Positions 1 through 32,000 of a DNA stretch of 32,000 bases are shown piece after piece. A program made the translations under genes and the position numbers. Each line of letters starts with the position of its first letter. The first letter of the stretch is position 1. Source of the stretch: Corynebacterium amycolatum (GTDB lineage Bacteria; Actinomycetota; Actinomycetes; Mycobacteriales; Mycobacteriaceae); NCBI RefSeq assembly GCF_049243625.1, contig NZ_CP046975.1, one strand, 5' to 3'. The notes under the pieces are model-generated. The model was not told the DNA's origin and made no database searches. It was given only the letters and a program-made list of their open reading frames with translations.

Positions 1-510
1 ATCATCGCCGAAGATGCAGAGGGTTTGGTGCTGGATCTCGGTCGCGCTCCCTGCCGCATTGAGGCGCCAGCTCCGGTGCCTACTGCGCGTACAACGATGC
101 CCGAACCGGAACGCATCAGCCAGGCGTTGACGGCCATTGCCGATGGCAACCGTGCTGCTGAGCACGCCGGTAGTTCCAGTGGCGCTACAGCCAGTGGCAG
201 CACTGCTGGGGTCTCTGGCTCGGTTGCGGATTCGGCGACAGGTACGGGGACGGCTGCCGGTGCTAGCGCTAGCACCGGTGGCACGAGCGGCTACGCCTCC
301 GGCACCGAAGCATTCAAGCTACTGCAGCGCGCGGCTCGCCACGGCGACGACCTGTATTTAAGCTACGTCGACCGCAACGGCAAACCCGGCCGCAAGCGCG
401 TGCGCCCAGTCACTGTCTCCGGTGGGCAGGTCGATGCTATCGACCCGGCCACCAGCCAAGTGCTGCGCTTTCTGCTGCATCGCATTACCGAAGTACATCC
501 TGTCGACTAG
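1..510 (+). CDS. C-terminal part of a helicase-associated protein (partner gene found upstream of actinobacterial XPB/ERCC3 helicases); the 5' end lies outside the window
   Basis: Frame 1 is open from base 1 (IIAEDAEG...) to TAG at 508-510, so the listed ORF 25..510 is only the in-window part. A Gly/Ser/Thr/Ala low-complexity linker precedes a structured C-terminal domain (KLLQRAARHGDDLYLSYVDRNGKPGRKRVRPVTVSGGQVDAID). The gene is co-oriented with, and about 150 bp upstream of, the XPB-type helicase. Confidence 0.6.
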   Translation: MIAEDAEGLVLDLGRAPCRIEAPAPVPTARTTMPEPERISQALTAIADGNRAAEHAGSSSGATASGSTAGVSGSVADSATGTGTAAGASASTGGTSGYASGTEAFKLLQRAARHGDDLYLSYVDRNGKPGRKRVRPVTVSGGQVDAIDPATSQVLRFLLHRITEVHPVD

Positions 511-658
511 GCGACGGGCGCGGGGATCGTCGTAAAGCGATGCAAAAGCGAATGTGACGGTTCGGGATGATTCGAGCCCGTGGCGCATCTTCTGCGTAAT
601 CGTGGCAGAATTGACCTTTAGCTTATTTTTGGTCGAATGTCTGCGAGGCGAGGAAGTA

Positions 659-2362
659 ATGGGTTTCGGTACGGGTCCGCTGATCGTCCAATCGGATAAG
701 ACGGTGCTGCTGGAGGTCGATAATCCGGAGGCGGATGCGGCACGCGCGGCGCTGGCACCATTCGCGGAGCTCGAACGTGCTCCTGAACACGTGCACACCT
801 ACCGCATCACCCCGCTGGCGCTGTGGAATGCCCGCGCTGCCGGTCACGACGCGGAGCAGGTGGTCGATGTCCTCGAGCGCTATTCCAAGTTCCCCGTCCC
901 CCAGCCACTGCTTATCGACGTCGCGGAGACCATGGACCGCTACGGTCGCCTGAGCCTGACCAAGCATCCAGCTCACGGCCTTATTCTGCTCTCACACGAC
1001 CCCGCGGTACTGGCCGAGGTGACCAAGCACAAAAAGATTCGTCCGATGCTCGGCGAGCAAATCGATGCCGACACCTGGACCGTGCACCCCTCCGAGCGAG
1101 GCCGAATCAAACAGGAGCTGCTGAAGGTCGGCTGGCCTGCCAATGACACCGCCGGATACATCGACGGAGAGGCACACGCCATCGCCTGGCAGGATCAGGG
1201 CACCGGAGGCCACGACACCTGGGAACTGCGCGACTACCAACGCATGGCGGCCGATTCCTTCCGCGAAGGTGGCTCCGGCGTCGTGGTGCTGCCCTGCGGC
1301 GCAGGCAAAACAATCGTCGGAGCGGCGGCCATGGTAGACGCGCAGCGCACTACTTTGATCCTGGTCACCAACACCGTCGCCGGCAGGCAGTGGCGCGACG
1401 AGCTGCTGCGACGCACCTCGCTGACCGAGGACGAAATCGGCGAATACTCCGGCGAAAAGAAGGAAATTCGCCCCGTCACTATTGCGACCTACCAAGTGGT
1501 CACGCGCAAGACCAAGGGAGAATACCGCGCACTCGAGCTATTCGATTCCCGCGACTGGGGTCTCATCATCTACGACGAGGTCCACCTCCTGCCCGCTCCT
1601 GTGTTCCGAATGAGTGCGGATCTGCAGTCGCGCCGTCGACTGGGGCTCACCGCCACCCTGGTGCGCGAAGATGGCCGCGAGGGCGATGTCTTCAGCCTGA
1701 TTGGCCCGAAGCGCTACGACGCCCCATGGAAGGACATCGAAGCTCAGGGCTGGATCGCGCCGGCTGACTGCGTTGAGGTCCGCGTGACCCCGACCGAGTC
1801 CGAGCGCATGCTCTACGCCACAGCTGAAGCCTCCGACAGGTATCGCCTGGCCGCAACGACGCCGACGAAGATTCCCGTCGTCAAGCAAATCCTTGCCCGA
1901 CACGAGGGCGAACCCGCTCTGGTGATTGGTGCCTACTTGGATCAGCTCGAAGAGATTGGCGAGGAACTGGACGTCGATGTCATCGAAGGAAAGACGTCCA
2001 ACGCCAAACGCGAGGAGCTCTTTGGGAAGTTCCGGCGCGGCGAGATCAACACGCTGGTGGTCTCCAAGGTTGCGAACTTCTCCATTGACCTTCCCGAGGC
2101 CTCTGTCGCCGTGCAAGTCTCCGGCACCTTCGGTTCCCGACAGGAGGAGGCGCAGCGTCTGGGGCGTCTCCTGCGCCCGAAGTCCGATGGTGGTGGCGCC
2201 GTCTTTTACTCGGTGGTAACTCGCGATACGCTCGATACTGAATATGCAGCTCATCGCCAGCGTTTCCTGGCGGAACAGGGCTACGCCTACCGAATCGTCG
2301 ACGCAGATGAGTACCTCGGCCCAACCCTGCCCGGCGATTCCACCGCTAGCTCGGAATCCTAG
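659..2362 (+). CDS. ercc3: XPB/ERCC3-type SF2 DNA helicase
   Basis: Motifs present: Walker A LPCGAGKT, DEVH box IYDEVHLL, motif III GLTATLVRED, motif VI QEEAQRLGRLLR. The XPB-like N-terminal damage-recognition region is present (GPLIVQSDKTVLLEVDNPEA). I place the start at ATG 659 (MGFGTGPLIV), which follows GAGGAAG. The track ORF starting at 554 adds an implausible hydrophobic extension. Confidence 0.9.
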   Translation: MGFGTGPLIVQSDKTVLLEVDNPEADAARAALAPFAELERAPEHVHTYRITPLALWNARAAGHDAEQVVDVLERYSKFPVPQPLLIDVAETMDRYGRLSLTKHPAHGLILLSHDPAVLAEVTKHKKIRPMLGEQIDADTWTVHPSERGRIKQELLKVGWPANDTAGYIDGEAHAIAWQDQGTGGHDTWELRDYQRMAADSFREGGSGVVVLPCGAGKTIVGAAAMVDAQRTTLILVTNTVAGRQWRDELLRRTSLTEDEIGEYSGEKKEIRPVTIATYQVVTRKTKGEYRALELFDSRDWGLIIYDEVHLLPAPVFRMSADLQSRRRLGLTATLVREDGREGDVFSLIGPKRYDAPWKDIEAQGWIAPADCVEVRVTPTESERMLYATAEASDRYRLAATTPTKIPVVKQILARHEGEPALVIGAYLDQLEEIGEELDVDVIEGKTSNAKREELFGKFRRGEINTLVVSKVANFSIDLPEASVAVQVSGTFGSRQEEAQRLGRLLRPKSDGGGAVFYSVVTRDTLDTEYAAHRQRFLAEQGYAYRIVDADEYLGPTLPGDSTASSES

Positions 2363-2387
2363 AAAAATGGATAACTAAAGGACTGCC

Positions 2388-3029
2388 ATGAACTTTCACT
2401 TCCCCGTCAACCGCGAGCACACCAACGCCAACAACGAGTACTACCGCGATGCCCGCCGACTGCTCATCTCCTCCGGCATTTTCTCTGCTCTGCTGCTCGT
2501 CGGCGCTGTGCTGGTTCTAGTAGTTTTCGACCGCACGCCGTTTGTTATCGGCAGCGCGGTTGTGCTTTTCGCCCTCGCGACTCTCTACGTCGGCGTTACC
2601 TTCCAGGTGCGACGCGCAATCAAGGATCCGCAAGAGCTTTACGACGAATCCCCGCTGGTTCCGGCCATGATTGCGCGTGTGGATGAGCGAACCATGGTGC
2701 TGATGACCTTGGTGGACATGCGTAAAAACCCCTCCGATGGAGAGCCCGTCCCGGCCCTGGCTACACGTACTGTCACCACGATTTCCGGGGTTCCCCGCCG
2801 CGTGGGCGCGAAGGTGCCAGCTGTTGCTGTGGCCGGCACGCATAAGAGCCGCACCGAGTTCTACGATGAAATCACCCCAGTGCCCCTCGCGTGGTCCACT
2901 CCTGACAAGTCAGTCATTGCCCAAGCCCAGCGCAATATTCCGGTCAACGATTGGAATGTCCTCGAACGCAACATCGACCGGGTGGAAGAGGTCCACGCAA
3001 CGAAGCGCAACCTCCTGCCGCTGAACTAG
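2388..3029 (+). CDS. Conserved hypothetical membrane protein with two N-terminal TM helices (possibly the Corynebacterium DUF3239 type; not verifiable here)
   Basis: 213-aa ORF with coding-like composition. Two hydrophobic helices are present (LLISSGIFSALLLVGAVLVLVVF and FVIGSAVVLFALATLYVGVTF). It starts 26 nt after the helicase stop, preceded by AAGGA. Confidence 0.6.
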   Translation: MNFHFPVNREHTNANNEYYRDARRLLISSGIFSALLLVGAVLVLVVFDRTPFVIGSAVVLFALATLYVGVTFQVRRAIKDPQELYDESPLVPAMIARVDERTMVLMTLVDMRKNPSDGEPVPALATRTVTTISGVPRRVGAKVPAVAVAGTHKSRTEFYDEITPVPLAWSTPDKSVIAQAQRNIPVNDWNVLERNIDRVEEVHATKRNLLPLN

Positions 3030-3160
3030 TCGGGGCCTGTTCGCCCCCCGGCCTTCTGGCACTGAGCTGTTCTAGCTCCGCCCCCGGTTTCCCTACCGGC
3101 GCCCCCTCCGCAGCGCTCACATGCACAGCGAGAGCGCCATTGGGAACTGAAACGGGTTGG

Positions 3161-4330
3161 CTAGCTCTTGCCCCAGGACTCTTCATTCTGCCGGTCAATC
3201 GCTTCCTTATCGTATTCACCTGCCGGGTCCTCTGGCAGCTCACGTTCCGTGTGAGTGGCCTCTAAAATGAACCGCGCCGCGTCCGTAATCTGCTCTCGCT
3301 GAACCTTTGGAACCGCAATCTGGTGAGTTGCCAAGAATTCCGCCTGAGAGGCCTCTCCGCCCGACTCCTCGACCTTCTTCAGGTACTCGGTAGCTGGACG
3401 AACGACAGTATCGCGGGAGGCCGCTTGAACGTGGACACGCATGCTTCGCGACGGCTCATGCAATCCCGGTGACACTTCCTTTGCCGAATCGTCAGAGGTG
3501 CCGAAGAATGCCTGCAACCACACCGCAGGCGCACCACGCAAGTCTAGGGCCGGAGCAACGAGCAACAAAGCAACCGGCGTGTCCTGACTAATCTGGTTTA
3601 CCGCGGAAACAACGTTGTGCCCGCCTGAAGAGACACCGTAGAGAACTATCGGGTTCTGATCTCTGATGGGCATTGCACCCAGTTTCTGAAGCTGCAACGA
3701 ATCATCTGCGACAGATGTGACTACCCGCGCGATGTCATTGACGGCCTCAGACACCTTGTGCTCTGGTGCGAGCCGGTAGTCCACATCCACAACAATTGCG
3801 CCGGATCGGGCTGCCAGGGCCGCCATATTTGGGCCGAAGGAATTCTCACGCAGACTGCCGTCACCCATCCAGAAAGCGCCACCGTGTGCGGCAACTACCA
3901 CAGATCCGGTTGGATCCTGCGGAACAAAAACTCGAACCGGAACGCTAGGACTATCCCCCACCGTCGTATCCGTTACTTCAACCTTGCCATCGGCATACGC
4001 AAGGTATGGCGAAGAATGGTTGACGGCCGCCCCCAAGACCATCATCGAACCGTGAATAATAGCGTCGGGCATACGAGCACCGCGGTCATTGACTGACGCA
4101 CGAGCCTTCCTGATGTCTTCTTCAGAGGCACCCAACGGGACAACCTCGCTCAAGTAGGAATAGGCCGAGACGTGTTCTTCGAGCCATTCAATAAGCTGTT
4201 GCAGCTTACCCTCTTCGGTCGTTACGGGAGTGAAGTTGTCTTGAGCCTCGCCCTCAGAAGAAGCCAGGTTAACCACATCGGAGTTAGGTGTCTGATTAGT
4301 CATAGAGACAGTCTGCCACAGAGAACCCAC
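3161..4330 (-). CDS. Alpha/beta hydrolase (esterase/lipase, HSL-like family)
   Basis: Oxyanion-hole motif HGGAF, nucleophile elbow GVSSG (G-x-S-x-G), and an acidic N-terminal extension. The start is uncertain: GTG at 4330 or ATG at 4303 (MTNQTPNSD). Confidence 0.75.
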   Translation of the reverse strand: MGSLWQTVSMTNQTPNSDVVNLASSEGEAQDNFTPVTTEEGKLQQLIEWLEEHVSAYSYLSEVVPLGASEEDIRKARASVNDRGARMPDAIIHGSMMVLGAAVNHSSPYLAYADGKVEVTDTTVGDSPSVPVRVFVPQDPTGSVVVAAHGGAFWMGDGSLRENSFGPNMAALAARSGAIVVDVDYRLAPEHKVSEAVNDIARVVTSVADDSLQLQKLGAMPIRDQNPIVLYGVSSGGHNVVSAVNQISQDTPVALLLVAPALDLRGAPAVWLQAFFGTSDDSAKEVSPGLHEPSRSMRVHVQAASRDTVVRPATEYLKKVEESGGEASQAEFLATHQIAVPKVQREQITDAARFILEATHTERELPEDPAGEYDKEAIDRQNEESWGKS

Positions 4331-4538
4331 GAGAATTCATCGAAATAGGAAACCGGGAATTTAATCGATCGTTTGCTAACTGAAAATCAACAGAATATTG
4401 GATGGGAAAAAGAATAGTATTTTGCGCTGTTTATTTTGTTTAATGTTGTTTACTTGTGGGTAAAACAAAAGCGGGCCGCAGCCACCACCCCACAACAACA
4501 AAGGGGAGCAACCACGACCCACAAACAAAAAATATTCA

Positions 4539-4656
4539 TGCCGGCGGCGACCTACTCTCCCACACCCTCCCGAGTGCAGTACCATCGGCGCTGGTGGACT
4601 TAGCTTCCGGGTTCGGAATGGGACCGGGCGTGACCCCACCGCTAACACCACCGACA
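4539..4656 (-). rRNA. rrf: 5S rRNA (copy 1)
   Basis: The reverse complement reads TGTCGGTGGTGTTAGCGGTGGGGTCACGCCCGGTCCCATTCCGAACCCGGAAGCTAAGTCCACCAGCGCCGATGGTACTGCACTCGGGAGGGTGTGGGAGAGTAGGTCGCCGCCGGCA. Helix I closes between the two ends. Confidence 0.95.
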
Positions 4657-4760
4657 AAAACCAGGCAACAACCAACCCCACCACAAAACTTCGGGTGGGT
4701 GGTGTCATGCCAGACACTGAACAGTAGACGCGAGCAAAAACCCTAATTTTTCACACTCTC

Positions 4761-7856
<3,096 letters not shown>

Positions 7857-7938
7857 ATACTCAAGAACAATCACAAACAGAAAAACTGCTTGACAAAATC
7901 GAACTTACAGAAAAACAAGATGCTCGCGTCCACTATCC

Positions 7939-7952
7939 AGTTCTCACACAAC
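7939..7952 (-). promoter_or_regulatory. boxA-like antitermination element in the 16S-23S spacer (copy 1)
   Basis: The minus strand reads GTTGTGTGAGAACT. The same 14-mer recurs in the 16S leader (10120-10133). It resembles the mycobacterial leader/spacer boxA core TGTTGTTTGAGAACT, recalled from memory. Confidence 0.5.
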
Positions 7953-8232
7953 ACCCACACACCACAGAACAAACCACCACACAGCAGCCCGCCTGCAGCA
8001 CGCAGCAACCTGTACAACAGGAACAACAACACGTGTGTCATCCCAGACACCCAACAGCGCACCAACAACCAACCAACACAAAAAAGGAAAGCACCTTAAA
8101 CGTTTAATCATCACTTACACACGCGCAGACCACCATCACTTCAGCAGCCTGACCAGCAGGTGTTCCACCCAAAAAACAAAAAAGCCACACGCCACCAACA
8201 CGATGACACATGACACAAAGAAAAAATAATCT

Positions 8233-9758
<1,526 letters not shown>

Positions 9759-10119
9759 AAACCCTTCAAATCAGAAGAATCACAAAACAATGAAAGGCCC
9801 AAAAACCTGACAAAAACAAAACAAACAACCACCACACACCACAACAAGTGCGCGGCCTGGCCGTTATCCAAAAAACGTTCCCTCTCCCGAACCGACGAGG
9901 CCAAAAGAAAAAGGAACAAAACCATGATCTTTCCCACAAATGAAAAAACCACGCGAAAAGCACCCAAACAAGGCGCCGCCACGCAATCCATCACCCGCAA
10001 GCACAAAAGGACCCAAAACAAACAAAGGCCCCCGGCACCCACCAGCAACACACACGCAAACGACAACCAAACAAGCACTTTCCCAAAAAAGTATTAGTTA
10101 GTACATCGGCACACTATTG

Positions 10120-10133
10120 AGTTCTCACACAAC
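10120..10133 (-). promoter_or_regulatory. boxA-like element in the 16S leader (copy 1)
   Basis: The minus strand reads GTTGTGTGAGAACT, identical to the spacer copy. The flanking CACTAT..AGTTCTCACACAAC context is shared by both sites. Confidence 0.5.
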
Positions 10134-10194
10134 ACACACCCACAAAACAACCACCACAACCAAGCAGCAGCCACCCCGCGAGCAGCAAAAGAAG

Positions 10195-10223
10195 ACTTTA
10201 CCTTCACTACAAACACAAGTCAA
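10195..10223 (-). promoter_or_regulatory. Candidate sigma-A promoter of rrn copy 1 (proximal)
   Basis: The minus strand reads TTGACT (10223-10218), a 17-nt spacer, then TAAAGT (10200-10195). The predicted start lies about 7 nt downstream, almost exactly where the perfect repeat begins (10186). Confidence 0.5.
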
Positions 10224-10288
10224 ACCGACCGTGAATACAAAGTAAACTCTCCCCCGCATCACCACAACAAGCGATCACATCGCCCTGT

Positions 10289-10317
10289 CGCGCTGACCCC
10301 GGATACATTACACACAC
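10289..10317 (-). promoter_or_regulatory. Conserved upstream block with a -10-like TAATGT (possible distal rrn promoter, copy 1)
   Basis: The minus strand reads GTGTGTGTAATGTATCCGGGGTCAGCGCG. It is conserved with 17200-17229 although it lies outside the perfect repeat. The -35 region is weak (TCGCTT). Confidence 0.3.
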
Positions 10318-11435
10318 TTCACACATAAAGCGAACCCGCAGGCCACGGAGCATTTTTATAACGCGCATCAGCATATGAACAGCTATAAGCGATCTAACTA
10401 CAACATGTGCGAGGCAGCAGGTGAAGCGTACTGGATTTAGTTCCTACTACAGCCCTGAAACTCGACCGAGCGTGATCACATTCGACGGTTGCTATTACAG
10501 CGCTCTAACTAAGGGAGCCGACAGTCCCTACAAGGCAAAACTGATTAATGCTCAAGACGCGTGGGCATAGTTCGGAGAAGGTGGGTTTGCGACTTTACGG
10601 AGGATACATTGCTAAAGCAATATGCACATTCACAAAGTGCTGGACTGACCACACCACGGGAAGCACAACGTAGAACCATCTCGTCCATCCCGTCAACTCA
10701 GGCTCGTAAAAGCGGAACTAAGCCCAGGACGCTTAAACATACGCATGAATACATCGGATAAAGAGTCCTTGACAGAAGATGTCTGGTGAAGTCTCATGAA
10801 TGCGGAAGCGAACTTGGAGCAGACATCGCTAAGCGCGGAAGCCTACTCAGCTGCGAGCTCGAGGATATTCCCGATAATGGTTGGAAAATGCTGGTTGAGA
10901 GGATTAACCGCACGCCCCGGCAGATTATCGCGTAATAGCTGGGCTGGATCAAACTACTGCTTAGCTAGGAACGAGAAGAGCAAACTGGCAAGGAGGTGGT
11001 GGCTCCAGACCCTGATTTCAAATGGAGTCAGCTAGGTGGTTTGTCCGAGCCGTTCTACCAACATTGCGAGCTGACGCCGCCACAAAATCTGATCAATAGG
11101 TACGACATTCTGCTCGACGAGGCAACCCAACTGGTAGCTTGCCTGACCGGGTCGCAGCTGTTTGAGTCAAGGCAGCGATTGTGACACGACGGACGTATTT
11201 GGTTTTGATTTGCCCGTGGGTCTACTGCCGGTCGACTAGGGGCCCTCATATCAACCACGACAAGACCGACCTGATAGCCCCCTAAGCCGAAAGAGAGCAT
11301 CAGCACTAGAAGGTTAGCTTATGCTGTTTATTTTGTTTAATGTTGTTTACTTGTGGGTAAAACAAAAGCGGGCCGCAGCCACCACCCCACAACAACAAAG
11401 GGGAGCAACCACGACCCACAAACAAAAAATATTCA

Positions 11436-11553
11436 TGCCGGCGGCGACCTACTCTCCCACACCCTCCCGAGTGCAGTACCATCGGCGCTGGTGGACTTAG
11501 CTTCCGGGTTCGGAATGGGACCGGGCGTGACCCCACCGCTAACACCACCGACA
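11436..11553 (-). rRNA. rrf: 5S rRNA (copy 2)
   Basis: Identical to 4539-4656 (offset 6897). Confidence 0.95.
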
Positions 11554-11657
11554 AAAACCAGGCAACAACCAACCCCACCACAAAACTTCGGGTGGGTGGT
11601 GTCATGCCAGACACTGAACAGTAGACGCGAGCAAAAACCCTAATTTTTCACACTCTC

Positions 11658-14755
<3,098 letters not shown>

Positions 14756-14837
14756 ATACTCAAGAACAATCACAAACAGAAAAACTGCTTGACAAAATCG
14801 AACTTACAGAAAAACAAGATGCTCGCGTCCACTATCC

Positions 14838-14851
14838 AGTTCTCACACAAC
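14838..14851 (-). promoter_or_regulatory. boxA-like element in the 16S-23S spacer (copy 2)
   Basis: Same 14-mer as 7939-7952 (offset 6899). Confidence 0.5.
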
Positions 14852-15131
14852 ACCCACACACCACAGAACAAACCACCACACAGCAGCCCGCCTGCAGCAC
14901 GCAGCAACCTGTACAACAGGAACAACAACACGTGTGTCATCCCAGACACCCAACAGCGCACCAACAACCAACCAACACAAAAAAGGAAAGCACCTTAAAC
15001 GTTTAATCATCACTTACACACGCGCAGACCACCATCACTTCAGCAGCCTGACCAGCAGGTGTTCCACCCAAAAAACAAAAAAGCCACACGCCACCAACAC
15101 GATGACACATGACACAAAGAAAAAATAATCT

Positions 15132-16657
<1,526 letters not shown>

Positions 16658-17018
16658 AAACCCTTCAAATCAGAAGAATCACAAAACAATGAAAGGCCCA
16701 AAAACCTGACAAAAACAAAACAAACAACCACCACACACCACAACAAGTGCGCGGCCTGGCCGTTATCCAAAAAACGTTCCCTCTCCCGAACCGACGAGGC
16801 CAAAAGAAAAAGGAACAAAACCATGATCTTTCCCACAAATGAAAAAACCACGCGAAAAGCACCCAAACAAGGCGCCGCCACGCAATCCATCACCCGCAAG
16901 CACAAAAGGACCCAAAACAAACAAAGGCCCCCGGCACCCACCAGCAACACACACGCAAACGACAACCAAACAAGCACTTTCCCAAAAAAGTATTAGTTAG
17001 TACATCGGCACACTATTG

Positions 17019-17032
17019 AGTTCTCACACAAC
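17019..17032 (-). promoter_or_regulatory. boxA-like element in the 16S leader (copy 2)
   Basis: Same 14-mer as 10120-10133. Confidence 0.5.
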
Positions 17033-17093
17033 ACACACCCACAAAACAACCACCACAACCAAGCAGCAGCCACCCCGCGAGCAGCGAGAGAAA

Positions 17094-17123
17094 ACATTAA
17101 CAAACAATTAACCAGAAAGTCAA
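17094..17123 (-). promoter_or_regulatory. Candidate sigma-A promoter of rrn copy 2 (proximal)
   Basis: The minus strand reads TTGACT (17123-17118), an 18-nt spacer, then TAATGT (17099-17094). It sits just outside the perfect repeat, which ends at 17085, in the same position as the copy-1 promoter. Confidence 0.5.
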
Positions 17124-17199
17124 ACCAACGACTCCCAGCGGCTAACCGCACGAAAACATTTCCCCCACATCAGCCAACCAAACACATAAACTGCCTGGC

Positions 17200-17229
17200 C
17201 GCGCTGACCTCCGAATACATTACACACAC
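17200..17229 (-). promoter_or_regulatory. Conserved upstream block with a -10-like TAATGT (possible distal rrn promoter, copy 2)
   Basis: The minus strand reads GTGTGTGTAATGTATTCGGAGGTCAGCGCG. It is homologous to 10289-10317 with one indel. Confidence 0.3.
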
Positions 17230-17409
17230 CCCACCTAAAGACACAAAACCCCAGGTAAGAGAGCGAAAACCACCACAAGCCCCACTGGAGAATCTCTCCT
17301 AACGGTTCTAAAGCATCCAGAACCGAAGACTTGCGATGGTTTTCCGCGCCATGCGTTTAACAAGCACCGTGCGCTTAGCTATTAGCCATCAGCCGGAAGC
17401 CAACGACCA

Positions 17410-18672
17410 CTAGCTAACCCGTTCAACAGAAGCGCCGAGAGCATTTAGCGTCTCTACGAAACCCGGGTAACCGCGATCAATGTGATAGACATCGTGCACC
17501 TCGGTGACATCCCCCTCTTCAGTACACAGACCAGCCAGCACCAGACCCGCACCAGCGCGAATGTCCGAAGACCACACAGGTGCCGAACTCAGCGTTTCCT
17601 TTCCGCGAATCATCACGTGGTGGCCATCGATAGTCGCGTCAGTACCGAGGCGAATCATCTCGTCGACAAACCGGAAGCGCGATTCAAAAACGTTCTCGGT
17701 AAGCACTGACGTTCCTTCAGACACCGCAGACAGAGCAATGGCCATGGGCTGCATGTCCGTCGGAAAGCCTGGGTATGGAAGCGTTTGATAGTTCACACCC
17801 TGCGGACGCCCGTCCATACGCACGCGGAAGCCCTGCGGATAGGTCTCGACCTGAGCGCCTGCATTCTTCAGTTTTTCCAGAGGAAGATGCAGGTACTTAG
17901 GGTTGATACCAACGACCGTAATATCGCCGCCGGTCATTGCCGCAGCATAGGCCCAGGTCCCTGCGATAATTCGGTCGCCGACGACCTTGTGCTCAGTCGG
18001 GTGCAGCTTCTCGACGCCCTCAACCATGATGGTGTTCGACCCCGCACCCGAGATCCTGGCTCCCATCTCCACGAGCATCTCGCACAGGTCGACAATTTCG
18101 GGCTCACGAGCGGCGTTATCCAGCACAGTCGTACCTTCAGCGAGTACGGCCGCGGTCAGAATATTCTCGGTCGCGCCGACGGACGGGAAGTCCAGCTTGA
18201 TGTTCGCACCTTCGAGCCGCCCCGCCTCAGCCACCACGCAACCGTGGTGAATATAGGTGCGTGCGCCCAATTTCTCCAGACCAGCCTGATGCATGTCCAG
18301 TGGGCGGGAACCAATTGCGTCACCACCGGGCAGTGCGACAATCGCATTACGGGTACGCGCCGTCAGCGGCCCGAGCACACAGACCGAAGCACGGAACTGG
18401 CGCACGGCGTCGAAGTCAGCGTGATGCGAGAGTTCTTCGGGCACCGTGATTTCAATCCGGTCACCCTCGCGCATCACGGAGCAGCCGAGCCCTTCGAGGA
18501 CCTTCTGCATCAATGGCACGTCGTCAATTTCAGGGCAGTTCGTCAGTACTGTCGTGCCCTCGGCCAGAAGCGCCGCACCCATCAGTTTCAGAACCGAGTT
18601 CTTCGCCCCGGAAATCTGAACCTGACCGTTTAGCGTCGCTCCGCCTTTAACCAGAAATCGCTCATTTCCCAC
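17410..18672 (-). CDS. murA: UDP-N-acetylglucosamine 1-carboxyvinyltransferase (MurA)
   Basis: Full-length MurA features are present ([46 protein letters not shown]). It lies directly upstream of an rrn operon, as in the mycobacterial murA-rrnA linkage. I prefer the GTG start at 18672, preceded by GGGGGA. The track ORF starts at ATG 18690. Confidence 0.9.
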
Positions 18673-18719
18673 TCCCCCAGCCAACCACATTTCGCAATAT
18701 CGCGCTTAGGCTTGAAACT

Positions 18720-19340
18720 ATGAGCGTTCATCTAACTCGCATTTACACTCGCACCGGCGACGACGGCACCACTGGATTATCCGATTTCAGCCGCGTTCCC
18801 AAGGATGATTCTCGCCTTATCGCCTACGCCACGTGCGAGGAGGCCAACGCCGCACTCGGTCAGGCGCGCAGTTTCGGCGCGCTTGACGACGAGGTGTCGG
18901 CTGTCATCCGCTACGTGCAGAATGATCTCTTTGATGCCGGAGCCGACCTGGCAACACCTATTGAAGAAAACCCGAAGTACCCGCCATTGCGTATCGAGCC
19001 GGATTACATCGAGCGACTCGAGCACTGGTGTGACCAGTTCAATGAGCAACTACCAAAACTGGATTCCTTCATCCTCCCTGGAGGCACACCAGCCGCGGCA
19101 CTGCTGCACACAGCTCGGGTGATTACTCGTCGGGCCGAGCGTGCGGCATGGGCTGCCTGCCGCGAGTTTCCCGAAACTACTTCAGTCCTACCGGCGAAGT
19201 ATCTCAATCGCCTGTCTGACCTGTTGTTTATTCTTTCGAGAGTGGCCAACGACGGCAACGACGTTAAATGGATTCCCGGTGGAGAGCGCGAAGATGAGCG
19301 CCAAACGGCCGTAGATGCGAAAGAGCGCCGCGTTCACTAG
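18720..19340 (+). CDS. pduO: PduO-type ATP:cob(I)alamin adenosyltransferase
   Basis: The N-terminal signature IYTRTGDDGTTGL is present, and the ORF has the length expected of the helical-bundle type. The context matches the corynebacterial murA-pduO-ramA arrangement as I recall it. Confidence 0.85.
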   Translation: MSVHLTRIYTRTGDDGTTGLSDFSRVPKDDSRLIAYATCEEANAALGQARSFGALDDEVSAVIRYVQNDLFDAGADLATPIEENPKYPPLRIEPDYIERLEHWCDQFNEQLPKLDSFILPGGTPAAALLHTARVITRRAERAAWAACREFPETTSVLPAKYLNRLSDLLFILSRVANDGNDVKWIPGGEREDERQTAVDAKERRVH

Positions 19341-19380
19341 CCAAGTTTGCTAAGAACGCGGCGCCCCGTCGTCAAGCGGT

Positions 19381-20217
19381 TTACGGCAGTGCGCCGATAC
19401 GACGGGCTGCGTTGACAGCCTCGTAGCGAGTGTGGGCACCCAGCTTGCGCATTACGGAGCGGAGGTAGGACTTAACGGTCTCGGCACCGATGCCCATTTC
19501 CTCTGCGGCCTCGACGTTGGTGTGACCGAGGGCGACGCAGGCGAGAACATCGAGCTCACGAGCAGACAACTTGGTGGTCTGCTTAACGCGAACTGGGGTG
19601 ACCATCTGGTCGCAGAGCACCTCGAGCTCCTGGCGCAGCTTCTCATCATCCACGCGGTTAGCGAGCATGCGCAGCTTGGAGTGCGTGGAGCGAACCTGCT
19701 CCCATTCAGCGCCATTCATGATGCGACCGCCCTTACCGTTACCGGAGCGATCCATATTGCGACAGGCGTCGACGACAGCGAGGTCCTGCTCCAGGCAACG
19801 GGCGGTCATTGTGACCTCTTCAAGAACCTTGTCCCCCAGGCGCACCGAGGAGTGCACGCCACCGTAGAGCACGCCACGAACAAGACGCGAAACAATCACC
19901 GGCACGGCGACCAGCGAGTGCAGGCCTTCGTCACGAATCTTGTCGTCATACTCGTGGGTAATAACCTTGGCGCGCAGGTAGTCACTGACACCCACCGGGC
20001 GGCGCGTGGCCAACACGCGACCACCGACACCCGCACCCGATTCCACAGTCAGATTCTGCAGAGCCGGGGTACGCAGGCCAACCCAGTTGTTGATCTGCAT
20101 CTTAGAGTTATCGGTGACTTCCGCATACATTGTGACCGGAATACCAGTCGCATTCTTTAGGGCGACCAAGGACGACTTAATAACCTCATTGTCGTCCAGA
20201 ATGCGGTGGGGATCCAT
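19381..20217 (-). CDS. ramA: LuxR-family transcriptional regulator RamA (GAF-like N-terminal domain plus C-terminal HTH)
   Basis: C-terminal LuxR HTH (LSARELDVLACVALGHTNVEAAEEMGIGAETVKSYLRSVMRKLGAHTRYEAVNAARRIGALP). The N-terminal region (VGLRTPALQNL, GGRVLATRRPVGVSDY) matches what I remember of C. glutamicum RamA. The position between pduO and cysK also fits. Confidence 0.8.
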   Translation of the reverse strand: MDPHRILDDNEVIKSSLVALKNATGIPVTMYAEVTDNSKMQINNWVGLRTPALQNLTVESGAGVGGRVLATRRPVGVSDYLRAKVITHEYDDKIRDEGLHSLVAVPVIVSRLVRGVLYGGVHSSVRLGDKVLEEVTMTARCLEQDLAVVDACRNMDRSGNGKGGRIMNGAEWEQVRSTHSKLRMLANRVDDEKLRQELEVLCDQMVTPVRVKQTTKLSARELDVLACVALGHTNVEAAEEMGIGAETVKSYLRSVMRKLGAHTRYEAVNAARRIGALP

Positions 20218-20712
20218 CTCGCGTCCTCCTGCGTAACGGGCAAATTACTTCACTGGCACCCACAGAGGCACCATCAGCCTGTGACTTCGCGCCGACTTAC
20301 ACTCCTACGAAATGGCCAACTACCGCTCAGCGGCTACGGACCCTTTCGGGGGCTGTAAACCGTACAAAGTAGATAGTACCCTCCGAACGGGTACACCTGC
20401 ATTAAGGCATCCGTCACACAATCTTAGGAAACAACTAGGTTTCTCTACAAGTACGTAAAGAAAATACCAGGATAAATCCTGTCATTAGCCCCGCCTCGGC
20501 CGAATGGATACAAGGCAGGGGTAGCTATTTTTCCGCTAATAAACTGCGTGAATGTTGATAACAGAGGGTAATGAACGGCGTTTTACCCCCAATGCGGACA
20601 TTTTCGAAAAACACTGTCGCTGATTTACTTTGGTGCGCTATTGTCATTCATGCAACAGGTTTTGTTGAGTTCCACTTTCAATGCTACGTCCTCCACGTGG
20701 TTGTCCGAAGGT

Positions 20713-20940
20713 GGTGCACAGCAAACGCAAGAGGGAATCCGGTGCAATTCCGGAACTGTCCCGCAGCGGTAATCTGGAACAAAATTCGCCAACGGCACTG
20801 AGGTTATTTCAACCTTGGGAAGCGGCGAAAAGTAGGAAAATTGATAATAAGGTTCTGCACGTAAGCATCGAAGCAAGCGGCAGTCGTCATCCCCTTATTG
20901 TCGGTCACGCCAGGAAGTCCGAATACCTGCCTGATGCGCC
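20713..20940 (+). promoter_or_regulatory. Cobalamin (B12) riboswitch aptamer, orphan: no downstream same-strand gene
   Basis: P1 arms are GGTGCA (20713-20718) and TGCGCC (20935-20940). The core is GAGGGAATCCGGTGCAATTCCGGAACTGTCCCGCAGCGGTAA (20731-20772). GGCACTG (20794-20800) and GGGAAGCGGCG (20817-20827) follow. The B12 box is AGTCCGAATACCTGCC (20916-20931). Confidence 0.85.
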
Positions 20941-21058
20941 GAAGACACTGCAAAGTGCCACGGCCACGGAGATCGCCCGCGGACAGGTGTGACGTGAAAT
21001 GGAAGCGAAGAAATGCGACAGCTTCGCCTATATTTCTAGGCCTATCTTTATAGGCATT

Positions 21059-21090
21059 GCGCCCTACCCGCGGGCGTTTCTCTCATTTTT
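21059..21090 (+). terminator. Candidate intrinsic terminator downstream of the orphan riboswitch
   Basis: The stem is GCGCCC / GGGCGT (5 GC pairs plus one G-U) with a 7-nt loop, followed by TTTCTCTCATTTTT. A second, weaker hairpin is GCGAAG (21005-21010) / CTTCGC (21022-21027), followed by CTATATTTCT. Confidence 0.4.
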
Positions 21091-21143
21091 AGCGTGGTTT
21101 AGCTGCACATATCGATGAGCTATTCACCAACCAAACCGCTCGC

Positions 21144-21968
21144 CTAAACATCTTCTGGATGGAGCACATCTCGCCCAATCGCCTTGGAGACTACGGGCGC
21201 CCAAGGCAAAGCCAATCGAGCATGTTCGACCAACCGTCGATCCGCCAAAATTTCCTCTTTGGAGCCAACTCGCAGTTTGCCGTCGGCAAGCACTGCTGCC
21301 CGATCGGCGAAATTCCACGCGAAGTCGATATCGTGCGTGGCGACGACGACGGCTGTGCCCTGATCGCGCAATTGATCGAGCGTGTGTGCAAGCTTTCGGG
21401 TCGCCTGCGGATCGAGGCCGGCGGAGGGCTCGTCGAGAAGCAGGACGCGTGGGTGCATCGCCAGTGCGCCTGCGAGAGCGACGCGCTTGCGCTGACCATA
21501 GGAGAGCTGGTGCGGGACGCGTTCGGCGAGATCGGTGATTTCGGCGGTGCCTAGAGCCTCTCGGACGCGCCGCTCGACTTCCTCGTTCTCCAGCCCCAGG
21601 TTGACGGGACCGAAAGAGACATCTGCAAACACGCTAGCCGCGAAGATTTGCTCATCCGGATCCTGCGTGACCATCTGTACTGAGCGGCGAACCGTATTGC
21701 GGCCGTGCCGGGAGTACTTATAGGCGGTGCCATCAAGGCGAACCTCACCGCCATCGGGCTTAGACGCTCCCGCGAGCATACGCAACAGCGTGGATTTGCC
21801 AGAACCGTTTGCGCCCAATAGTGCTAGGCGCTCGCCACCCGAAATTGCCAGCTCCACGCCTTTCAGGACGTGGGTTTCGTCATAAGCGAATGTAACTGCG
21901 GCCGCTTCCACAATGGCGCCGCTGGCACCATCCACGCGATCAGCGCTATTTTTCCTACTGATCGACAT
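21144..21968 (-). CDS. cbiO: Cobalt ECF/ABC transporter ATPase CbiO
   Basis: Motifs: Walker A GANGSGKST, signature LSYGQRKRVALAGAL, Walker B LLLDEPSAGLD, H-loop VVATHDID. It is the last gene of a cbiM-N-Q-O array. I prefer the ATG start at 21968, 3 nt after the cbiQ stop. An alternative ATG at 21983 overlaps cbiQ. Confidence 0.9.
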   Translation of the reverse strand: MSISRKNSADRVDGASGAIVEAAAVTFAYDETHVLKGVELAISGGERLALLGANGSGKSTLLRMLAGASKPDGGEVRLDGTAYKYSRHGRNTVRRSVQMVTQDPDEQIFAASVFADVSFGPVNLGLENEEVERRVREALGTAEITDLAERVPHQLSYGQRKRVALAGALAMHPRVLLLDEPSAGLDPQATRKLAHTLDQLRDQGTAVVVATHDIDFAWNFADRAAVLADGKLRVGSKEEILADRRLVEHARLALPWAPVVSKAIGRDVLHPEDV

Positions 21969-21970
21969 CC

Positions 21971-22708
21971 CTATACACCCCATTTCAGCAGCGCCCAGGC
22001 CGCAATCAACGACAAAAGTAATGCACTGGATATCGCGAGGAACTTCGGCTGGCTCGGCCGCGAAATAACCAGTACTTTCATTGCGCTCGGATCGGCACGC
22101 AGCTCAATTCCTTCTTGCATCTTGCGGGCTCGAGCAAAAGCGATGACAAAGAGGCTGGCGGACTGCGCCGCGACATCACGAATCATCGCCCGGCGCGTGG
22201 AGTGCCCAAGACGTCGCGCTTGGGCTTCTGTCATTGAGTGCGCGGAGTGAATCAGCACGCCAGTCATCCGATAAATCACTTCAGCAAGGTACGTCAGGTA
22301 CCGAGGCATGCCACGTTTGTCGAGCCACGCAATGAGCTCCGAAATCGGAGTGGTCAGCGCAAAGACCATCGTGCAGCTGATACCCGCAAACGAACGCATC
22401 ACAACCTGCGCCATTCGCTGCGGGCCATCCGGCGACCACGCGAGACCGTCGGGAGTAAGCGCTACCAAAATCGGAAACGCGCCGACGAGCACAAAAACCG
22501 CCGGTGCCAGCACCATTGCCACATACAGCTTGCGGGGCACCCGGGCTATGTACGCAATAAACCAAGCAATGACCGCAATGACCGGCGCAAAGGGAATTGG
22601 CGGAAGCGCAACCGCCAGAATCAACAGCCCACCGAGCAGCAGGATCTTTTCGCCCACGTTACGGCGCGCCCAAGCGCTGCGCGCCGCTGCGGCTTCTAGC
22701 GCATTCAC
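21971..22708 (-). CDS. cbiQ: Cobalt transporter transmembrane component CbiQ (EcfT family)
   Basis: Polytopic membrane protein of the expected size. Its start overlaps the cbiN stop as ATGA (22705-22708). It lies between cbiN and cbiO. Confidence 0.85.
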   Translation of the reverse strand: MNALEAAAARSAWARRNVGEKILLLGGLLILAVALPPIPFAPVIAVIAWFIAYIARVPRKLYVAMVLAPAVFVLVGAFPILVALTPDGLAWSPDGPQRMAQVVMRSFAGISCTMVFALTTPISELIAWLDKRGMPRYLTYLAEVIYRMTGVLIHSAHSMTEAQARRLGHSTRRAMIRDVAAQSASLFVIAFARARKMQEGIELRADPSAMKVLVISRPSQPKFLAISSALLLSLIAAWALLKWGV

Positions 22709-23082
22709 TGCTCTTTCTCGCGCTTGTCTGAACGCGCAGCAGCCTTCCCTCGGTAGAAGCCAATAACGTAGAACAGGACGCCAGCACCGATAACGGCCTG
22801 GAGCGCGAACAGACCCGACTCGACCTCACCCGGCAGTTCGCCGACGAGTGGCTCGAACCACGGCTCGTAGTTCGGGTCCATTTCCTGAATTGTCTCCGTA
22901 GCGGTGGCATCAGTGCCGGCGAACGGCTCCTCTGCGTCGTCGTCGCCGTAGTTGAAGAACAGCGGGAACATGGCAATTACGACTACCAGGACAATAAGAC
23001 CGACGCTGCCCCACACGGAGTTCTTCTTCGGCCGGCTAGCTGCCTGTGCGTCGACAATCTGCGCGTTGTTTTTTGCATTCAT
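22705..23082 (-). CDS. cbiN: Cobalt transport protein CbiN
   Basis: Small two-TM protein (WGSVGLIVLVVVIAMFPLF and GLFALQAVIGAGVLFYVIGFY) with an acidic periplasmic loop. It lies immediately downstream of cbiM. Confidence 0.8.
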   Translation of the reverse strand: MNAKNNAQIVDAQAASRPKKNSVWGSVGLIVLVVVIAMFPLFFNYGDDDAEEPFAGTDATATETIQEMDPNYEPWFEPLVGELPGEVESGLFALQAVIGAGVLFYVIGFYRGKAAARSDKREKEQ

Positions 23083-23120
23083 AATCGTGCTCTCTTTCGC
23101 TTCTTTTCGCTTGACGACGG

Positions 23121-23903
23121 CTACTGCTTCTGGCCGGATACGGATGCAGCTGAAGCATTCTGCGAAGTGGCAGACCCTGCAACAGCGTTGGTTGTGGTGT
23201 CTGCAGCTTTCGCCTCCAGCGCCGGTGCTGGCGCATCGCCGAAGCGGGACAGGAAGCCGAGATCGAGGAGCTCAGTGTGTGCCACTGCCAGCAGGGTGCG
23301 CATGAGAATGACGGTGACGAGAGCCTCGATGATTGCCAGCGGAATCTGCGTGATAGCGAACAGGCCGAGGAATGTAGCCAGCGCGCCGCCAACACCGCCC
23401 GGGTTTGCCGGGTGCGCAAGAGCGAGCTGCATGGAGGTCACGACGTAGGTGGAGAGGTCAGCGAAGAACGCTGCCATAAACACACCTGGCAGCAGGCCTC
23501 CACCGAGCTTTCGAGTCAATACGTAGAAGGCGTAGCCGACCCACGGGCCGACGATTGCCATGGAGAAGATGTTCGCACCGAGCGTCGTAATGCCGCCGTG
23601 AGCGAGCAAGATTGCTTGGAAGAGCAACACGATGGAGCCAAGCAGCGCCATCACCGGAGGTTTGAAGATTACAGCACCAAAACCCGTACCTGTCGGGTGC
23701 GAAGTGGAACCCGTCACGGATGGAATCTTGATTGCGGAGAGCACGAAAGTAAACGCACCGGCAGCACCGAGCAGCATGCCGCTACCGGGATGCTGTTTCA
23801 TAGTGCGCTTGGCTTGAACTGCGCCGTGAATGACAAAGGGAGCGGCAGCTACACCCCACCCAATGCAATGAGTAACTGGGAGAAATCCCTCAGCAATATG
23901 CAT
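23121..23903 (-). CDS. cbiM: Cobalt transporter substrate-capture component CbiM
   Basis: The N-terminus MHIAEGFLP carries the metal-ligand His2 characteristic of CbiM/NikM. The protein is polytopic. The RBS is GAAAGAAG. It has an Ala/Ser/Thr-rich C-terminal tail of about 35 aa. Confidence 0.9.
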
Positions 23904-23980
23904 GATGTAAATCTTCTTTCTGCGGCGCTATTCACCTCGACAGCACCGCTCGACCGCCAATCCGCGGACGCGAATTGGAT

Positions 23981-24227
23981 GATTTACAGTCGGTCTCCTG
24001 GCTAATGGGCTGAGGAAAGCTTCACACTTCTATTAATGCCTCGCCTCCTTCCCCAAAGGTTTGAGTCCCCCTGAGTGGCTTCGACGAAGCACCGCAATCA
24101 TCGGATCCATTGCCTGCGTTTTCGGTTATCGCATATAACCGCTGTGCAGATAACGGCCGCAATCGCGCCCAATCACAGTGGCGAGGGCCGCTGCCTATTT
24201 ACAAGGCATTCCCGTGCACCGTAAATC
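23981..24227 (-). promoter_or_regulatory. Cobalamin (B12) riboswitch controlling cbiMNQO
   Basis: On the minus strand, the P1 arms are GATTTAC (24227-24221) and GTAAATC (23987-23981). The core is ACGGGAATGCCTTGTAAATAGGCAGCGGCCCTCGCCACTGTGA (24215-24173). GCCACTCAG...GGGGAAGG follows (24079-24047). The B12 box is TAGCCAGGAGACCGAC (24004-23989). The aptamer ends 77 nt upstream of the cbiM ATG. Confidence 0.85.
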
Positions 24228-24436
24228 ACGTCTCAGAATAGTGGATTCTAAGGAACTTTACGGCTCTTTACCCTCACAATGGAGGTAAAGACGAGCAGGG
24301 CAATCACATAGCGTTAACGTGGTAAGAGCAGGAGCATTGCGAAATCAGCGGTGTGACTGCGACGGTGCCGGCCGCGGCGGCTGTGACGGTGGTAACACCG
24401 GAATTAACAGCCCCCTTCCCCACGCAATTCCCAAAA

Positions 24437-24452
24437 TAGACGAACTGGTCTG
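24437..24452. promoter_or_regulatory. McbR-type operator-like palindrome upstream of cysK
   Basis: TAGAC-GAACTG-GTCTG matches the C. glutamicum McbR consensus TAGAC-N6-GTCTA in 9 of 10 defined positions. It lies 88 nt upstream of the cysK ATG. Confidence 0.45.
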
Positions 24453-24539
24453 TACTAATTGCAGCATCAGGCGTACACTACGGCTACACGCGAAAACTCA
24501 TTAGGAAGTCCTCTGTGATTTCCGGAATGGATAAGATTA

Positions 24540-25472
24540 ATGACTATTTATAACGATGTCACTGAACTGATCGGCAACACCCCGCTGGTTAAGCTCAACC
24601 GTGTTACCGAGGGCCTGCCGGGCAACGTGATTGCCAAGCTGGAGTTTTACAACCCTGCCAACTCGGTCAAGGACCGCATCGGCAACGCAATTATCGATGC
24701 CGCCGAGCGCTCTGGCGAGCTCAATCCGGGCGGAACCATCGTCGAGGGTACCTCGGGCAACACCGGTATCGCGCTGGCAATGGTCGGCGCAGCCCGCGGT
24801 TACAAGGTCATTCTCACTATGCCGGACACCATGAGCCAGGAGCGCCGCGTCGTTCTGCGCGCATTCGGCGCTGAGCTTGTACTCACCCCGGGCGCAGATG
24901 GCATGCGCGGTGCTGTCGATAAGGCCAACGAAATCGTGGCTAACACCGACAATGCAATCCTGGCTTCCCAGTTCGCCAACCCGGCCAACCCGGCTATCCA
25001 CGAGGCAACCACTGGTGAAGAAATCTGGGAAGCTACCGACGGCAAGGTTGATTACTTCGTGGCTGGAGTCGGCACCGGCGGCACCATTACCGGTGCTGGT
25101 CGCACGCTGAAGAAGCACAACTCGGACATCAAGCTGGTGGCCGTTGAGCCGAAGGCCTCCCCACTGCTGACCGAGGGCACCGCCGGCCCGCACAAGATTC
25201 AGGGCCTGGGCGCAAACTTTATCCCAGAGGTTCTCGACCAGGAGCTTCTCGACGAGATTATTGCGGTTACCAACGAGGACGCTATTGAGGTCTCCCGCAA
25301 GGTTGCTGCAGCCGAGGGCATCCTCGGCGGCATTTCCGCCGGTGCAAACATCAAGGCTGCTCTCGAGATTGCAGCCCGCCCGGAGGCTGAGGGCAAGAAC
25401 ATCGTCGTGATTGTCCCTGACTTCGGCGAGCGCTACGTCTCCTCCATCCTGTACGAGGACCTGCGCGACTAA
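24540..25472 (+). CDS. cysK: O-acetylserine sulfhydrylase (cysteine synthase A)
   Basis: The PLP-lysine motif [11 protein letters not shown] and [11 protein letters not shown] are present, and the length is 310 aa. The equally long minus-strand ORF 24537-25478 is a shadow ORF. Confidence 0.95.
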
Positions 25473-25586
25473 AACCAAGCGCTATAAGCGCCCGTAACCT
25501 TCTCTGCAGAGCCCGCTAGCTGGCACTTTCCGTCGGCAAGCGGGTTTTGCATTGCCCACACTTCCGACCAGATAGAATTGACGCCC

Positions 25587-26180
25587 ATGAGTGACTTTTT
25601 CCGAATCCTCAAAGAGGATCTGGACAATGCCCGTGCGCATGACCCAGCTGCGCGCAGTGATGTAGAAAATGCCATTGTCTACTCCGGCCTACACGCAATC
25701 TGGATTCACCGATTCTCGCACCGCCTCTGGAAACGAGGCGGGATTTTCAAGGGCATTGCACGAGTACTCGCACAGTTTTCCCGTTGGCTGACTGGTATTG
25801 AGATTCACCCGGGCGCTCAAATTGGCCGAAGGTTCTTCATCGACCACGGCATGGGCATCGTCATTGGTGAAACCGCAGAGATCGGTGACGGCTGCATGCT
25901 CTACCACGGTGTGACACTCGGCGGCCGCTCACTGGAGAAGGTAAAACGCCACCCAACTCTGGAGGACAACGTCACCGTCGGGGCAGGTGCGAAAGTCCTT
26001 GGCCCGATCACAATTGGTGCGGGTTCATCGATTGGCGCCAACTCCGTGGTCACCCACAGCTGCCCACCCGATTCCATCGTGATAGGGATTCCGGGCCGCG
26101 TACGCCCTGCCAAGCCCGGCGAACACAAGCCGTTGTGCGATCCGGCGGTGTACGTCCAGGGTGACGGGGACTTCATCTAG
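25587..26180 (+). CDS. cysE: Serine O-acetyltransferase
   Basis: The N-terminal helical domain ([33 protein letters not shown]) is followed by left-handed beta-helix hexapeptide repeats ([41 protein letters not shown]). The start is ATG 25587 or TTG 25578. Confidence 0.9.
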
Positions 26181-26214
26181 CCCTGCCCTAAAGCTATCTC
26201 TACGCATAAATAAG

Positions 26215-26260
26215 CCGACCGGCTGCTCTTGCTATCGTGAGCAGCCGGTCGGTTTCTTTA
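26215..26260. terminator. Bidirectional intrinsic terminator between cysE and the GNAT gene
   Basis: A perfect 14-bp stem, CCGACCGGCTGCTC (26215-26228) / GAGCAGCCGGTCGG (26239-26252), encloses a 10-nt loop. TTTCTTTA follows on the + strand and a T-rich run follows on the minus strand. Confidence 0.85.
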
Positions 26261-26282
26261 TGCGTTCTTTGCCCTTCAGCGA

Positions 26283-26564
26283 CTAGTCAACCAGTAGATC
26301 CTGGTATTCCGGGTTTTTCTCGACGAAGTTGGCAACAGCGGAGCAGCTGGTGCGAATCTTGCGGTTGTTCTTCCGAACATCATCCAGCGCACCTGCGATA
26401 AGCGGCTTGGACAGGCCTTGTCCACGGAATTTGCCATCTACTACCGTGTGGTCAAAATCCAGGGCACCTTCCACCGGGGTGTAAGCGGCAAAACCGGCCT
26501 CTTCTCCCTCTACGGTGAGAACGTAGCGCTGACCGGCCTCATCATGCGAAATAGTGTGTGCCAT
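26283..26564 (-). CDS. Small GNAT-like N-acetyltransferase (YjdJ type)
   Basis: About 93 aa, with FRGQGLSKPLIAGALDDVRKNNRKIRTSCSAV, which is typical of the short GNAT family. I prefer the start at ATG 26564 (MAHTISHDE), preceded by GAGAGGGAAG. The track ORF starts at 26606. Confidence 0.65.
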   Translation of the reverse strand: MAHTISHDEAGQRYVLTVEGEEAGFAAYTPVEGALDFDHTVVDGKFRGQGLSKPLIAGALDDVRKNNRKIRTSCSAVANFVEKNPEYQDLLVD

Positions 26565-26671
26565 TTTCGGAATCACTTCCCTCTCGTGGTTGTGAAGCGT
26601 CGTCATTGCAAACGACTCTTAGGATGTAACCCAGATAACAGCTCTCGCTTCGGATTAATTCCGAATCCTGG

Positions 26672-27127
26672 CTAATTCTGCACTAGCGGGGGTTCGCCCG
26701 GGTGCTCGTCGGCACGCCCGACAGCGACACGGCACGGGACATCGCCCTTCGCGACCTTAGCCGCAGCCTCACCTTCTGCCCACCCCGGGCTGACGGCCTC
26801 AGCGAGCGGGCCTGCCAAATCCGCCATTTCGCAGTGAGAAAGCCCCGGAGCCACCACACTGATGCGATAACGCTTCCGATCCCCCGGATCCATGCCTGGG
26901 TTGGCCTCCGCCCACAAATCAGCGAGCGAAGAGGTGCGCCCCACATCGGGCATGACATCCTCGTAGACGTTGACTTCCTGATCCGGAATCAGTTCCGCGA
27001 GCACCCCACGAACCTTCTCAGCAGCCGATTGGCTGCCCTCAGCATCCGTGTAGACGAAGATGCGCACGACCCACGGCAGCGTCTTATCGTGGGACAGCGT
27101 TCCTGCTGAGGCGAATTCCTTACTCAT
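26672..27127 (-). CDS. Hypothetical protein (151 aa)
   Basis: Coding-like composition, and AGGA lies 8 nt upstream of ATG 27127 (MSKEFASAG). The track ORF 26672-27448 runs on through the tRNA-Phe and tRNA-Asp genes, so its N-terminal 107 aa cannot be real. I recognised no motif. Confidence 0.55.
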   Translation of the reverse strand: MSKEFASAGTLSHDKTLPWVVRIFVYTDAEGSQSAAEKVRGVLAELIPDQEVNVYEDVMPDVGRTSSLADLWAEANPGMDPGDRKRYRISVVAPGLSHCEMADLAGPLAEAVSPGWAEGEAAAKVAKGDVPCRVAVGRADEHPGEPPLVQN

Positions 27128-27285
27128 GCACAACATCCTATCCGCTAGGGTGTGCACGCGGTTTAATTTCCCCCACTTTAAGGTTTTCGCACGGCGCAAT
27201 GCACTTTGCTTTACGACGATTCCCGCGACAAACACCTGGTAAAAACAAAGAATCCCCGGTCCGTTTCCGGACTGGGGATTAATTG

Positions 27286-27358
27286 TGGCCAGAAGCGGGA
27301 TCGAACCGCTGACCTTCCACTTTTCAGGCGGACGCTCTACCGACTGAGCTATCTGGCC
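27286..27358 (-). tRNA. tRNA-Phe (anticodon GAA)
   Basis: The reverse complement GGCCAGATAGCTCAGTCGGTAGAGCGTCCGCCTGAAAAGTGGAAGGTCAGCGGTTCGATCCCGCTTCTGGCCA folds as a cloverleaf with anticodon loop CTGAAAA. CCA is not encoded. Confidence 0.95.
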
Positions 27359-27377
27359 AGACTTGAAATTAATCAAG

Positions 27378-27454
27378 TGGCGACCCTGACGGGACTTGAA
27401 CCCGCGACCTCCGCCGTGACAGGGCGGCGCGCTAACCAACTGCGCCACAGGGCC
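27378..27454 (-). tRNA. tRNA-Asp (anticodon GTC), copy 1, CCA encoded
   Basis: The reverse complement is GGCCCTGTGGCGCAGTTGGTTAGCGCGCCGCCCTGTCACGGCGGAGGTCGCGGGTTCAAGTCCCGTCAGGGTCGCCA. The anticodon loop is CTGTCAC. Confidence 0.95.
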
Positions 27455-27703
27455 TTAAATGCTGTGCTCATCTTTCTGGATTACCAGCGCTGCGCACGAG
27501 TTGTTACTCTACAGAACAGCGCTAAACATAAGCAAATCGCCAGTTCATAGCAGATATTTTAAGTTGAAAACTGACATCTGGCCCCGGGGCTCGGGGCAAC
27601 CTAGACTGTGGCACCCCGGTGGCAGCGACGGGTTAACAGACAAAAGTATGTCCGCTCAGTATGTCGCCGGGTGGACGCTTTTTGCCACTTAGCTCTTAAT
27701 GCG

Positions 27704-27763
27704 AGTTACTGACTGCGTTTATGTCAAAAATGGCCCGAAAAATGGCCTGGAAGTGTCATAAAC
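27704..27763 (-). repeat. 60-nt conserved-arm / variable-core element, copy B
   Basis: The minus strand reads GTTTATGACACTT, then a 24-nt core, then TGACATAAAC-GC-AGTCAGTAACT. It matches 31440-31499 in 34 of the 36 arm positions, with an identical core length. The core here holds two AAAAATGGCC direct repeats (27726-27735 and 27738-27747 on the + strand). Confidence 0.7.
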
Positions 27764-27942
27764 TCGCACAGTTTCACATTTGCAGCCCACATTCGCTTGT
27801 GCAGCCCGCAATCTTTCGGACTGTCAGTTTTGCTACTTGACCCCGGGTTGTGGAGCTGCCGCAGTTGGGGGGGCAGTCACTATCTTGAGAATCAAACACA
27901 CTTTTTGCCCCCCCACACATACCGACGCCCAGCGCACCACTA

Positions 27943-27984
27943 ACCAAAAGCAAAAAACACCAGCTCCAACCGGAACTGGTGTTT
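27943..27984 (-). terminator. Intrinsic terminator after tRNA-Glu/tRNA-Asp copy 2
   Basis: The stem is AAACACCAG (27955-27963) / CTGGTGTTT (27976-27984). On the minus strand it is followed by TTTTTTGCTTTTGG. It starts 8 nt downstream of tRNA-Asp copy 2. Confidence 0.7.
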
Positions 27985-27991
27985 AGAATTG

Positions 27992-28065
27992 CGACCCTGA
28001 CGGGACTTGAACCCGCGACCTCCGCCGTGACAGGGCGGCGCGCTAACCAACTGCGCCACAGGGCC
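27992..28065 (-). tRNA. tRNA-Asp (anticodon GTC), copy 2, CCA not encoded
   Basis: The 75 nt at 27991-28065 are identical to 27380-27454. Confidence 0.95.
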
Positions 28066-28079
28066 ATCATGATTTTTAG

Positions 28080-28155
28080 TGGTACTCCCAACGGGATTCG
28101 AACCCGTGTTGCCGCCGTGAAAGGGCGGAGTCCTAGGCCTCTAGACGATGGGAGC
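28080..28155 (-). tRNA. tRNA-Glu (anticodon TTC), CCA encoded
   Basis: The reverse complement is GCTCCCATCGTCTAGAGGCCTAGGACTCCGCCCTTTCACGGCGGCAACACGGGTTCGAATCCCGTTGGGAGTACCA. The anticodon loop is CTTTCAC. Confidence 0.95.
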
Positions 28156-28355
28156 CCGACTTGACGCTGCAAAGAGCTGGCCACTCAATGACACATTCCG
28201 CGTACTTCTGCAGTGCATGAACACTGTATTTGCGCGCGCTCTTGGCAACGTAAAGAACTATAGAGGATAAGTACCCTTTTCCCAAAATCCACAGCTGAAC
28301 TGGAATTTCTTACTATTTACGAAAGCACTATTAGCGCTCCGATAAGCTCGTCACT

Positions 28356-28886
28356 ATGGCAACTCCGGATTTCATTGTTCAGCTCCGCGAAAAAATAGGC
28401 CACGCTCCGCTATGGCTCCCCGGTGTCACAGCTGTCGTCATTCGCGATGTTCCGCCGAATGCACCGATGTACGCCCTGCCTGAGGTATTGCTGGTTCGCC
28501 GCTCCGATAATGGGGAATGGACTCCAGTTACCGGAATCATCGACCCAAACGAGCAGCCTCACGACGCCGCCGTGCGGGAGGTAAAGGAAGAAACTGGACT
28601 CGATGTCACAGTCGAGGCCCTGCTCGGCACCGGCGCCGTCGGCCCTGTCGAATACCCCAATGGCGATGTCACCTCTTACGTGGATATCGCCATGCGCTGC
28701 AGTGTTGTTGGCGACGACGTCCCCCATGTCGCTGACGACGAATCGACCGAAGTCGGATGGTTTCAGATCTCACAGATGCCACCTATGAAGCCACGCTTCC
28801 GTCTAATAGTCGCCGATGCTGTCGCGCAGCTCAAGCACCCCGCGGGCTTCAAGCCGCGAATGGGTTACCACAAGCGGGAGAAGTAG
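28356..28886 (+). CDS. NUDIX hydrolase
   Basis: The Nudix box is present: GIIDPNEQPHDAAVREVKEETGLDV (G-x5-E-x7-REVxEExGL). Confidence 0.85.
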   Translation: MATPDFIVQLREKIGHAPLWLPGVTAVVIRDVPPNAPMYALPEVLLVRRSDNGEWTPVTGIIDPNEQPHDAAVREVKEETGLDVTVEALLGTGAVGPVEYPNGDVTSYVDIAMRCSVVGDDVPHVADDESTEVGWFQISQMPPMKPRFRLIVADAVAQLKHPAGFKPRMGYHKREK

Positions 28887-28920
28887 CTGCCGCGAAAGGG
28901 CAAAACAGGCAAGATACGAC

Positions 28921-28952
28921 AAAACCCCAGGTTACTAATGACCTGGGGTTTT
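28921..28952. terminator. Bidirectional intrinsic terminator shared by the NUDIX gene and tRNA-Lys
   Basis: AAAACCCCAGGT-tactaatg-ACCTGGGGTTTT forms a 10-bp stem with A and T tracts on either side. Confidence 0.8.
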
Positions 28953-28961
28953 GCGTGCTTG

Positions 28962-29034
28962 TGGGCCCTGCGGGGCTCGAACCCGCGACCTGCGGATTAA
29001 AAGTCCGTAGCTCTACCAACTGAGCTAAAGGCCC
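28962..29034 (-). tRNA. tRNA-Lys (anticodon TTT)
   Basis: The reverse complement is GGGCCTTTAGCTCAGTTGGTAGAGCTACGGACTTTTAATCCGCAGGTCGCGGGTTCGAGCCCCGCAGGGCCCA. The anticodon loop is CTTTTAA. Confidence 0.93.
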
Positions 29035-29208
29035 GCGCAAGAAAATAGCCTAGCAATTGCGCGCCAACTTTTAATAATCACCCCACACTTGCGATGGAAC
29101 TACTGAAACACTCGTGGGATAAATGAGCGCAGTCAAACGCACGACCAATCCAACCGGCCGACCAAAACAGATTCGAAAACGGCAGTTCAGCGTGACACAA
29201 TACTGTAC

Positions 29209-30429
29209 GTGTTAGATACCTCCACGAGTCCACTCAGCGCCGCCAAGCCCGCCGATGCCACGTCCGCGCACATGCACATCGGCCCCTTTGAGCTCGCCTC
29301 CCCCGTGGTACTCGCTCCGATGGCCGGTGTCACCAACGTGGCATTCCGCACGCTGTGCCGCGAGCAGGAGCTGCAGCGTACAGGCACGGTCTCCGGCCTC
29401 TATGTCTGCGAGATGGTCACCGCGCGAGCACTGGTCGAGCGCAACGAGAAGACCATGCACATGACCACCTTCGCGCCCAACGAAAACCCGCGCAGCCTGC
29501 AGCTCTACACCACTGACCCAAAGTGGACCTACGAGGCCGCGAAGATGATCGTCGACGAAAACCTCGCCGACCACATCGATATGAACTTCGGCTGCCCGGT
29601 ACCTAAGGTTACCCGCAAGGGCGGCGGTTCAGCACTGCCGTATAAGCGCCGCCTCTTCGGCAACATCGTCGCCGCTGCTGTCAGGGCCACGGAGGGCACC
29701 GACATTCCGGTGACCGTGAAATTCCGCGTCGGTATCGACGACGAGCACCACACGCATCTCGATGCCGGCCGCATCGCCGCCGAGATGGGTGCCCAGGCTG
29801 TGGCTCTGCACGCCCGCACCGCGGCGCAGCGCTACTCCGGTCACGCCGACTGGTCGCAAATCGAGCGATTGAAGGAGCACATGGTCGACTCCGGCTTCAG
29901 CAATATCCCGGTGCTTGGCAACGGCGACATCTTCGCCTCTACCGATGCCCGCAAAATGCTCGACGAGACCGGCTGCGACGGTGTCGTCGTCGGTCGTGGC
30001 TGCCTTGGTCGCCCGTGGCTATTCGCGCAGTTGTCCGCCGAGCTGCGTGGCAAAGAAGTGCCGCCGGCACCAACATTTGGTGAGGTCGCGGGGATTATCC
30101 GTCGTCACGCGGAACTACTCGTGGAGCACGAGGGCGAGCGTAAGGGTTGCCGCGACCTGCGCAAGCACATCGCCTGGTACCTGCGGGGATACCCGGCAGG
30201 CGGCGAGGTGCGCAAGTCTCTCGCACGCGTCGATTCGCTGGCAACGCTCGACGAGATTCTCACGCCGCTTTACGACGGCCCCAGCGCCCACGCCCGCCCG
30301 GAGGACGCCGACGGCGCCCGCGGCCGACAGGGATCCCCTGCAAAGGTGGTCTTGCCGGAGGGCTGGCTGGACGACCCGGAGGACGACACCGTGCCTGAAG
30401 GCGCGGAGATTATGCACTCCGGTGGCTAA
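29209..30429 (+). CDS. dus: tRNA-dihydrouridine synthase (Dus family)
   Basis: LAPMAGVTNVAFR and DMNFGCPVPKVTRKGGGSAL (catalytic Cys) are present, along with the GNGDI and VVVGRG TIM-barrel motifs. The start is uncertain: GTG 29209 or ATG 29272. Confidence 0.85.
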   Translation: MLDTSTSPLSAAKPADATSAHMHIGPFELASPVVLAPMAGVTNVAFRTLCREQELQRTGTVSGLYVCEMVTARALVERNEKTMHMTTFAPNENPRSLQLYTTDPKWTYEAAKMIVDENLADHIDMNFGCPVPKVTRKGGGSALPYKRRLFGNIVAAAVRATEGTDIPVTVKFRVGIDDEHHTHLDAGRIAAEMGAQAVALHARTAAQRYSGHADWSQIERLKEHMVDSGFSNIPVLGNGDIFASTDARKMLDETGCDGVVVGRGCLGRPWLFAQLSAELRGKEVPPAPTFGEVAGIIRRHAELLVEHEGERKGCRDLRKHIAWYLRGYPAGGEVRKSLARVDSLATLDEILTPLYDGPSAHARPEDADGARGRQGSPAKVVLPEGWLDDPEDDTVPEGAEIMHSGG

Positions 30430-30519
30430 GCTTCGGTTCTGAGCGAGTGTTTACATAACTTTACGAGGGGTAATTGGGGGCTCCCCACTAACGCGCGACC
30501 TTGTTGAGGATTGCCTACT

Positions 30520-31257
30520 ATGGAACGCATGCGCACTGTCTACCGAGAACAAATGGACAACTTGGCCCACAGTCTGATTGTGATGTGTGACCGAGTTGGA
30601 TCCATGCACAAGCTTGCGAACAAGGCCCTCTTTGAGGCTGATTTAGTCTCGGCTGAAACCGTTCTTTCCCAGATTGATTCTCTCGAGGACCTGCGCCAGG
30701 ATGCGGAGCAGCGAGCCTTTGAACTGTTGGCACGCGAAGCTCCTGTAGCTGGTGACCTCCGGCAGATTGTCAGTGGTCTCTACATTGTCGAAGACATCTC
30801 CCGCATGGGCGCGTTGAGTGTGCATATTGCCAACGTTGCCCGGCGTCGCCACCCGAACAAGGCACTGCCGGAGCCCGTGGAGGGATTCTTCCGCGAGATG
30901 GCCGCGGTATCTGAGCAGATGACGCACGAAACCCGTCAGGTACTCATCGACTACAACGTTGACCAGGCATTGGCCTTAGATAAGACCGATGACAGCATCG
31001 ACGACATCCATCAGCACCTGTTTACGCTGACCAACGACGATAATTGGCCACACACCCCCGCGCAGACGGTGGATGTCACCCTGCTGAGTCGCTTCTACGA
31101 GCGCTACGCGGATCACGCCGTCGAGGTTGCGGCCCGGATTGTTTACCTGGCCACCGGTTACAAGCGCGATGTCTACCTGGACAAGCTTGAGGACGAGCGC
31201 GACCAGCGCAGCTTTAACCAACGCCTGCAGGCCTTGGAGCGTCACCTGCGGATGTAG
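30520..31257 (+). CDS. phoU: Phosphate-signalling regulator PhoU
   Basis: Two PhoU repeats carry acidic metal-binding motifs (DDSIDDIH, ERYADHAVE). GAGGA lies 9 nt upstream of ATG 30520. The track ORF starts at TTG 30511. Confidence 0.85.
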   Translation: MERMRTVYREQMDNLAHSLIVMCDRVGSMHKLANKALFEADLVSAETVLSQIDSLEDLRQDAEQRAFELLAREAPVAGDLRQIVSGLYIVEDISRMGALSVHIANVARRRHPNKALPEPVEGFFREMAAVSEQMTHETRQVLIDYNVDQALALDKTDDSIDDIHQHLFTLTNDDNWPHTPAQTVDVTLLSRFYERYADHAVEVAARIVYLATGYKRDVYLDKLEDERDQRSFNQRLQALERHLRM

Positions 31258-31276
31258 GTTCGTGAAGTTGCAGGCT

Positions 31277-31346
31277 GCTGGGGTGAGTGTTGGGTTGCTC
31301 AGGAGGGCTGGGTGTTGTGCTGCTGAGCTGGGTGTTGGACTGCTCG
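31277..31346 (+). repeat. G/T-rich tandem repeats just after the phoU stop
   Basis: GCTGGGTGTTGTGCTGCTGA (31307-31326) and GCTGGGTGTTGGACTGCTCG (31327-31346) match at 16 of 20 positions. A degenerate 30-nt copy, GCTGGGGTGAGTGTTGGGTTGCTCAGGAGG (31277-31306), precedes them. Confidence 0.7.
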
Positions 31347-31439
31347 GCGGGTTTCAGGCCGGAGTGGAGCCGTTTTTAAGTCACACCAGGCTAAACACCG
31401 CCCCAGCCAAACACCGCCCCACCCCGAGAAAGTGACTAG

Positions 31440-31499
31440 GTTTATGACACTTTACTGCGAGTAAACGTTATTCATCTGACATAAACCTAGTCAGTAACT
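31440..31499 (+). repeat. 60-nt conserved-arm / variable-core element, copy A
   Basis: GTTTATGACACTT (31440-31452), a 24-nt core, then TGACATAAAC-CT-AGTCAGTAACT (31477-31499). It is embedded in a 17-bp inverted repeat, TGACTAGGTTTATGACA (31433-31449) / TGACATAAACCTAGTCA (31477-31493), with one mismatch. Confidence 0.7.
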
Positions 31500-31612
31500 G
31501 TTTGATCCCGCCACAAAAACTGTGTGCCCCGGCACAAAACACCTCCGCGGTTAGACAATCGGGTGGCAAAACATGTGCTCGACATAGCAATCTCATAAAC
31601 CGCAACAACAAA

Positions 31613-31668
31613 AAGAGCCCCGTACCTCACGCGTGTGCACGCGAGGTACGGGGCTCTTGCTTTTTGAT
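31613..31668. terminator. Bidirectional intrinsic terminator (pstB side strongest)
   Basis: The hairpin is long: AAGAGCCCCGTACCTCACGCGTG / CACGCGAGGTACGGGGCTCTT. T tracts flank it on both strands (TGCTTTTTGATTATTTT on +, TTTTTGTTGTT on -). It lies 40 nt downstream of the pstB stop. Confidence 0.85.
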
Positions 31669-31699
31669 TATTTTGGCTATTAAGGCATACGCAAAGCGT

Positions 31700-32000
31700 T
31701 TAGCCGAAGCGACCGGAGATGTAGTCCTCGGTTTCCTTCTTGTCCGGATTCTCGAAGATCTTCTTGGTCGGGCCAACCTCGACCAGGCGACCCGGCTTAC
31801 CGGTTGCCTCGAGGGAGAAGAATGCGGTCTGATCGGACACACGAGCTGCCTGCTGCATGTTGTGGGTCACGATGACGATGGTGAATTCTTCCTTCAGCTC
31901 GTGAATCAGGTCCTCGATTGCCAGGGTGGAAATCGGGTCCAGTGCGGAACACGGCTCGTCCATCAGCAGAACTTCCGGCTCAACTGCAATTGCGCGTGCG
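31700..32000 (-). CDS. pstB: Phosphate ABC transporter ATP-binding protein PstB, C-terminal part (the 5' end lies outside the window)
   Basis: The frame is open to the window edge and reads [22 protein letters not shown] (Walker B), then [13 protein letters not shown] (H-loop), and ends with the typical PstB C-terminus YISGRFG. Confidence 0.93.

Follow-up and report, generated by a model that had tools for sequence, protein, structure and literature searches.

The B12 riboswitches of EutX and Rli55 gate small RNAs that sequester EutV, and SreA and SreB are SAM riboswitches that act in trans. A riboswitch with nothing downstream to regulate is usually written off as a relic or as noise in the annotation, or else is classed as 'antisense-acting' by orientation alone. 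In two described cases, the S-box that follows ubiG-mccBA in Clostridium acetobutylicum (PMC2566862) and a Listeria cobalamin riboswitch that lies antisense to pocR (AspocR; summarised in PMC9943018), a riboswitch at the 3' end of a gene or operon faces back into it and responds to a ligand connected with the target's function. In both, a long antisense RNA is made without ligand, which gives a coherent regulatory logic. The metE switch of M. tuberculosis is built differently: it is a translational OFF switch that employs a TIR, an anti-TIR, an anti-anti-TIR and an L5-L13 kissing loop, and it has no intrinsic terminator (PMC11260477).

Here we analyse a stretch of 32,000 nucleotides of Corynebacterium amycolatum DNA (hereafter, the window) in which a cobalamin riboswitch without a gene converges on cbiO. 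This species lives on human skin and produces cobamides constitutively; a cob- mutant of it is available, as are assays under cobalt limitation. An earlier note on this DNA, made from the sequence alone, had held that nothing equivalent was described for Corynebacterium or for a cbi operon; that statement has to be withdrawn, for a 2023 survey (PMC9943018, tables S2/S3) lists this riboswitch/cbiO pair as a candidate antisense-acting riboswitch, with uncharacterised entries for C. amycolatum FDAARGOS_1108, C. lactis RW2-5, C. aquilae and Corynebacterium sp. ATCC 6931. In the main-text passages of the survey that were searched there is no discussion of the locus, which appears there in the supplementary tables only.

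Identity of the riboswitch

The intergenic region between the ramA-like gene and cbiO carries, on the + strand, a match to the RF00174 covariance model that scores 74.5 bits, against a gathering score of 31.5 bits, with E = 8e-17 for the whole window and with model positions 1-189 of 189 aligned (Table 1). The conserved core blocks, that is, GGGAA..GGTGnnAnTCC, CTGTCCCGCAGCGGTAA, GCACTG..GGGAAG and the B12 box, are all present and are invariant in seven of seven orphan sequences (copies of this riboswitch that stand without a gene), and the orphan orthologues at loci L001, L004, L005 and L006 score 58.8-70.9 bits. The earlier note had called an intact B12 aptamer here from these blocks, and rightly so; the span it gave was too short at both ends, since the aptamer starts about 35 nt before its position 20713 and ends at 20948, not 20940. 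We conclude that the element is an AdoCbl-type cobalamin riboswitch aptamer, predicted from its sequence to bind a corrinoid.

The architecture resembles that of the metE switch of M. tuberculosis, which likewise joins an RF00174-type aptamer, its periphery greatly extended and its L5 carrying a conserved CCC, to a long platform. Thermodynamic folding mis-pairs GGGA with the L5 UCCC; the core was taken from the Rfam alignment, and alifold helices were used for the periphery and the platform only. P1, as drawn from Rfam for the orphan aptamer, contains several non-canonical pairs. The core helices are invariant across the orphans and hence uninformative for covariation, and the peripheral helices covary; in the two-part 5' arm, both partners have changed among the orphans in 5 of 5 outer-helix pairs and in 3 of 7 inner-helix pairs.

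Table 1. Features of the riboswitch/cbiO region and its surroundings (positions in the window)
Feature	Position	Strand	Basis or remark
ramA-like LuxR regulator	19381-20217	-	Pfam
-10-like hexamer TATTGT of former metE promoter	20639-20644	+	conservation only
Conserved leader start GCAACAGGT with small hairpin CAACA/TGTTG	20652-20667	+	probable transcription start region
Two-part 5' arm	20675-20711	+	helices 20675-79:20707-11 (outer) and 20683-89:20695-701 (inner)
Cobalamin riboswitch aptamer	20678-20948	+	RF00174 covariance model, full length
CCUCC loop of 5' arm, conserved	20690-20694	+	
B12 box AGTCCGAATACCTGCC	20916-20931	+	sequence block in aptamer
Switching hairpin, CTGATGCGCCG just 3' of B12 box paired with CGGCCACGG	20931-20969	+	switching role inferred
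Platform domain closed by long helix GGAGATCGCCCGCGGACAGG / CCTACCCGCGGGCGTTTCTCT	20968-21083	+	predicted fold
Single-stranded GTGACGTGAAA, invariant	20989-20999	+	7/7 orphan sequences
39-codon ORF, not a gene	20999-21118	+	start and frame unconserved, no family match
Hairpin GCGAAG/CTTCGC with conserved GCGACA in loop	21005-21027	+	invariant in 7/7 orphans
G+C hairpin GCGCCC...GGGCGT (21059-21077), then U-rich tract TTTCTCTCATTTTT	21059-21090	+	terminator scan
Tail, platform end to cbiO	21091-21143	+	weak alignment to CTTGACGAGGATCAAGGAG..ATG of L011, L012, L014
cbiO (ABC ATPase of CbiMNQO cobalt importer), convergent neighbour	21144-21983	-	Pfam ABC_tran
Canonical cobalamin riboswitch in cbiM leader	23971-24238	-	RF00174, 51.7 bits

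Upstream of cbiO, on the same strand, lie cbiQ, cbiN and cbiM (Pfam), and the cbiM leader carries a canonical cobalamin riboswitch of its own, whose position is conserved in L001, L004, L005, L006 and L024. The operon thus has B12 riboswitches of opposite orientation at its two ends, as the earlier note had proposed. The orphan aptamer ends 195 nt from the convergent cbiO stop (203 nt by the earlier count), with no credible gene between them. The convergent arrangement is conserved in L001-L006 and L081-L086.

A canonical cis-acting riboswitch is followed by a co-directional gene or a conserved ORF; such a gene is found at L011 and L012, and none is found in the window. It is highly improbable that the element is the cis leader of an unannotated small protein, encoded by the 39-codon ORF, by a 10-codon ORF at 21115-21147, or by a GTG-initiated peptide after GGACAGG. 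These ORFs are present, a weak AGG precedes the ATG at 20999 by 11-13 nt, and translated uORFs occur in mycobacterial metE leaders (PMC11260477). However, the start of the 39-codon ORF, AAATGG in the window, reads AAATTC in L005 and AAAGCC in L006; its frame is broken by indels of lengths not divisible by three, and the similarity shifts from one frame to another; the ORF spans conserved helices and the terminator-like hairpin; and the GTG-initiated peptide varies in length among orphans (19, more than 40 and 5 codons). On neither strand is any ORF conserved among the orphans, in agreement with the earlier opinion that the 39-codon ORF exists but is implausible as a gene. Two ORFs that overlie the aptamer, of 103 aa (+) and 83 aa (-), were likewise rejected, their starts, lengths and frames being unconserved and a Pfam match being absent.

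Origin of the element

A synteny table of 80 ramA loci, scanned with Rfam for riboswitches, places orphan and metE-linked copies of the riboswitch in the same ramA / cbiO-cysK neighbourhood. At L011 the orthologous riboswitch lies directly upstream of a 781-aa metE, the stop codon of which is 7 nt from the cbiO stop; at L012 it is followed by a full-length metE; and at L014 (C. sputi) it is followed by a fragmented, decaying metE pseudogene. Alignment of the orphan leaders with those of L011, L012 and L014 reveals a common -10/GCAACAGGT block, aptamer, GGCCAC..CGCCCGYGGACAGG and GCGACA hairpin. The metE coding sequence itself is absent in the group of C. amycolatum, C. lactis and sp. H113 (L006): tblastn with the L011 MetE gave no match in the window or at the other orphan loci. 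Deletion breakpoints were sought, but the tail is too diverged and offers only a weak likeness of TAGCTGCACATATCGATG to the ancestral AAGGAGCACACACCATG. We conclude from these alignments that the element is the complete 5' leader, comprising the promoter block, the aptamer and most of the platform, of a lost cbiO-adjacent metE ('metE-A'), a gene for cobalamin-independent methionine synthase. A lost B12-regulated gene had been one origin considered earlier, and the ramA-cbiO alignment across relatives now supplies its name, metE being the + strand gene that follows the riboswitch elsewhere (L011, L012). The history can be read directly from the relatives, whose genomes show this leader before an intact metE, before a decaying one, or with metE gone.

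The metE-linked orthologues can be compared with the M. tuberculosis design. As in M. tuberculosis, the riboswitches of L011, L012 and L014 precede metE with a TIR, GACGAGGATCAAGGAG; in L014, a CCTCGTC that is complementary to the TIR and lies upstream of it, noticed by eye, fits a translational OFF switch. Unlike the M. tuberculosis switch, the window has no regulated gene and its TIR is decayed: in the tail the metE Shine-Dalgarno is lost, and the ribosome-binding site TCAAGGAG is degenerate in the orphans.

The window groups with L004 and L005 at 100% bootstrap, and all three lack metE at this locus. L006 is placed by a three-protein NJ tree with the amycolatum clade at 61% bootstrap versus with the xerosis clade at 38.5%, and, given this placement, metE may have been lost by one deletion or by two. 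For C. amycolatum itself, MetH and a cobamide-independent methionine synthase under riboswitch control are documented (PMC11774034). With MetH and, elsewhere, a second metE behind a riboswitch ('metE-B'), the clade could tolerate the loss of metE-A.

Two side observations concern other species. In C. megadyptis (L024), cbiMNQO adjoins ramA and no riboswitch is present there. The orphaned or orphaning copies at L014, L026 and L031 may simply be decaying, and persistence without function for some time is thus clearly possible.

Putative promoter region and expression platform

In every orphan and metE-linked orthologue of the alignment, a TAnnnT hexamer (TATTGT, TATTCT, TATGCT, TATGGT, TAGAGT or TAACGT) is found 7-8 nt upstream of GCAACAGGT. 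An E. coli-type sigma-70 promoter scan gave no match near 20639-20644, and the promoter is predicted from conservation. GCAACAGGT is kept in the orphans and in the metE-bearing L011, L012 and L014, and the adjoining spacer is at random level.

The putative switching hairpin (helix 13) is 92% paired, with covarying apical pairs and with the same sequence in L012 and L014; it would exclude a candidate short P1, spotted by eye, and would be excluded by it. The platform domain that follows has a predicted MFE of -52.1 kcal/mol (z = -5.1). Its long closing helix is kept in all orphans, with a C-G -> U-A change in L006, and is found also in the metE-bearing L012 (GCCCGTGGAC/GTCCACGGGC) and in L014. 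Both hairpins with T-runs that the earlier note had described exist; the first, at 21005-21027, is an internal arm of the platform and not a terminator, and it shows a compensatory A-U -> G-C change in L005 and shares its GCGACA with L012. The terminator scan picks out the second, at 21059-21077 (-10.3 kcal/mol, z = -2.9), which in folding forms as a local hairpin once the upstream platform strand is made unavailable. Two alternative platform folds are predicted, and both end in a hairpin and a U-rich tract before cbiO.

The platform ends in a stable helix and a U-tract about 55 nt before cbiO, and this U-tract distinguishes the amycolatum group from the M. tuberculosis metE switch. The T5 run after the 21059-21077 hairpin is specific to the amycolatum group, and the U-rich tails of L004, L005 and L006 are broken. 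L003 has an additional terminator-like hairpin, which suggests that a transcript is made and is in need of stopping. In comparison with the L5-L13 kissing loop of M. tuberculosis, the partner of L5 is here a candidate only, namely, a GGA/GGG in the loop of a possible CCAC/GYGG hairpin found by inspection; the L5 CCC is invariant across the orphans, so covariation with the candidate L13 is impossible to see.

Conservation without a gene

Synonymous divergence among the orphan genomes is saturated: identity of the window with L004, L005 and L006 is 51, 42 and 37%, respectively, at fourfold sites, and the amycolatum-lactis comparison alone spans saturated synonymous divergence. For the same three loci, identity is 57, 33 and 35% in the spacer and 24, 34 and 30% in the tail, versus 73, 69 and 60% in the aptamer and 75, 62 and 46% in the platform; spacer and tail of the two deepest lineages (24-35%) are at random level. 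Among the orphans alone, 28 pairs are changed on both sides, versus 10.9 +/- 2.3 in shuffles (0 of 500 reached 28), and 93% of cells in the orphan structure are paired, versus 38-47% with partners slid, the structure having been derived from the same seven orphan sequences on which it was tested. The sample comprises four deep orphan lineages; a metagenome scan with the platform motif returned six contigs, all of the amycolatum complex. Between deep lineages the orphan aptamer is 58-72% identical; the cbiM riboswitch, compared in those genomes, reaches 37-60%. That the second metE riboswitch of the clade has overwritten the orphan by gene conversion was considered and is excluded: on one C. 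lactis S064 contig that carries both, the orphan shares 39% identity with the metE-B riboswitch, versus 67% with the orphan of the window. We conclude that, as judged by comparison of sequences, the gene-less leader has been under purifying selection across lineages.

These results make it unlikely that the element is a neutral relic, that is, a gene-less leader with no present function, its conservation being due to metE losses that were recent and independent, or to the slowness with which a structured, G+C-rich segment decays. Loss of metE is recurrent in the genus, as seen in the C. sputi pseudogene (L014) and in orphan-like copies with 820-920 nt of non-coding DNA at L031 and L026; the riboswitch is missing beside ramA in C. 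megadyptis L024; and the split placement of L006 accords with separate losses. However, the window/L004/L005 clade lacks metE throughout, and over a divergence that has brought fourfold sites to 42-51% and has randomised the spacer, the tail and the former Shine-Dalgarno, the aptamer keeps 58.8-74.5 bits, the platform helices pair through compensatory changes, the -10-like hexamer is kept too, and conservation of the orphan exceeds that of the functional cbiM riboswitch. The earlier reading of the element as only a relic is not supported, given this retention of promoter block, aptamer and platform beside saturated synonymous sites and a random remnant of the metE ribosome-binding site.

Proposed history and mechanism

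On balance, we lean towards the reading that the element is the retained leader of metE-A, its gene lost, and is most likely still transcribed as a terminated non-coding B12-sensing RNA; since selection has kept the leader, continued transcription is most likely. metE-A once stood tail-to-tail with cbiO, and its coding sequence was excised in the ancestor shared by C. amycolatum and C. lactis, which was probably the ancestor of sp. H113 as well. We infer the transcription, the termination point, the switching scheme and the target of the orphan RNA as follows. Transcription from about 20650 would yield a non-coding RNA of about 440 nt that binds B12. If the RNA switches as the metE leader of M. 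tuberculosis does, then in the absence of ligand CGGCCACGG would be paired with the strand just 3' of the B12 box, and the long helix 20968-87 : 21063-83 would close; with ligand the upstream platform strand would be held in the candidate hairpin, its loop kissing L5, and the downstream strand would fold into the local hairpin 21059-77, followed by the U-tract. In either state the transcript would mostly end at about 21085-21092, about 55 nt before the cbiO stop. B12 would alter the conformation of the RNA and possibly also the fraction of transcripts that read through into cbiO, and its effector parts would be the elements that are conserved and exposed: the CCUCC loop, GUGACGUGAAA and the GCGACAG loop. 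If the RNA is expressed, it would constitute a clean natural case of a cis-riboswitch becoming an independent B12-sensing RNA.

The main alternative to a terminated RNA is a dedicated antisense riboswitch, with which low B12 would permit read-through into cbiO (and cbiQNM), lowering or tuning expression of the cobalt transporter by collision or by formation of an RNA duplex, and high B12 would cause termination. The conserved convergent orientation, with only 195 nt from the aptamer to the cbiO stop, and the selection on the aptamer, which implies that B12 sensing matters, are both consistent with such a switch, as is the possibility that the two platform folds differ in termination efficiency. 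Precedents exist in the S-box of the ubiG operon and in AspocR, which the locus resembles in its position at the 3' end of an operon, in pointing into it, and in a ligand related to the function of the target, and the locus is catalogued in this class in PMC9943018. Nevertheless, we regard a dedicated antisense switch as improbable. Unlike those two systems, in which the logic is coherent, the logic here would work against the 5' riboswitch of the operon itself: when B12 is low, import would be turned on by the cbiM riboswitch and turned down by the antisense RNA. Termination is likely in both states, both predicted platform states ending with a hairpin and a U-rich tract before cbiO; the extra hairpin in L003 points to selection against read-through; and the 55-nt tail up to cbiO is unconserved. 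C. amycolatum holds about 11 uM cobamide constitutively (PMC9600381), so the switch would be ligand-bound almost always. Finally, the layout arose by deletion of the gene between riboswitch and cbiO, which makes the convergence an accident and not a design. The earlier note had offered both a riboswitch-gated small RNA and a gated antisense transcript. Of the two, the terminator-like end of the modelled structure before cbiO, taken together with the regulatory logic, makes us prefer a non-coding RNA that terminates to an RNA dedicated to antisense repression, although a fraction of transcripts may read through and be antisense to cbiO.

How a terminated RNA might act is a more tentative matter. 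We consider it conceivable, though short of an even chance, that the metE riboswitch was exapted after the gene deletion into a free-standing, trans-acting B12-sensing RNA that is kept by selection in several Corynebacterium species and that acts through its conserved exposed elements, namely, the CCUCC loop, GUGACGUGAAA and the GCGACAG loop. Targets could be, for example, the second metE, cobalamin genes or the 3' end of the cbiMNQO mRNA; a search of the window for complements of the invariant GTGACGTGAAA and AAATGCGACAG returned nothing but the element itself. The element is like EutX/Rli55 and SreA/SreB in having its own (predicted) promoter, an aptamer, no ORF and a terminator-like end, and in that B12 sensing is apparently under selection without a cis-regulated gene; it is unlike them in that a ligand-dependent pair of long and short isoforms is not evident from its structure. 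No riboswitch-derived sRNA of Actinobacteria was found in the literature searched, and a trans-acting RNA at this locus may be the first, as well as a dated natural example of the passage from cis-riboswitch to regulatory RNA. For catalogues of antisense riboswitches the locus carries a warning: lists compiled by orientation include deletion products, in which convergence on the neighbouring gene is accidental.

The gene-less riboswitch is a full-length cobalamin aptamer opposed to cbiMNQO

An Rfam scan of the whole window matched the gene-less cobalamin riboswitch (hereafter, the orphan) to RF00174 over the full length of the model (positions 1-189; 74.5 bits, gathering score 31.5), and matched a second site with 51.7 bits, which is the ordinary B12 riboswitch in the cbiMNQO leader. 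The orphan lies 195 nt beyond the cbiO stop and is directed back into the operon. The scores, above threshold at both sites, bear out the earlier note in its claims that a complete B12 aptamer is present on the + strand and that cbiMNQO has one B12 riboswitch in its leader and another, opposed, at its 3' end; the aptamer was described accurately there, apart from a start placed about 35 nt too late.

Features of the window around the orphan
Feature	Coordinates	Strand	Basis
Two rRNA operons	4539-9758, 11436-16657	-	Rfam
murA	17410-18690	-	Pfam
PduO-type corrinoid adenosyltransferase	18720-19340	+	Pfam
GAF/LuxR regulator, RamA type (ramA)	19381-20217	-	Pfam
Conserved block upstream of ramA	20355-20455		
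Spacer	20476-20636		
Orphan, RF00174 match	20678-20948	+	Rfam
B12 box	20916-20931	+	
Platform	20949-21084		
Platform domain closed by long helix	20968-21083		
39-codon ORF	20999-21118	+	
Compact hairpin	21059-21077		
Tail	21085-21143		
cbiO	21144-21983	-	Pfam
cbiQ, cbiN, cbiM, after cbiO	up to 23903	-	Pfam
cbiM-leader riboswitch, RF00174 match	23971-24238	-	Rfam
cysK	24540-25472	+	Pfam
Five-tRNA-gene cluster	27286-29034		

The orphan is the leader of a lost metE

We fetched 80 Corynebacterium loci with 10-kb flanks using the RamA protein, mapped the window proteins onto them and Rfam-scanned the informative loci. The layout cysK - cbiMNQO - riboswitch - ramA is found in the C. amycolatum complex (L001-L004, and metagenome contigs L081-L086), C. 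lactis (L005) and Corynebacterium sp. H113 (L006), with about 170-215 nt between aptamer end and cbiO stop. The equivalent riboswitch of Corynebacterium sp. NPDC060344 (L011, xerosis group) is followed by a 781-aa metE, encoding cobalamin-independent methionine synthase, whose stop and that of cbiO are 7 nt apart; locus L012 has the same riboswitch-metE pair. In C. sputi (L014, 7081-8689), the highest-scoring aptamer (103.7 bits) precedes a metE that lies in three frames and is truncated after ~394 codons, and this locus is an intermediate stage in the same metE loss. In these relatives, the ramA-cbiO region does have a gene after the riboswitch, and the origin as a relic of a lost B12-regulated gene, one of the readings in the earlier note, is established, the lost gene being this cbiO-adjacent metE paralogue (metE-A).

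Nucleotide alignment of the orphans with metE-bearing species shows that the leaders are orthologous well outside the aptamer. Both have a TAnnnT hexamer placed 7-8 nt before the conserved GCAACAGGT, the aptamer, GGCCAC..CGCCCGYGGACAGG, a GCGACA-loop hairpin, and a downstream strand pairing back to CGCCCGYGG. In metE-bearing species the metE ribosome-binding region, CTTGACGAGGATCAAGGAG(A/C)(T)CAC..ATG, comes next; in the window it is reduced to a degenerate echo, TAGCTGCACATATCGATG, at ~21100-21117; a tblastn search found no residual metE coding similarity behind the orphan. Judged by these alignments, the orphan is the leader of metE-A with the coding sequence removed almost exactly, and because of that removal the leader now faces cbiO.

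The clade has a second metE, metE-B, which is ~54% identical to metE-A, shares a C. lactis S064 contig with the orphan at a distance of ~165 kb, and has its own RF00174 match in its leader (34.6 bits; 38.6 and 39.7 bits on related contigs). Because metE-B is present with its own riboswitch leader, metE-A was redundant, and methionine synthesis persisted after its removal. C. amycolatum also retains MetH, and its cobamide-independent methionine synthase is under riboswitch control (PMC11774034). In three metE-B loci (L092, ULHE01000002.1 272427-280658; L087; L091) the gene adjoins a Dyp-type peroxidase gene and has a divergent cobalamin riboswitch with a short platform ending in GATTGACGAGGAAATCACGAGATCATG. 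Concerted evolution of the orphan with the metE-B riboswitch is excluded by 39% identity within one genome vs. 67% between orphans of different species.

The orphan structure appears to be retained

Identity to the window by region
Region	L004 (C. amycolatum complex)	L005 (C. lactis)	L006 (sp. H113)
Fourfold-degenerate sites	51%	42%	37%
Spacer	57%	33%	35%
Aptamer	73%	69%	60%
Platform	75%	62%	46%
Tail	24%	34%	30%

For L005 and L006, comparison with the window shows essentially saturated synonymous sites. The tail, with its metE ribosome-binding-site remnant, has fallen to random level in L004, L005 and L006 alike, as has the spacer in the latter two. All four deep orphan lineages, the only four in the data, still score 58.8-74.5 bits with Rfam, and identity between deep lineages is 58-72% for the orphan vs. 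37-60% for a positive control, the undoubtedly functional cbiM-leader riboswitch of the same genomes. When the seven gene-less copies were aligned by themselves, with a consensus structure (111 pairs) derived from the same seven sequences as were used for the covariation test, 28 of the 111 pairs are changed on both sides, vs. 10.9 +/- 2.3 in shuffles (0/500 reached 28), and 93% of cells are paired, vs. 38-47% with partners slid 1-3 columns. The compensatory changes are located in the 5' arm, P6-type hairpin, peripheral extension, switching hairpin and platform helices. The 39-codon ORF reported in the earlier note exists, and comparison of the orphan copies revealed no conserved reading frame over the orphan on either strand. 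These comparisons favor an orphan that is retained, rather than a merely decaying relic, and show the signature of a maintained, structured, candidate B12-binding RNA with no ORF and with a terminator-like end.

The riboswitch repeatedly outlives its gene: it is gene-less or nearly so in C. mendelii (L031) and a Corynebacterium MAG (L026), and precedes a pseudogene in C. sputi. The aptamers of L026 (8056-9159) and L031 (8336-9308) are shortened (51 and 55.9 bits), and no credible ORF was seen in the 820-920 nt behind them; two ORF translations behind the L026 aptamer have the motif 'SNLPD' in common at their N-termini, which may point to a repeat. Complete loss is also possible, because C. megadyptis (L024:9441-10001), with cysK-cbiMNQO-ramA and the cbiM-leader riboswitch kept, has no riboswitch in its 560-nt cbiO-ramA gap. 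The amycolatum / L004 / lactis clade (100% bootstrap; fourfold-site identities 42-51%) uniformly lacks metE-A; since sp. H113 groups with the amycolatum clade in 61% of bootstraps vs. 38.5% with the xerosis clade, there may have been one or two metE-A deletion events.

Both platform states are predicted to end before cbiO

Immediately 3' of the B12 box, CTGATGCGCCG (from 20931) is able to pair with CGGCCACGG (to 20969) as helix 13; by inspection, this helix and a short candidate P1 (CGCA 20724-27 : UGCG 20934-37) are mutually exclusive. The following 115-nt domain (MFE -52.1 kcal/mol, z = -5.1) is closed by a long helix, GGAGAUCGCCCGCGGACAGG : CCUACCCGCGGGCGUUUCUCU, that all orphans share (a C-G pair is replaced by U-A in L006) and that also occurs in the metE-bearing L012 and L014. 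The compact local hairpin, GCGCCC/GGGCGU (-10.3 kcal/mol, z = -2.9), is followed by UUUCUCUCAUUUUU; in constrained folding it forms with the upstream strand made unavailable, mimicking the proposed ligand-bound state, and folding without constraint gives the long helix, with CAUUUUU left over. Both states look terminator-like ~55 nt before cbiO, because one has hairpin plus U-tract and the other long helix plus CAUUUUU. The T5 run is found only in the amycolatum group. In L003 (7098-7342, - strand of the locus; an amycolatum-complex MAG), the orphan tail has a tandem duplication of CTCATTTTTAGC, and between platform and cbiO there is an extra hairpin, GGCCACGTTTGGCC, then AAGTTTTTCAT; these are further terminator-like features, as would be expected of a transcribed orphan in which read-through is disfavored.

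For the M. tuberculosis metE switch a translational OFF scheme has been demonstrated, in which, with B12 bound, the loop of an anti-anti-TIR hairpin kisses aptamer loop L5, the anti-TIR is freed and the translation initiation region (TIR) is masked (PMC11260477). In L014, the 3' strand of the long helix overlaps, by eye, CCUCGUC, complementary to GACGAGG in the ribosome-binding region, which would fit this scheme for the metE-bearing ancestor. By inspection, the invariant L5 (UCCCG) and a GGA/GGG in the loop of a possible CCAC/GYGG hairpin are candidate kissing partners. In the orphan the TIR is gone. In the ligand-bound orphan the upstream helix strand would be unavailable and the compact hairpin would form; in the ligand-free orphan the long helix would close the platform, with a U-rich end that is also terminator-like.

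That the orphan acts as an antisense regulator of cbiO, an idea whose sole positive argument is its orientation, is unlikely: the orientation is a by-product of the metE-A deletion, termination is predicted in both platform states, and no conservation is seen from the terminator-like end to cbiO. The logic would also clash with that of the cbiM-leader riboswitch, since low B12 would turn on both sense leader and antisense, and C. amycolatum produces cobamides constitutively, at ~11 uM (PMC9600381), so that the switch would seldom be ligand-free. 

Most likely, the product of the orphan would be a terminated RNA of ~440 nt with a B12-dependent conformation and perhaps a minor B12-dependent read-through fraction. 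Candidate effector parts are the most conserved exposed elements, the CCUCC loop (20690-20694), GUGACGUGAAA (20989-20999) and the GCGACAG loop (21016-21022); a search within the window found no target for them.

Relation to known riboswitches

The orphan aptamer is an RF00174 member and the entire leader an orthologue of actinobacterial metE riboswitches; the downstream gene, the defining feature of a canonical cis-riboswitch, is absent. In some respects the orphan is similar to the riboswitch-bearing sRNAs EutX/Rli55 and SreA/B. In others it resembles antisense-acting riboswitches (ubiG S-box, PMC2566862), including the cobalamin riboswitch antisense to pocR in Listeria (summarised in PMC9943018).

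The earlier note knew of nothing equivalent for Corynebacterium or a cbi operon; riboswitch/cbiO pairs, including this locus, are in fact listed in tables S2/S3 of a 2023 survey of antisense-acting riboswitches (PMC9943018). The entry for C. amycolatum FDAARGOS_1108 gives a cobalamin riboswitch at 1281441-1281698 (+) opposing an ABC cobalt-transport ATPase gene, I6I65_05595, at 1281894-1282718 (-), with the same 195-nt gap as in the window, and equivalent pairs are entered for C. lactis RW2-5, C. aquilae and Corynebacterium sp. ATCC 6931. The main-text passages searched do not contain Corynebacterium, cbiO, metE or "relic", and leave these entries unmentioned. The orphan is a better-understood member of the gene-less or antisense-oriented riboswitches, and a demonstrated target together with a B12-dependent transcript would make it considerably more interesting.

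Neighboring sequences and database records

The two rRNA operons (5S-23S-16S) are complete, tandem and near-identical in their Rfam matches, and adjoin the murA-pduO-ramA block; the tRNA cluster lies further along the window. Many public contigs of the ramA locus stop 2-3 kb past ramA, presumably at the rRNA operon repeats. Next to a randomised spacer, the ~100-nt block upstream of ramA, which contains the hairpin GTACCCTCCGAACGGGTAC (20376-20394), hardly varies as far out as C. lactis, and part of this conservation extends to sp. H113. It probably serves ramA as 5' UTR or promoter/operator, or else terminates - strand transcription arriving from cbiO. In L011 (5218-10000), four genes intervene between the metE riboswitch and ramA, by eye from translations a methylmalonate-semialdehyde dehydrogenase-like gene, an acyl-CoA dehydrogenase, a 3-hydroxyisobutyrate dehydrogenase-like gene and an enoyl-CoA hydratase; L012 and L014 retain only the last, and the amycolatum clade none. 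The region upstream of ramA has been remodelled more than once.

RamA is identical in the window, C. amycolatum SK46 and L002, the last titled C. vitaeruminis; L032, titled Staphylococcus chromogenes, and L057, titled a Campylobacter MAG, have RamA 74-78% identical. These three records are probably mislabelled or contaminated assemblies. The metagenome contig L083 (OJLZ01001893.1), with cbiO and cbiQ 99-100% identical to the window, ramA 92%, murA 75% and a junction near the orphan, represents a recombinant or else an assembly chimera.
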